Source: Polypterus senegalus (taxonomy: Eukaryota). From it: a DNA stretch of 64,000 bases. Under the pieces are notes generated by a model. That model did no database searches, was not told the origin of the DNA, and worked only from the letters and a program-made list of their open reading frames with translations. Within the stretch, counting starts at the first letter, position 1, and each line of letters starts with the position of its first letter. This document shows positions 1-64,000 of this stretch, piece by piece. The translations under genes and the position numbers were made by a program. The stretch lies in assembly GCF_016835505.1 (NCBI RefSeq), contig NC_053155.1, forward strand, positions 74,788,088 through 74,852,087. The letters run 5' to 3'.

Positions 1-1454
1 GGAGCATCAGTTACAGCACTACCGCCATGTGGCGCGATTCCCTGAGGGTGATCCGGCTTGTAAGATCCTCATTGTTGAGGACCTGAGTGACTAAACCAGG
101 CCAAGGGGATGCCCATGTAACACCTGGCTGAGGCAGATAGAGGGTCATTTCCGGAGGGTGGGATTGGGGGGTTACAAACCGGGACCCCGAGTTGTTATAT
201 TTGTGTTGTGGGTGTACCAATAAGCTGTACCAGTGCATGCTCCCCAACTTGACCTGACATACGCACCTGTGCATGTGCCTCTGTGCTTCCTCTGGTCACC
301 CTGCCCACACACCCTGGAAGTCAGGGCCTCCTAATCTCATTAACTCTCTGCTAACAGACTAAGCCTGCCGCATATGTCTGCTCGGTGTCTGTGTCATGAC
401 AAAAAAGCAGAGGGGTGCATAAAAGTATTAAACAGTATTGCTTTCCAAAAGAGTACAACAAAAATCAACTGCAACAGGCTGAACTGAAAGAGTTAATAGA
501 GTTTTTGACACAGGAATCCAACAAGAGGCATCCACCCAGCTGACACTTAACAATCATTCGAATGTCTCTGCGAAGGAATTTGTTCAGGGTGTCACTGTCA
601 CTCACAGCTGTTACCATCCAAGGGACTCGGGTGATGCTGGAATTACAGTAAGGTGAACAAAAGGAGAAACTCCATTTAGCCGGACACCAGCAAGACTGCA
701 GACTTGCAAAGGGTCTTCTTGCAAACACTGGCTCCCCTCTCAGCCAAGCAGTGCCTGCCCTCCTTACATCAAAAATTATCACCAGCAGTTCACCACAAAA
801 AGAAAACAATCAAATGAGTTTTAGAATATTCAATAAATATTACACATGTTTATGTCCAATTTAGACCAGGGTTCAGGAAATGATAGAGAGTGAGAGACAG
901 GAACTTCCTTTATGACAAAATAGAATTACTCTGTCTGACAATTAAACAAGCTATGGTAGAATATTCGACAATTCTGTTCTGCTTTGAGTGAAAATGGCTG
1001 TGAAAAAGGTATGCTTATGGTGCAGGATCAGGAGAAGAGCGATCAGAGCTTGAAAGTCAAAAAGAAACCGATTTCCAAAACCCAAAGCACAACCTAAAAG
1101 TCTTAGTCAAAAGAAAATCTTTTTCTAGCTAACATAGAAATGTAATTCAATAACTTGGGAGCCACGGATAACATGATGCTGTGTTAAATGGCGTCAAGAA
1201 GACAAGACATCAATGGACTCTTTTCTAAAGTAGCGGTGTCACTGATATAGAACAAATACAATGACAAAAAACAATTACAAAATCCAAATGAATTTAAAAT
1301 CCAAAACAGAGCTCAAAATGACAATAAAATGATTGAAAACCATAACATAACATAATTCATAATATAATTACTGTGCTTTTTTAATGAATGTCACATTGAA
1401 CGGATTATACAGTACTTTGACCCTCAATTGTATCAAATCATAGGCAATAAGCCT

Positions 1455-1640
1455 TTTCAAAGCGGGTGCTCCCTGCATGGACTCTGCGTGTGTTTCCTCC
1501 CACAGTCCAAAGACATGCAGGTTAGGAGAGCTGCTCATGTGAAATTGGCCATAACGTGTGTGTTAACCCTGTGGTGGTCTGTCTGAGGACTGGTCCTGCA
1601 TTGCGCCTGATGCTGCTAAGGAACAGCGGGTTTGAAAATG
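1455..1640 (+). repeat. SINE-related fragment (3' part)
   Basis: Matches the body of the full SINE at 2172-2448 (motif cctcccacagtccaaagacatgcaggttagg), but the tail differs. Confidence 0.45.
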
Positions 1641-2171
1641 GACGGACTAAGACACACCATTTATTTTACAAAACTGAAATTTAGTATTGCCTTCTATTTA
1701 GTGATAATAAATAATATTACTACGGTATTTACTGTTCTGCATATCACAGCAGTACATTAAGCAACATATATTTAACACGTCTACCTCTTCATCTTTCCCA
1801 CTTCTATGTCGGGATTGATGTTTTACAGCATGATGCCATTCCTGCCCATGTATTCGGACTTGTCTCTGAAATTCAGGCTGGGTTATACTTAATATGACGA
1901 AAGCATAAAATTAAAAAGTTTAATGTAGGGGGCACCACCATTAATCGTGGAGAGCTAGACCTCCTCTTTAAATATTCGAAATGCTTTACCACATTTCTGA
2001 ATAAGTTTGAGGTTCCTCTATTATTAAATTATGATCGGACGTTACAGTATAAAGTGCTTTATTATATTTATGATTTTTATTAAACTGCATTCCCGCAAAT
2101 GATTTTTTTCTTTTAATTCCTTAGGTATGGTATTTATCTTCGTTATATAACTTAAGCATAAAGACTATTCT

Positions 2172-2448
2172 GGGCGGCACGGTGGCGCAGTGGGTAGCGC
2201 AGCTGCCTCGCAGTTAGGAGACCCGGGTTCGCTTCCCGGGTCCTCCCTGCGTGGAGTTTGCATGTTCTCCCCGTGTCTGCGTGGGTTTTCTCCGGGCGCT
2301 CCGGTTTCCTCCCACAATCCAAATTCTAAATTGGCCTGGGTGTGTTTGTGTGTGTCCTGCGGTGGGTTGGCACCCTGCCCAGGATTGGCTCCAGCAGACC
2401 CCCGTGACCCTGTATTCGGATTCAGCGGGTTAGGAAATGGATGGATGG
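2172..2448 (+). mobile_element. Full-length tRNA-derived SINE with a (GGAT)n-like tail
   Basis: Head ggcggcacggtggcgcagtgggtagcgc…gttcgcttcccgg is tRNA-like with box A/B-like motifs. Tail ccaggattggctccagcagacccccgtgaccctg…ggatggatgg. Flanked by a perfect 14-bp direct repeat ataaagactattct (2158-2171 and 2449-2462). Confidence 0.8.
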
Positions 2449-3967
2449 ATAAAGACTATTCTTTGGAATACTCATTAGCATATTACGTAACAGAGGTGTT
2501 ACAGAGGAGGCGCGCGGATATGCAGGTGTCAGTCGGTAACGTGACTAAAATATACACGCAGTTCGAAAATGCAATCAGACATCCTCACTTTGGAAACGTT
2601 TTCTGATCCGATTACCTCGTCAACTATAAACCCACCCAGTGGAACCCGCGTGTGAGCGAGAGGCCGCTTTAATGAAGACCCCCCCAAATGGCTGCACAGG
2701 TGAAAGTGAAGGTGAGTGGTACTGGGGGGAGTGTTTGCAGGCGGGCTGACATTTCAAAAGGCTCAACTCCAAGATGCACAAAATGCTTTACCATATGTTA
2801 CAGCGCCGCTTAGGAAACGTAATAACAGCAGTTTCAGTTTTTTGGTTATTTTTTAATTTCTAAACTATCAAACTAAAGTCACTTTTTCCGCGCTACGCGA
2901 TGTGCCAAATTTTGTATTTTTAAGACTATCAAATAAAGGCCAGATCTTACTTCATTTACTTTACTGTACAGGCAGACCCGTAAGTAGTTGGACAGCGACA
3001 CACTTGTCATAATTGTGGCTCTTTACGCCACCACAATGGATCTGAAACAAAGCAATCATTATGAGACTGAGGTGTAGCCTTTCAGCTTTAATTCAAGGGT
3101 TTTATGAAAAATATTCTATGAACTGTTTAGAAAAGTCACATTTGTATAAATGCCCCGCCATATTGAGGGACTCAGTTTGGACATTTGCCTGACAGGCTGC
3201 TCCGTAGGCAGGTGGGAGCAGTTCCCTCATTATTTCATATTAACTAACAAGCCGGTAAGAGGTCTGGGATTGTTCTGGAATTTTCATTTGTAAGCTGTCA
3301 CTGTGAACTCTCAATATGAGAAATATGAGGAGCCAAAATTATGAAAATTGCGTCACAGTCCATGGACCTGGCTGTACATTGTCATATAAATTATATAATC
3401 TCCACACATCATTTAATTTGATGAGATATAGGATCTTTTGGCAATAGATTCCCAATGCTGAGGTATTTAGATATTTTACTCAGTTTCATAACTAGATGCC
3501 CTCTTTACGTTAACACTCGTGGCTGTTTTTAAGGTACACCCGTAGGAACGTGCAGTTATTATACATCACCCAACCGTCTGACAGATCGTGCATGGAGTCG
3601 CTTTGTAGTCGTGTGATTTGGCGCGTTTGTTCCTTGGACTTCACCTTATTCACAACACGGTCGCCGCCGAGCTGACGTTTATCACAACAGCATCGACTGA
3701 CCAGGACGGGGCACCTGCAGTGTGCTGCGATAAAGATCACATTTTACATTACGTGCCGAATTCAGTATTCAGATGCATTTCTAAGGTTCCTGCCTATAAA
3801 GCAATCGGTGGCGGGGTTTAGCGATAATGGCAAACTGCAATACACAATCCATGCAGAATCTGACTTAAGGGGATAGCATCCAAATTGCCAAACTGCGTTT
3901 GTGAGTGTAGTCTTAAAGACAGAAAAATCGATGGTTCACTTCTCGGGTGCTAGAAGGATCAGAAATA

Positions 3968-4086
<119 letters not shown>

Positions 4087-6091
4087 TTTGTAGCACTCTT
4101 AGCTTATGTCTTGTGTCTCTGCTCCACGAATGCCCTCGTTGTCCGTTTGCCCAAAGGCTCAAAGACGTGCGGTGCACAAAAACTGGCACCGTGGTATGCA
4201 GTTATGGGTGTACGCTTGAACTAACAGTAGATCTCCGCACAAATGGCCCTGTCTACGTCTCATTTCTGATGCCATCTTGCGGAACTGACCCGGACCCAAC
4301 AGGTTCAATGATGTTACTTCTTAACTCCACGCACGCGTTTTGCGCCATAGCGTCGGACAGTACGACCTCCCAATGCTGTTGCGGGGCCAAGCTATTTTTA
4401 GGAGACAGCAAAGTGGTAGTCTTAATGTTTCGGAACGGGATTTCTCCACGCTTTAAAAAAATGTTACATTTTCAGTAAAAAAAAACAAACTGGCAGTTGT
4501 GATTGCTAAAACTACCGTAAAAAATAAGTTGTCAGTCTTTTTAGATCTACGGTATAACTCTTTGAAGCGGTATATTATACAGTAAGTATTATTATTTTTT
4601 CTTTACAACGCATTACAATAGAAGCCCAGTAAGCAAGCATCTGTCGCTCCGCTGTCCATTTCAGGGCCGCACGCCTCCTGTCAGCAGATCGTCAGCGGGG
4701 GGACAGCAGAAGGCCGACAGAGGTTTCAGCCGCTGGCCCACTGTTGACTGTGGGCCGCTCGCAGCTGCTGGAAAGCTAGTGGTAACCATCCAGCAGGTTA
4801 GCCTTGGTCCACTGGTGGCTACCCGAGCAATATTGTAGCTAGCGGCATTTATTAATTACAAGGTCAACAGACAAAATGTTAATTGATCATTGGCTGCTTT
4901 ATTCCCAGACAACCAGTCCTATGCCTAAATATCCTATTTTACTTAAGGTAAATATGTATACCTAAAAACGACTAAAAACATAATTGGGTCACAGTGTGGT
5001 AAATTTCTTTGAATACAAACAAAACAACTATATGCAGTCTGATATATTCCCACAATAGGGTGTATATTAATTCATAATTTAGTTTCAATTTTATGTGAAC
5101 TAGACAAATTATTTTGATAGCAGCTAAGGGGCTTAAATCGGGCCAACTTATCAGCAAAAATGGGCCACTGAAAATGTTTGAAAAAGACATTTCTGATAAT
5201 CCAAAAGATTAATTACAATTTAAAAATACTGATTTTTAATACACATCACTATAAAAACCAGAACGTTTAACCGCAAGCTGAAATGCATGTATTATAATAA
5301 ATATACCAATCATGAAACGGTCCAAAAACGGTTTTGGAAGCACAGACCAGAATATTTTGCCCTTTTAAAGTAACAATCAATAGCAAACATGTTTTGTAGA
5401 TTAAAAATAATTTAATGTTTAATATGTCTGGTGGAGAAGAAAAGTTTGCTTTTGTGGTGTATGGTGTCTTACAGGTTTGTCAGTTTATTGAAAATAACCC
5501 ACCATGAATCAGCTTCCATAACGTCAAAAATATCTTCAACACTCGGGGAAAATGACATTTGCTAACTCTGTCCAAGTGTGATAAGGTCTGCGGGTCGCCA
5601 GGCACAATATGGTTCAAGGGGGCGTTTCCTTTATGCAAATATCGTAAATTGTGTAAATTTAGAAATCAGTGCCAAGAAAAAAAAAAAGTTTAGTTCTGAA
5701 AAAGTGCATCATACTCAAAAGGGCAACCACGCAAACGTATTCACCTCGTGTGCACGTTATTTAAAAGTAATATTGAAGAAACAGCTACATAAAGCAAACA
5801 CGTGATCATTTTGAGATAAAGAAATGTAAGGCAGCTGTTTAGAGTTAAAAAAATGGGAATCATGTGACAAATCGGACACTGTCAGCAAACAGCAACTTTT
5901 CTTTAAACAGCTCGATGCAATAAAAAGGAAGGTACAGTATAAGACCTTTTTCGGGTTAACAATGTAAAATATTATATTGGTCTACGTTTCACTTAAGTGC
6001 TTCAGTGTTAACTGAAACAGTGCTTTACCGTTTTACATTTTACAGTTCACCTTCGCTATTTAAATGTTTTACACTGTAAAATCGTCCCAAC

Positions 6092-6234
6092 CCTGCGGTG
6101 GGCTGGCGCCCTTCCCAGGATTTGTTTCCTGCCTTGCGCCCTGTGTTGCCTGCGATTGGCTCCAGCAGACCCCCGTGACCCTGCATTTATTATATAGCGG
6201 GTTGGATAATGGATGGATGGATGGAAATCGTCCT
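6092..6234 (+). repeat. SINE 3'-tail fragment (same family as 2172-2448)
   Basis: ggtgggctggcgccc…gattggctccagcagacccccgtgaccctg…ggatggatggatgg. Confidence 0.7.
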
Positions 6235-9188
6235 AACCATCTCAACTGGCATCCAAAACAGGCCTGACTGACACCAATCATGGCTAACAACATCCAAGTC
6301 TGGGGATCTTATCCCGACACAGTCCGTCCGTGTAGAGATTTATATTCTCCCTGTGTATGCGTGGCTATCACTCGTATTATTAGTTTTTTTTTTTAACACA
6401 CCACAGAACATGCCGAATACACAGTTGGCTAATGAATCGAAACAGGCGACGGAGAGAAAAAGGAAAAAGTCCTGCATGTCGATGCTGCAAAATGTAGCAA
6501 AATCTTTTTCAGTGTTTGTTCATGTCACGACGAAATTGAGGAGCACCAAAGAAAACAAAAATATAAATCTCATTTTCGTCAGAATACGCAAAGGCTTACA
6601 TTGACCGTAATTCTGTTAAAAATGACGTTACATTAGCACGTCGCCCTGTTTGTAAGAGCGATCCTTGCCATAGCTGATGTTTTATCGATTTGTGCAGCCT
6701 AGTCAAAGTCTGCTATTCATGGAAATTTTTACACGTCTAAAAGTCAAAACGTCGAACATACGATTTTCATGGTATTTCTCACCACCAGCCAACTTTTTTT
6801 TTTAAGTTGCACAAACCAATCTAGTTCGGCTTACAATTACAACAAAGCTGGACAAAAAAACTGAGTTTAAAATGGGAAAGGCATTGGATACGTTTCCTGT
6901 AAATGCCTTAAACAGCAAATAATAATATTCGTAGGGTCTGTTTTAATTAATCCAACGTATTTATTTAAGTAACTGCTGTTTTAGAATAAATGTATAGTGC
7001 GCGTGCGCAAAGCAGCTTTGGCGCACATTTCGATAGGTCGAGTTGTTCCAGAACACCTGCGGTGGTTTCAGCGATCGCAGAAGACAAGTTGAGGTGAGTG
7101 AGGTGGTAGATATTTGAGTTACAATTAGCTTTTAGGTCGTTAAAACTATATAAAATGTATGAAATAGTTATTGAAAATAAATGTGTTTAAATAGGCAAAG
7201 TACAAATGAATTTCTCAGATGGGAAAAAAATAATTGCGATATACTTCTTTATCGGTTTAATCCATCACTGTATTATGAATAACACCGCTTTACAATTTTG
7301 AGAAATGCATGATTGCTTTGTGTTTCTTTAGGGAGCACCTCATGCAGGGAAGCAAGGCGTAGGGAGGGCTGTAAGGACATGTTTCTTGACAACACAGCAT
7401 CAGGAAAGTTAGAAAGAAAAAGTGAACAGAGCAGAGTTGCAGTTTACATATCCTATTGTAGAGCCCAGCCTGCCCTTTCAGACAAAAGCAAAATTCAGAC
7501 GTCTTGCACATGAAACCTTTGTGAATTTGCTGTATTGAAAAATCTACACACACTGCTATGATTTTGAGGTATTTAAGGGTCTGTTAGTCAGCTAAACATG
7601 TTGATAAAGTTTAAAATAATAAGAGGGCTAACTAATGCAGCAGTTATTTATTTAATTATATATCCCAAATTGGTAATCTTCAGGATTCTGATGAGACCCT
7701 TGAGTTGATGACCATAAATCGTTCAGCTTGCAAAAAAAACAGTGCCATATACTGCCATGTCCTCCTGTCTCAATAGAACCTGTTGACTGATGCCTATCAT
7801 GTCATTGGCTGTGGCTACAAGACCCTGCTGACCATGTCCATGGCACCAAAGTCCAGTGAAGGAACCTCCTCCACACTGAAGCTTGTGAAGAACAGACAGA
7901 GGACCTCTGTTACGCATGAGCATCTTGAGAGAGAGGAAGATTCTTGTTGGACTTGACACTGACAGCAGAACTGACAAGGCTGAAGAAAGCAACAAACGCT
8001 TACACCACCTGCTGATTCACTAGGTGAGGGTAAAGCCGTTTATTTATGTAATGTGGCTTTTTTTATATTTGGACATCTATGGTGTGGCTTGGGTGAGAGT
8101 GACTCCCGACCTGAAAATTAATTCCAGTCTGACCCTGTTCCTACCTCATGGGTGCTGGCCATGTATAGCACCAAAGAATGTCTCCCTCTGTGTTTTGTAC
8201 TTTTTTAAAAAAATGTGTCAATTCAAAGCTATTATCGGAGTTAACTGATTTAAAAAAAAAAAATCACAACTTTTCTTGTATTAGCGGAACAGTATTTTTG
8301 TTTACACATTTGTGCTGCAAAGAAATTTCCTTCTGGAAAATTACAGTCCAAAGAAACAAATACTGCAAGAAGTGACTCCAGTCCCTGCATCCCAAAGTTT
8401 AAGAGGATTTGTCAATGGATGGATTAAATAGTTTAAAAAAAGAAGCCCTAAAGCTCAGCTACTGAAGATGATCCAAATCCATTAAACAAAATCAGTGAAA
8501 GAGTCAATGCAGCTTGTCTCTACATTTGCACAGCCACCCACACACGTGCCCTCCCATATTCAGGCCTATTTGGAACCATCAGTTAACCTGACCTACACAC
8601 CATTGGACAGGCCAGAGGAAAACCAGAGTACCTGGAGAAAAACACAGGACGAACATGCAGACTCCACACAGGTAACAGCCAGGCATGGGATTCAAACCCA
8701 GGATGCAGAATCAATGAAGCAGCAACACTTAACTACCCTAAACTTGTAATATACTAATTAAATTCATTGTCACATAGTGCTGGACTTTTGGGTTTAGGCA
8801 GTAAACAACCAAAGACAGGACTGCAGTTCATCATAGAGAATACACGTGTAGTTTCTCAGATAGACACAAACCCTGTGCTTAAAGTAAGAAGACTTGTTTA
8901 TTTTTTGAAATACCCTCATATTAAGTATTATTATAGGTATTGCCGGTCGAAGCTTATTTGGAGCCCTAGGCAGGGTTGATGGACGTATTACTCGGTTTAA
9001 TTAGGCTTTGATGACTTTGGTGTGCAGAGTGAGCTCCCCTTCAATAGTCAAATGGTGCACCTTTGTGCATATGCTGTGGACTTTAAGGACTTCATAATCG
9101 TCTCCCAGTGAGTAGCAACTTGGGGTGGAGTCTCCCTTTGTGTCAGTAGTTCATGCACCCTTTGAAACACAAATGGCACCCATTTGTG

Positions 9189-10798
9189 TACAGGTGCTGG
9201 TCATAAAATTAGAATATCATGAAAACGTTGATTTAATTCAGTAATTCCATTCAAAAAGTGAAACTTGTATATTAGATTCATTCATTACACACAGACTGAT
9301 GTATTTCAAATGTTTATTTCTTTTAATTTTGATGATTATCACTGACAACAAATGAAAGTCCCAAATTCAGTATCTCAGAAAATTAGAATATTGTGAAAAG
9401 GTTCAATATTGAAGACACCTGGTGCCACACTCTAATCAGCTAATTAACTCAAAACACCTGCAAAAGCCTTTAAATGGTCTCTAAGTCTAGTTCTGTAGGC
9501 TACACAATCATGGGGAAGACTGCTGACTTGACAGTTGTCCAAAAGACGACCATTGACACCTTGCACAAGGAGGGCAAGACACAAAAGGTCATTGCTAAAG
9601 AGGCTGGCTGTTCACAGAGCTCTGTGTCCAAGCACATTAATAGAGAGATGAAGGGATGGACAAGATGTCATAGAAAAAAGTGTACAAGCAATAGGGATAA
9701 CCGCACCCTGGAGAGGATTGTGAAACAAAACCCATTCAAAACTGTGGGGGAGATTCACAAAGAGTGGACTGCAGCTGGAGTCAGTGCTTCAAGAACCACC
9801 ACGCACAGACGTATGCAAGACATGGGTTTCAGCTGTTGCATTTCTTGTGTCAAGCCACTCTTGAACAAGAGACAGCGTCAGAAGCGTCTAAAGACAACAA
9901 GGACTGGACTGCTTCTGAGTGGTCCAAAGATATGTTCTCTGATGAAAGTAAATTTTGCATTTCCTTTGGAAATCAAAGTCCCAGAGTCTGGAGGAAGAGA
10001 GGAGAGGCACAGAATCCATGTTGCTTGAGGTCCAGTGTAAAGTTTCCACAGTCAGTGATGGTTTGGGGTGCCATGTCATCTGCTGGTGTTGGTCCATTGT
10101 GTTTTCTGAGGTCCAAGGTCAACGCAGCCATCTACCAGGAAGTTTTAGAGCACTTCATGCTTCCTGCTGCTGACAAACTTTATGGAGATGCAGATTTCAT
10201 TTTCCAACAGGACCTGGCACTGCACACAGTGCCAAAGCTACCAGTACCTGGTTTAAGGACCATGGTATCCCTGTTCTTGATTGGCCAGCAAACTCGCCTG
10301 ATCTTAACCCCATAGAAAATCTATGGGGTATTGTGAAGAGGAAGATGTGCAATACGCCAGACCCAACAATTCAGAAGAGCTGAAGGCCACTATCAGAGCA
10401 ACATGGGCTCTCATAACACCTGAGCAGTGCCACAGACTGATCGACTCCATGCCACGCCGCATTGCTGCAGTAATCCAGGCCAAAGGAGACCCAACTAAAT
10501 ATTGAGTGCTCTACAAGCTCATACTATTCATGTTCATACCTTTCAGTTGGCCAACATTTCTAAAAATCCTATTTTTGCATTGGTCTTAATTGATACTCTA
10601 ATTTTCTGAGATACTGAATTTGGGACTTTCATTAGTTGTCAGTTATAATCATCAAAATTAAAAGAAATAAACATTTGAAATACTTCAGTCTGTGTGTAAT
10701 GAATGAATCTAATATACAAGTTTCACTTTTTGAATGGAATTACTGAAATAAATCAACTTTGTCATGATATTCTAATTTTATGACCAGCACCTGTCTAT
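9189..10798 (+). mobile_element. Tc1/mariner (Tc1-like) DNA transposon, ~1.6 kb, long IR/DR-type TIRs
   Basis: TIRs of ~230 bp (9189-9430 vs reverse complement of 10560-10798, both starting acaggtgctggtcataaaattagaatatc). Each TIR has an outer and an inner copy of the aaattagaatat(c/t)(a/g)tgaaaa motif. Internal Tc1 transposase reading frames. Confidence 0.85.
9513..10505 (+). pseudogene. Tc1-like DDE transposase, split over three frames by at least two frameshifts
   Basis: ORFs 9474-10028, 9764-10315 and 10323-10505 together give a paired-like HTH N-terminus (MGKTADLTVVQKTTIDTLHKEGKTQKVIAKEAGCSQSSVSKH…), a DDE core (…FSDESKFCISFGNQSPRVWRKRGEA…VMVWGAMSSAGVGPL…FQQD…) and a C-terminus (…[49 protein letters not shown]). 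Confidence 0.8.
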
Positions 10799-11299
10799 AC
10801 CACAGACATTATTGTCATTCTCCTACCACCCATAGACAGCCCCCCCCAGTGTCCAGTGTGGTAGAAATCAACACCTTAATTAAAGAAAGCAACTTATCCT
10901 CCATCAGTACAACTAAGTAATCAGGCAGGAGAAAATCTTTTAATTAATCAATCCTTGGCCTTTAGTGGGAGAATTCTTTAAAAACAGTCTGTTACAGGAT
11001 GGTCAAAATGATCACACAATGAAAGCAAAAGCTCATACTTATTGATCACTGAATTTACATAACAGTGCTAATTAATGCTTACATATCATTCTCTGGTTGA
11101 TTAATATACATGAGGTGTTTAGCATAGAGCACGACCAGCCTAAGTAAATGTCTTTCTCCATGATATCCTTTTTCTTCAATATCTCTTAGATTACCCTTTT
11201 ATACATTATCTCAGTGTATATGACAACTGTCTAGTTTTATTGTTTACAGGACATCTGCTGATCTCTTAATCATACTATTGATGTGTTACATCAACCTGC

Positions 11300-11470
11300 T
11301 CCTGGTACTTTCTTCTCATTGCTGTTCACTTGACCTTTGACTGGTTTCTTGATATACCTGAACAAGTTTCCAACATGTACTAACCCTTTTATACTTCTAA
11401 TGCGGCAAAACACCATCCTAAATGACTCTCTGAGCCCTAAGTCTACTTTTTCTTCCACATTAACCCCTTT
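11300..11470 (+). repeat. Copy 1 of a ~170-bp direct repeat pair 2.35 kb apart (LTR-like)
   Basis: ttgttcacttgacc…cccttttatacttctaa…cacc/tatcctaaatgact…tttcttccaca is shared with 13655-13815. Confidence 0.45.
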
Positions 11471-13654
11471 GGGACTTATTGAAGTTCCACTAAAACTATA
11501 AGGACTAATTTTCTACTGTAACTTTCTTTATTTCTAATTTGTATAAATCACATGTGTATCAAAAAACCAAATATGTCTCCCTCTAGAGACGAGAAATAAG
11601 GGAAAGATCTCTGGCCAGCCAAAATTTGGGAAAACAGTAATACTTACAATATCACGTAAATCAAGTCAAACAATAACATGTCCTGTATAAATGTGTGTCC
11701 CATAACCTCATAACGTCTAATGAACAGCTATTTAGTTTCCTTCTTGTCCAACAAACATTAGCTATGTTAGTTCTCAGAAATGTACCTAGTTCTACATCTT
11801 TCATCTATGGTCAGATCATTTAATATTATCGTTGGTGGTGACACAGACAGCACAAGTATTTACCTGAAAACTTCAAAATGTCTCTAGTTTATGTTGCCAA
11901 TGATGTACTGTATACAACAATAGCCAGAGAGAGAGTCCTCATACACACAACCACGCTTGCATCCTCATGCTTTCATCCACAACATTGCTCCAATTTACAT
12001 CCAGCTATGGTGTTAAATTATGCTATCACCTCTGTTGCATATATCTTACTGAAAGCAGGGGTCAATCCTCCCTTCAGAAGATGGCAGCACTACTCTCATG
12101 AATACAAGTTATTGGATTATGTATTTAAATTTCAATGGTCGTACCCAAGCTTCTTATTAATGTTAAATTCTTCTGCCACGAGCTGAAATTCTTGGTCTGT
12201 ATCCGGGCTTTCCAATTTCACAAACTGCACACTCACCACTCCATGCGTAAGACATTTCATCTCTGCTGTGCTGAATTATTAATTTGTTTTGCTATCTTGT
12301 ATATCACGTAGGCCCAAGAAGCCATTGCATTAATTATTTGTCTTGTATTGCCACCAATTATTTCTGTCTTGATGGCCCTAAGTATCCTGTTTCACTGTTA
12401 ACACTATCCCACAAACTTAATTTCCCTTACACTTTGTTCTACAAAGTTTAAAAGGTTTGTCCTATACCCTATATCTAATTTAGCATGTTTTAATTCTCAC
12501 ACCCAATATCATAGGGTGTGAGAATTTGTGTTCTAATGTTCTATCTACTCCTGGTGCAAAATTCCTAATATATTAATATTAACATTTGCTCCATCCTTCT
12601 GTATCAATTACTGTTATATATATCAATGGATTCAAACATGTTGTCCTGATTGTTTCTATTCCCAAAATATTTGCTATTTGCTGTCCTTTAGGTTTACTAC
12701 TATTCTTCAAAGTTAACAAATCTCAATGTCACTATTAAAATCAGTAGCCAAGAAACCTTAAATTGGGCTGACTTTTAACTTTTAATGCTACAAGTGCTAA
12801 TATTAGAATTACTAATGTAATAAGTGCTAGGATCCATGTGTTAAATTTTGATTCTGTCCAAATTACATGCAAACATTAATCTTTGAAAAGTATTTTTCCA
12901 TCAACTATCAATAAACTTATTAAAAACATCTATCCAAAAAATTTACTCTTAACACATTGCCTTTACTCTAAGTGCTGATCACATTATGCTAATCACATTT
13001 TCTAAACTTGTTCAATTATATTATCCCAATTGTCATGCAGGTTAAACCCAAAACAATTCAAATTCATAGTAATTGTGCAGTATTTCCATTAATAAAGCAA
13101 TAGTAACAAATATTCAATAAATACATGCTGCTTAAGAAAAAGCTAATTTGCCTTGCTGTGCTTGTGGATAATTAGCTTTTCCTCCTATCCATCCATAACT
13201 CCATGGTTCAAATATTTGTTGAAAGATATTTCTGCAGAAAAATCAAGATTAAGGTGTGGGTCCGATTCCTAGGGCAAGCAGAATTCAAATACTTGGTCAA
13301 CAACTGTCATAAAATGGCAAACACATGGGCATATTGTAAGGCAAATCAAGGACAGTTAAAGTGGGCTCTGGTAAAGAACATAGAACTCTGAACAGTAAAA
13401 GTGTGAATCAGGTCTTGGGGACCAAAACCCCAAAGTAAATTATATCAATTTCTGGGACTCTTGATTTAATAAATGAGGCTCTGGTCTGGATGCTATTGCA
13501 GGCTGCCCTTTATGATTCTAGATCCACAATGATCTTTTGGCATCAGTGGTCACCAGCACAGTTGAGTTGTTAGCAGCAGGAACCCGTGATCCCTTGGACT
13601 GGAACTGGAGTATGTTGTCCAGTAGTCAATTGGTCGATGGCTCTTGGTACATTC

Positions 13655-13815
13655 TTGTCTTTATTGTTCACTTGACCCTTGTCTGTTTTTTTCAGCAAAG
13701 GTTTCCAGGTTTCCGACGTGTATAAACCCTTTTATACTTCTAAGATGGTAAAACACTATCCTAAATGACTATGTGAGCCTCAAGTCTAATTTTTCTTCCA
13801 CACTGGAACATGCAC
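13655..13815 (+). repeat. Copy 2 of the same direct repeat
   Basis: See 11300-11470. Confidence 0.45.
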
Positions 13816-14349
13816 CCCTTAACTTTCATTAATGCCGCTCCTCATATTACAGTGCTTTTTGCGGACACCTATGTCAGCTAATGGATTGACTGGCTTTGAT
13901 TATATATAAATTATTTTTTGATGTTCCAACACTTTATGTTACCACAAATTAGGTAAAGTTGAGAAAGGGGATTGAATATAATGTATCTTATAAAAATCAT
14001 AAAGCAATAAGGCAACGTATATGGTAACCGTGATAGATATTAAGACAACTTGTGTCCACTTCAGGAGTGTGGTTTTCCTTGGTTAATTTCAGGATTAGTA
14101 TAGCTTCCCTCCTTAAGTGTCATATGTCATTTAGATTCTGCATAAAATGAGTAAGTACAGAGATGTGTATCTCAACTGAATGATGAAAAAAATGCAACAT
14201 GATTTAAAAATTTTGAATTGTAGAAGACAATAAGATGGGGCCACTGATAAAATCTGAATAGTATGAGTGGTTTGTGTTTTTAATATTGTGTGCATTCACG
14301 ATCCCTAATTGCTTATCTCTTTTTGTCCTACAAGAGCTGCTAATCAGAG

Positions 14350-15150
14350 ATGATGAGTTGGGATCAGCTGTACTCTTTGCTTGGGGGTGTAAACAAACAC
14401 TCAACCAGCTTGGGGAAGATATGGCTCTCAGTCCTCTTTATTTTTCGCATTATGATCCTGGTGGTAGCAGTTGAAAGCGTCTGGGGGGATGAGCAGTCGG
14501 ACTTCACATGCAACACTTTACAACCAGGGTGCAAGAATGTCTGCTATGATCATTACTTTCCCATCTCTCATATTCGTCTGTGGTGCCTTCAGCTCATCTT
14601 TGTGTCTACTCCGGCTCTCCTAGTAGCTATGCATGCGGCCCACAGCAAGAAGGAACAGAAGAAGGACATCATTAAGACTATGGGAGATAAGGCTGATGAG
14701 GACCTAGAGATGCTCAAGAAAAAAAGGCTTCCAATTACAGGCTCATTATGGTGGACTTACACTGTAAGCCTCTTTTTCAGGCTGGCATTTGAAGGGGCTT
14801 TCATCTATGTTTTTTACTTGTTGTACAGTGGATTCCAGATGCCCCGCCTGGTAAAGTGTGATGCATGGCCATGTCCTAATGTGGTGGATTGCTTCATTTC
14901 ACGACCCACAGAGAAAACCGTGTTTACCATTTTCATGATTAGTGCCGCTGCACTCTGCATGGTCCTCAATGTGGCAGAAATGTGCTATTTGGTGGTTAAA
15001 GCCCTAGTACGCTGTTGCAAGTGCTCCCAGCAGGGGGTCAGTGCTCACCAGCTGCCCAATGGTATGGAGTACCAGCAGAACAAGGAGAAGGGGCAGCTGC
15101 TTTCTGAGGCCTCTTCTAGCAAAGACAGCTCCATGGACAAGTTTGCATAG
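14350..15150 (+). CDS. gjb2: Connexin (gap junction beta protein), single coding exon, 266 aa. The true start is probably the second Met at 14353
   Basis: Intact ORF with near-identity to the GJB2/GJB6 consensus: [77 protein letters not shown]…[14 protein letters not shown]…GSLWWTYT…[31 protein letters not shown]. Three extracellular-loop Cys per loop and four TM segments. A polypyrimidine tract plus AG acceptor sits just upstream (14320-14333), typical of a 5'UTR intron. The symbol is a clade assignment (gjb2 vs gjb6 unresolved). Confidence 0.9.
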
Positions 15151-15559
15151 CACTGCTATAACACAAAAAGTTGGATTCACCATTTTTCTGATGTGTTATC
15201 ACATAAAAACAGAATTTAACGACTTTTCTTTCTCCATGCTTACAAATGGACAGCTAAATGAAAAACTGACATTCATCAAAATTTTGAATTAAGAATAGTT
15301 TCCATGTACATGAACCAAAGTGTAATTTAAGATGGTTTAATTTAGGAGGACAAAGGGACAGTTTAAATTATGTACCAGACAGTAATATTTATGAAAGTGT
15401 TTAGAAATAAAAACCTGAAAACACAATAAATTGCAATGATGTGGAAGATAATTTTTCTTGTCTTGCTATGCATGGGGAAACAAATACACATAGTTACTGC
15501 TTTATCATTTACAGTACAACTGTGTGTTGCTGGGCAAGACCACTTTTCCTTTAGAACAA

Positions 15560-16060
15560 CCTGACATCAACGCGGTCCAGACTGACTATGTGACATCACA
15601 CAGTCCCTGTAGATTTTTCAGCTAGACCTTCATTTTGCAAACCTTGTATTCCACCTTAGCCCAAATAAGCTCAGTTGCATTGAGATCTGCGGCCTTTGAA
15701 GACCCTTGCAGTAAACTGAAGTCACTGTTATAATCATGGAAACTAAGTGTGATGATGCCTGCTTTGTAATATGGAACATTATCTTGCTAAAAGTAGGTAT
15801 TTGAAAAAGGCTTGACTATGAACATAAAGTGATGCTAAAAGCCAGCAATAACACTCAGGTAGGCTGTGGCATTCAAATGAGTCTGGCCATTCTCAGCTCA
15901 CCTTCACCCACAGAACTACATCTCACTAAACATTTTTGGCTTATTGCACTGACCTCTGGGAACTCTACAGACTTTACAGCATGGCCAGTTGTCTCTGAGA
16001 TATTAGAAACACCATGTCTGGCACCTACAATTACGTGATGGTCAAAGTCACTTAGATCTT
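15560..16060. mobile_element. Tc1-like fragment related to the element at 51548-52468
   Basis: ggtaggctgtggcattcaaatga… resembles 51660-51700 of that copy. Only scattered similarity remains. Confidence 0.4.
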
Positions 16061-18496
16061 ACGTATTGTCTGTTTTATTGGTTAGTACAGCACCAAATAA
16101 ACAGCAGGATCATATAAACATACTGTATATTATGATGCAGTCACAAATGTAGCTGTTTGGAAGAGCAGATACTAATAGGTTGTACTTCACTTCTAGGTTT
16201 ATGATTTGGGAATACCCTAAATCAAGGCTATGATGGTGATGGTGTGTCTGCTAGAACACGTGAAGCAAGAACAAACTGGAAAGATTATTTGCTTTAAAAG
16301 GGGATATTGAAGATTTATGTAGACATATAGGTTGTATAGATAAGTTGTAAAAACAGTGGATGATTATAACGAGAAAGAAAGGACAACAACTTTAGAATAT
16401 CAACAACTGCAACTCTGATCTTTTTCCTTCAATCTCAGGGTGATGCGGTATTTAAACTAGCTATGCACTACACTTACAGTACTTGTATCTGTAACACTTA
16501 AGTGACTTGTGTTAGGTTGTCATCTTAATATATTTTACTTATTCATCCCACTATATTATAAAACATTATAAACATGGGTCTTGTTAAATATAAATCATAA
16601 ACATTAACCATTTTGTTGAGTGCTGCTGAATGTTATTACTACTGCTGCAAATTATGAAGCAATGCAAAACTTTAACATAATAATTCATTTTGAGAGTTCC
16701 TGGTTCAACATATCACTGCTTACACATAATACAATAACTTAAATGTAACTTACCTTCAGTTAAAAATTGTACATAAATTAACTACATTTCATTTAATTCA
16801 AGACAAAAAAAAATTAGTTTTTGTTTTGTAAATATTTTCAAAATAACAATGAAACATTTGAAAAGTAATAATAAAAATAGAATTTAATTACATGTATTTA
16901 TAGAGTACTTAAAGTAATTGCATTTTACAGTATCATATAGTTGAAATAGGTGAATAGTCAAAAAGGCTTGAGTTGGATAACATGCTGTACCTTTCACAGG
17001 CAGCAGACTCCAACTCAAGTTATGTAAAAATTGTATCAAGTGATGTTTGTTGGCTGTGGAGAGTCAATGACTAATTGTAGTTCATATTTTTTAAACTTTA
17101 CATTTTTGAAAGAAGTACCTGATGGAGAGTTAAAATTTAATTTTGAAGTTTCAAGATCCATTTTTTAGCTGTGTTGACCATGGCAGATGATCATTGTGGC
17201 ACTTTGCGAGTAGATTATAGTGTCTGTGAAATATGCAGCCACAGGCTTGTTTTCAGTGTAACATAACAAATAAGTACATGTTTATTCAGTATACTGAATG
17301 CATAATACTGTACTTTACAGAGCCATGCTTATGGAGCCCCTTTCCTTTCTCATGTATTTCGACAAATGTTAAGTGAATTTTTGTTTTCCTTGCCTGCATT
17401 ATTTATCTTAAAGTTACAAAGATCACTTAAACTTACCTGTTACATCTTCAAGCAGCAGTAGTTGTAAGTTGGTGTTGCAAATGTTCACACTAATAGGGTG
17501 ATATGAGGGAGGGCTCCTACCTACATGGCTGCCAACATTGCGGGCATTTCAATAACTTGCATTGGAGATCTGTTGTGCTGTTGGCAGTGAATGGCATGGT
17601 GTGGAATGGAGGAAAACATTGTACACAAAATATATAAGTTGAAAAAAACACTCTCAAGGTAAATGTGAAATAGTAAATTAATCCGTAATTTAGGTTTCAC
17701 AGAATGTTTTTCCATTTTAAAATAGATAATTTCAAAAACTCACCAATTATTTATAAACGGGAGATGTTTTATGGAAAACTGGATTTTCCTGAAAAATGTC
17801 CTTAAGGGATACGTGTACAAAATTTCGACAAAATCAGTTTACTGGGAGCTGAGCATTTTCATATGGACAAAGAAAGAGATGTGACAGTGACATTAGATTT
17901 TAGGGAAACACACCTAAAGTAAGAGTTTACATGGAGATATCAAAGTTCAGGCTGTTGATTTTAAATACTCACATAAAAAATCAGAAACACACAAAAAGTA
18001 AAGAACAAAGATATACATTTAAGATATGTAATAAACTTGGGAGGCTTGCCAAATTATAAAGAAGATATGACAGGAGTGGAAAAGGTTCAGAGAATTTTTT
18101 TAATGCTTTTCTATGACAGCAGCAGCTAAGAATTATGTGCTTTTTGTTTATTTAGTTATTTATTTTTTTAATTTGGTTGTTTGGGCAAAGTCTCCACATA
18201 ACACCACTTTCTCTGTCAGTATGAACTGCAAATATCAAAACTCTAAGAGCAACTCAAACACGCTTATTTTAAAAAGCAAAATAATACAATGTACTGTATG
18301 AATAACTCAAAAATTATAGATGATGAATATATAAGTACACAAAAGACAATGAAATTAAAAGAGACAAAAAAACTTGAGTGACTGTTTTTCATTTTCCTCT
18401 TCAAAACACGGTCTTATAAGTTATATTTCCCCTTAATTGTTGTTGTTGAATACATTAAATACCTTTGATAATACTGTTAATAATCATTCAGTGTTC

Positions 18497-18606
18497 TATC
18501 CATCCATTATCCAACCCGCTATATCCAAACTACAGGGTCATGGGGGTCTGCTGGAGCCAATCCCAGCCAACACAGGGCGCAAAGCAGGAAACAAATCCCG
18601 GTGTTC
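18497..18606 (-). repeat. SINE 3'-tail fragment, reverse orientation
   Basis: ccatccattatccaacccgctatat…cagggtcatgggggtctgctggagccaatcc is the reverse complement of the SINE tail. Confidence 0.7.
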
Positions 18607-19599
18607 TAATGGTTCTCTTTTAGCTTATCCTTAAATTAGTCCTTTTAAATGCAAATTGGTTATCAGAGAAACCTTTGTAATTGCATTAGCACCGCTGAAA
18701 CCTGTTACTTGTTCAGTTAGATTGCAGGGTTCTGGCATTTCTAAAGTTCACTTCTGGATCCAGAAATGTCCAAAATGAAACAGCTTTCCCAATAAACATG
18801 CCAGTATATTGTTTTTATGCAGAATGAATGCTATTACATATGACAGTTTGGCAAAAAAAAAAAAATGAATACAAAGGTGTCTGTTACTGTCTTGAGAGAA
18901 GAGAGCAAACTGGACTTAACCAGAATGGAAAAATAAAGGGAAGGCCCAGATACACATCTGCATACGAGGTGGACGACACCAGAGTACTTAGTTTGTGAAA
19001 CAAAGATCTTTCAGTTCCTCAGTTGGCAGCTTCCTTAAATAAATGCCAAATACCTGTGTCATCGGCAACAGTAAAAAGAAAACAAGGGCTATTTAATTAA
19101 GTCATATTTAATTAAAAATACCTGCACGTCAAATATCAGCTAATCAAAATACAATCACAGGTATCACTCACTAAAAGCACCACAGAAATGAATGAAAACT
19201 CTTTAGGTTTTCACTAGAAAAAAGTGGATTTACACATAAGTGCAATTTTACTTTTCATGTATAGTCGTATTTTGACTAATAAAACGTATATTTGAGATAT
19301 ATCAAAGTCAACTGCTAAGCTAGTATGTAAGTTACACTGTAATTCATAATTGTGTGGTTTGAAGATGTGCAGGGTCCAAGAGAACTGGGATTTGACAGCA
19401 AGCGGAGGACTAGACTCAGTCCCCCTATGGGCAAACCTGTGAACCTCTTGATTGTCTGCTTCTTAAAATCTTCAAAATGTATTTCAAGCAACGGTTATTA
19501 AGTCCTTAACGGCTTGTGTTGTGAAGCTGAGGTCTCAAGACAACCCAAAAATTTAATCAAATTTTATTTGTCACATATAAATTACACATATAGTACAAT

Positions 19600-19980
19600 T
19601 TGTAGTGAAATGCTTACTGTATAGAAGCATGTATATATTCATAGGTCTGCCCTTGCACCCGAAAGCACTCCGAGTGTGTCTGGTTCCTGTTCTGGCAGCA
19701 ACCAGGGAACCATCCAGGCACCCCCTGGCGGTGGGCACGGAACCCTCAGGGTTGAGCTGGCCCGGATGCCATCCAGGGGTGCTGCCCTTTTGCACGTCAG
19801 GGAAGATATGGCTCCTCTCCCGGTCCTTCCCTTCTCGAGGCGTCCCGGTGGGGCAAGGTCCCTGGTTGTCTGCTACAATAAATATTGTTAAAAACAACCC
19901 CCCAAACACACATAAGAACTTCTGGATTGAATCAGAGAGCTGCTGCGGTCAATCACAGGCTTGTAGGTGGCAGTGAGGTG
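19600..19980. repeat. Unclassified GC-rich interspersed repeat
   Basis: Overlapping ORFs on both strands and a compositional island in AT-rich surroundings, with no gene-like splice context. A TE is likely but not classified. Confidence 0.35.
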
Positions 19981-20399
19981 GTCAAATTGGCTCAGCTGTA
20001 CTAAAGGTTTACTTTTAAAGGTATGACATTACAGAGCATGTCCAGCTTGTTGTGTTCACAAATCTAACGTGCTAGCTTAAGTTTGTTTCTTGTGATGTTC
20101 GGTTAAGTCATCAGCATTCTAGGGTCTGCATGATTCATTCATTAGAATATTTGTACTGTAACTCAGTTCTGTTCCCACGTTAATAAACATCACTAAAGGA
20201 TGACGTAACTGATCTTGTTACGGCAGGAACATGGAAAAGTTCATAATAGACAGATAGATAGATATATAGATAGATAGATATTTATTAACCCCAAGGGGAA
20301 ATCCACATGTATCCAATATATGAATAACACATTTTTGTTTTAAATGTGATGTGCTTACTTCTTCACCACTGCTAATTTCTACCTTTTCAACTCCGTCAT

Positions 20400-20812
20400 G
20401 CCGCACGAGGTGAAAAACACTTCCAGCGTTGAAATAGCGTCTGAAAAAGAAGTTTAAGCTAGTTCTCCACAATAACCAAATACCACAGTACCTGAACTCG
20501 TCCCAACTCTCCTTGACATGTAAAAGTTCATTTAATTTATTTAAAAACGATTGAACATCAATGAAGTCAAATATCCCTTCTCTTATTGGACTTTCTTTCA
20601 CAAACTTGTAACCTCCCATTTTTTTCGGCTCCGAAACACAATTCAATTGGCTAAGTTTATGTTTTTTAAGGTACCCGCCCATTGACATACCTCTTAAATT
20701 GATTGGTGTAACGTAACTTTCCTAAGTATTGATTGGATAAGAGAAAATAGGCTCCTCCCCTACGCACACAGTGTCCGGCCCTTGCGTACAAAACTGCGAA
20801 AAGCGAAGTGAC
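20400..20812 (+). promoter_or_regulatory. mpp8 promoter and 5'UTR: TATA-less, CpG-enriched, two inverted CCAAT boxes
   Basis: ccaatcaatttaag and ccaatcaatac (attgg on +) at ~20690-20740, a GC-rich block 20750-20830, and the ATG at 20813. Confidence 0.5.
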
Positions 20813-20956
20813 ATGGCGACGCAGGCAGAGCAACGGAGTGAAGCAGAGATGGAGACTGCAGCAGGAGCTGAACGTTCGGATTTAGGAGACAGTGAACAGG
20901 ATGAAGAAGATGATGTTTTTGAAGTGGAGCGAATCATCGACATGAAAGTGGAAAAG
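20813..20956 (+). CDS. mphosph8: MPHOSPH8 (mpp8) exon 1: start codon to the beginning of the chromodomain
   Basis: MATQAEQRSEAEMETAAGAERSDLGDSEQDEEDDVFEVERIIDMKVEK followed by gtacgg. Matches human MPP8 …EDVFEVEKILDMKTEG…. Confidence 0.8.
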
Positions 20957-23421
20957 GTACGGGAGTGTTAAGAACTCAATGGTATTTTAACGCGTTCTGT
21001 TTTACAGGCCCAGATGGGCTGTGTGAATTGTGTATATCTGAACGTTTGTTTAAAAGTTCCTTTCGGTGATTGCGGCCGTGGCGGGAATAAATCGCCGAGT
21101 GCTGCATTTGATTGAACGATATGTACACTGTGTCATTTTAATACTGTCTGCTGGACTTTTTGAAGAGAATGGAAGAATTAGTAATTTACAAATACTACAG
21201 CGCAGCTCGTATACATTTACATAAAACGAACTCCCCCTACCCGGTTCACGTGTCTTTCATTTTTTTATGTTAAAAGAAGTCTGGCGCATTGTGCATATGC
21301 TCCCCATGGAAAAAAAACATTTACGAGTTAAATACTTCCTGGACTTTCTTAAAGTCTAAATTATTCAGTTCCAGATTTAATTGCATTAAAGTGAATGGCA
21401 TTCCTGATGTGTTACTTGATACCTGTAAATGCTGTAGTAATATGTTACATTCGCTGTTTTAATTTCGCTATCAGAACACATGCAGGTAGGTTGATGTGCA
21501 AATCTAAACTGGCAGCCAAAGGTCTAATATTAAGTGTGATCTGTTTTGGAAAAAGCCTGTTAAAACTGAGCCAGCGAGTAGGGCAATTGACTGATATTGC
21601 CACTCTCAAAACTTCACAAGTTTAGATTCTCCAACCATTTGGTACATTTGAAGGTGGTCTTTAACTCATGGAGCTTATGTGGATTTATTTTCCCAACATC
21701 CAATCAAATGGAGCTTTTGTTTTTCTTCCTGGCTATCTGACCATACAGTAGCGTTTGCTTTTTAACCCTCACAACACCTTTGGGTCAGATATGACTCGTG
21801 TTTGTGTATTGAAATCAGTAAAAGCATCCCAAATTGAATATATTCAGGGTAAAACCTTGTGACATTTCCTCAAATTAAAGCAAAGTTTATATCTAAAAAA
21901 AAACAAACTAAACATCCCATAATTTGTATAGTTCTCTGGTTAGTTTTGACTATTCATTTACAATAAAACCTCCATTATCCGTCAGGGGTCAGGACCAAGG
22001 CTGTGACGGATAAGTAAAAAGACGGATAACAGAACAGCTACTTTAAAAATGGTGTACAGTAGATGAGTTTTGCGAATAATCATATTTATTTACAAAACAA
22101 AACTATTTTAAAATTAATACATATAATACTGTAACGACTAGTGTAATAAGCAACTGCAACTCGGCGGTACTGGAGTTTTCTGTTTTACTTGAAGCCTTCG
22201 TTCCTTAACAAACGGTGCATGTCTTGTACACCGTTATCTGAGTTACAGAGCACACGTCCTAAACAGTAAAAGAAAGCTTTCCCTACTAATCAGTTTATTT
22301 CTTGCCACTTGCATTATTTTTTCTTTATATCACAAACACTCCTGCTTATTGTCTCCTGAATCCCACAGAAGCCCTTCACCCAGTCTCCCCATTAACAGCC
22401 TTCATTCCACCCTTTCTGCTCCTGTACAGCGCATCACAAGCTGCCCGAACGTCACAATATATTAACAAAATATAGCCGAATTTTAAAAGAAAATTGCAAA
22501 TCAGTTTACAGATACGAATCGAAGCAATACTTGAAAGACCATTTTGTAACTGTTTAATAATTTCAATTTTTGTGACAATTCCAGCACCACACACATGTTT
22601 ATTGGCCATAACAATGTTATAGTAGATTCATTATAACAAAAGAGAAAATTTATGAAATGTTATTAAAATTGAAGGTACGTAACCAACACTGTGGTGCTGG
22701 AGAAGAACACTGCGTGCTTGCACAAAGGAAAAGTGTTCCAATGTGCAAAACTCACAGCATACTGCACAGCGGCAGCATTAGCATTAGTAGTAGTAGTAGT
22801 AGTACGGTAATAGGTAGGTGCTGGCATGTGCAAATTTTTTTTTTTTTTCCTCCCCACCTTGCACCCATCTAGTTCCTGCCACAATTAATTCCAGTCCTCC
22901 GCTCATGTTCACCAGTTTTGCCCCTCTCTGCATACCTGATCTTGACATGAAATATTGGTGAGGTCCAGCTTGCTAAAAAAGTATAAAAATATAAATACAC
23001 ATGCACACACATGCAGGTAAAATTCCATTACAACAAATATCTTTACAACGAAATTTTCATTACAATGAAGTACATTGGTCCCGACAGTTTCCCCTTATGA
23101 CATGAGTCTATAGAAATCTCGTTACTACGAAGTACATTCCGCATATACTTTCATTACAACGAAGTGACCTTGAAATGCCTGAATGAATCATCCACAGTGC
23201 AGTTTTTTCCTGTGGTCACAGCTCAGTTGCACAACGATCCCCAAACAGAAACACTGTCTTTTTTTTTTTTTCTTTCTTTGAACTTTACTTGTACAGCTTG
23301 CTGTTTTTGTTTTCGCTTGTTTTCAGTGATACCTTTTGCTTATTGCTTTTCCACATTTTAAAAACATCTATTGGAATTTAACACATTGTCACCCTCTTAT
23401 GGAAACGGCAGACACGAAAAA

Positions 23422-24240
23422 ATGACAACAGTTCATATTAGGAAAAAAAAAAACTTCAAATTTTGCGGTTCTCAATTCCAGCAAAAAGAAAAAAGACGTT
23501 GCCAGTGAATTCAGAATTTCACCATCGACACTGTCAACTTTCTTGAAAGACAGAACAAAAAAAGAAGAAAAATCTCGGGTTGCAACCGTATGTAAACTGA
23601 TGCATTTGAAGATGTCGAACGAGCCGTCTTTATGTGGTTCAGTGATGCTCTTTCAAGAAACGTTCCTATTAATGCGGCATTCATTCTAGAAAATGTGAGG
23701 TTTGTAAACTTTCTTGGTACCTCCGTCAACGGGACAACACACTGAAGAGCATCCCGACTGTTTATCTGTTGCCGGGGCAACAACAGGCTCAAAGATGTGC
23801 TGCGGCTCGCCGGTGAATCAAACAGAAAAAATCTCGATGAGGATATGCAAGGAACATTGTAAATGCAGGGAACAGGGTTACTTGGCCACCAACCTAGCCA
23901 CAACCCTGCCTGACTGCTGTCTGTGTATAGCAGAGTGGCAGATCCTGCTACAATAAATAACTGTGCTCTTCCTGGTTCAAGCTGAATAACGCTGGTTTTC
24001 CTAAAGTACTGAGACTCTGCGTCATGTTTTGGGATGTAAGACAGGGACTTCTAGCGCGACCACGACCTTTTAAGATTTGCTTCTGCAGCGCTGTAAGCCT
24101 GCTGTTGTCCTGTTCTGGCAACGGACAAACAATCTTCCACAGACGCGGCAATCATGCTTCAGGACGCACTTACGCATGTCGCCCCGTTGGGTGGGATCCC
24201 AAAAGAGTTCAGAAACCTTACAATATGAAGAAGCAGAAGT
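23422..24240 (+). pseudogene. Degenerate pogo/Tigger-type transposase fragment in mpp8 intron 1
   Basis: CENP-B-type HTH (…SKKKKDVASEFRISPSTLSTFLKDRTKKEEKSR…), then …FEDVERAVFMWFSDALSRNVPINAAFILENVRFVNFL… and …ISMRICKEHCKC…LPD… spread over shifted frames. Confidence 0.55.
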
Positions 24241-25061
24241 GATTTTGTACCATTTGTTCAGAGAAAATAGAAAAGCTAAATGATTTTCTTATTTATCAGC
24301 CTATGTAAAATATCGTTCAATGGTCGAATAAACTTTTCCTAAAATCAAAAAATTCCAACAAATTACATTTGAGTCATGTGCCACTTTAGATAAGAAGCTT
24401 TAAAGAAAATACACAAAGAATTCTTTACACTTAGTTCTCATGCCAGAAACAAAAAAATGCATTCCTTAATAAAATGTCATCAATTTAGTACATTTTTTTC
24501 TGACATATAAGCATAGCTCCAAATTTTCTGCAAAAAATGAACCACAACATCATACAATAGTGTTTTTGTTTTTTTGATGGCATATTTTCTGTATGAAATT
24601 TTGTTACACATATATCCTAACATTGTAATATTCATAATTAATATGAAAATATACAATTTTTTTTTTAATTCTCATAACAGTTTTATGCAAGGCAACTTTC
24701 AAGTGCCACTATAAAAGACTGTATTTCAGTGAAAACTATGCCTTTTTGAAAAATATTAACGGGAAAGAGTCTACTGAGAAGATATGTTTGCTGGTGAGTG
24801 GTAACTGCAACACAGCATGTTGTGTATTTGCTCATTTCAAAGTGATTATTACTTATTTGGGAGGGTGTGAGCTCAGAAGAAAAAATAATTTTCATCTTTT
24901 ACTCCTTACAACACTGAACCTTTAGTTAGATTAATAATCAATTTTTTACTTGGGTTAGTATATTGGTGTGATATTTATTCCTAGTATAGGGATGATATAC
25001 TTGATCAAGCCTAGCAGTTACAGCTAATTTTCTGTTTGGTACCTGCTTATTTATGTTTCAG

Positions 25062-25217
25062 GGTATGATTACGTACAGAGTCAGGTGGAAAGGCTATGCT
25101 TCGGATGATGACACTTGGGAGCCAGAAGAGCATTTGGAGGACTGTAAAGAAGTACTACATGCATTTCAGCGAAAGATGACAGAAACCAAAACCAGAACTG
25201 CAAAGAAAGAAAGTGTG
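25062..25217 (+). CDS. mphosph8: mpp8 exon 2 (chromodomain)
   Basis: AG acceptor then GMITYRVRWKGYASDDDTWEPEEHLEDCKEVLHAFQRKMTETKTRTAKKESV then gtaggc. Human has KVLYKVRWKGYTSDDDTWEPEIHLEDCKEVLLEFRKKIAENKAK. Phase 0/0. Confidence 0.88.
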
Positions 25218-25928
25218 GTAGGCTTCTAACAAATTGTTGATTTATTTTTTATATTGCATTCTTCACGTTGTGGTTACTTTTCTTGGCTATCTTAGAATGT
25301 CAGCATACGCTGTACACTTTTACCAGGAGAGGAATGGTCAATCCTGGATAACTGTATGTTGACTTCATAAACTTCACTAAGCAAAAGTGGATGAAAAAGA
25401 AGAGAGACATTTTAAATTATGTAATGTCTTTAATGTATCTGATTATACACTGAGAGATTTAGGTTGGCAAACTTTATTTCAGAATCAGTTTCTGTGAGTT
25501 CTAAAACTCCTTTGATAAGCCAACTGATATTCAGAGCTTCAGTGTGTATATCTGTTTTAAAGTAGTCATTGGTACATAATGGATCATTGACCAGTAAACT
25601 ATTGAAAGAAAGTTAGACAGTGGCAAGAGGCCAGGAAAAAATTATTTAATTAGGTGTGAGATAGAATTTCTTTAAAAGAGGTTAGTACAGTTTTGCAAAG
25701 CCATCTAAAATATGAGAATATTACTTCAGTGCTACTTTTAATTAAAAGCAATTCTTTTCCTTGTATAGATGCTTGAAAATTATAGCCATGGTATAAATGA
25801 TTCTTACTTTTATGTCGCAACCTGATAATGTGTTAATCAGGAAAGCTTTAGTATCAGTTGATCATTGTCTGTCTGTCCTAGCTTGACTGTACAGGTATAA
25901 TGTGTGTCTCTTACTTCTTTTTAATTAG

Positions 25929-27083
25929 AAGCTGCCAACAAAGAATGATATTTTTGATGCAGAATCGGACAGTGATGGCCCTTGTGATAGCAGAGACACA
26001 TCTCCCCGAATAAAGAAGAAGAAAAACAAGCTCAAAGAGCTGGATACTACTCCAGGTAGTCCAAAGAAAGATAAGAAATCAAAAGTTGACAAAATATGTG
26101 AGCCAGAGAAATCTAAAAGTGAGCAACAAGATAAGTCCCCTTCAGTCTCTCCTGTCAATGAGAAGACTTCAAAAACAAAGAAAAGAACTATTGAAGCGGA
26201 CACTGAGCATAAAGGGACGAAAAAACAAAAAAAACATGATGCAAAAGAAAATGGAAAATCTAGAAAAGAATTGACTGATGCAAAGAAAAAACAAAAGATA
26301 TCTAGAGAAAGTAAAATTAATGATACCGCACAACCACAGCAAGAGACATCAGATAAGGATGAGGGTTCTGCAGATGAACTCTCGCATGATGAGCAGAGCA
26401 TAGTAAGCACAGAAGCTACTGACATCTCTGTAGATGAACAAGCTCAAGAACCGACCTCGTCTTTTGATTCAACTATGAAAGCTGATGCTGCTGTCTGTCT
26501 AGAGCAAAGTCCTGTGGATCAGAATGCAAGGCAAAAGAAAACGAAAAAGCATGCTTCTGAACAGAGGGTAAAGCTACAGGATATAAAAGAACTTATTCTT
26601 GAAAAAAAAGGAGTACGTTCAGAGAGCAGTATGAGTAAAAGGGAGTCGACCCATTTAAAACTACGAAATATACTAGCAGCAAGTAGGTCTACTGAGTCAA
26701 GTGAGAAAACTCAAAAATCATCAAAAACAGGAGCTGAGGAGTCTGAACAGTCTTCAGATTCAAGTGAAGGACTTGGTGGTGTCAAAAGAAAAGCAAAAAG
26801 CAGAGTTTTGGATTCATCACCAGAACTGGAATCTAGGGGAAAGAGTAAAGAGGAAGAACATGCTGATAAAATCGGTTCTAGTTCAGGTACACCTTCAAAA
26901 AGCAAAAGCATTTCTGCACCATCTTCCCAAGAGGAAAGTGAAAAGGAACAGTTCCAATCTCCAAGTCTGTTTGAGAAATTTTTGCTGAACTGTGAAGCAA
27001 AAGACCGAATTCCTAAAAAGCAAAGTTTGGGCACTGCAACAACGAATGTGGAAGACAAAACTGAGAACAAAACAACTGGAAAG
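25929..27083 (+). CDS. mphosph8: mpp8 exon 3: large K/E/S-rich low-complexity exon, 385 codons
   Basis: Acceptor ttaattag then KLPTKNDIFDAESDSDGPCDSRDTSPRIKKKKNKLKE… open to …NKTTGK then gtgtgc. Human has LNNDIFEANSDSDQQSETKEDTSPKKKKKKL…. Confidence 0.8.
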
Positions 27084-29535
27084 GTGTGCATACTATTTTA
27101 ATTAATTATTCTCTCTCTCTCTCTGTGTATATCTGTGTGTATCTGTCTTCGAGTCCCAGTGTCTCTGCAACAGCAGTGAACTTCTTGGCAAGTCTTTCAG
27201 CTGTATGTATGGCTATACAGGGCTCCAGACTAATAAAAAGATTACTTGGGAGCATTCAGCAGTAATTACTTTTTTTTTAGTCATCAAAGTATACAAAAAA
27301 ATGTAATTCATGTTAACAGAATGTTTGCACTTTAAGTGAAATACCTCCAGTAAACGTAATACTTGCAATGTCATTATTATAAATTCTGTTCATTTTAAGT
27401 AGCAAGATTTGTGGAATGTATTTTGTGGACAGTCGTTCCTTGCATACAATCTTATTTAAATTTTGTTTACAGATCTTTAAATTTCTCTTTAGGGGAACAC
27501 TTTGCAATTACACAATCACAAGCACTTTTATACTTTTGGCAGTCTCTGGTTTTACCTTTTTTGAAATGATTAATCCTATTCAAAGGGTCTTTGTACTTGC
27601 ATCTTCCTGATTGGGTATACAACTAAAGTTGCAATACATCACATGTGTAACTTTATCATTCCTAAGCTAAGTAAATTCCTGATGCTATTTACTTCTAAAG
27701 TGCTGTTCAGGCCTGTTGAACAATGAATTGCTCAAATTAGATGCGTATTCAGATTCCATGTTGTCAATAATTGCATTAAGCTTGCCATGTTAAATCTGAG
27801 GATCAATTACAGTAGACAAAGAGCCATCAGACGAAGTATCGAAGCCTAATTTTATACTTCACTATTATTAGATCATCATCTAGCATGTTAAAGGTTTTCA
27901 TTAGGGATGATCTGGTCAGGTTTTTTTTTTTTTTTTAGGCCAGTGCCAATTTCATGTTACTGAATTGGCTAATTCTGACAGTTTTTTTTTTTTTTGTTGT
28001 TGTCACAAACCCTATAAAACACTTTCTGCACTAAGCTTCTGCATATCCAGGCTCATAGAATCCTTATCTTCTATATTAAAGTGTTAACTTCAGTGGTGTT
28101 ATAATTTAAACTATTATTATTTTAACTGTAGATTTTATTATTAGAAAAATTAAATTCTGCAGGCTCATTGCTCAGTGACCATAAAATACTATAACAAATA
28201 AAATTTCCTTTAAATATGTACAGAAATATTTATCCATAATGCATATGCCATAAAAGAAAATGCTATTCTGTTTAATTTTTTCTGTAATATACCTGTCTGA
28301 AACACAGCTTAATTAAAAAAAAAAAAAAAGTTTTCACCATTTCTCTAACAAAACAAATGTATGTATATCCTCACACAGTTGATTAAGCAGCAATTTAAAA
28401 TTCTTCTTTATCTTTTTCTAATTGAAAATGTAAGGTTCTATATTTAACACAAGCTTGCTGTCCAAACTCTGTTGCACAGGGTGACTTCACCAATTCCCTT
28501 TTCTTTAACATAAAGGCTGATATAACCATCTTCTCTTGCTTGCGCTTTCTCTCTGATAAAGTATGACTTGACTTGCTTCTCTTTGTTTACACTACAGATG
28601 TTTGCTTTAACAAAAGAAGACTGTACTGACTCACCTACCCTAATACTTCACATAAAGGAGCACTGCAACCTAATTACTGTAAAGCTTAGGAAAGCAGGGT
28701 CTCAAAAGATTGCTTTTTGTGATCTGCCGATCACCGATCGAGTATCTGGAGTAAAAGGTGTTAGAGATATCATTAAATAATGGCAGATAAAAATTTGATC
28801 ACACATCAACTCAAAAAATTAAAATGTGTTTCAGTCACTAATGCTGACTGAACTTAAAACTTTGAAAATTCATAGTTTTTTTTTTTTTTTTATTTTGGTT
28901 ACAGTCTCCTTCTATGAAAATTTTGTGCCTAATACCATTGACTTCATCTATGTCGTGGGATATTATTTTTATATAAAATTCATTTGTTGTCCCGAGTGTG
29001 ATCTCATTAGCTGTTGACAGCATAGCTTTCCACTCTTGTATCTTCTCAGTAAAATGTTTTCTCTAAAGGTGGTGAAAGTGCTTTTAGATAGAAGGCTGTA
29101 TCCTGATTCAAGATAATTGATTAGCAAACGAAACCCTTTCCTTCAGCTGCGGTGATCAACAACATCTTTGTATCATTTCACTATCTTTGAACATAAGAAA
29201 TGTCACAAATGAGAAGAGATCTGATTACCAGTTTTTACAGTTTCTGCTTGATAGTAAATGGTAGGTTATTTGGAATGTCTGACTTTGAAAGAAATTTGGT
29301 ATTTCAGTGGAGTGTTTCTTTAACACATTCTCAAACCATACATTGTTATGCTTAAGCTCTTAATGGAAGTTCATAAAACATCATTTAATCCTTAACATTC
29401 CTAATGATTCCTAATGATCTGTTCACCTTTCCACCCAGAGATATTTAAAAATTATTTAATACTTTTCATTGTTTGGTAAATATTGTTACTTGTGGCTTTT
29501 TTCTTACAATTAATATGCATTTTTTCCCCTCTTAG

Positions 29536-29650
29536 AGCAAGGCTGAGAAGTCTAAACCAGCAAAAGATACATCTGTTTCTAAAGCACCACCAGAAAAGAT
29601 TGATAAAAGCATCGCAGAGTCAAAATGTCTGGAAATAAGACAGCCTGAAA
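29536..29650 (+). CDS. mphosph8: mpp8 exon 4
   Basis: Strong polypyrimidine tract and cttag acceptor. SKAEKSKPAKDTSVSKAPPEKIDKSIAESKCLEIRQPE(S) then gtaagc. Starts in phase 0, ends in phase 1. Confidence 0.65.
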
Positions 29651-30829
29651 GTAAGCATGTGTTATTAGTTTTTCCTTTTTTGAATATGTGTGAATTGTCT
29701 GTAATTTATTTTGTGTCTAGAATGCAATTCACTTTTCTTTCAGTCTGCTTGTTCTGGTGAGATTTGTGGTTGAGCAGGACAGACCAGACCAGCCTATCCA
29801 CAATAGCTTCTTCTAGCTTCTATTTCCCATGAGCTTCCAGACAAGTTTATATCACTTTGTGACTTTTCCAGCGATTTTCAATTGTAGCCTACATTCACAT
29901 AATCTTTAAGTTTCAGAGGCAGTTGGTGACACACTTCTGTGAAACCGAATGCTAAATGTGACATAGCCAGACACTGAGGCCAACTGGTCTTTGACTTGCA
30001 ACAATAAAATCAAATTTTGTCTTTGGTCAGAAAAGCAAGCTGTCTGTGAAGGAGAGCTGAAAACCAATGAATGCTAATCTTGGAATTACAATGAATAGTA
30101 TGTAGTGACAAGGAATAAGAAACTTTTATTTTGAACCTCACCAATAGAAGAGAAGCCTGTCTGTTTCAAAATGGTAAAAAAGAAAAGGGCCAAGATTGCA
30201 GCTGAACTTACTGCAGCTGTTAACCCTTTGTACAGCATCAGGCAACCCAGGGGCTGTTGATCTCACAAACAGAAGAGAAGCTCTTCTGTCTGATTTTTCA
30301 TATTTTACATACTATAACAGAAGGGAACAAAAAAAATAAAGGGCCGAGATTGTTAACTTTCCACTGCTGTTAACTTTTCAAACAGCACATGCTTCTTCAG
30401 GTCACACGCTTTTGGCTGTCAAGAAAAGAGTTATGCATAACTGTGCTGGAATATTAATGCACAGTCAGTAAATGTGACATTGGCTGCGTTTTTCAGTCGT
30501 GTAATTTGACATTGGTTCCGTGGCAAGATCAGCAACTGCAGTCGGTAGATCCGACATACCCCACGATAAAAAGTTATGTAATCTGACGTTGGCTTTAAGT
30601 ACATTTTCAACCACATCACCTGGCTAGTGTCAATTTGAATAAGCAACACTTCTACTTAGAGGTTTCTCTGTACTTGTGTGTTTCTTGCCCTGTCATCAAA
30701 AGGGAGCCAGCACAAAAATCATATCTCTGGCTGCTTGCACTTAGGATCTTGGGTTATTACCTAATTCTATTTTTCATAGGTATGAGTGGGTATGTAGACT
30801 GACCAAAAAATCAATTTTGCCTGAGAGCT

Positions 30830-31460
30830 TTATCTCCACCGCCACAATAACTCACAATTTTCTTCAATTAAATACCAATAAAACTGAGGTGCTCCTCATT
30901 GGTTGTAAATCTACACTCGCTAAGGTTAACCATTATTCTTTTTTTAATTAACAACATTAACACAAAGGTCTCTTCCCAGGTTAAGAGCCTGGGTATCATT
31001 CTAGACAGTACCCTCTCTTTTTCTTCCCATATAAGTAGTGTTTCTTGGACTGCCTTCTTCTATCTCTGAAACATTTCTAGTCTTCGTTCTGTTCTTGCAC
31101 AATACAGTCCTGAAGTATTGGCTAATGCCCTAGTCACTTCATGTGAAGATTACTGTAATGCTATTCTATCTGGCATCCCACAAAAACGTATCCATCACTT
31201 ACAGCTTCTTCAAAATTCTGCTGCTAGGATAATAACCTGTTCTAAATCCACTGAACATATTATAACTCAACTTTACTGGCTCCCTATTTACTACCAAATA
31301 CAATACAAAATACTGGTCTTAACATTTAAAGCTCTCCACAACCTCTCTCCTGCCTACCTTACTGATCTCCTACAGACTTGCACTCCCGCTCGCTCACTCA
31401 GTACCACATTTAGATAGATACTTTATTAATCTCAAGGGGAAATTCACAAATTCACATTTG
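30830..31460 (+). mobile_element. Non-LTR retrotransposon (L2/CR1-like) 3' fragment: ORF2 C-terminus plus 3'UTR
   Basis: …KTEVLLIG… then ORF 31118-31417: LVTSCEDYCNAILSGIPQKRIHHLQLLQNSAARIITCSKSTEHIITQLYWLPIYYQIQYKILVLTFKALHNLSPAYLTDLLQ, the conserved LINE ORF2 tail seen across fish. The 3' tail gatagatactttattaatctcaaggggaaat recurs at 20250-20300. Confidence 0.6.
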
Positions 31461-32195
31461 CAGCATTACTTTCTGTACCACGCATCAAACTCAGTTGTAT
31501 GTGAGCTTGAGCGTCCTCTCGTAGTGCTCCGCTCCTCAACTCTGGAATTCTCTTCCCTCTCATATCCGTCAACTGGACTCAATAACACATTTTTAAACTG
31601 CCTTCAAAACGTATCTTTTCAAACTGGCATACCAATTATTAATTTAACATTGTTACTGCCTGTTATCTTTGTATGTTTGCTACTACCTCTATACCTTATT
31701 ACTATTTGATTTTATTGTCCTCTTTGTTTTTATATTTTACTAATGTTATTTAATTTCATTGTAAGGTGACCTTGAGTGTTAAAGGTACCTGTTAAATGTT
31801 TTATTATTAATGCTATTCAAAGTCTGTACAATTTCTGCTGCTACTCGGATTCATTGTCCAATCTTATCAGCTGTACAATAACTCATGAAGAAGACCTCTC
31901 GACTTTCTTGATTGCCTCTACTTGCCCTTTTCTTAAAGAGACCAAGCCACTACCTTTTTTTGGAGAAGACCATGACCTCAGATTTGGAGGTACTAGTTGG
32001 CATCCATACAACGTCTTACTCTGCTACAAATTGTTCGCACCAGAAATTTTCTGGTCATGGACAATATGATTTCTTAGCAGTAATATCATTGTTGCTATGT
32101 ATACTAAACACCATCTTGCATCATCAAGTATGTACAGTGGGTACGGAAAGTATTCAGACCCCCTTCAATTTTTCACTCTTTTTCACTGTAAGGTC

Positions 32196-33986
32196 CATTC
32201 CTTACAGCTTACTTACAAAAATTAAGCAGGTTTCATTTTGAAATACTACGCGTAACGGTCAACAACGTCCGCCATATTGAACTTTCTTATTCATGGCCCC
32301 ATCTTCACGAAATTTGGTACGTGGCTTCCCTGCGCTAACGAAACCAATGTACATACTTATTTGGTGGTATGGCGCCACTGTCAGCCGCCATATTGAACTT
32401 TCCAACGTCACTAATTCTCCTACTTCCCGTGTAGGTAAAAGGCTGAAATTTGGTACTTATTTCAGTGGTATGATGCCACTGTCGGCCGCCACATTGAACT
32501 TTTAACGGAAACCGATGCCCGTACTTATTTCGTTGGTATGACACCACTGTCGGCTGCCATATTGAACTTTCCAACGTCACTAATTCTCCAACTTCTTGTG
32601 GATGTAGAAGGCTGAAATTTGGCAGGCTCATTCCTTACAGCTTACTTATGACAGTTAAGCAGGTTTCATTTCGAAATTCTACGTGTAATGGTCATAACGG
32701 TCAACAACGTACACCATGTTGAACTTTCTTATTTATGGCCCCATCTTCTCGAAATTTGGTAGGCGGCTTCCCTGAGCTAACCGAAACTAATGACGTACTT
32801 GTTTCGGTGGTATGATGCCACTGTCGGCCGCCATATTGAACTTTTCAATAGTCTTTGTTACTTATGGGCCCATCTTCAAGAAATTTGGTACACGGGTTCC
32901 CAACGCTAACTGAATCCTACTTGCGTACATATATACGTCCATAGCCTGCAGCTCGGTCACCGTGAGGCGGCATTGGGTCCCCCAACCCAACGCCTCCCAT
33001 GTTGTTGGCTGCCTGCCTATATAAGACCGTTCGTCGCTCCGGTCTCTACATTCCCTTCCTTGCTTCGCCATGGGATTCATGTCTCCCTACTGATAACTAC
33101 AGCCTTTTTGTTTAATCCACGGCTTCTCTGCTGTTTTATTGTTTGTTTATTACAATTATAGTTATTGTGTAGATATTTTACACTTACTTTACATTGCTCA
33201 GGTACCCATCTCCTTTATCATTCCAACCCCCATTACCATGTCTATCGAGATGATCATATTGCACGGCCATATCAGGCTCGCGCTTGATATCCGGAGGAAC
33301 ATTGTGTCTTATGTATTGAATGACTGGGACAGGTTCAAGGTGTGGACTGATGACAGTACAGGAGATAATTATACTACACAGGAGCACTATAAGAGTGAAA
33401 TGCTTAAGCCCTTCACCTATGGTTCTGCATGTGAGTTGATGGCTGCCACTGAATTGTTCGGTTGTTGCTTTCAAGTGTACCAAAATGGCCAAATATTTTA
33501 CACCTTTCGACAACCGCCAATGCCTCTTAAACATCTTAGATTCACAGGTGACGATTTCAGAAGTGGACACTTTTTGATGTTTATGAATGTTTAAACTCTT
33601 CAAAAGCTGGATGTGATTTTATCGATGAAACCGGTTGTGTGCTTACAATGCTTGACAGATGCCAAATGTCACTTCAACACAACAAATCCTGCAAATACTG
33701 TCATAATTGAAACAAACCATGAAACTCGAGCTGCCTCCAAGCTGTGAGATTTGAGACAAGATTACTGTTCACATGGCCAACTGTAAGTTGCATGCTCAAG
33801 AGTAAGCTCAGCGCAAAGCTTGGTCATGTTACAACTGGAGGGCCGAACTGACAACATGGTATACAAAGAGATCCTTAACAAATAATTATTGGCATATTTT
33901 CCCTTAGTTTTAAAAGGTTTAATTTTCTTCTTAATAAAAATTTTAATGCAGTACTTCGCTGTTGCGAAGCGCGGGTATTTTGCTAG
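32196..33986 (+). mobile_element. Helitron-like composite non-autonomous element, copy 1 (5'-truncated)
   Basis: Left edge abuts a truncated Tc1 TIR (cagtgggtacggaaagtattcagaccccc, 32135-32195). Contains tandem ~150-bp sub-repeats (32290-32930), TATA (cctatataagacc ~33013), a leader, the OTU-like ORF, and the 3' end …cttcgctgttgcgaagcgcgggtattttgCTAG|T. Confidence 0.45.
33238..33594 (+). CDS. OTU-like cysteine-protease-fold ORF (118 aa from the ATG); the catalytic Cys motif is absent
   Basis: MSIEMIILHGHIRLALDIRRNIVSYVLNDWDRFKVWTDDSTGDNYTTQEHYKSEMLKPFTYGSACELMAATELFGCCFQVYQNGQIFYTFRQPPMPLKHLRFTGDDFRSGHFLMF follows the OTU topology (…H..lR..vv.Y…F..F… / Y…M…g.wGg.iEl.A..e….I.vy / …HY…). The position of DGNCLF reads HGHIRL. 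Confidence 0.4.
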   Translation: MSIEMIILHGHIRLALDIRRNIVSYVLNDWDRFKVWTDDSTGDNYTTQEHYKSEMLKPFTYGSACELMAATELFGCCFQVYQNGQIFYTFRQPPMPLKHLRFTGDDFRSGHFLMFMNV

Positions 33987-34129
33987 TGTATATATAAATG
34001 TGGATATATACTGAGTGATCAACACATTTTGAGCCTGATGTATTATGAGAAACATAGAAAAATCTTTGTTTTTTTTATCTTCTGTAACTGACTGACTTTT
34101 TCCATTGTTTGTATGGTGTGCTGTGTGAG

Positions 34130-34330
34130 GTAGCTGCTCAGACTAGAGAAAATATGGTATTTACACTGAGCAAAGGTCTGGTGAATAGGATGGGTAAGGC
34201 ATATTTAGCACCTCATGGCACCCTTTGCAACCTGTGCACTGTAAGCATTGACATGAGGTAGGTAGAAGATGAGTCATAGATTTCTTGGCTGCTTTTCCCT
34301 TTATTAACTACCATTAGACCAAGCAACTCG
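34130..34330 (+). repeat. Unclassified ~200-bp repeat, copy a
   Basis: …cagactagagaaaatatggtatttacactgagcaaaggtctggtgaata…gcttttccctttattaactac… is shared with 36555-36740. Confidence 0.4.
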
Positions 34331-34454
34331 GCACAATATTTAGCAGATTTTGTGAATTTTTAGCTCCGTGTTGACTTGGTTCAGAAACAGAAGTACATAC
34401 TAGAAATCAAAAATAGTAAAAAAAAAATAATAAATAAATTAACCTATTTACTTG

Positions 34455-35641
34455 TCTATACTAATAAAAGGCAAAGCCCTCACTAACTCATTCATCACTA
34501 ATTCTCCAACTTCCCATGTAGGTAGAAGGCTGAAATTTGTCAGGCTCATTCCTTACAGGTTACTTACAAAAGTTAAGCAGGTTTCATTTCGAAATTCTAC
34601 GCGTAACGGTCATAACTGAATACTACTTGCGTACATGTATACATCCATAGCCTGCAGCTCGGTTGCGGTGTGAGGCGACGTTATGTCCCCCATCCCCACG
34701 CCTCCCACGTAGTTGGCTGCCTGCCTATATTGCGTCCCCCATCCCCACGCCTCCCATGTAATTGGCTGCCTGCCCATATAAGACTGTCCGTCGCTCCGGT
34801 CTCTTCATTCCCATCCTTGCTTCGCCATGGTATTCATGTCTCCCTGCTGATAACTGCAGCCTTTTTATTTAATCCACGGCTTCTCCGCTGTTTTATTGTT
34901 TGTTTATTACAATTATAGTTATTGTGTAGGTATTTTAGACTTAGTTTACTGTTCAGATACCCATTTCCTTTACCGTTCCAACCGTACCCCCATTAACATG
35001 TCTATCGAGGTGATCACCATCGATCAAAGAACTGTCACTTACTGAAACTCAAACCAATTATGACAGCAGCAATCCAAGCTGTGAGAAAACAGTAAAAAGG
35101 AGGCGTGTCAGACGTCGTGGTACATTTTCTGATGCAACTAGACGGAAACAACTTCGTGACGCTGCCTCCAAATACTCGCAGAACAATCCAAGTTAATAGA
35201 CACGCTGTCGCTAAATACTTGCAGGCATATCCACAAGTTCATAGAGACGCTGTCGCTAAATACTTGCAGGCAGATCCACAAGTTCCTAGACACGCAGCTG
35301 CTAAATATCTGCAGGCAAGTTCACAAGTTAATACTGGGAATGCCTGTTAAACATCTTAGATTCACGAGTAGCGATTTGGGTAGTGAACACTTCGATGAAT
35401 GAAACCTGTTATCTTTACAACGGTTGACAAACACAGAATGCAACTTGAACACAACATGTCCTCCAAATACGAACCTGATTGAAAGAAATGATAATCAAAT
35501 CCTTGATGACAGCAACACTCATAAGTGACAAAACAATTACATTAACAATCATGTTACGTTATTTTTAAAATGTTTCCTTTTCTTTTTCATAACTTCTTTA
35601 ACACACTACTTCTCTGCTGCGAAGCGTGGGTATTTTGCTAG
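34455..35641 (+). mobile_element. Helitron-like composite non-autonomous element, copy 2 (complete ends)
   Basis: 5' TCtatactaataaaaggcaaagccctcac…(tgac/tcat)…cactaattctccaacttccc…ggcaggctcattccttacag…gcgtaacggtcataactg. TATA (cccatataagactgtcc ~34785), a leader, three 42-bp tandem repeats (35190-35340), and 3' …ctgctgcgaagcgtgggtattttgCTAG|T. Confidence 0.45.
35190..35340 (+). repeat. 3 x 42-bp tandem repeat inside copy 2; translates as (N/H)R(H/D)AVAKYLQA(Y/D)PQV. A divergent version lies in copy 4
   Basis: atccacaagttcatagagacgctgtcgctaaatacttgcaggca repeated. ORF 35105-35350 is a by-product of the repeat. Confidence 0.6.
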
Positions 35642-35804
35642 TCTTTTATATAATGTGTGTATGTATATGATATATGTGCATTGTGCAATGGAGAGAGATT
35701 AATATAGACATGCCAAGTAGTGTGTGTGTGTGTCTGTATATACTATAATAATGATCACAAGTAGTTTTCTCCTTTCTGACTGAAAAACTGTTTGGTTTTA
35801 TACA

Positions 35805-36044
35805 GGTAAAGTATTAAAGAGTGCTTTTGACATTGAAAGGAGCCCGTCTCAAGAAAATGAAGAATCCAAAGATAAAAGAGACTCTCCAAGGTCTGACCAT
35901 ATAGAAGAGGCTGTATCAAAATGGACTGAAAGTAGTCCACTGGAAAGGCAACGAAAGAGAGAGGACAGTGAACCTCGTCTTTATATTGCCTGTGATGACA
36001 CCTATGATGTACAGGATACAAGTATGAAAGCAGAAAAACCTACT
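35805..36044 (+). CDS. mphosph8: mpp8 exon 5
   Basis: acag acceptor. (S)KVLKSAFDIERSPSQENEESKDKRDSPRSDHIEEAVSKWTESSPLERQRKREDSEPRLYIACDDTYDVQDTSMKAEKPT then gtatgc. Human has KEIRNAFDL… and …DTWAYIAAEGDQEV. Phases are consistent. Confidence 0.7.
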
Positions 36045-36297
36045 GGTATGCTATAGCATCTTTTTGGGGGGATGGCAACTGCCAGTTAAACTTTTTGAAA
36101 ATGTATACGATTATTAGCTGAGTCATCTAATTTATAGAAAACATTATAACCCTTAAACTTGTTGAATTTAGTACACAGTTTTTGTTAGTATTGGAATGCT
36201 TTTTTATGTACAGTATTGGTTTCCTTTCCGGTGTAAAGAATCCCAAAATTCAAGAACTCTGGAAATAATGTATTTGTTTACATAGTACTGCTAGAAC

Positions 36298-36427
36298 TGT
36301 GGTGGGCTGGTGCCCTGCCCGGGGTTTGTTTCTTGCCTTGAGCCCTGTGTTGGCTGGGATTGTCTCCAGCAAACCCCCGTGACCCTGTAGTTAGGATATA
36401 GCGGGTTGGATAATGGATGGATGGATA
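36298..36427 (+). repeat. SINE 3'-tail fragment
   Basis: ggtgggctggtgccctgccc…gtctccagcaaacccccgtgaccctg…ggatggatggatag. Confidence 0.7.
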
Positions 36428-36554
36428 GTACTGTTAGAATTAAGGCTTACATTATGCAATCCAGCTGGCTTATCCCTGTGAAATGGAAAACGTAATTATC
36501 ATGGTAGTACATACTAGTTTGAACCTGGCAGAGCTGCTCATTACAATGATCTCT

Positions 36555-36740
36555 TTATTATCTCTTTTCATTGCTCAGACTGGAGAAGATATGGTAATTA
36601 CATGGAACCAAGGTCTGGTGAATATGTAGCTCCTGACGGCCTCCTTTGCAATTTGCAGTGTAAGCACTGACATGAAGTAAGAGGAAGATAGTTCAGCTTT
36701 CTTGGTTGCTTTTCCCTTTATTAACTACAGCAAAGATCAA
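36555..36740 (+). repeat. Unclassified ~200-bp repeat, copy b
   Basis: See 34130-34330. Confidence 0.4.
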
Positions 36741-37469
36741 AGCAAATCCTTAATACCTGCAGTTGAGTTTTGACAAACAATTTAAAAAAAAAAAGCCAGT
36801 GAAAGCAACTTGAAATGCAACACATGAAAGAGATATGTTAGTGGTTGTGTCAGCTGGGAACTAATTCAATAGAGAAAATACATTTTTAAAAGGAAAAGCT
36901 ACTGGTGCCACCTTTTACATGTGTTTGGTTGATACAACCATTGTTTAGTTTGTTGCTGTGTGACCCTGAGGCAGGTTCTGTTTGCTGTGATCTGTTAATT
37001 ATACAGTCTCAGTGAAGTTTGTTGTGAATCGAAAATAATTTTTACATTGTTAGCGTACATTGGGCCTTTTGTGAAAAACTTGTGTGACCTTCTGAATTTG
37101 CCCTTGTGCTGGCTTTGTTTTAGATTTGAGTTATGAGCATATTTTAATCTTCACAGCCATGGAGTGTGGCTGTTACAAGAATTCTGTTTCCAGCATATTT
37201 TTACTTTATAAGTTAACTTAATAATACAAATGCAGTTGTCTTTCAACATGGTGGTTACCATTTAAGAGGAAACCTCCTTACGTCAGAGCCAATATGCACG
37301 TTTTGATAACTGCTTACTGAAGTAGCTTCAGTTCTTATGCTCTTCCTCAAGACTACATAAACCATTCTTCTTCTAGTCTGTCTGTAACAAGTCATTGTTT
37401 GGATGCCAAATTAGGTATGCTATGCTAGATGGACACTAGTTACTTTTAACAAGGACTATTAAAAGAAAG

Positions 37470-38137
37470 TACAGTAATCCCTCCTCGATCGCGGGGGTTG
37501 CGCGAAAATCAATAGGGCTGTTTGGGCTTTTAAGTATGCGAAGCACCGCCGGACAAAGCAGCTGCAAGGAAGCGAGCAACGTGAAGGTAGTCTTTCAGCA
37601 TTTTTTTTTTAGAGGAGTGTCCGTATCCTCTAGCCCACTGTGCAAACAGCCCCTCTGCTCACATCCTCTCTGTCAGGAGCAGAGAATGTCCGAGAGAGTG
37701 AGAGAGACAGAGAAAAGCAAACAATCAAAAATCAATACGTGCTGTTCGGGCTTTCAAGTATGAGAAGCACCGGGCAGGAAGCATATCGTATATCATTGAG
37801 AAGTTTTTTTTAATGCATAATACGTGCTCTGATTTGGGTAGCTTCTCAGCCATCCGCCAATAGCGTCCCCTGTATGAAATCAACTGGGCAAACCAACTGG
37901 GGAAGCATGTACCATAAATTAAAAGACCCATTGTCCGCAGAAATCCGCGAACCAGCGAAAAATCCGTGATATATATTTAGATATGCTTACATTTAAAATC
38001 CGCGACAGAGTGAACACCGGTTTAAATTGCCTAAACAACGTTCGGAACATGGCGCAGCGGGAAACTGTTTAAGGGGTACCTTTTTCACTGCTACACCGCT
38101 AAACGCATACAACAGAGTACATGCGTTAGTGGAGGTG

Positions 38138-38186
<49 letters not shown>

Positions 38187-38420
38187 CTGCTACACCGCTA
38201 AACAGGCATGCAACAGAGTACATGCAGTAGTGGCGGTATTGTGCTGTGAAAATGGACTGAGAAAATTCCGAAACTGAAGGTGTAGCGGACGATAAAGTTG
38301 AACATGATGACATAGAAGAATGTTTGCTGGAAAAAGGAGTCACGTCTGTTGTCTGGAGATACTTTGGATTTTAAAGGATGTGGACCATTATGTTCAAATG
38401 TGTGCATACTGTTTCTATAC
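37470..38420. repeat. Unclassified composite repeat with internal duplications around a (GT)22 microsatellite (38136-38182)
   Basis: Duplicated gggcttt(t/c)aagtatg(c/a)gaagcaccg at 37523 and 37748; repeated aatccgcga motifs at 37940-38000; ttttcactgctacaccgctaaac…agagtacatgc…tagtgg duplicated on both sides of (GT)n. Confidence 0.4.
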
Positions 38421-38465
38421 TACTGGATAATACTGCAGCCAAATTGTGCTTGTTTTATTTTTTTT

Positions 38466-39660
38466 CAATACTGTGTAAATGTACCTGGATACTGTGTAAT
38501 AGTATGATGACATGTTGACTTTATTCTCGATATTTCCACTTTAATCTCGACGCTTACGATGAGAATAAAGTCGTCATGTCAACTTTATTCTTGTAATTTG
38601 TCATTAAAGTAGAATATCGTAAGCTAAACTTCATCTTAAAATGAATATTTAATTTACTAGATTTTCTCAAACCCCGTCATAAGTTATGTAGCACATTTAA
38701 ATGCTTTGTGTTAAGTGTTCCCCGAGCCCTGTTAATCACTACGTGCCTCTTAAACTGACTTTCTCTTGCACTAAGAGGAGGTGCAGGCAGCAATCACCAC
38801 ACAGAATACATTAATGTCATGAAATTCCTGCGATGTGCTGCCGCCTTGTTCAGGATTTGCTCCCACCTCGCACACCGTGCTTGCTGGGATGGGCACAATC
38901 CTGAATGGATGGCATAATTAAACATGTATAACGAAGATTTTTTGTAAAGTTCCGAGCACACCATAATCTAAGTTAATAACTAGTTTTAATTTCACAAAGA
39001 CGTTTATTGTGTGGTGATTGGTTATGTGGAGAAAGAAAAAGGAAGGATAGGAACTGTTTGGTACATCAGATAGAGACAGCATGCATGCAATAAAGAAAGG
39101 TGTTCGTGTCTCCAACCACCAGATCACAAACCCAAAATTTACACAATATTTAAGTTAAACCTGTGCGATACACATTCATACATCCAGTTTTTTGAAGCCT
39201 AGTCACACCTGCCATAAAGTTCCCTATACTGAATGTACACATAGGAACCCCTTACTGCGAGGGAGCAGCACTACCGTCTCACTGCCGTGCATGTTTAATA
39301 CATGCTTTAAAGCATTTCATGAAAATGATATCAAGTATTTATCTTGGCATTCTAAATTTTCAGAGAGCAGGAATATATTGAAATAAATGTATTCTTTGCG
39401 GCGATCGCTGCCTGTGCTTTCTCTTAGTGTGGAGGAAGTTATTTTAAAAAGCACTTAGCGATTAACAACTGTGTCAGGGAAACTTAACACAAAGCATTTA
39501 ATGTGCTACATAACTTATGACGGGGTTTAAGAAAATCTAGTAAATTAAATATTCATTTTAGGATGAAGTTTAGTTTACAACATTCTGCTTTAATGAAAAA
39601 ATAAACTATGAGAATAAAGTGGAAATGTCGATTTTTAACCTCGACATAGTTTTTTTTTTT
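38466..39660. mobile_element. Non-autonomous DNA transposon with ~200-bp TIRs (MITE-like)
   Basis: 38600-38745 (cattaaagtagaatatcgtaagctaaacttcatcttaaaatgaatatttaatttactagattttctcaaaccccgtcataagttatgtagcacatttaaatgctttgtgttaag…) is the reverse complement of 39470-39610. The left arm carries a nested palindrome, gagaataaagtcgtcatgtcaactttattctc. Confidence 0.6.
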
Positions 39661-40021
39661 TTCGTCTTCACTGTGGTCCTAATATGCTTTCTTAGTGCTA
39701 TATAATATATATATTATTATATATATATATATATAATATAAAATAAGAATTAAAGGAACACTTTTTAATGAGAGAATAGCATAAAGTCAATGAAACTTAT
39801 GGGATATTAATCTGGTCAGTTAAGTAGCAGAGGGGGTTGTTAATCAGTTTCAGCTGCTGTGGTGTTAATGAAATTAACAACAGATGCACTAGAGGGGCAA
39901 CAATGAGATGACCCCCAAAACAGGAATGGTTTAACAGGTGGAGGCCACTGCCTCCTCATCTTTTCTGACTGTTTCTTCACTAGTTTTGCATTTGGCTACA
40001 GTCAGTGTCACTACTGGTAGC

Positions 40022-41037
40022 ATGAGGCGATACCTGGACCCTTAGGAGGTTGCACAGGTAGTCCAACTTCTCCAGGATGGCACATCAATACGTGTCATTG
40101 CCAGAAGGTTTGCTGTGTCTCCCTGCACAGTCTCAAGGGCATGGAGGAGATTCTAGGAGACAAGCAGTTACTCTAGGAGAGCTGGAGAGGGCCATAGAAG
40201 GTCCATAACCCATCAGCAGGACCAGTATCTGCTCCTTTGGGCAAGGAGGAACAGGATGAGCACTTCCAGAGCCCTACAAAATGACCTCCAGCAGGCCACT
40301 GGTGTGAATGTCTCTGACCAAACAACCAGAAAGAGTTCATGAGGGTGACCCAAGGGCCCCATGTCCTCTAATGGGCCCTGAGCTCACTGCCCAGCAGCAT
40401 GCAGCTCGATTGGCATTCGCCATAGAATACCAGAATTGACAGATGCACCACTGGTGCCCTGTGCTTTTTACAGATGAGAGCAGGTTCACCCTGAGCACGT
40501 GACAGAAGTGAAAGGGTCTGGAGAAGACATGGAGAACATTATGCTGCCTGTAACATCATGAGCAGTTTGGTGGTGGGTTAATGATTGTCTGGGGAGGCAC
40601 ATCCATGGAGGGTCACACAGACCGCTAACAGGCTTGACAAAGGCACCTTGGCTGCCATTAGGTATCAGGATGAAATCCTTGGACCCATTGTCAGACCCTA
40701 TGCTGGTACAGTGGCTCCTGGTGCACGACAATTCCTGGCCTCATGTGGTGAGAGTATGCAGGCAGTTCCTGGAGGATGAAGGAATTGATACCATTGACTG
40801 GCCACCACACTTTCCTGACATAATCCAATAGAACACCTCTGGGACATTATGTTTTGGTCCATCCAATGCCACCAGGTTGCACCTCAGACTGTCCAGGAGC
40901 TCAGTGATGCCCTGGTCCAGATCTGGGAGGAGATCCCCCACAACACCATCTGTCATCTCATTAGAAGCATGCACCGATGTTGTCAGGCATGTATACAAAA
41001 ACACAGGGGCCATATAAAGTGCTGCGTACAATTTTGA
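40022..41037 (+). pseudogene. Tc1-like transposase pseudogene with multiple stops and frameshifts
   Basis: MRRYLDP*EVAQVVQLLQDGTSIRVIARRFAVSPCTVSRAWRRF…[50 protein letters not shown]… then …DWPPHFPDIIQ… and …QIWEEIPHNTICHLIRSMHRCCQACIQKHRGH spread over frames. A classic Tc1 HTH plus DDE layout. Confidence 0.75.
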
Positions 41038-44000
41038 GTTGCTGCAATTAAATTTTGGCAAAATGGACTAGCCTGCCACATAATTTTTCACTCTGATTTT
41101 TGGGCGTCTTTGAATTCAGGGCTCTGTAGGTTGATCATTTTCATTTCCATCAAACGATGTGGCATCCTTTCGTTCCTAACACATTACCCAGTCTATGTCA
41201 GTATACATATCCAGGAGGATTTCTTTTTCCCATTGAGATCTGATGTGTTTTCAAAGTGTTCCTATAATTTTTTTGAGCAGTTTATATATTAGCTTGAAGC
41301 AAGATCCATATTAATGCAATTTGTCTTAATGATGGTTCAGTTAATAAAGATGGCATCTGCACTTGCACTTGTTTTATTTTATTTTTATTTGGTGAATACT
41401 GTAATAATATTACTGGAAGTTGCATGATTATTTTATTATTATTTAATAGTTTAAATATTATGCAGTTTAATGATGGTAAAGTTGTTTAAAAAGTTAGTGT
41501 GTCAGTGGACGGAGATTGTTAACATTAATAGAAAGTGTAGTTGGTTTACAAAAAATATTCACTATTCCTTTTCTAAGGCATGTTCAGTGCAACACAACTT
41601 TTGACAAGCAACTCTGAATATCTTACTAAGTCTAAATGCCTCTTTGGATGGTTGAAAATATGTTGTCAAAATTATAGCTTAAGTTTTTTTCAAAATTATG
41701 CAATGCGATTCTCTTCATTAGTGCCACCCCCTTGAAAGCTATCACTTTATGGGGCCATGCAAACCTGTATTAATACTTGTGTGCACATTAAAAATGTTTT
41801 TTGTACAATGTAAAATTCTCATGACAGTGGAATAGGTTATTCTTAGCCAGTCTTCTGCAGTAATTGCAGTGGAAAATGTGGTTAACATCCACTCATGCAT
41901 GGGTAAAGAAATACAGTACTGTCGAATACTGTGAAACCAGTATAATTAGAAAAATACTGTGATCTAGAATTTTGGTCTTACCGCTCAGCACTAGTGTATA
42001 GGAACTTTCCAGCTGAAATCAATGACTTTGAATGAACTTGTTTCAGTTAATTCAGATGTTTCTCATTTTTTTTCAGTGCAAAATTGATGGTTCTTCAGCA
42101 GTTTTTCTTTTTTCTAACCCTTCTTACTAATTTTTACAAGGGGTGCCAATAATAGTGGTGGTCACTGTATATGATCTACTCTGGGAACAAGAAGATAACT
42201 ACACTGACTTACAAATAATAACAGTAAAAAAATTCAAGATTTGGAAACCTTCATTGTTTTACTGTTAAAACTGTTGCAATTACATTCTTTGATTATTTTT
42301 ATCAATAAGATTCAAACAGCAAGTGTGCTCATCTTGAAGTATGTAGGTTCAGCAAAATTTAACATAAAACAATAGTGACAGAGTGAAGTTCTTACCATTC
42401 TGCTTTATTTGATAACATTTTCATGATGTTCTCAGAAAAGGAAAATCCACAATGTTCAAATATGTTTAACTTAAATAATATTATTCAGTAATTTAAAGAA
42501 TTGACTACCAATTAAGAAATTAGCTGGATCAAAGCCTGCAGAAACCCTTTCTCTTTAATGGGGTTTTAAAAACTTTGTTTTATACCATCATCCCTAACAC
42601 ATGTGTTAGTCACCCTCTTTTCAGTTATTAAAATAATTCTTAAATATATTAAAGAATATGTTCTATATTTTTTAAGTCTGTTATTGTTTCAGAATGTGGC
42701 ATATATTGGATTGCCATATAGAATTGTGTTCAGAATTGAAGCATATTTTATAAATTTTGCAAAAGTAACTAGTCCGCTCTTGTGTTTAATAATTGAGGTG
42801 AATGGTCCAAGATCCTTGCATATTGAAAAGCCATAAAACTTACCAAGCATGTCAATTTTTCAAGGCAAAATTTTAGAGTATTGATTTCCATCATGAGATT
42901 ACACACACACATTCAAAATGGCATATCCATGTCATTTTGAGAAGGAAGAAAGCAAACTATTTATGCGAGAGTCGGCCATTTTAAGAGGAGACCAGCTGTG
43001 CAGCTCACTTTGTGAAGTTCGTCTTCCTCCGCAGTACTGTTTCAACCCCATGACAACTGTCCTCACTGCAGCCTGCAGAACAGGGAGGAGGTACAAAGCC
43101 CCATAAAGTCTTTTCTAAGAGGCCTTACTGGTATCTTTTGAATGTTGATACCCAAATGTGAATTATGGTCTTAATTCTGTAGATAACAGTAACTGAAAAA
43201 GGTTGCATGATTGCTTGTGTTCTTTCAGTATACAGAAGCAGTTTTCTTTGTCAATGACAATGCTAACTGCGCTGGATTAATAATGCATGTGTGTGTTTCA
43301 GTAAGAGAGAATATTGAGTTTGTAAAATTGAACACAAGGCAGGAACAACAACCAGATTTTGCACCAGTATTTTGCAGGGCAGACATGCAAATGTGCCAAT
43401 TTAGCAATGCCAATTAGTCTACGTTTTAATCTGGTGCAAGTGTAGTAATTTCAGTACTAATGTTTTTGTAGCACAGAGCTGTTGTTCCTATCTCGTAGTA
43501 TCAGGTTCTACATGGAGTCTGCAAGTTCTTCCTTTCTATTTACAGGTAGATTGGCACCAGTGTAAGTAGATTTACTCATTTAAAAGCATTGTCCTTACCA
43601 AGAATAACTCATCATACATTAAAAAAAAAAAAATTAATGATTGGTTTGTGGTGCTTCAATCTGCTCTATCACACACTTTGACTCTGTTTTTTTTGTAAAC
43701 GGTGTTTGTGCAAGGCATGTCATGGAAAAGAGTGGCTTGGTTCTTTCAAAAAAATTTTTTAAAATTCAATGCAGTGTAATCACTTCACTTCATTTCAGAC
43801 TTACTATGAATAACAAAGAACAATGAAACCCACATGTGCACTTTTCACTACGCTTCTGTGCTGCCTCCATTTGGCTCCAAAGGCTTGAATGTAAAGGGCT
43901 GGTGTCTTAGGGGTGATTTTGCCATTGTGTTTTCCTAACATCACCCACAGTGACCGGTGCAAGCAGACAAACGAGAAAGAAATGTATCTTACCTTGAGAA

Positions 44001-44331
44001 ATTAGGACTAAGAATCTGTAATAAAATAATTGTTTCTAGTTTAATTTCATTATCACAGGAGATATGGATAGATATGAATAGATGTATCTATATAGATATC
44101 ATAGAGAGATGAAATGCTCCTCTTTAGAGCACAATTTCAAATGACAAACTATACTAAAATTATGAAAAAATAAGCGACTTGTAAAATTCCAAACGTGAAG
44201 AAATAAGCGACTTGAAAAATTCCAAAAGTATATCCACTCTTATTTACAAAGGCAGCTTAAAATAACAGCACAGGATACTGTGTTTTCAGACCTGGCCTAG
44301 CCTCCATGGTAAAACTGTATTTGTCTTTTAG

Positions 44332-44451
44332 ATTCACGACCAGTTCTGAACCTTGGAGTGGATCTACAGCTTGACTGGATGACTGTAGAAGATTTCCAGA
44401 AACACCTCCACGGAAAAGATCAAAATCATATCACCACAACAGTGTCTACAA
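44332..44451 (+). CDS. mphosph8: mpp8 exon 6
   Basis: DSRPVLNLGVDLQLDWMTVEDFQKHLHGKDQNHITTTVST. Human has DGRQQILSLGMDLQLEWMKLEDFQKHLDGKDENFAATDAIPS. Confidence 0.85.
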
Positions 44452-47400
44452 GTAAGAAATGATCTTAGCTTACGCTTAAAAAAAAAAGAGAAGAAATGAA
44501 ACTGAATGAATTTTGAAAGAAATTGTTTTTTAAGTTAACATTGTGTGTTGGACAGACCCAATATTAATTGCTAAAGATCAAGTGCATTTTTATATTAGTT
44601 ATGACTATTTAACCAAAGTCAAGAAAGCTTGACCACATTTGGCTTAAGAACATTAGTTCAGGTTATTAATGAACACAAAACAATCATAGATATAGGACAT
44701 GTATTTCCACCTAAGCACACATATCTGGCATTAAGTGTAAAATAAAGAAATGTACTTTCTTGAAGACTTTATTTTTTCCTTGCGGCCCAGATAGAAATTG
44801 TTCAAGGTATGAATCATTTTGTTTGACATTAAAGAGAGACGGCAGTTGTAGTCCCTGTCTAGTTTCAATGCTGACTTTTTAGTAAGGCTTGACTAAGTGT
44901 TTTACTATGTACAAAGAACCTTTTGGTCTTTTTTGTTTTATGCAATTTGAATTCAGCAAGTTCTTAAAATTGGGAAACTGTATTCTGTAAAGTTTATTGC
45001 TGATTGATTTACAGTAGGATTAACATGTGCCTCGTTGCCTTGGCTGGTTGTTTGCATTGTTGTTCCTAGTTAAATTTGCCCAAACCTTTAGTCCACTATC
45101 CTGTAGTTTTAAGCTATATGTTGTGTGATATGAGTTCCATTGGTGAACTTGACAGCCTAAATTGTGTTAGCTTCTTTGTTTGGTAGGATCTTCACCTTAT
45201 GCACTGTAGATTCTCAGAGCAGGTGGGACTGGTCTTGTGACACCCAACTAACGTGGAATATTCATCTTTTATGCTGCAGGTATCCAGTGTCAGTTCCTTC
45301 ATTTGAGCACACACTGGTATAATTGATCATTGATTTTTCTAATAATAATAATTTTTTTTTTGTTTTCTCTTGACCTAATAAAATGTCATGTTGCACTACT
45401 ACATAAATGAACAATTCGTTTATTCACCGATATAATTTGGTACACTATTTTCGACTCCCTGATAAGATGAAACATCCTGTTCTTAGGAAATATGTTCTAG
45501 CTGTTTCATTAAAATGTAGCACTCAAACATCAAAATGAGAAAATGATTTTTTGTGTGTAGCTACTGCATAGCTCAGATTTAATGAAAGGAATGTTTTTAA
45601 TTCTAGACAACTTTTAGTGTTGGCCCAAAGTAAACATTTCGGTCAATTACGAAAACTAATGTTTTTGTCCACTTCAACTAACACCAATATGCGCACACAC
45701 AAAGTAAATAAAAAAAAAAAAAAAAAAAGTATTTTTGAATGGTTTTATTATGTTGAAAATGTATGCATTAGCAAAGGAACAACATGAGCATGTGAAACCA
45801 GAATGAATATGTTTATTACTAACTTTTTAAGTGGATCTAAGCAGGCAGTACTTTCTGGGGAATAAAGCAAGATCTAGTCTATCTCTCTAACAAAATGTAC
45901 ACTCCAGATCACGTACAGAAACCTGCTTAACATACACATTTTGGGTATCTTGAGTACACCAGGGCAAGTCATTTAGTAATATGGCATTGGATATATTTAA
46001 AAAAAAAAAAAAAAAAATATCATATTCTTTATGACTTAATGAGACATATACTGCTTTAAATAAAATAGAAATGACAAGGTATAAATGAGGCCAGTTACTC
46101 TGGGCTTCTTTAAAGATACTAATGTTATGCTTTTCTTAATAAAAAGACAGAAATGCTTCTCTCAGCAGCAACTCAGTTTTTATTTTCAGGTCATTATATT
46201 TGACACAACTAAAAAAAAATGTGTTCACTGTGTACACCAGTACAAGATGCTGATAATAACTTGTGGGCTGCCTTGTGCTTTTCTAATACTGAAGGGTGGT
46301 CTAAATCATCCAGTGGCTACAGCTGGCTTTCACTGTAATAATATGAAGTAAGCTGACCGCCTATTTGTGCCAGAAAATCCAATTTAATAAGAAATGTGGG
46401 ACAGGGAAATGTACAGTTCGTCATACAAAAGAAGAAAAAAATAACACACCGTAAATGTTTTACATTTTATAAGTAATTATATAACTTATGTAGTTATTTT
46501 TTTGTGAGAAACCAGTAATGTAACTAAGTTACTTTTAAAAGTAATGTTCCTAAACACTGTATGATGGGTATTCCGTATAAAGTGATGTGCTTTTAACCAC
46601 TCTTGCACAAAGTGTCCTACACTTTAACACTATGTACCGTGAGTGTGCCTTTGGATATTAAAAGAATGCACTGGTAGCGGAGTGATGGCGATATTGCTGG
46701 ATGTTTTTGTATTAGGTTTACAATTACATTAAAACTAGTCTTGTTTGAAAATCTTTTACAGTTTAGATGCAGGGAACACATCTTTCACAAAAACAAAACT
46801 TAAAGCTAACTGAATTTTAACATGCAGATGAACCTGTTCTTTTTATTAAGTTCCCAATAAGATAAATTCCTACACTTCGCCCCCCTTAAAACAGCGACTT
46901 GACTATCCAAAATGAAAAAACACACAAGCTACGCTGCTGCAGTGACACTTTTGCAGGCATTGTGGTAGATGTGAATTGTAAATACTTGATGAAAAAGAAG
47001 AGGCGATGCCTTTTACATGGCCGTTTTTGTCTCTGTACATATTGGGGGCACTAAGTTTTATACCTGGCCTGATATCCACAGACCGCCATACATTTTGTGT
47101 GTGTGTTTGTTGCGTGGCCATGTGTGTTGCCTGTGTGTTTTTCTGCTGTGGCTTACATACTTAAACATGGTTGTTTACAATAATCGCTGCCTCAAATTAT
47201 TTGGTGAAGTAGTAAGCTTGGCAAGGCTGGTTTATCATTCAGTAGTAGTAGTCAAAATGTACATATTGGATAGATGCCAGCGTCATAATTTTTAATGAAC
47301 ATCAGACGACTAACAATAAGATTGCAGATATGTCATCCATTTGTAACATAGTTATAGTTAAAACTGCACACACAGATATGGCAAGTTATTTTTAGGTCTT

Positions 47401-48626
47401 ATTCTTGAATTTTATTCATGCCAGTTCCCATTTTTAATATCTAGAATTTATATTTTGACCAGTCAAAATTCTTTTACAGTTTTCCCTTATTAAAGTCCCA
47501 AGGAAGTCATTAGCAAACGTCTGTTTCACCTGCCAAAGTATAATTTTAAATATTTCTAGGTAGAATTTTGACAAATGAACATAAATGTTGAGAATGGTAA
47601 TTAGGACAAGATACTAATTATTAAAACTGTTTACCTAATGTCACACTACCCAGGCATCTCAAACTGAAAGCTCTAGAAATCAAGGCAACATTCCGTCATC
47701 TATAAATAATTACATACTTATTTTATCTGTTAGTACAATTATAGATTGATATCTCTCTTTTGCATTTTTGCTAGGTAGTATGTAATTGTGGATATAGTAA
47801 ATTTGTATTCTTCCTAGCTAAAATTTAAGTTTCAATTTTTTTTAATTTCTGGACTTTTCAGAGTACACTATACATTAAATGTTAAAATGTCTTGCCACAG
47901 AAGTATGTCCATGTGATCAAGGTGACGTCCGAAATCGTTTAAAAGCACAAGCATCCATAGGAGAGCAAACTGTTTGGGGTCACAGGCTACAAGTGAGTCT
48001 GCTACAGTAAGCACTAGAAGTGAAAGCTGATGCAATTCAATTCAATGGATGAAACAAATTACAGTTATAAAGTTGTGCCATGGCAGACCTAAGACAAATT
48101 AATCAAACAGTACATTTAAGAATTATTCAGCCATGTTAAGCTATGTTGCTTAATTATCTGTAACTTCTTTGTCATGCTATGATTGGAAGATCAAAAAATT
48201 TTTCAAAAGCTTAAAACTATATTACACAATTGCTGTCATGGCAGTCATAGCTGCATGAACGCCTGGTCCAAATGTGAGTCCTCCAAAGTGAACATGCAGA
48301 CACAGTAAGAAGAGATGCTGGCTGCATCAGCCAAGATGTTAAAATAGTGTTCTCGATTCTCAGGAGTACATTGGGTCTGTATTAGTAGTTTTGGTTTTCA
48401 CTAATTTTACGTAATTGTTATTCTCCTGCAAACACTTTTAATAGCCTCCTGCTGAATTTATTATACCAGCAGAATGACTTGCTGCCTTGGACACTACACT
48501 ACTAACTACAGACTTGATTTCCTTTTAATTCCTTTTTTTCCTGTTTAGATAAATTTGCTTATACATCTGTTTTATTTTAAAAATAAGTTGTGTGCCATTG
48601 ATAAGGTTATTTTCCTTACTCTCTAG

Positions 48627-48715
48627 GTGTTCTACGTGATGCAGTAAAAAATGGGGATTACTTGACTGTAAAACTGGCACTGAATTCAAAAGAGGAATAT
48701 AATTTAGATCAAGAG
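48627..48715 (+). CDS. mphosph8: mpp8 exon 7 (start of ankyrin-repeat domain)
   Basis: (S)VLRDAVKNGDYLTVKLALNSKEEYNLDQE then gtaacg. Human has NVLRDAVKNGDYITVKVALNSNEEYNLDQE. Confidence 0.9.
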
Positions 48716-49849
48716 GTAACGGGTCCATTTTTTGTTACTAATGTTTCATTGTTCTTTAATAATTATTTAAATATTAGACTTTTTTAGTTAATTCATTCTT
48801 AAATTAAAACTAATTCTGTTTTAAAGAGGGGTTCATGTGCACACATTTTAACAGTAATTTGCTGTAGTTGATGCATACAGTCTACTAGAAACAAACAAAT
48901 GGGCAAATAATTCGCTCATGTGGAGAAGTAAACAGTAAGGTTAAATAACTGAGGTAACTACTGTATAACTAGTATTGCAATTCATTTATGTGATCTGTTG
49001 TAGTTTACTATTCCTTTTCTATTTGACTAAAGTTAAAGTTGAAATCTATTACACCTAATCAGATTAAAGTTTTGCTGAATTTAGCTCAGTAAAACAACTG
49101 TGGAAGACGAATTCTAGTGTCTTTCTATGACAACAAGGAATACTCAGTTACTGCAAAAACCATACACACATGTACATTGTTTAAATTAAGCTCTTGACAC
49201 AGCCTTATGTGACTAGCCTTTCTGAAAAAGGATTGTCAACCAGTAACTGAAGTTAGAATATGTCATATTTAAAATATTATTTGAATACTAGCCAACCCGC
49301 GGCGTACCATACGCCGCATAATCAGGTCGGTTTTTAAATGATTTTTAAGCACAGGGAGAAAATTAACATTTGAAAAATCGGTAATGTAATATATCAGCAA
49401 GAAAAACAACATTGTAACAATGCACGGAACGAACCAACACACAAACATCCGTGACTGAAAACTGGCGGACTGCAATCGTGCCTTCTCTTGCCAGACGGAG
49501 GGATGGGGGTGCACGGTGCGGAGTGTGGAACGGGAGGAGAGGAGAAGGACGTCCATTCAGCTCCCTCCGTCATGCTAGTCTGCTGAATTCTCATTCAGTA
49601 TGTACTGCCCGCTCATGTGCCCACCTCCAACTCATCACTTGAGTCGTTGGCTGCTTTTCTATATATAATCCACCAAGACACCCGACCACAGGGGGGGGTG
49701 TGCACAAAAGGTAGGGACGCAACCAGTCGGAGCGTATGAGTCGCACTTAGTGGGAATTCCACAGTTTGCAGCCCCAATGGGGTTCAACGGCTTACCCACG
49801 CCTCTCTGTGCCGGGTAGACACACACTCAATCAATCAGTCTCGTGCATA

Positions 49850-50135
49850 ATTATTTATTGAATGCTAAACACTTCTGGAAAGACACGGTTGTCTAAAAAG
49901 GGAGGGTTTGAGGATACAACAGTAAGTGAATGAAAAGATGGAACTCTGGAGAGAGCAAAATACAACACAATAGTGAACCTGCGGCATAACAAATGCCGCA
50001 TAATTATTTATTGATGGTTGAACACTTCTGGAAAGACACAGTTGTCTAAAAAGGGAGGGTTTGAGGATACAACAGAAAGTGAATGAAAAGATGGAACTCT
50101 GGAGAGAGCAACATATAATTGTCCGTGAGTGAAGA
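49850..50135 (+). repeat. Two tandem copies of a ~143-bp unit
   Basis: gcataattatttattgaatgctaaacacttctggaaagacac(g/a)gttgtctaaaaagggagggtttgaggatacaacag(t/a)aagtgaatgaaaagatggaactctggagagagcaa at 49850 and 49995. Confidence 0.7.
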
Positions 50136-50759
50136 AGACGCATGTTTGCTGTGGATGCGAATTGCTGTATGTAGCGTGTAAAACAGTTTGCTATGGTGCA
50201 CGCGGTCGTGCGTCGTAACCGAAAACTCGGTTTTTAAAGACTGCTTACTTCATTGTGTTTTAAGGATCCCATAGGATACCCCTCGCAAACTGTTTTACGC
50301 CCTGCATATGGCGACTCACCTCCGCGAGAAACATGCCTCTATGAACAGTCAAGGTGGCTCGGAGATACATGAGGCCTCTACGACAGACGAATATAAATGA
50401 CGCCGTTCTTTCTGTGTCGACGCGCCCGAGTTGGTGGGAGTGGCTCTGAGTTGTCGTCGTATCCAATGGTCTTGGAGTTGGTGGGCGTGGCTCCTCCCTG
50501 CGTGCGTCATAGGTGTCTTACTTGTTGGCGGCTTAGTGAATCCACGCCCCTTCCGGCGTGCTTTCCATGGGTGTCTTGCCTTAGTGAATTATAAATATAG
50601 ATATACAAACACATGCTTGAAATTTTTCAAACCACTTAAATACACATTGTCATTAAATAATTAAGGAACATCAATGTGTCACTTTTAAAATAAACTTTCA
50701 TGAACAAAAAATTGAGAACTGATAAGTGATAAGAACTGATAAGATCACTTTACATGGTA

Positions 50760-51400
50760 CCACTTGTTCACGAGTGAGGGAATAATGGAGCATGAGATCG
50801 ACAAGTGGATCGGTGCGGCATCCGCAGTGATGTGGGCTCTGCATCGGTCTGTCGTGGTGTAAAAGGAGCTGAGCCGTAAGGCAAAGCTCTCAATTTACCA
50901 GTCGATCTACGCTCCTACCCTCGCCTATGGTCATGAGCTATGGGTAGTGACCGAAAGAATGAGATCGCGAATACAAGCGGCTGAAATGAGTTTCCTCTGC
51001 AGGGTGTCTGGGCTTTCCCTTAAAGACAGGGTGAGAAGCTCAGTCATCTGGGAGGGGCTCAGAGTAGAGCCGCTGCTCCTCCGCATTGAGAGGAGTCAGA
51101 TGAGGTGGCTCGGGCATCTGATCAGGATGCCTCCTGGACGCCTCCCTGGTGAGGTGTTCTGGGCACGTCCAACTGGGAGGAGGCCCCAGGGAAGACCCAG
51201 GACACACTGGAGCGACTATGTCTCTCGGCTGGCCTGGGAACGCCTCAGGATTCCCCTGGAAGAACTGGCCGGGGAGAGGGAAGTCTGGGCCTCTCTGCTC
51301 AAGCTGCTGCCCCACGACACGATCTCAGATAAGCAGAAGAGGATGGATGAATGGATGGACTTTATCATAAATCATGTTTAAGTGCTGTTTTCAAGTTGAG
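50760..51400 (+). mobile_element. LINE ORF2 C-terminal fragment plus 3' end
   Basis: …IDKWIGAASAVMWALHRSVVV, then ORF 50947-51381: MTERMRSRIQAAEMSFLCRVSGLSLKDRVRSSVIWEGLRVEPLLLRIERSQMRWLGHLIRMPPGRLPGEVFWARPTGRRPQGRPRTHWSDYVSRLAWERLRIPLEELAGEREVWASLL. This is the conserved tail of a fish LINE RT/ORF2. Confidence 0.65.
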
Positions 51401-51547
51401 AAAAATTCTAGACAGTTAAATCATTGTCCAGAAATTAAGCCAATTGAAAATATGGAAAAAAACAGGCTGTTTATATAAGACTTTCATCAAATAGGAAGCA
51501 TCTAGAGCATTTTTATTTTTAAGAATGGGTAAAGTCTGTTAAAAGTG

Positions 51548-52468
51548 TTCTCACTGGCTACTTTATTAGGTGCACCTTGCTAGTACCGAGTTGGACCCCC
51601 TTTCGGCTTCAAAACTGCCATCATGGTAGATGGGTACATGGCAGTCGTAAGGGGATGGTCAGCACCAATACTTGTGTAGGCTGTGGCATTTAAATGATGC
51701 TTAATTGATACTAAGGGGCCCAAAGTGTGCCAATAAAATATACCCCACACCATTATACCCCCACCACCACCAGCCTGAACTATTGACACAAAGCAGATGA
51801 AACCATGGTTTCAAGTTGTGGACGCCAAATTCTGACCCTACCATCTGAATGTTGTAGCAGAAATTGAGACTCGCTAGACCAGGCATTGTTTTTCCAATCT
51901 TCTATTGTCCAGTTTTGGAGAGCCTGTGGAAATTGTAGCCTCAGTTGCCTGCTCTTAGCTGACAAGAGTGTCATCTGTTATGGTCTTCTGCTGCTGTAGC
52001 CCTTCTGCTTGAAGGTTTGAAGTGTTGCACGTTCAGAGATGCTCTTCTGCATACCTCAGTTGTAATGAGTGGTTATTTGACTTACAGTTGTCTTTCTATC
52101 AACTTGAACCAGTCTGGTTGTTCTCCCCTTACCTCTGGCATCAACAAGACATTTTTACCCAGAGCATTGCCACTCACTGTATATTTTTCCGTTTTTGGAC
52201 CATTGTCTGTAAACCCTAAAGATGGTTATATGTGAAAATCTTAGTAGATCAGCCGTTTCTGAAATACTGCAGCCCATCTGGCACCAACAACCATGCCACC
52301 TTCAAAGTCACTTAAATTACCTTTTTCCCATTCTTAACTTCAGCAGGTCATCTTGGCAATGTCTAAACGCCTAAATACACTGAGTTTTTGCCATGTGATT
52401 GGCTGAATAGATATTTGAGTTAACAAGCAGTTAAACAGGTGTACCTAATAAAATGGCCGGCGAGTGTA
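51548..52468 (-). mobile_element. Internally deleted non-autonomous Tc1/mariner element, ~0.9 kb
   Basis: TIRs: 52468→ acactcgccggccattttattaggtacacctg… and 51548 cactggctactttattaggtgcaccttg (reverse complement). Minus-strand ORFs 51580-51789 and 51780-51974 encode Tc1 transposase pieces (…DWKNNAWSSESQFLLQHSDGRVRIWR…; …GGGGIMVWGIF…). Confidence 0.8.
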
Positions 52469-52727
52469 AGTTTGAGTGTATTTTCTTCACAGCTTCTGAA
52501 CTACTTGTGTAAAAAGATTTCACTTTTATGTGCATAGGGTGCATTTAGCATATATTTAGTAATTTTAAATGTTTTGACTTCCTTTAATGTCTGAGTTGAG
52601 CTAGGGAGTGAAATGACAGCTTTTCTCTCATTCAAGCATCACTATAACGTATTCTATATTTAATTTTAAGGGCAATGATTAAAAAAAAAAGAAAAGAAAT
52701 TGGTTCAAACCTCATCTTTCCTTACAG

Positions 52728-52868
52728 GATTCAAGTGGAATGACATTGTTAATGCTGGCAGCTGCAGGAGGGCAAGATGACATAATCCGACTTTTGCTTA
52801 AGAGAGGTGTGAAGATCAATGCCACACAAAAAGCTGGCACAACTGCTCTTATGCATGCAGCAGAAAAG
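52728..52868 (+). CDS. mphosph8: mpp8 exon 8 (ankyrin repeat)
   Basis: DSSGMTLLMLAAAGGQDDIIRLLLKRGVKINATQKAGTTALMHAAEK. Human has DSSGMTLVMLAAAGGQDDLLRLLITKGAKVNGRQKNGTTALIHAAEK. Confidence 0.9.
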
Positions 52869-53400
52869 GTGCATATTTCGTTTATTTCAATATGTTTAGT
52901 AATGTTTATTTTTGTAATGGGTTTTGCTGGTAATGAAATACTTTTGATACATTTTATTGTGATTGGAAAGTTGCATTTTATTCATGTTTCAATACTAAAC
53001 AGATTGTATTAAAGTAAATTGCTGTGAAAAATATTTACCACTTCCTAATATCCTATTTTTTACATATTTTACATAATGAATGACCACAGAGCTTTAGACA
53101 AAATGAAGCACAATACACCAATTCACGGGGGTTACGTTCCTGGAGCACCCGTGAATTGTGAAAAACTGCAACTTTTGGATGTGGTTAAAAAATGTCTTTT
53201 AAATGCCTATTTTTATACCCTAAATACAGTATGCCCCCAAAGCAGCTTTTACATTACCTAAAAACAGAATGTAAAGGTAAACCTGTATACTGTACTGTAC
53301 TGCTATGTCTCCCGGGGTGCTAGAATGTAAAATGCTGATGTTTGGGTACTCTCCAACGATGAATGATGATGAAGTAGCTGTGCATTACAATGCAGAGGAT

Positions 53401-53730
53401 TTAAAACTCCTTGGGTGGCACCTCTTCTTCAGGCACTTCTGGAGTTGTTGTATCTTTAGACAGGTCTTGTTCTGGTGGGATTTCATGCTGGCGTTTCTTT
53501 ATAGGCTTCAGGAACATTGTGATGGGAAGTTGCTGTCGTTGTTTCTTCATGGTGGCGAGGAGCTTTTTATATGTCAAAATGGCAGCATCGATGCCATTAT
53601 TAACTTTGAGAGCCCGAACCATATAGGGATCCCATGCTTCAATCATCCCTTGTAACTCCTTCGATGTTCGAATAATCTGGGACAGACATTCCAGTGTCAG
53701 GCCCTGCTCCTCCTCCTCCTCCTCCTGCAC
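53401..53730 (-). CDS. C-terminal acidic segment of the same Tigger transposase, separated from the main ORF by a frame break
   Basis: MQEEEEEEQGLTLECLSQIIRTSKELQGMIEAWDPYMVRALKVNNGIDAAILTYKKLLATMKKQRQQLPITMFLKPIKKRQHEIPPEQ… is the typical Tigger C-terminal tail. It lies directly 3' of the 457-aa ORF. Confidence 0.55.
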   Translation of the reverse strand: MQEEEEEEQGLTLECLSQIIRTSKELQGMIEAWDPYMVRALKVNNGIDAAILTYKKLLATMKKQRQQLPITMFLKPIKKRQHEIPPEQDLSKDTTTPEVPEEEVPPKEF

Positions 53731-53900
53731 TGGATCTGTCTCTTACTCCTCCTCTTCGCTGGCAGACTTTCACTCCAACAAATTCTTGTCCGTCAGGGGT
53801 TCAGAGTGGGCATCAATATGGTTGTTCAGCTCATCTTGAGTGATGTCGTCAAAACCTTTGCCAGTTCCACGACCTTGTCGACCACGTCGTGCTGAATTTT

Positions 53901-55274
53901 TTAGGGTGATAAGCTCTTGTTGTCATGGACACACTCTGGCCACAGCTTCATCCAGTAGGCATTGAGGGTTTCCTTTTTCATCTCCTTAAGAGCAGCTTGG
54001 ATGACTGACAGGCACGTAGTGATTGTAAAGTTATGCCAGTAACCCTTCAATGTAAAATTCTCGTCCGTGTCCATTGCATCCACAAGGTATTGGGGAGAAA
54101 TCCGGGTATAAAGAGCCTTGAAGGCACAGATTATGCCTTGATCCATAGGTTGGATGAGGGAGGTGGTGTTGGCAGGGAGGAACTCGGTCTGAACTCCCTC
54201 GTAATACAAATCCAAAGAGTGGCTGCCAGCATTATCCATAATAAGCAACACCTTGAAGTCCATGCCTAAGTCGTGGAGGTATTCCTTGGCTTGACAGATG
54301 AAGCACTGGTGAAACCAGTTTGAAGCAAGGATTTTGGTAATCCAGACTTTAGGGTTGTGCATCCAGAAGACAAGCAGCAGGTTTTTATTTTTGTTTTTAA
54401 GGGCCCTAGGGTTTGCGGATTTGTAGATGAGGCCAGGTTTCATCCTGTAACCAGCAGCATTGCCACACATAATAAATGTCACTCTGTCCTTCTGTACCTT
54501 AAACCCTGGAGCTTTGACTTCGTCCTTCATAATGCAAGTTCTGGACGGCATCTTCTTCCAGAACAAGTCGGTCTCATCCATTTTAAAAACTTGTTGAGGC
54601 TTGTATCCCTTCTCCTCTATGATGTGCGTAAATGTCTCGGAGTACTTCTCTGCAGCTGCTTTGTCAGCAGATGCTGCCTGTCCATGTAGAGAGAAGCTTT
54701 TAATATTAAATCGTTTCTGAAAACGATCAAACCATCCCTTACTGGCTTGAAAATGTTCAGGCTCCGGTGCTGTTGATGAACCTGGTTGTGGTTCTTTGGT
54801 ACCTTCTACATTGTCTACTGTAGTGAACTTCTGGTACAGTTTTCGTGCTTTCTCACGGTTGATGTTACCGTCCAAGGGGATGTTCTTCCTGCAGTCGGTG
54901 ATCCACAAAGCCAAGGCAGATTCCATTCTGACGATATTTTTATTCCTTACGGTCGTTACCTTTTTGGCACTATCACAGAAACTTACAGTACTCCGGATCG
55001 CTGCCTTGTTCATCTTTATGTAGCGTACGATGCTTTCATTAATGCCATAGTGGCGCGCTACTGCAGCATAACTTTTTAGTTCCCGGAGCAAATCCAGTAG
55101 TTCAGCCTTCTCCTGGAGTGTTTTAAACTTCTTCTGGTGCTTAGGCTCAGTGCCAGAAGCCTTAGAAGGTGCAGGGCGTTTCAGTGACATCTTGTGCATT
55201 TTAAAAATAAAAAAATGGAAAACACGAGGCCGCGGTCGAAGACGCATCACAGGGCAGCAGTCAATCAGCAGCAA
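53901..55274 (-). CDS. Tigger/pogo transposase (CENP-B-type HTH plus DDE_1), 457-aa uninterrupted ORF
   Basis: …LKRPAPSKASGTEPKHQKKFKTLQEKAELLDLLRELKSYAAVARHYGINESIVRYIK… then …ALALWITDCRKNIPLDGNINREKARKLYQKF… then …KPQQVFKMDETDLFWKKMPSRT…TFIMCGNAAGY…HNPKVWITKILASNWFHQCFICQAKEYL…DFKVLLIMDNAGSH…ANTTSLIQPMDQGII…. Confidence 0.8.
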   Translation of the reverse strand: MLLIDCCPVMRLRPRPRVFHFFIFKMHKMSLKRPAPSKASGTEPKHQKKFKTLQEKAELLDLLRELKSYAAVARHYGINESIVRYIKMNKAAIRSTVSFCDSAKKVTTVRNKNIVRMESALALWITDCRKNIPLDGNINREKARKLYQKFTTVDNVEGTKEPQPGSSTAPEPEHFQASKGWFDRFQKRFNIKSFSLHGQAASADKAAAEKYSETFTHIIEEKGYKPQQVFKMDETDLFWKKMPSRTCIMKDEVKAPGFKVQKDRVTFIMCGNAAGYRMKPGLIYKSANPRALKNKNKNLLLVFWMHNPKVWITKILASNWFHQCFICQAKEYLHDLGMDFKVLLIMDNAGSHSLDLYYEGVQTEFLPANTTSLIQPMDQGIICAFKALYTRISPQYLVDAMDTDENFTLKGYWHNFTITTCLSVIQAALKEMKKETLNAYWMKLWPECVHDNKSLSP

Positions 55275-58221
55275 GGAGAAATGAATAACGCTGTCGGATT
55301 GGCTACTTTCACCATGCCAAACCGCGTTTCCCTCAGCGGTTGCTTCCTGTTCTCTCTACAGCACAGTATTGCCATAGAAAAAAAAATCATAAAAAATTGT
55401 GAAAGATACTTGCTGTTTCTGCTAACAATTAATAGTTCGGTTCTAAGGAAAAATTTGCAAACGACTAAGTCCGTGAACCCTGAACCGTGTCTTCGTGGGG
55501 GTTTACTGTATTACAGAAAATGGACCTGGATGAGCAGCAGTTTTTAAGTAATGACTTCCTTTTTCAAGTAACAGTTATCCTATCACCTGTATGGTAAAAA
55601 GTACATTTCCCCATTGTTATAATACTTGGCTCTAGCAGCAGCAATCACAAGTAAACATTTTGTATAATTTGATATAATTATTTCACATTTCTGTTGAGGA
55701 ATGTTAACCTACTGTTTGCAGAACTGCATTAATGCAGACACATGGGTAAGTTTGTGAGTGTGAACTGCTAATTTCAGTTCCTGCCACAGCATTTCTATTG
55801 GGCTCAAGTCTGAACTTTGACTTGGTTATTTCAGAACTGTAATTTTGATTCTTCTGAGCTATTCAGTTGTAGACCTGCTTTTGTGTTTTTGGTTATTGTC
55901 CTGCTTCATAGCCAGTTTGGTTATTTGTGCAGTACCTGAAGCTGAAACCTAACATTCTCCTTATGAATGTTCTGGTAAAGTGGCAAACTCATGGTTCTTT
56001 CAATAATGGTAAGTCTTTTAGGTCCCGAGGCAGAAAAGAATCTCCACACCATCACACTACCCAACCCCTGTTTTAATGTAGGTGTGAGGTTCTTATTGTT
56101 GAACACTGTATTTCCTTTATGCTAGACTTGGTAATCTGTGGATGAAACAGATGCCTCTTAACTTTTGACTTGTATATCCTTGGAAAATTATTGGCGATTA
56201 CCCAGCTGTTTCTTCACAAATGCAAGATGAGCACAGATCCCATTTTTACTTTTAATTGTTATTAAAAATGTCCTAAACCCTGACCTTTGCTGCAGCTTAA
56301 AGAGGTGTGAAGTTCTTTGAATGTTGTTCTGGCATCCTCTGACTTTATGAGCTGTTGCTGTGCCCTTGGGGTAATTTTAGCTGGCTGTCCCCTTTCTGCA
56401 AAGAATCTCCACTGTGATAATGGATATCACTGTGGTTTAGTATAATCTAAGCATCTTTCAAAATTGGGAAAGGGTTACAAAGCTGTTTGTAAGTTTGAAC
56501 AACTCTTTTTCCTCATCTTTTCTGGAGATTACTTTGGTTGAGTGTCCTTCTAGGAACTGTGTGGTGACTACTTCATTATCATGGTAAGCATCAATATATA
56601 GTGAGGTTTAAATTCAGTTGGATTGGCTGTGGTCAGACCTGCTGCTTGAGGTAGTTACTAAGGGTGCAGTTATCTTCTCTATAGGCCAAAACAGGTGTTA
56701 CTTAACATATTTCATATCTAATAAAGTTATCTATCAATTTATACATACTCTGGGTCCCTAACTAAATTTATTATATTTTTCTACTGGCCTGAAGCCATTC
56801 TTTGTAGCAAATATACAAAAATAGAGAATATCAGGATGGGGTCAAATACTCGTTTAACACCACACTAGTGTTTGGCTCATCAGACCACTTCAAAAGTGCA
56901 CGGTGATGAAAATTTTTGCAAGTTTCTAGTTATTTTGGAGATAGTGATACACTTGAATTGTTCAGTGCTTTGATCTAATGGATATTTTAATTACAGGTAG
57001 TCGTCGACTTAGACCTATGCGTCTTACGACCATTCGAGTTTATGACTGCTACCACGTCTCACAGGCAAACAGTTTACACCTCGCCAGCTCTGTATGCTAT
57101 GACTCATTCGTCTCGATCTCGGTTTATTACCAGCAGCGGTTTCTACTACGTTCAGTTACATTTGTCTTACAGTTACAGGAAAAAAGGCAATTGGTCTCAA
57201 CACAAAAATGAAGGTGATCAAGCAGTATGAGGGAGGAAAGAAACTGAATGTGATTGTATTTGATTTTTAAGTTATCCCATTGTAACCAGTGTTCACCCCA
57301 CACACTGTTCTGCTGCACTCTGGCTTTGAATCCAGTTAAACTCTGACGCTTCCATGTTGTGACTCACATTGTGCTGCTTCATGCAAACTGCCACGAAAGG
57401 GTAATGAAACCACACTGAACTCCTTTATCTGTCAGTTTATTATTAACAGGCTGAAATGTTTAAGCAGAAAGCACATGAGTGCTCAAACTCTGCCAGTACA
57501 ATTCCTCATTTCAGAGTGAGCACAATGAACATTGGGAGAGACTCACAATGATGACATAACATAACAAAAAGAAACCCATGTGTGCAACAAAATACAAAAA
57601 AAAAAATCTAGAATAATAGAAAATCTACACAATGTGCTAGGAATGATGATAAAAAAAGGATATAAAACAATATGACTTAAGGGACTAATTGAATACATAT
57701 ATCGGAACTGGACATGGTCATAAGTCGATGAATGCCACCAGTATTTATTGTGTCAGTCACAGCTGTCGCCAGCCACCTCTGTTAATAAACAAATATACTG
57801 TAAGTTAGTGATTTACAATAGTCTGTCAGTTTTGTATTTTCATTCAGGCAAAAGCAGTGTTGGATGGCTAATTATAGATTTGAGTAATTATAGGTAACAG
57901 GGGCTGCTTCTTGTTCACATAACTAAAACATTTTTGCATTCCTTGTTTTTTTCAGATAAATTAGTGCCCAGCAGTCAGAGTTTAAACTAATAAGAATTTG
58001 TAAAAGTGCATTTTTTTCTCATGCTATACTAAGAACATTGTGTTCAATTAGTGGCACCAAAAGACTAATAGTTTGGCTGACGGTGTAATGGAGGTTAACA
58101 GGATTCACGCAACTAGCTGATCACTTTTTTTTTTGTCAGCTTTACCAGTAGTGTGTGTTAAATAATTACTCTTAAAATTTTGGTCTCTGCACATAAAATT
58201 TCATTTGTGTTATTGTTTTAG

Positions 58222-58308
58222 AATTTTTTGACTACTGTTGCAATTCTTCTGGAAGCTGGAGCTCATGTCAACCTACAACAGCTTAATGGTGAAACAGCTT
58301 TAATGAAG
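58222..58308 (+). CDS. mphosph8: mpp8 exon 9 (ankyrin repeat)
   Basis: NFLTTVAILLEAGAHVNLQQLNGETALMK. Human has NFLTTVAILLEAGAFVNVQQSNGETALMK. Confidence 0.9.
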
Positions 58309-59047
58309 GTAAGGAGTTAAGAGTAATATGTATCTCTTCCAATATATTGATGTCTGTCTGTCGCTCAAAAACTTTGCAGCTTAATCTTACTCTCACCCAA
58401 GAGCTTTTGCTATGACATTCAAAATATAACCCATGAATTGGTCATGCTTGGCAACAAAGTTCAGCTTTGGGTTCTTCTCACAGCAAGTAGAGGTGTGGTG
58501 GTACGCTGTAGCTCACAGACAGCCAGAGGCTGCATGGGCACAGAAATGGCAAGCATTAGTAAAGTAAATTGCAGAGACCAAATGATCGCTTGCACCACAA
58601 AAGCTGCTGCATGTGCATGTGGCGCTCGCAGTCAAGCACAGGCGGACTGATAACTGAAAGTTGTACACTCCAACTGCAAAAAAAAAAGTGCACATGTCAA
58701 GCAAGATGTCAACGACACAACACAAGCATTGTGGGTGCAAGTCAGAAAAAGTTGTAGCAACATCTGCTACTACTGAACAACAATGAAGCAGTCACCATGG
58801 GTGCTGTGTTTGGTGAGAGGTAGTTCTTCAAGGACTGTAGGTCTGAAAGTTTCTAGTACTTTACATACTACCTGCAGTTTTTTTTTTTGTTTTTGTTTTT
58901 AAAATTAAAGAACTTTCTCTAATGTTTTACCCTTTATGGATGTTTTTTTTTTTTTTTTTCTTTCTTTCTCCCAGTTACTATTATTTTAATATAAGGGGTT
59001 ATGCTCCATGGACATTGCCTAAATTGCTGCTAGTGTAATTTTATGAA

Positions 59048-60133
59048 CTAGCAAAATACCCGCGCTTTGCAGCGGAGAAGAAGTGTGTTAAAGAAGTTAT
59101 GAAAAAGAAAAGGAAACATTTTAAAAATAATGTAACATTTGCTTTCTATTTGTTTGCATAAACACAGTCCTTCACCAGCAATTATTTAACGTTAGCTCAG
59201 ACCCGGCACTTAAAAGTTTCTGTTGCACTTTTGCTGAGTTTGCGCCAAACACTATTCTATCTCTGACCATTTCATCTTCGTTTGCATAAGCACAGTCCTT
59301 CACCAGCAATTTTAACTCGGTTACAAAGTGATCAAAAGTGTTGTTTATATCCTGCGTCCTCTCAGTAAACTTGTATCTCGCAAATATCGCATTCGTCTTA
59401 GGCATGACAAACGCCATCGGCAGTGTGTCTATAAACTTACGGTTTACACCGTGCTTTGTTTCTGCAGTAGCTGCACTTATGAATATGCTTGTATGCGTCA
59501 CTCGCTTCATATTCTTTTGCTGCCTTCTCAATTGTGTAATGCGTTTTTTGTTCAGAGCTCTTCCTTGTTCTCTGCGTACTGCGTTCATAGTCAGTTCACG
59601 TGAGCTACTCAGAGTACATGCATAGAAGGTTTCTGAGCTGTGCTTGTGCTATCTTGTGCGATGTCCACGGCTTTATTTTATGTTAGCTAAGACCCGGCAC
59701 TTAAGTTTCTCTCACACTTTCGCTGAGTTTGTGCCAAACACTACCCTGACCATCTCATCTTCGTTTGTATAAGCACAGTCCTTCACCCGCGAATATTTAG
59801 CGGCAGAGTGTTTCTACTGGATTGCCGCTGATGGACAGACTTATATGGGCAGGAACTCAATTACGTGGGAGTCGTTGGTAAGGTGGACGCAATTCTGCCT
59901 CACATGGCGACTGAGCTGCAGGCTAAGGCCATATACAGTATGTGTACATAAGTAGGTTCCAGTTATGACCGTTGCGTGTAGAATTTCGAAATGAAACCTG
60001 CCTAACTTTTTTAAGTAAGCTGTAAGGAATGAGCCTGCCAAATTTCAGCCTTCTACCTACACGGGAAGTTGGAGAATTAGTGGTGAGTCAGTCAGTCAGT
60101 CAGTCAGTGAGGGCTTTGCCTTTTATTAGTATA
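59048..60133 (-). mobile_element. Helitron-like composite non-autonomous element, copy 3 (minus orientation)
   Basis: Read on the minus strand: 5' TCtatactaataaaaggcaaagccctcac(tgac)5…cactaattctccaacttcccgtgtaggtagaaggctgaaatttggcaggctcattccttacag…, then TATA (cccatataagtctgtcc), the Gag-like ORF, and 3' …ccgctgcaaagcgcgggtattttgCTAG|T at 59048-59051. Confidence 0.45.
59172..59588 (-). CDS. Retrotransposon Gag-like ORF fragment (138 aa) carried inside copy 3
   Basis: …ARYKFTERTQDINNTFDHFVTELKLLVKDCAYANEDEMVRDRIVFGANSAKVQQKLLSAGSELTLNNC matches the Retrotrans_gag core pattern (F…Q…E…F…L.L…C.Y…EE.iRDrlV.G…+LL….LTL). Confidence 0.45.
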   Translation of the reverse strand: MNAVRREQGRALNKKRITQLRRQQKNMKRVTHTSIFISAATAETKHGVNRKFIDTLPMAFVMPKTNAIFARYKFTERTQDINNTFDHFVTELKLLVKDCAYANEDEMVRDRIVFGANSAKVQQKLLSAGSELTLNNCW

Positions 60134-60284
60134 GATTAGCAGAATACCCGCGCTTCGCAACGGAGAAGTAGTGTGTTAAAGAAGTTATGAAAAAGAAAAG
60201 GAAAAATTTTAATAATAACGTAATATAATTGTTTTGTCTTTGATATGAGTGTTATATATATATGTATATATATAAGTTGGCGTC

Positions 60285-60456
60285 AGAATATATAAAGTCA
60301 TTCCCGAATATATAAAGTCAAAACTTGAATATATAAAGTCACGGTCGGAATATATATAAAGTCAAAACTTGAATATATAAAGTCAGCGCTGGAATATATA
60401 AAGTCAAAATCGAAGTATATAAACTCATTCCTGAATATATAAAGTCAAAATATATT
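60285..60456 (+). repeat. Iteron-like array, forward arm: ~8 x gaatatataaagtca plus a 6-nt spacer (aaactt alternating with gcgctg-type)
   Basis: Read directly from the sequence. The unit is ~21 bp and the dimer ~42 bp. Confidence 0.8.
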
Positions 60457-60553
60457 GATTGAAACGACTCTGAACTGAACTAAGTGAACAAAAACGTATT
60501 CAGAAAAATAAATTAAAAAACGCTGTTCGGTTAATGTTTTGAAAATGATGCAT

Positions 60554-60664
60554 GTGCCCTGCCCAGGATTGGTTCCTGCTTTGCGCCCAGTGTTGGCTGG
60601 GATTGGTTCCAGCAGACCCCCGTGACCCTGTGGTCGGATTCAACGTGTTGGGAAATGGATGGAT
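60554..60664 (+). repeat. SINE 3'-tail fragment inserted between the two palindrome arms
   Basis: gtgccctgcccaggattggttcc…ggttccagcagacccccgtgaccctg…ggaaatggatggat. Confidence 0.7.
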
Positions 60665-60669
60665 ATTCC

Positions 60670-61048
60670 AGAGCTGACTTTATATATTCCGACGCTGACT
60701 TTATATATTGAAATTTTGACTTTATATATTGTAGCGCTTACTTTATAGCCTGTATTCCAACGCTGACTTTATATATTCAAGATTTGACTTTATAGATTCC
60801 AGCGCTGAACTTTATATATTCTGACGCTGACTTTATATATTTAAGTTTTGACTTTATATATTCCAGCGCTTACTTTATATATTCCGAAATATTCCAACGC
60901 CGTCTTTATATACTCAGGTTTTGACTTTATATATTCAGAAACAAGTATTGACTTTATATATACCGACACTGACTTTATATATTCAAGTTTTGACTTTATT
61001 TAATCCGACAGTGACTTTATATAATCAAGTTTTGACTTTCTATAGTTA
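60670..61048 (-). repeat. Iteron-like array, reverse arm: ~18 x tgactttatatattc (reverse complement of the forward unit)
   Basis: Read directly from the sequence. Together with 60285-60456 it forms a long imperfect palindrome. Confidence 0.8.
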
Positions 61049-61770
61049 AATGTAGTCATCATTGCATACATTTTTCTTCACCATAGAAATTTAAAGACTA
61101 AATTCAACTTCCATTCCTACCAAAGATATTTCTGGTGACTAAATAGAACCTACTTGTATCCAAATTCGAGCTATTGAGCTGTCGCCTGCCTGCCTGAATA
61201 AGTCCCCCTCGCTTCGCTCTTACTTTTTACCGTTCATTTAATCATGGCTAGTGGCGGAAAAATTATAAAATGGAAGGAGGATTACACTGAGTATGGCTTT
61301 ACCAAAACAATTATTGATGGCGAATCGATTATTCATAAAGCTTCAATTGGTGATCTGTTTTTCTGTGTTAACCTCATATTTTTTCATACTTCTTCTCAAA
61401 CCAAGGGGGTGCGAGGTTAAAATGAATCGGGAAGCGCTGATCAATGTAATCGGTGTACCAGGAAATCATGCATTGAGAGAAGTTCCCCTTTGCTTGGAAT
61501 GCAAAGTGTGATTAAATACATGATTTTTTTAACGTGTTATGGAGCACATGCATTGAAGCTTCTAGGCTGTGCTTGTGCTAAGAAAAGGAAACATTTTAAA
61601 AATAACGTAACACGATTGTCAATGTAACCTTTTGTAAGTAGTGCCTGGAGGATTCAGTGTGGAGAAACTGTAGAGACAGCGTGTGTATTAACTTGTGGAT
61701 TTTTCTGTGAGTATTTGGTGGCAGCGTCACAAAGGCGCTTCTGTAACACTGCGTACGTTAGCTGCGGAGC

Positions 61771-61983
61771 TCAGCTCAGAGCGAAATGAGGTGAATGGGA
61801 GAGGAGATGATGACGTGACTCCCCACCTGCCTTAACTGTCAATCCCCACAAACACAGTCTCTCGGAATTTGCATAAGCACAGCCCTTTACCTTCAATTTT
61901 AACTTAGTTACAAAGTGATCAAAACTCTCGTTTATATCCTGCGTCCTCTCATTAAACTTGTATCCCGCATTACCCGTGGGCAT
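61771..61983 (-). pseudogene. Gag-like ORF fragment in copy 4, paralogous to 59172-59588
   Basis: MPTGNAGYKFNERTQDINESFDHFVTKLKLKVKGCAYANSERLCLWGL… matches the same Gag core, then degenerates. Confidence 0.4.
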
Positions 61984-63182
61984 GACAAACGCCAGCGGTA
62001 GCCTGTCTATGAGCTTAATTAAACTTTAGGTTTACACCTTGCTTTGTTTCCGAAGTAGCAGCACTCATGAATATGGTTGTACTGTATATGTCACTCGCTT
62101 GCTTCTCATTGTTTCGCTGCCTTCCTAATTATATAATGTATGTTTTCTTCAGCGGTTTTTGGAGCTCTTCCTGGTTTTCTACGTACTGCGTGATTACGTG
62201 GGAGGCGTGATGATGTCACACGAAACTCTGCCCCCACGGCTTTCGAGCTTAACTCCATTACAGTAAATGGAGAAAAATAGCTTCCAGTTATGACCCTTAC
62301 GCGTAGAATTTTTAAATGAAACCTGCCCAATTTTTGTAAGTAAGCTGTAAGGAATGAGCCTGCCAAATTTCAGCCTTCTACCCACACGGGAACTCGGAGA
62401 ATTACTGATGAGTCAGTGAGTCAGTCAGTGAGTGAGTCAGTGAGGGCTTTGCCTTTTATTAGTATAGATCACAGTTAAATAATTCTTGTGAACAGTCGCG
62501 CAGCAAAAATTAAAAAATGCTAGACAGTAGGATAGTTTCGTATCTGTCAGACTTGCTTAATGTAATATATGGTTGTGGAGAGCCAGAGCCTATTCTCCAC
62601 ATGGGCAGCCTCCAGGCATGCAATTTCAAGCCCACTTTCCAACCCGAATTACACAGACTATAAATAAATTTACAATGTGAAATAATCACTTTTCTCTAAA
62701 ATAACAATTAATAGGAAGTAATAAAAATGATAGGTAATTCATAACAAAACTGCACAACATTAATAAAAAAAATTATATTTTAACAAATGCGCAAAGAATT
62801 TAACAGTTAATGGATTACAGATGTCTCTTTATTTGCATGGCTTTGTTTCTTGTGAATTATTACTAAATCCAGTTTATTACCAGATTGTTAACATAAACTT
62901 TGTGATCTGTTGGAATTTAAAGTTAAATATAAATGTAATTTCTTTTTCACAATTTAACACATTTGCTTGAATCCAGCTGATATTTTTATTTGTTTTCAGC
63001 TTAATGTTGACTGCATTTTTATCAGTTAATGTTTGCTGGTTTTCTAGGTGGTTCTAAATGATTTTCTGACTGGATCTGTGAACTGATCCCACAAACCCTT
63101 ATAAAACATTGAGAACAAGAATGTACTGTACTATAGTTATTCATTTTTTTTTTCTTTCCATCATTTGTACCTTTTCCTGCAG

Positions 63183-63337
63183 GCCTGTAAAAGAGGAAAT
63201 ATAGACATAGTGAAGCTTCTGCTGGAGTATGGAGCTGACAGTAATATGCTGTCTAAACATCAGAACAATGCACTGCATTTTGCAAAACTTAGCAATAATG
63301 TCCTAGTATATGACTTGGTCAAATCTCATATGGATGC
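63183..63337 (+). CDS. mphosph8: mpp8 exon 10 (ankyrin repeat). The gene continues beyond the window
   Basis: ACKRGNIDIVKLLLEYGADSNMLSKHQNNALHFAKLSNNVLVYDLVKSHMDA then gtaagt. Human has ACKRGNSDIVRLVIECGADCNILSKHQNSALHFAKQSNNVLVYDLLKNHLET. Confidence 0.9.
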
Positions 63338-64000
63338 GTAAGTGTTTCAAATATTTTACAAACCAAAATTACCGAAATTACTGTTTCATCAAAGGTCTCT
63401 GTAAAGAAATGTTTAAAATTTATTAATTTCTTATCTTTGAAATTAACAAAAGAACAAAAATGTATGCTTGTTACTTGAGAAACAACCACAGTATTAGTGA
63501 AATAAGATGTCTGTAGACCTTGTAGGCATGCATGAATGTTTTATCATCTTACTTTAATAATATTCAAAGTTACTTTGTGGCAGCTTTGAGGAACTGACCT
63601 TTCCACGAATGTTGTAAAGAATGACTGCAGACGTATGTTCAGAAAAACGCAACAATAGAATTGTGTGTTTAATTCCAAAAGCTCAGGTCTAATTCCAGTA
63701 GGGCATGTCTTGTTTAAATAAGGATGCACTGTTGATGGCCACATTATTCGACACTCTGGTTTACTGCCAGGTAGGACTCGTTTTTACCTTCAAAACCGCC
63801 TGAATTCAGGGAGATTTGAATTCAGGAACATTAAGGAAGCCCTCCATAGGGATTTACCTGTGCTCCCTCAACAGCATCACGTAGTTCCTATATATCATTG
63901 ACCATATGTTGAGAGAGTAAATCTTTGTCTTACCCAGAATGCACTGCTACAGAGCACTGGATTAGATTGAAGTTGCTGTGATGTTCCTGCAGCCAGTCTG

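Follow-up and report, generated by a model that had tools for sequence, protein, structure and literature searches.

Non-autonomous elements with canonical Helitron-type ends and remnants of an OTU protease gene front in Polypterus senegalus

What kind of mobile element, if any, accounts for stretches of bichir DNA that share both of their ends and differ in between? Such stretches occur four times (c1 to c4) in the window, that is, the whole 64-kb stretch of Polypterus senegalus DNA analysed here. In a preliminary description they had been presented as composite elements with Helitron- or Helentron-like ends and captured cargo. As argued below, they very probably all belong to a single canonical (HLE1-type) Helitron family, of which they are four old, non-autonomous and non-coding copies. 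Family definitions and the mechanism of transposition follow PMC4778049 and PMC11417382.

Copies were delimited by blastn self-comparison and direct reading, both of which confirm the earlier observation of four copies having the same two ends and unlike interiors (Table 1). The left end common to the copies measures 165-290 nt (82-100% identity) and the right end about 90 nt (77-95% identity). In the left terminal sequence (LTS), c2 is 82% identical to c3 over 294 nt and matches c4 at 100% over the first 30 nt and at 88% over the next 137 nt; c3 and c4 are 86% identical over 213 nt. In the right terminal sequence (RTS), c2 is 94.5% identical to c3 (91 nt), 91.8% to c4 (97 nt) and 80.7% to c1 (83 nt). 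With E-values between 1e-9 and 1e-62 for these end matches, and with no relationship among the flanks, the similarity is not a product of chance.

Regarding the coordinates reported before, those of c2 were kept, while the boundary between c3 and c4 had been set 2 nt off and lies at 60135/60136. The start of c1, previously put at 32196, was corrected to about 32187, at LTS position ~84. The LTS pieces of this truncated copy alternate with "GCCGCCATATTGAACTTT" modules, and 3' of them are found the promoter, the 5'UTR, a decayed OTU ORF and the RTS. The fragment adjoining its left edge is presumably of Tc1 origin, given its resemblance to the Tc1 TIRs of fish and amphibians.

Table 1. Positions of the four copies and their parts in the window (a slash marks an element boundary)
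Feature	Position	Strand	Remarks
Tc1/mariner-like terminal fragment (presumed)	32135..32186	+	55-nt TIR fragment; adjoins truncated left edge of c1; outside the family
c1	~32187-33986	+	5'-truncated; LTS from position ~84; TC terminus gone; RTS ends CTAG/T
LTS pieces of c1	32187-32261, 32408-32453, 32577-32698, 32907-33022	+	Internally duplicated
Promoter-like region and 5'UTR of c1	32972..33237	+	TATATAAG at 33018-33025
Decayed OTU protease ORF of c1	33238..33729	+	Begins MSIE; followed by post-OTU linker
RTS of c1	33896..33986	+	RTS consensus of the copies ...TTCCTTTTCTTTTTCATAACTTCTTTAACACACTACTTCTCCGCTGCGAAGCGCGGGTATTTTGCTAG
GC-rich hairpin of c1	33954..33969	+	CTTCGC-TGTT-GCGAAG; 17 nt from 3' end
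c2	34455-35641	+	Complete: g/TCTATACTAAT...GCTAG/t; without TSD
LTS of c2	34455..34620	+	TCTATACTAATAAAAGGCAAAGCCCTCACT, then (CACTGACT)n-like microsatellite, then conserved box
LTS box of c2	34523..34540	+	TAGAAGGCTGAAATTTG(G/T)
OTU start of c2	34998..35045	+	First 15 codons only (MSIEVITIDQRTVTY, then stop)
Basic linker and 15-aa repeats of c2	35092..35332	+	KRRRVRRRG...; A.AKYLQ..PQV.R
OTU C-terminus and post-OTU linker remnant of c2	35340..35489	+	MPVKHLRFT..SEHFD
RTS of c2	35545-35641	+
LTS boxes of c1	32436-32453, 32605-32622
c3	59048-60135	-	Complete; 5' TC directly after CTAA of c4; 3' CTAG/t
RTS of c3	59048-59138	-
138-aa ORF of c3	59172..59588	-	78% identical to c4 61868-62152
LTS of c3	59970-60135	-
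LTS box of c3	60038-60055	-
c4	60136-62468	-	Complete: a/TCTATACTAAT...GCTAA; chimeric, truncated RTS inside
RTS of c4	60136-60233	-
Foreign insert or cargo of c4	60263..61044		Two inverted 21-bp repeat arrays flank SINE-like piece
21-bp repeat arrays of c4	60263-60451, 60663-61044		SINE-like piece 60540-60664 between
Internal truncated RTS of c4	61580..61627	-	96% identical to RTS of c2; without hairpin and CTAG
Match of c4 to repeat region of c2	61671-61734		Beside internal RTS
LTS of c4	62285-62468	-
LTS box of c4	62363-62380	-

The window holds three intact 5' junctions and four 3' junctions. All intact 5' ends (c2, c3 and c4) begin with TCTATACTAATAAAAGG, with TC in 3/3, and the first 9 nt of the LTS read TCTATACTA. 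At the 3' end, CTAG in c1, c2 and c3 and CTAA in c4 both fit CTRR, and in line with the earlier account a T follows in 4/4 copies. The copies c4 and c3 are joined head-to-tail with base precision (...GCTAA/TCTATAC...); here CTAA is followed by the T that opens the TC of c3, so that the trailing T lies outside the element. A host A had also been claimed before TC in two of three copies. This holds for c4; the A before c3 is the last base of the CTAA of c4, and c2 is preceded by G. No TSD was found for the c2 unit or for the unit formed by c4 and c3.

The assertion that the two ends do not repeat each other in either direct or inverted orientation was upheld by a 7-mer comparison, which found no TIR or LTR: no inverted 7-mer occurs between the first 60 nt and the last 120 nt of any copy, and in direct orientation these regions have a single 7-mer in common, which we put down to chance. 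The 3' hairpin fared less well. A short GC palindrome is present as described, but it is perfect (6 bp) only in c1, with a folding energy of -6.5 kcal/mol and a z-score of -1.3, and is reduced to 4-5 bp with mismatches in c2, c3 and c4. Over the copies, z-scores run from -1.3 to +0.7, no better than shuffles, and compensatory changes were seen in 0/7 consensus pairs. On the whole, the description of the copies as non-autonomous with canonical Helitron-type ends is sustained by the 5' TC, the 3' CTRR with T as the next base, the lack of TIR, LTR and TSD, and the precise joint.

It could be argued that the stretches are not mobile units at all, but scattered fragments, derived from a degraded OTU-Helitron or from a host OTU gene present in many copies and gathered by local duplication and rearrangement, with TC and CTAG being coincidental. 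The copies number just four and form two clusters, with c1 rearranged as well as truncated and c4 chimeric; moreover, motifs as short as TC and CTRR lead to many false positives when Helitrons are sought by structure (PMC11417382). We nevertheless regard this explanation as hardly probable. Three units have exactly the same starting base and four exactly the same final base while their interiors differ and their flanks are unrelated, the tandem joint is base-precise, and the 9-nt 5' terminus matches that of active maize Helitrons (PMC10095026). Furthermore, pairwise divergence among the copies amounts to 5-20%, too much for local duplicates of recent origin. Asymmetric ends and the absence of TIRs would also be compatible with another class of transposon devoid of terminal repeats, for instance a retroposon of SINE/LINE origin or an element resembling Cryptons or DIRS. 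To this we assign next to no probability: poly(A) or simple-repeat tails and TSDs are absent, as are remnants of RT, YR and EN, no tRNA or other RNA family was detected in the window at the Rfam curated gathering thresholds, and the remnants of internal coding sequence show homology to the N-termini of Helitron polyproteins.

These remnants are found in c1 and c2. The promoter-like region and 5'UTR of c1 are 89% identical to positions 34729-34997 of c2, where ATATAAG is present at 34776-34782. In the OTU ORF of c1, an 81-nt in-frame deletion takes out the catalytic-Cys motif DGTCLFHSL, and a frameshift occurs near 33574; amino acid identity is 49-52% to P0027 and P0155 and 78% to P0011. A profile of this ORF retrieves P0027 with an E-value of 1.8e-36. 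Both P0027 and P0155 (contigs L002 and L001, respectively) consist of an OTU domain, a linker and (AAVAKYTQxNPEVHR)n repeats, followed directly by Helitron_like_N (Pfam E-value 5.5e-60), and the same Rep region matches residues 121-624 of Helraiser 7LCC with an E-value of 1.9e-83. The linker and repeats of c2 align with residues 177-257 of P0027 (E-value 1.6e-13; 48-58% identity to P0027 and P0155) and correspond by homology to the stretch that separates OTU from Rep in Helitron polyproteins. When this c2 segment was used in a word-seeded protein search, no match was obtained.

The TATA module and the OTU piece had been taken for captured cargo. Since the same front continues into a Helitron Rep in relatives, they are, as judged from homology, remnants of the family's own gene front, with the probable order promoter, 5'UTR, ATG, OTU protease and 15-aa repeats. 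Region 32972..33237 would then comprise the element's own promoter and 5'UTR. As a consequence, c1 and c2 would be internal-deletion derivatives and not "composites", the term applied to them before. In P. senegalus, the OTU/5'UTR piece is present in at least 12 gene models of the KAG24xxxxx series, which are spread over at least 8 records of chromosome size, and the 5'UTR of the element is translated in frame in such models.

No remnant of a Rep or helicase was detected in the window, which extends the earlier statement that it contains no Rep/Hel ORF. We infer the autonomous partner in the bichir from relatives at about 50% protein identity. A moth relative (L012), more distant than L001 and L002, carries OTU, repeats, Helitron_like_N and PIF1 in one intact ORF of 2085 aa at 9794-16051. 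Its Rep contains DUF6570, an endonuclease is absent, and compared with the L001/L002 type the Rep is only 23% identical versus 42% for the OTU-repeat region. A palindrome is located 3 nt from the 5' end of this moth element; the few copies available did not define its 3' end. According to PMC11417382, DUF6570 is almost exclusive to HLE2. The Rep behind the OTU-repeat front can thus be Helraiser-like (L001, L002) or contain DUF6570 (L012), so that possession of the OTU front end alone does not tell which type of Rep the bichir partner has. Viral contigs scanned with the L001 Rep yielded no match.

The moth relative, with its DUF6570 and its palindrome near the 5' end, lends some support to the view that the copies are non-autonomous "HINE" members of a Helentron/Helitron2 (HLE2) family. 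HLE2 elements are characterized by terminal or subterminal inverted repeats of 11-18 nt, a 3' stem-loop, T-T insertion and frequently an OTU domain, which was long held to be HLE2-specific (PMC4067079; PMC11417382). Their Rep/Hel belongs to the HLE2 clade and is often accompanied by an AP endonuclease. [quoted passage not shown] Their subterminal inverted repeats, T-rich ends and TT insertion sites, on the other hand, were not found in the bichir copies, whose ends are TC...CTAG/CTAA with A or G, and not T, as the 5' flank. In addition, the Rep of the nearest relatives by protein (L001, L002) resembles that of Helraiser, and OTU upstream of RepHel is now reported in HLE1 as well (PMC11417382). 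An HLE2 affiliation is therefore very unlikely, and the label "Helentron-like" was abandoned, as terminal and subterminal inverted repeats were looked for and none was found.

Several known systems can be set beside the family. Canonical Helitrons (Helitron1/HLE1, including Helibat/Helraiser of Myotis and those of maize) likewise have TC, CTAG or CTAA followed by T, and neither TIR nor TSD; A before TC is also seen at c4, the one unambiguous host junction in the bichir. They share with the family non-autonomous copies of heterogeneous interior and a short GC palindrome near the 3' end, and the bichir pair is arranged head-to-tail. The transposing maize elements Hel1-4 and Hel1158 start with TCTATACTA, identical to the first 9 nt of the bichir copies, and are flanked as A/...CTAG/T (PMC10095026 Table 3). 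Helraiser differs in having a 19-bp palindrome 11 nt from its end, compared with a much weaker hairpin at 15-17 nt in the bichir, and lacks the N-terminal OTU and 15-aa repeats that the bichir parent protein would have had. A further distinction from canonical Helitrons is the LTS of the bichir copies, with its microsatellite and conserved internal box.

OTU upstream of RepHel in HLE1 was first reported in 2024 by HELIANO and had not been seen earlier according to that paper (PMC11417382). These OTU-carrying HLE1 elements resemble the bichir family in domain position and in their HLE1-type ends; the available text mentions neither the 15-aa repeat block nor the LTS box. Another Helitron, Heli1Xen1-b, has been reported in P. 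senegalus and Erpetoichthys (PMC12001565), and OTU is absent from the main text of that report. It shares host lineage and TC...CTAG termini with the window family, but it has the RTS hairpin CCCGTTA...TAACGGG and a TATATAAA-rich LTS, both missing from the window copies. Heli1Xen1-b was rejected as the window family because its terminal motifs differ.

The conserved LTS box (TAGAAGGCTGAAATTTGG, also given as TAGAARGCTGAAATTTGG) has 5 matches in the window versus 0.11 expected, none of them outside the LTS copies, and is met again in OTU-Rep relatives, 5' of their OTU gene or inside them. Contig L001 opens with AGAAGGCTGAAATTTGG about 620 nt upstream of the OTU ATG, which is the layout of c2. 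Local alignment of L001 with the LTS scores 18-19 against a shuffle maximum of 14-17 (reached in 0/500 shuffles), and a moth copy, obtained via protein homology only, scores 21-23 against a shuffle maximum of 16. For the upstream region of the autonomous moth copy, with the microsatellite excluded, similarity to the LTS is not significant (44/500 shuffles reach the score); a blastn similarity between this copy and the LTS was rejected as largely due to the (CACTGACT)n microsatellite. L003 was chosen by the LTS box motif, and any score for it is therefore circular. A scan with the 19-nt LTS box gave eight loci in about four independent sequence families, none encoding OTU or Rep; by our own estimate this is about the chance expectation for so large a collection, and the loci were not counted as evidence. 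Among metagenome contigs, no exact match to the 5' terminus turned up, and no match to the window RTS was found in contigs L001-L012.

Because the box is kept between fish, L001 and moth elements, LTS box, OTU and 15-aa repeats might constitute a conserved "front end" common to Helitrons with very different Reps. We put this forward as a doubtful suggestion drawn from sequence comparison. If it were true, 5' halves would have been swapped modularly between Helitron lineages, or box and protein would form a co-evolving cis/trans pair; in the latter case, the tandem 15-aa repeats would be a DNA-binding module for the repeated TAGAAGGCTGAAATTTGG LTS boxes.

For true foreign cargo, c3 and c4 alone are plausible carriers. 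The c3/c4 subfamily probably picked up the sequence of the 138-aa ORF in c3 as foreign cargo; the ORF presumably resembles an LTR-retrotransposon gag, and no Pfam or PDB match was obtained for it. Likewise, a putatively ZBED/hAT-like start in c4 had no match in Pfam.

The copies can thus be arranged into a tentative history. The parent would have comprised an LTS (TCTATACTA..., microsatellite and TAGAAGGCTGAAATTTGG box), a TATA promoter, a 5'UTR, one long ORF and an RTS with a short GC hairpin, about 15 nt and then CTAG. Its ORF would have encoded an N-terminal OTU, a basic linker, 15-aa repeats, a zinc-finger-like CxxC..CC motif, an HUH Rep and a PIF1-like helicase. Internal deletions keeping both ends, the promoter and scraps of OTU and repeat coding sequence would have given rise to c1 and c2; c3 and c4 would represent a subfamily in which the coding region is lost and pieces of foreign origin are present. 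By analogy with Helraiser biochemistry, Rep/Hel acting in trans would nick the top strand at A/TC, and the helicase would peel off the strand 5' to 3' until halted by the RTS hairpin and CTAG. The freed strand would be circularised, joining CTAG to TC, and the circle pasted between A and T without target duplication. The joint between c4 and c3 may have arisen by insertion of one copy into the A/T formed at the end of the other, or by two units moving together after a missed termination. The hairpin-less, truncated RTS inside c4 would fit a bypass of the 3' end or a chimera of two copies.

The family provides a worked case of canonical-ended Helitrons whose parent, as inferred here, had an N-terminal OTU protease. 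The conserved LTS box is a candidate cis-element for recognition by the Helitron transposase beyond the terminal 40 nt. For P. senegalus itself, the OTU-like "first exons" in gene models such as TFF3, PDGFD, GNPTA, ANX10 and ARTN are element sequence and not host coding sequence, and the four stretches in the window together with many such exons should be masked as Helitron-derived. Carrying its own putative promoter and its own start codon, the family could seed chimeric transcripts.

Self-comparison of the window by blastn, together with direct reading of the sequence, confirmed four units (c1 to c4) with common ends and unlike interiors, which are the copies in which the family is seen here. 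The left end (left terminal sequence, LTS) is common to the units over 165-290 nt, with 82-88% identity among copies and 100% between c2 and c4 across the first 30 nt. The right end (right terminal sequence, RTS) is common over ~90 nt, with 77-95% identity; self-comparison E-values reach down to 1e-62 and the copy flanks are unrelated. The units delimited in the preliminary description were thus recovered, but its boundary between c3 and c4 was 2 nt off. The left end of c1 lacks its first ~83 nt, and a lone terminal fragment of 55 nt at 32135-32186 (CAGTGGGTACGGAAAGTATTCAGACCCCC...) is fused to position ~84 of its LTS. We take this fragment to be a Tc1/mariner-like terminus; no partner TIR was found within the window.

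Coordinates of the Helitron copies and of features inside c4
Feature	Position	Strand	Remarks
c1	~32187-33986	+	5'-truncated
c2	34455-35641	+	complete
c3	59048-60135	-	complete
c4	60136-62468	-	complete, chimeric
Truncated internal RTS in c4	61580-61627	-	without hairpin and without CTAG
Foldback-like insert in c4	60263-61044		two inverted arrays of 21-bp repeats (GAATATATAAAGTCA...)

All three intact copies start with TCTATACTAATAAAAGGCAAAGCCCTCACT, followed by a (CACTGACT)n-like microsatellite and then by a conserved LTS motif, the box TAGAAGGCTGAAATTTGG. The 3' end is ...CTTCTCCGCTGCGAAGCGCGGGTATTTTGCTAG in every copy except c4, which ends in CTAA, and a T follows in all four, as previously stated. 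The A that had been placed before the 5' TC is present at c4, while c2 is preceded by G. At c3 the A is the final base of c4, because the two copies are joined head to tail (...GCTAA/TCTATAC..., the slash marking the joint); the joint also places the T after CTAG outside the element. The ends are neither inverted repeats of each other (the first 60 nt hold no 7-mer that recurs inverted in the last 120 nt) nor LTRs (direct terminal repeat absent), and no TSD flanks c2 or the c4-c3 pair. The 3' hairpin is weaker than first described: only in c1 is its 6-bp stem, placed 17 nt before the end, perfectly paired, and c2-c4 have 4-5 imperfect pairs. It is no better than in shuffled sequence and shows no compensatory changes, making it the weak point of the end structure.

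The main reading, a family of non-autonomous Helitrons, is well supported. As defined in PMC11417382, canonical Helitrons (HLE1) begin with TC, terminate in a short hairpin plus CTRR and integrate between A and T, while Helentrons/Helitron2 (HLE2) bear short TIRs and integrate between T and T. The Helentron affinity also proposed earlier was not sustained, as neither TIRs nor TT insertion was found. Two transposing maize Helitrons, Hel1-4 and Hel1158, have the very same 5' nonamer, TCTATACTA, at their termini (PMC10095026), whereas the terminal motifs of Heli1Xen1-b, a published Polypterus Helitron family, are unlike those described here. The bichir family may already bear a name in Repbase or Dfam.

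A block of 290 nt (89% identity) common to c1 and c2 comprises a TATA-like motif, a ~210-nt 5'UTR and an ATG opening MSIE.... The intact start of the ORF, pieced together from P. senegalus gene models, reads MSIEVITIDQRTVTYRVVSMPGDGTCLFHSLCYILHGH...SGHFDVYE, and the reconstructed ORF encodes a complete OTU cysteine protease. In c1, an in-frame 81-nt deletion removes the catalytic-Cys motif and there is a late frameshift as well. The coding remnant of c2 passes from the first 15 codons to a basic linker, 3-4 15-aa repeats (A.AKYLQ..PQV.R) and the final ~20 OTU codons. At 32262-32906, c1 carries 3-4 modules in tandem, each of ~70-100 nt (…GGTATGRYGCCACTGTCGGCCGCCATATTGAACTTT…), which alternate with duplicated pieces of the LTS.

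A profile search with the OTU ORF against 1.84 billion representative proteins returned 400 matches, many of them chimeric bichir gene models to which the element supplies an exon. The informative matches, P0027 and P0155, combine an OTU, a basic linker and (AAVAKYTQxNPEVHR)n repeats, with 49-52% identity to the window OTU and 48-58% to the c2 linker and repeats. On their contigs (L002 and L001, respectively) the reading frame runs on into a CxxC...CC motif and a Helitron Rep domain (Pfam Helitron_like_N, E 5.5e-60; residues 121-624 of the Helraiser transposase, PDB 7LCC, E 1.9e-83). This continuity overturns the view of the 'TATA promoter module' and OTU piece as captured cargo: they are remnants of the parent Helitron's gene itself, and c1 and c2 derive from that parent by internal deletion. 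In keeping with the preliminary description, the window contains no remnant of Rep or of a helicase. OTU domains were long thought HLE2-specific; PMC11417382 (HELIANO, 2024) reports them upstream of RepHel in HLE1 as well.

In the moth Loxostege sticticalis, a more distant relative (L012 9794-16051 (+), CM081042.1) has one apparently intact 2085-aa ORF with OTU, 15-aa repeats, DUF6570, Helitron_like_N and PIF1. Its OTU-repeat N-terminus is 42% identical to P0027, whereas its Rep core shares just 23% identity with that of L001, a close relative of L002. A front end kept better than the catalytic domain hints at an exchange of modules between Helitron lineages. The moth locus also shares 85% nt identity over 4.7 kb with a decayed copy in Parnassius apollo, a butterfly of another superfamily (L011 10001-16032), a pattern that recent activity and horizontal transfer may explain. 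Separately, in three OTU-profile matches of ~750-920 aa (P0085, P0093 and P0119; E~1e-20) an OTU at the N-terminus is joined to a baculovirus capsid P87/VP80-like region, so that kin of this Helitron OTU type occur in proteins with a baculovirus-like capsid region.

Compared with proteins, the OTU-like ORF gave nine 'partial' Polypterus senegalus matches (82-94% identity), and other top matches of the profile search were likewise gene models of this species. Element 5'UTR or OTU sequence forms an exon, often the first, in at least 12 bichir models (P0001-P0012, KAG24xxxxx series) on at least eight chromosome-sized records, including TFF3, AGAP3, FRYL, PDGFD, GNPTA, CLPX, ST7, ANX10, ARTN and BODG. 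These models are either annotation artefacts or genuine chimeric transcripts from the element's promoter.

c3 and c4 have a different common block (290 nt, 78% identity) holding an ORF that, in our impression, resembles gag; this ORF had no Pfam or PDB match. c4 also holds a repeat-region fragment, and a SINE-like piece (60540-60664) sits between its inverted 21-bp arrays. Kin of this piece occur in the window at 2382-2446, 6108-6222, 18497-18598 and 36297-36426.

By analogy with other Helitrons, the window copies would be passive substrates of Rep/Hel (HUH Rep plus PIF1-like helicase) supplied in trans. No autonomous bichir copy turned up, nor was an empty site seen. In Helraiser experiments the LTS cannot be dispensed with, the hairpin of the RTS serves as a termination signal whose bypass captures downstream DNA, and intermediates are circles with a precise CTAG-TC joint (PMC4778049). 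The hairpin-less internal RTS of c4 would be the expected leftover of such a bypass or of a two-copy chimera. The c4-c3 joint could have arisen by insertion of one copy at the A-T site made by the other's terminus, or by joint mobilisation of both units.

L001 begins AGAAGGCTGAAATTTGG, ~620 nt upstream of the OTU start codon, in the same arrangement as c2, and its local alignment to the bichir LTS beats 500 of 500 dinucleotide shuffles. L012 was obtained via protein homology alone; three of its copies open with TCTGGGGGCACGG... directly after an A, and one aligns to the bichir LTS (ACTCATTCATCA...ACTTCCC...TAGAAAGCTGAAATTTGG...TTACTCACAAA) with a score of 21-23, where shuffles reach 16 at most. 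In the autonomous moth copy the box is merely a degenerate one, and the copy's similarity to the bichir LTS is not significant without the microsatellite. Tandem repeats between LTS and promoter also occur in L001 (170-420) and the moth (L012 17438-17747), although their sequences differ from those of c1. Eight metagenome loci from a box scan were judged likely chance matches. Three metagenome-labelled contigs (L003, L004 and L008) carry a eukaryote-like repeat family with GTAGAAGGCTGAAATTTGG in ~143-bp tandem units, a layout that recalls c1 and the moth copy; neither OTU nor Rep was found on these short contigs, and the GTAGAAGGCTGAAATTTGG match is probably due to chance. The window RTS had no match among contigs L001-L012 and is tied to no autonomous element. 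From these comparisons, the LTS box and OTU-repeat front end appear to be conserved across Helitrons of very different Rep domains, the one potentially more interesting thread.

Follow-up and report, generated by a model that had tools for sequence, protein, structure and literature searches.

A base-precise head-to-tail junction between two unlike Helitron elements in the bichir Polypterus senegalus

Helitrons that lie directly end to end have been described in maize and in bats. Adjacent head-to-tail Helitrons with different content in maize were interpreted as consecutive insertions and not as tandem repeats (Du et al. 2008, PMC2267711), and maize helitrons reportedly insert preferentially near or inside other helitrons, which gives rise to multiple termini and pseudo termini (PMC3288121). 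End-abutting Helitron insertions supported by empty-site evidence are known from Myotis (Grabundzija et al. 2016, PMC4778049), and tandem junctions of Helibat elements in Myotis lucifugus are attributed to Pritham & Feschotte 2007 in the citation given by PMC2267711. Here, we describe a new instance of this phenomenon in a basal ray-finned fish. The junction, termed D|C after the two elements that it joins, lies in a stretch of 64,000 nucleotides of P. senegalus contig NC_053155.1, which we refer to as the window.

A Helitron family with four copies in the window

Our comparisons rest on four copies of one family (n = 4), all inside this one 64-kb window (A to D; Table 1). Their termini were set by aligning the copies together with 40 nt of flank, with A and B serving as outside comparators. 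The 5' homology of B, C, and D, the three copies with an intact 5' end, starts exactly at TCTATAC, i.e., with the TC of a Helitron 5' terminus. The 3' homology of all four copies stops at a CTRR terminus, which is CTAA in D and CTAG in the other three, with T as the following base in 4 of 4 cases. An A precedes D and, by way of the CTAA, also precedes C, with B as the exception. A search of the window with the 3'-end motif, allowing up to three mismatches, returned four sites (33970-33986 and 35625-35641 on the plus strand, 59048-59064 and 60136-60152 on the minus strand) where 0.04 were expected, and the 5'-end motif had three exact matches (34455 +, 60135 -, and 62468 -) where 0.36 were expected. 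One additional 5'-end match with three mismatches (27224-27240) was taken as chance.

Table 1. Positions of the Helitron copies, their parts, and neighboring features in the window
Feature	Position	Strand	Description
Copy A	~32187-33986	+	3' end CTAG at 33986, then T; lacks the 5' terminus, with rearrangement and duplication in the 5' region
OTU ORF in copy A	33238-33594	+	decayed OTU cysteine-protease ORF
Copy B	34455-35641	+	complete, 1187 bp, TC...CTAG then T; 5' flank base G, not A
Copy C (copy 3 of the original prediction)	59048-60135	-	complete non-autonomous Helitron, 1088 bp; TC at 60135-60134, CTAG at 59051-59048, host T at 59047
138-aa ORF in copy C	59172-59588	-	from a captured LTR-retrotransposon gag fragment
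Junction CTAA|TC	60135-60136	-	head-to-tail; terminal A of D plus first T of C give A|T, the dinucleotide that Helitrons canonically target
Copy D (copy 4 of the original prediction)	60136-62468	-	composite non-autonomous Helitron, 2333 bp; starts TCTATACTAATAAAAGG at 62468 after host A at 62469, ends GGGTATTCTGCTAA at 60136
Terminal 3' block of D	60136-60253	-	homologous to B 1060-1186 with a 12-bp deletion; includes palindrome region and CTAA
Foldback in D	60286-61044		inverted arrays of 21-bp units (60286-60450, 60663-61044) around dispersed-repeat core 60569-60664
Internal truncated 3' block of D	61580-61627	-	corresponds to B 1083-1130, 96% identical
Tc1-like DNA transposon	9190-10794		202-bp terminal inverted repeats (97% complementary), frameshifted transposase (HTH_Tnp_Tc3_2)
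Connexin ORF	14350-15150	+	single-exon; exact match to XP_039599923.1 / MBN3294538.1 (gap junction beta-2-like)
Ser/Glu/Lys-rich ORF	26271-27101	+	long; looks like a large coding exon
pogo/Tigger-type transposase ORF	53901-55274	-	uninterrupted, 457 aa; DDE_1, HTH_Tnp_Tc5, CENP-B_N; ~5 kb from the junction

Target-site duplications were absent (length 0) for every unit as well as for the D+C pair, and terminal inverted repeats were likewise absent: the 5' end and the reverse-complemented 3' end matched at 6-7 of 30 positions, as by chance. A subterminal palindrome (CTTCGC-tgtt-GCGAAG) is perfect only in A, where it lies 17 nt from the end; B and D retain five of its six pairs, and C carries an alternative CCGC..GCGG stem instead. 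Fold energies ranged from -2 to -6.5 kcal/mol, with z-scores no different from those of shuffles. We had considered hairpin strength as a discriminator of the D terminator and rejected it, since D equals B at 5/6 pairs. No RepHel ORF was found in the window. The four copies in the window also have conserved ends and variable captured interiors, and matches in bichir proteins point to a dispersed multi-copy family, as expected of Helitrons. By the hallmarks of TC...CTAG/CTAA ends, A/T flanks, no inverted repeats, no target-site duplication, and variable interiors, the assignment of the family to canonical Helitrons of the Helitron1 type is sound, and the original prediction that the elements are Helitron-like holds.

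Two other classes were ruled out. Helentrons (Helitron2) do not fit, since their short asymmetric inverted repeats are absent and the flanks are A...T rather than T/T. A tandem of LTR retrotransposons is incompatible with the unrelated 5' and 3' blocks of each unit and with the lack of a target-site duplication, which would be 4-6 bp long. In agreement with the original argument against LTR elements, the units share no LTR-sized segment: the ~280-bp 5' block and the ~100-bp 3' block are unrelated to each other, the junction is formed by a 3' block followed by a 5' block, and self-matches within the units are internal only.

A Helitron1 element from the same species, Heli1Xen1-b, likewise has canonical TC...CTAG ends (PMC12001565). 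Its RTS hairpin is CCCGTTA...TAACGGG and its LTS TATATAAA, whereas the family studied here carries CTTCGC-TGTT-GCGAAG and TCTATACTAATAAAAGG; by these termini, the two are different families. Scans of sequence collections that do not include the bichir genome yielded one chance bacterial match to the 3'-end pattern among metagenome contigs and 0 matches to the 5'-end pattern among genome contigs.

The whole family has only its outermost ~280 bp (5') and ~100 bp (3') in common, and the interiors differ. C and D have a gag fragment in common (at ~61868-62191 in D) that is absent from A and B. The gag similarity is confined to a captured piece of 100-400 bp with no RT or integrase alongside. Homologues of the C ORF are retrotransposon gag genes of other organisms, situated upstream of RT, RNase H, and integrase, and no Helitron ends of this family were found at the loci of these homologues.

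The interior of the A/B type has a different content. Of the OTU ORF of copy A, no more than the first ~15 codons remain in B (34998-35045). Homologues of the copy A ORF are bona fide OTU domains, and one of them (P0128) combines OTU with Helitron_like_N (E = 8.7e-39); on this basis, the A/B type appears to have been derived by deletion from an OTU-RepHel Helitron. Bichir proteins encoded on four further contigs of chromosome size contain the OTU piece at ~90% identity, and among the best 150 cluster representatives, 34 match it at 79% identity or higher. By these matches, the family is dispersed in the bichir genome. In seven further OTU homologues (P0111, P0133, P0137, P0148, P0163, P0165, and P0079), with ~31-41% identity to the copy A ORF, an N-terminal OTU is combined with a C-terminal portion of the P87 domain (PF07267) of the baculovirus capsid protein, an architecture without relation to the junction.

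Five P. senegalus protein entries (P0016-P0019 and P0008, i.e., AGAP3, FRYL, PDGFD, CWC27, and the HVC33 "protein, partial") have host-gene domains fused to Helitron-borne ORF stretches, whose OTU or gag-like sequences are 71-92% identical to the ORFs of the family. These fusion proteins are probably annotation chimeras, or possibly exonised Helitron fragments. As a practical point for annotation, several bichir protein entries appear to hold exons from the Helitron OTU remnant.

Further repeats occur within and around the copies. In the 5' part of copy A (window 32135-32900), the subterminal segment of the Helitron 5' end is duplicated at a period of ~440 bp and alternates with a ~270-bp segment that is absent from B. 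Copy A also abuts a short fragment resembling a Tc1-like terminal inverted repeat (32135-32186). Copy B follows it in the same orientation after a spacer of 468 bp (33987-34454), part of which is 75% identical to 36572-36728, 2.5 kb downstream, and thus represents another unclassified repeat. Just inside the 5' end, an (ACTG/ACTC)n microsatellite (60090-60115, 62405-62444, and 34480-34490) comprises ~5 units in C and ~9 in D and is nearly absent from B.

Among the neighboring features, the Tc1-like transposon coincides with a gap of 474 Ns in a second bichir assembly (GCA_016984135.1). A protein search with the putative exon at 26271-27101 returned no bichir protein, the only match being a sturgeon chromodomain protein at 41% identity. 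From the connexin-cluster neighborhood, we presume that this exon may be MPHOSPH8-like. The Helitron copies may be intronic to it or lie downstream of it. Exact protein look-ups with the Tigger-like ORF and other ORFs of the window gave no match, and the searches yielded no annotated protein within 10 kb of the junction.

The junction and the two elements that it joins

Copies C and D are oriented head to tail on the minus strand, and the last base of D (60136) touches the first base of C (60135) with 0 bases between them. More specifically, D ends in ...GCGCGGGTATTCTGCTAA at 60136 and C starts with TCTATACTAATAAAAGG at 60135, the minus-strand letters from 60152 to 60119 being CGCGGGTATTCTGCTAA|TCTATACTAATAAAAGG. 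The end alignments with flanks agree with the original claim that the 3' end of copy 4 abuts the 5' end of copy 3 with no base between. The window contains no Ns. The D 3' terminus and the C 5' terminus have no common sequence, so that a repeat-mediated assembly collapse would not yield this join. The second assembly (scaffold JAAWVN010026910.1 of GCA_016984135.1) agrees with the window at 99.9% over 20 kb, a compared part that lies ~45 kb from the junction, and the paralogous locus L008, ~370 kb away, holds no copy of the family. The end alignments confirm that the D|C junction in the assembly is base-precise and real.

Copy 4 of the original prediction is, however, not a simple unit. D is composite, in that a truncated 3' block lies in its interior, and the part of it that demonstrably abuts C is the terminal block of ~118 bp (60253-60136). 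Just before the conserved 3' block, this terminal block has B-type sequence that is absent from C. The internal 3' block is missing its last 57 nt, including the palindrome and CTAG, and thereby constitutes a pseudo 3' terminus; at its breakpoint (61580), it is joined directly to sequence homologous to the internal 485-524 piece of C. Between the two 3' blocks lies ~1.3 kb of other DNA, the foldback included. One reading of this arrangement is that D goes back to an older head-to-tail pair whose junction was spanned by a deletion, in which case the locus would be a three-element array.

The foldback in D is built from a 21-bp unit (GAATATATAAAGTCAAAACTT), whose variants alternate to give a super-period of 41-42 bp. 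Its core belongs to a dispersed repeat of ~100 bp (GGATTGGCTCCAGCAGACCCCCGTGACCCTG...ATGGATGGAT), whose copies at 2382-2446, 6108-6218, 18497-18594 (-), 36310-36422, and 60569-60664 are 81-91% identical to one another. No Rfam match was obtained anywhere in the window, this core included.

The two abutting elements are not alike. D (2333 bp) is 2.1-fold longer than C (1088 bp), and only positions 1-276, 485-524, 552-855, and 984-1087 of C have a counterpart in D, i.e., 67% of C and 32% of D are alignable. The shared parts are also non-collinear, with the 485-524 piece placed in another order in D. Ungapped identity between C and D is 86% at the 5' end, 86% in the gag fragment, and 88.5% at the 3' end. 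We had considered a difference in divergence between ends and interior as a sign that the elements diverged before insertion, and this difference vanished once gaps were left out (86%, 86%, and 88.5%). The B-C, B-D, and C-D distances are alike, with C and D no closer to each other than either is to B, 25 kb away. When the first 280 nt of B, C, and D were aligned with one another, D had 31 private changes, B 16, and C 12 (C versus D, p = 0.005). The excess in D falls mainly in columns 190-290, where B and C are alike and D is unlike them; within the first 190 well-aligned columns, the counts for D and C (9 versus 4) do not differ significantly (p = 0.27).

By these comparisons, C and D are different elements, and the end that abuts C is not a copy of C's own end. 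A tandem of one element should consist of collinear units that are each other's closest relatives, and C and D are neither, although the precise 3'|5' junction without host bases (CTAA|TC at 60136|60135) is present. The original prediction had explained the tandem by skipped rolling-circle termination. Given that skipped termination on one element or circle predicts two identical copies, this explanation finds no support in units that are unlike, non-collinear, 86-88% identical, and no closer to each other than to B.

Possible origins of the junction

The junction probably formed when one Helitron was integrated by the transposase exactly at the terminus of another member of the family, yielding C and D in head-to-tail arrangement. 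The mode of insertion and the order in which the elements arrived are inferences, as is the place of the join, which may have been this locus or an earlier donor locus from which the pair then moved as a unit. Helitrons integrate at A|T and favor AT-rich surroundings, above all 3' of the site (PMC4778049). Since D ends in CTAA, its last A and the next T form the canonical A|T target, whichever element came first. With D resident, C would have entered at ...CTAA|Ttcataaaatt; with C resident, D would have entered at ...ctgtgA|TCtatactaat. Had D ended in the usual CTAG, one of the two orders would require a rare G|T insertion, a problem that was raised for the maize pair (PMC2267711). The larger number of private changes in the ends of D, together with its nested foldback, weakly suggests that D was resident first and C came second.

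Random insertion cannot be the source of a zero-distance join in a 3.7-Gb genome, and an explanation by insertion therefore needs a preference for Helitron ends, of a kind that has been reported from other species. The four copies in the window form two same-orientation pairs with gaps of 0 and 468 bp, a pattern reproduced in ~0.2% of trials of a rough simulation with four random points in 64 kb. The Helraiser transposon shows no local hopping (PMC4778049). Given this pair pattern and a Helraiser without local hopping, a preference for Helitron ends or for their AT-rich surroundings would be the economical inference. What counts against insertion at an element's end is that C and D, through the gag fragment, are structurally the most similar pair of the four, as would also be expected after an old tandem duplication.

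A stronger version of this idea is that the family actively targets the termini of resident members, for example, through transposase bound at the LTS or RTS, which we regard as rather unlikely. If it were true, copies ending in CTAA would offer a ready A|T landing site, and mixed head-to-tail arrays would accumulate well beyond chance expectation, to be fused later into new composite elements through deletion or bypass of the terminator. D would then be a collapsed older X|Y pair, making the locus X-Y-C, and the A-B pair would be a product of the same preference.

It is unlikely, though conceivable, that the D|C pair, or the D-terminal block with C, was formed elsewhere and arrived as one composite transposon. 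Such a transposon would start at the 5' TC of D, bypass the CTAA of D with its imperfect palindrome, and stop at the CTAG of C. The outer flanks of the pair are canonical, with A before the TC of D, T after the CTAG of C, and no target-site duplication. The D palindrome is imperfect (5/6), and the predicted DNA fold is no better than that of shuffles. Bypass of a weakened 3' end with transduction of downstream sequence has been obtained experimentally with Helraiser and seen in Myotis (PMC4778049), and D already has a pseudo 3' terminus, which is the signature of an earlier bypass or nesting (PMC3288121). However, copy B has an equal 5/6 palindrome and is a normal single unit, and composite mobilization accounts for the movement of the pair and not for the first origin of the adjacency. 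Read-through could have mobilized the D|C pair as a unit after its formation. We find it less probable still that C and D are a rolling-circle tandem dimer, generated by replication past the terminator as a concatemer from a circular intermediate and then decayed and rearranged in place. The precise junction is built like the LTS-RTS joint found in Helitron circles (PMC4778049, PMC5876387), such an origin has been proposed for perfect head-to-tail junctions in Myotis according to the citation in PMC2267711, the gag fragment sets C and D apart from A and B, and C-D divergence is nearly uniform at 12-14% over the three shared segments. A dimer is nevertheless hard to reconcile with the 2.1-fold difference in length, the non-collinearity, the 33% of C and 68% of D that have no partner, the unequal branch lengths, the B-type sequence just upstream of the conserved 3' block in the terminal block of D, and a distance between C and D that is no smaller than that of either to B, 25 kb away. 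In addition, it would need many large rearrangements after a duplication only ~6-7% old per copy.

Integration of a permuted circle was ruled out, since copy C is complete and has its own canonical 3' flank. An assembly artefact, in which the assembler joined two Helitron copies from different places, appears extremely improbable. The region is repeat-rich, and the gap of the second assembly at another repeat of the window indicates that repeats are hard to assemble in the bichir genome. Misjoins, however, arise via shared sequence, of which the D 3' and C 5' termini have none, and a false join falling exactly on both cleavage sites with 0 extra or missing bases is very unlikely. The window is also free of Ns, and the second assembly agrees at 99.9% over the 20 kb compared, with the junction lying outside this part.

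Comparison with Helitron pairs in maize and bats

The D|C junction provides a clear case of Helitrons placed end to end in a vertebrate (Polypteriformes), with little import beyond annotation. It shows that base precision alone does not make a junction evidence for rolling-circle concatemers, and the CTAA variant does away with the "missing host A" argument brought forward in favor of tandem replication. If many mixed junctions exist genome-wide, they would provide a useful natural data set on the formation of composite elements and new 3' ends.

The Helibat elements of Myotis differ from the bichir family in host and are unrelated in sequence, the bichir being a non-teleost ray-finned fish. 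The homo-tandem (rolling-circle) interpretation given to some of the Myotis cases is a misfit for the two unlike bichir units. The multi-terminus helitrons of maize, which arose by nesting or adjacent insertion (PMC3288121), are comparable to copy D, which likewise has an internal truncated 3' block without CTAG in addition to a complete terminal one. In comparison with them, D is a single example, whose candidate origins are deletion across an older junction, bypass, and template switch.

The bichir pair resembles the adjacent Helitrons of maize (PMC2267711) in that the elements likewise have the same orientation, the 3' terminus of one is followed directly by the TC of the next, and the captured fragments are unlike. 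The maize pair is backed by presence/absence polymorphism data, whereas the bichir pair is known from one assembly. The two also differ at the junction itself: the maize junction is CTAG|TC, with a non-canonical G/T for one order of insertion, whereas the bichir junction is CTAA|TC, which provides a canonical A|T for either.

Follow-up and report, generated by a model that had tools for sequence, protein, structure and literature searches.

What is the origin of two arrays of a short tandem repeat that face each other in opposite orientation around unrelated DNA in the genome of Polypterus senegalus, and do they carry out any function? The arrays lie in a 64,000-nt stretch of chromosomal DNA (hereafter the window) that also contains a single-exon connexin gene at positions 14350–15147. 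This gene has an exact match in contig JAAWVN010026910.1 of GCA_016984135.1, an assembly that a preprint assigns to P. senegalus, and the window is identical to positions 531,063–595,062 of the contig in reversed orientation. An initial annotation of this DNA had described tandem arrays that form a palindrome within an inserted block, and this structural description is supported and largely right; its proposals that a SINE splits the array and that an adjacent open reading frame lacks a recognizable domain were wrong, and the Helitron context of the locus had been missed.

Two opposed arrays built from a 42-bp dimer

The arrays are real and locus-specific. When up to three mismatches are allowed, the 15-mer GAATATATAAAGTCA matches the 64-kb window 27 times (dinucleotide shuffles: mean 4.1, maximum 11); 24 of these matches are located within 60286–61047, the remaining three are at chance level, and no further copy of the array motif was found elsewhere in the 64 kb. 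The forward arm (60286–60447, plus strand) consists of exactly eight units with a spacing of ~21 bp (starting at 60286, 60306, 60327, 60350, 60371, 60392, 60413 and 60433), in agreement with an earlier estimate of about eight. The reverse arm (60665–61047, minus strand) carries 17 units of the same 15-mer that span 60675–61047, 16 of them with at most three mismatches and the 17th, at 60738–60752, with five. About 18 exact reverse-complement units had been claimed for this arm; the array itself is borne out, the exactness is not, since the complementarity between the arms varies between 74 and 93%, depending on the register.

In both arms, and as had been noticed before, the spacer AAACTT alternates with GCGCTG, GCGTCG or CGGTCG (GCGYYG type), and for each of them periods of 21 and 41/42 were obtained with Tandem Repeats Finder. 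The alternation of the two spacer types means that the true repeat is a 42-bp dimer, a higher-order unit composed of a 15-bp core, AAACTT, a second 15-bp core and GCGYYG. The identity of the cores amounts to 0.92 in the left arm, 0.84 in the right arm and 0.88 across the arms. The two arms also differ substantially in length (about 165–195 bp on the left versus about 385 bp on the right), and the right arm contains an internal duplication of ~135 bp (60665–60884 resembles 60796–61026 with 81% identity), while the left arm possesses private features, TTCCC/TTCCT spacers and an extra TA, that have no right-arm equivalent. A recent mirror-image inverted duplication was consequently rejected as the source of the arms, given that they carry such private variants. 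The outermost units of the arrays are the most degenerate; on the left, a TA-rich edge (60254–60285, plus strand) holds one to two degenerate units, e.g., ATATATATAAGTTG followed by gcgtca, and begins exactly where the Helitron sequence discussed below breaks.

A DNA folding prediction, suggested by the initial annotation as a check, shows that a single strand comprising 60250–61060 folds far better than its shuffled counterparts (−136.5 kcal/mol versus −62.6 ± 4.5 kcal/mol; z = −16). The feature is a decayed foldback structure of two opposed minisatellite arrays. On general grounds, extrusion of a cruciform by the arrays in duplex DNA is unlikely, because the arms are separated by a gap of 227 bp, are unequal in length, and show a complementarity of no more than about 80–90%.

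The restriction of the motif to one locus bears on two simple interpretations. If the arrays were a minor offshoot of a satellite that is abundant throughout the bichir genome, their short, AT-rich unit and tandem organization would be compatible with such an origin, although nothing speaks for it directly; we regard it as very unlikely, as there is no further copy in the 64 kb, a literature search with the motif as a string returned no match, and no bichir satellite of this kind was found described. The unit length of about 21 bp is also reminiscent of the iterons of plasmid- or virus-like replication origins. This length is the sole support for an iteron array, an interpretation that is effectively refuted: the window is vertebrate chromosomal DNA, there is no rep gene or corresponding ORF nearby, and a DNA pattern of two adjacent units had zero matches in metagenome contigs, prokaryotic genomes and viral contigs. 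The three reading frames of the consensus array, when compared with a protein collection, yielded a single insignificant match, and an exact look-up of seven ORFs of the locus in the protein collection found none of them.

Artificial palindromes can occur in long-read assemblies, and the observed structure might in principle stem from a chimeric foldback read or from the collapse of an array. We consider this highly improbable. Technical foldbacks are near-perfect mirrors, whereas the arms studied here comprise eight versus 17 units with 74–93% complementarity and arm-specific variants; furthermore, the DNA flanking the arrays is collinear with other copies of the Helitron in which they reside.

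A mosaic block inside a Helitron-like repeat

The arrays are embedded in a repeat of which several copies are present in the window. Copy A (60136–62468, minus strand, 2,333 bp) holds the arrays and is joined head to tail to copy B (59048–60135, minus strand, 1,088 bp), so that the two form a dimer at 59048–62468. A solo copy, C (34455–35641, plus strand, 1,187 bp, TC...CTAG|T), is uninterrupted and provides the reference, or "empty site". A sharp 5′ boundary, TCTATACTAATAAAAGG, is found in three copies, at 62468(−), 60135(−) and 34455(+), and the base preceding its TC is an A in two of the three (among them copy A) and a G in one. The equally sharp 3′ boundary, ..GCGAAGCGCGGGTATTTTGCTAG (..CCGCTGCGAAGCGCGGGTATTTTGCTAG), is common to four copies; it reads CTAG at 59048(−), 35641(+) and 33986(+), and CTAA at 60136(−), the end of copy A. 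A T follows all three of the three free 3′ ends, including that of copy B, and the CTAA end is joined without a gap to the TC of the adjacent copy. Neither terminal inverted repeats (TIRs) nor a target-site duplication (TSD) were found at the ends of the host repeat, and its flanks are unrelated to each other.

Helitrons possess TC...CTRR ends, insert between A and T, and contain a hairpin about 12 nt before their 3′ end (PMC12001565). Judged by its termini (TC...CTRR at A|T, no TIR or TSD), the host repeat is a non-autonomous Helitron; its copies are classified as non-autonomous because they are only 1.1–2.3 kb long. The head-to-tail arrangement of copies A and B resembles that of other Helitron arrays, which has been attributed to rolling-circle replication (PMC12001565, PMC12628747). 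Several observations fit the assignment less well. The sequence CCGCTGCGAAGCGCGG, which is found 12 nt before CTAG, can form a 6-bp stem with a GAA loop (−5.1 kcal/mol), but this hairpin is no better than those of shuffled sequences (z only −0.9) and is mutated in one copy. In addition, one of the 5′ flank bases is G instead of A, and the window contains no RepHel gene or long ORF of that kind. A 138-aa ORF of the host repeat had been considered as retrotransposon gag-like; this candidate was abandoned, as it found no Pfam support and the termini pointed to a Helitron.

A block interrupts copy A 118 bp upstream of the 3′ end of this copy, which is collinear with copies B and C on either side of the interruption. 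When mapped to the base against solo copy C, from which it is absent, this block extends from 60254 to 61579 and comprises 1,326 bp. The initial annotation had recognized the additional DNA as an insert of 1.35 kb, while its limits (60240–61590) require correction. The left flank matches copy C through 60253, and the right flank picks up at 61580, but 57–71 bp further back in the repeat. Hence, a 57–71 bp subterminal segment of the Helitron occurs twice and flanks the block as a left duplicate at 60193–60253 (minus strand, solo-copy positions about 1060–1130) and a right duplicate at 61580–61635 (minus strand, solo-copy positions about 1074–1130).

The content of the block is heterogeneous. 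It is made up of the two arrays, the 3′ piece of a SINE, the 5′ piece of a hAT transposase gene, a Helitron interior piece, and three stretches of unique DNA. The Helitron interior piece of about 42 bp (61539–61579, minus strand) is equivalent to 59610–59651 of the neighboring copy B and has been displaced to the edge of the block. The three stretches, located between the arms (60448/60451–60553) and on the two sides of the hAT piece (61048–61207 and 61322–61538), resemble neither each other nor any other part of the window. Scans of the whole window with Rfam and for tRNAs gave no match.

No signature of a transposition event that would have introduced the block or the arrays as a unit was detected at their edges. 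There is no TIR at either the array or the block edges and no inverted match outside the arrays; likewise, no direct k-mer of at least 7 is common to 60215–60290 and 61040–61110, and none of at least 8 was found when the search was extended up to 61600. The edge of an array coincides with that of the block on the left side only. That a LINE had retroposed the block and thereby created a long TSD was considered as well and rejected, as a poly(A) or LINE-type tail is missing from both ends.

The loop between the arms and the adjacent hAT fragment

The arms enclose a loop of about 215 bp of unrelated DNA. Its left part consists of ~103 bp of unique, non-repeat DNA (60448/60451–60553) that has no match in the window or in the loci fetched for comparison. 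Its right part (60554–60664, plus strand), which ends with ..AATGGATGGAT, corresponds to the 3′-terminal 111 bp of a tRNA-derived SINE, as the initial annotation had correctly proposed in calling it a SINE tail. Four other copies of this element are present in the window; the tRNA-like head of a full-length copy at 2172–2449, together with its 13-bp TSD (TAAAGACTATTCT), identifies the family as a genuine SINE. The view that the SINE sits at the center and splits the array is not tenable, however. The piece is off-center and adjoins a truncated right-arm unit (ATTC) on one side and the unique DNA on the other. A SINE insertion did not split the array, because the piece is 5′-truncated, has no TSD around it (60554–60664), and is flanked by unique DNA and a truncated unit.

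The presence of this foreign DNA is relevant to the idea that the arrays are nothing but a plain 42-bp minisatellite that became palindromic through an inversion or a strand-switch duplication, with no binding role and no connection to transposon ends. The 42-bp structure and the duplication within the right arm are what unequal exchange typically produces, the arrays have degenerate edges, and the surrounding block exhibits several template-switch-like junctions. Yet the arms are not mirror images, with TTCCC/TTCCT spacers and a TA insertion that are private to the left arm, and an inversion would need breakpoints both inside and outside of the array, while ~215 bp of foreign DNA lie between the arms. 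As a complete account of the locus, we judge this explanation to be unlikely.

To the right of the reverse arm, the initial annotation had reported an ORF of 88 aa at 61262–61528 that was thought to lack a recognizable domain. An ORF of this size and location does not exist; the reading frame starting with MASGGKIIKWKEDY corresponds to 61244–61420 (plus strand) and encodes 58 aa (MASGGKIIKWKEDYTEYGFTKTIIDGES...). Only its codons 1–26 are homologous to hAT transposases, where they correspond to the N-terminus of the Buster/ZBED5 type. Neither a Pfam search of the ORFs of the block nor a word-indexed search for homologues of the 58-aa ORF gave a match. An exhaustive phmmer search with this ORF yielded eight matches, six of which were repetitive proteins and were discarded as spurious; the two that were kept are short proteins, P0007 (E = 3.4e-4) and P0009, and have the motif KWKEDYTEYGF(T/A)KTI(I/V)DG in common with the ORF. 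The homologues P0010 and P0011 of P0007 match FAM200-ZBED5_RNase-like and DUF4371, and at one of the related loci (L004) the next gene has a FAM200-GTF2IRD2-like match and a faint match to the hAT dimerization domain (Dimer_Tnp_hAT). In a tblastn comparison, residues 1–26 of P0010 align with 61244–61321 (73% identity, E = 5e-8), and no further hAT-like stretch was detected in the window by this method.

At the DNA level, the homology to the hAT relatives is limited to 61208–61321 (plus strand), where 26 codons and the 36 bp preceding them survive (gene positions about −36 to +78), with no extension towards the array. From this homology, the ORF can be traced to a hAT transposase gene of the Buster/ZBED5 type, of whose 5′ end 114 bp remain. 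The unique DNA at 61048–61207, which lies between this remnant and the right arm, shows no homology to the 5′ UTRs of the hAT relatives, and that at 61322–61538, downstream of it, has no match in the window.

The vicinity of a hAT gene fragment, 197 bp from the right arm, suggests another origin for the arrays. They might be the arms of a non-autonomous DNA transposon of the foldback or hAT type whose ends have been lost since its cut-and-paste insertion into or beside the Helitron; the 15-bp cores that recur every 21 bp would then be putative multimeric transposase-binding sites. The architecture of the feature fits, as do the restriction of the motif to a single locus in 64 kb, with no sign of a regional satellite, and the precedent of foldback transposons such as Drosophila FB, Galileo of the P superfamily and Tetris, which likewise have long, unequal inverted arms of short tandem repeats and a non-repeated loop. 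The Galileo repeats carry transposase-binding sites, and the THAP domain binds within such tandem repeats (PMC3688188). Repeated subterminal motifs are also bound by hAT transposases (PMC3143072), and those of Herves (CG/AATTCAT) are, like the cores described here, short motifs present in both orientations. The locus differs from foldback transposons in several respects, among them the lack of a conserved terminal sequence of about 40 bp, of a TSD and of a P/MULE-type transposase, and the fact that the most decayed repeats are the outermost ones. The subterminal transposase-binding motifs of hAT elements, such as AAACGG of Ac and those of Hermes, are 5–9 bp long and irregularly spaced, whereas the 15-bp core studied here follows a strict 21-bp phase and is accompanied by neither a hAT TIR nor an 8-bp TSD.

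Direct comparison with the hAT relatives does not strengthen the connection. At the loci L002–L004, the 5′ UTRs, which reach about 0.6 kb (L002/L003), are free of arrays; across L002–L006, no array motif, tandem array or AAAGTCA enrichment was found, a weak test since these loci come from other species. The ends of the related loci are too decayed for defining TIRs, and no other repeats are common to the hAT relatives and the window. The hAT homology within the window stops short of the array; there is no TIR beyond the arrays, no direct repeat of at least 7 bp at the candidate edges, and no conserved terminal sequence in the degenerate outermost units; and the edge of the block is matched by the left array edge only. 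Nothing found ties the arrays to this hAT element. Furthermore, the cores are apparently better conserved than the spacers because of CpG decay in the latter: the variable positions of the GCGYYG spacers are CpG sites, and the core is CpG-free. Overall, we deem it rather unlikely that the arrays entered the locus as the arms of such a transposon.

Probable passenger DNA of a Helitron: origin and significance of the arrays

Our preferred explanation, held with modest confidence as somewhat more probable than not, is that the arrays and the mosaic block around them are passenger DNA acquired by a Helitron, which decays neutrally and has no present function. The patchwork of unrelated pieces between Helitron ends speaks for it, and the flanking duplicate fits a re-priming event after a template switch. 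A likely route for the acquisition of the block by the Helitron lineage would be template switching or filler-DNA synthesis in the course of rolling-circle replication or break repair, and re-priming about 70 bp upstream would have left the Helitron duplicate on the two sides of the block. Helitrons are known to acquire tandem repeats and 5′ gene fragments by this route. Prior to their capture, the arrays may have been the arms of a foldback-type transposon, in which case they would represent multi-copy sites for a putative DNA-binding protein, phased two helical turns apart; alternatively, they may have been a plain minisatellite that experienced an inversion. The data are equally compatible with foldback arms and with an inverted plain minisatellite as the source of the captured arrays.

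The extent of decay is consistent with the passenger explanation. The array cores differ from their consensus at 27 of 375 positions (7%), and the two flank copies differ from copy C by 4–9%; in view of this similarity, the arrays appear to evolve neutrally, and they are most likely non-functional. The hAT piece, which derives from the 5′ end of a gene, follows the bias reported for Helitron capture, where 17 of 19 cases in Xenopus favor gene 5′ ends (PMC12001565). Its orientation is at odds with this precedent, as captured fragments have been reported to be mainly in sense orientation (PMC12001565), and both the hAT and the SINE pieces are antisense to the Helitron. It should also be noted that the block is present in one Helitron copy of the window only. 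For this reason, an insertion or rearrangement after integration of copy A is as compatible with the data as a capture that preceded transposition.

The locus can be compared with two groups of known Helitron features. Helitrons form tandem arrays and can carry minisatellites (PMC12001565), and their interiors often contain satDNA-like arrays that sometimes vary in orientation and length (PMC12628747). Examples of Helitron- and Helentron-borne arrays are provided by DINE-1/HINE, the Cg170-bearing Helitrons of oysters, Heli2Xen of Xenopus, and Helitron-N1_DR, in all of which, as in copy A, an array is located between conserved Helitron ends. Arrays that vary in length and orientation within one element, captured fragments, and head-to-tail tandems alongside the arrays are further common traits (PMC12628747, PMC12001565). 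Unlike these elements, the host repeat described here has canonical Helitron1-type ends (TC...CTAG), a unit of 21/42 bp instead of about 150–170 bp, and arrays in a single one of its copies within the window; these arrays form an inverted pair around foreign DNA and are bracketed by a 57–71 bp Helitron duplicate. The second group comprises the capture of gene fragments by Helitrons (transduplication), by which short fragments of unrelated loci come to lie between Helitron ends and, as in the present case, the coding piece stems from a gene's 5′ end (PMC12001565). The fragment discussed here is unusual in that it originates from a transposase gene, is antisense to the Helitron, and is known from a single copy.

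We suggest that the arrays are most likely ordinary transposon debris, another instance of the known transposon-associated repeats and no new functional element. It would be of greater consequence if they represented an undescribed family of polypterid foldback transposons, possibly mobilized by a Buster-like hAT element with the cores serving as multimeric binding sites, or a functional fold-back of the Helitron itself, and we consider either of these possibilities to be quite improbable. As a functional accessory, the arrays might, for example, form a long fold-back while the rolling-circle intermediate is single-stranded and thereby affect termination; the locus would likewise gain in value should a vertebrate family of foldback transposons turn out to have such arrays as its arms. 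On the preferred reading as Helitron passenger DNA, the odd insert, the duplication at its flanks and its mosaic composition would be accounted for by the TC...CTAG ends of the host repeat, and the locus would add, from an early-branching lineage of ray-finned fishes, one more example of Helitrons that accumulate and carry tandem repeats together with pieces of other transposons. If the 2.3-kb composite Helitron, of which one copy is known here, proved to have been amplified, it would be a vertebrate Helitron that disperses a minisatellite together with a foldback structure. For the location of this copy in another sequence record, the Helitron dimer corresponds to positions 532,595–536,015 and the arrays to positions 534,016–534,777 of contig JAAWVN010026910.1 (GCA_016984135.1), in reversed orientation relative to the window.

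Helitron copies and their possible cargo

A non-autonomous Helitron family, with ends TCTATACTAATAAAAGG ... GCGAAGCGCGGGTATTTTGCTAG followed by T, is represented in the window by a pair of copies at 59048-62468 on the minus strand, by a solo copy of 1.19 kb at 34455-35641 on the plus strand, and by a 3' end at 33986; partial 5' pieces of the same family are present at 32.2-33.0 kb. The pair forms a direct head-to-tail dimer, in which CTAA abuts TC at the junction (60136/60135). Within the Helitron 5' region, an (AGTC)n / (TGAGTCAG)n microsatellite is found at 60086-60108 and 62409-62444, and its length is unequal in the two copies. Because an ankyrin-repeat coding exon bounded by AG/GT splice sites lies at 63183-63338, the dimer is probably located within an intron of an ankyrin-repeat gene, or immediately adjoins one.

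Two ORFs run on the Helitron sense strand (59172-59588, minus, 138 aa; 61771-61983, minus, 70 aa) and are homologous to each other. They bear a likeness to retrotransposon gag, but a Pfam search gave no match; these ORFs may represent a captured fragment.

The array core, and hAT copies in other species

The core of the short-repeat arrays (60286-61047) includes TATATAAAG. According to PMC12001565, the Helitron family Heli1Xen1, which is present in Polypterus too, has a conserved TATATAAA in its left terminal sequence; the match between the two motifs is too short for interpretation. Decayed Buster/ZBED5-type hAT copies were found in three loci from ENA assemblies of other species (L004, 6048-11609; L002, 9383-11991; L003, 9498-12009). 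L004 also contains a 170-bp MITE (11409-11578) with inverted ends CAGTGATGGGATTCA and four internal AAGAACNGGTTC repeats.

Other elements and genes in the window

A full-length tRNA-derived SINE (2172-2449) is flanked by a 13-bp target-site duplication, TAAAGACTATTCT (2159-2171 and 2450-2462), and its 3' 65-125 bp recur at 6108-6218, 18497-18594 (minus), 36310-36422 and, between the two array arms, 60554-60664. The window further contains an intact, single-exon connexin gene (14350-15150; PF00029) and a pogo/Tigger-like transposase ORF of 457 aa (53901-55274, minus; DDE_1, HTH_Tnp_Tc5, CENP-B_N). At 9474-10315 on the plus strand lies the remnant of a Tc1-like transposase (HTH_Tnp_Tc3_2), which is frameshifted.
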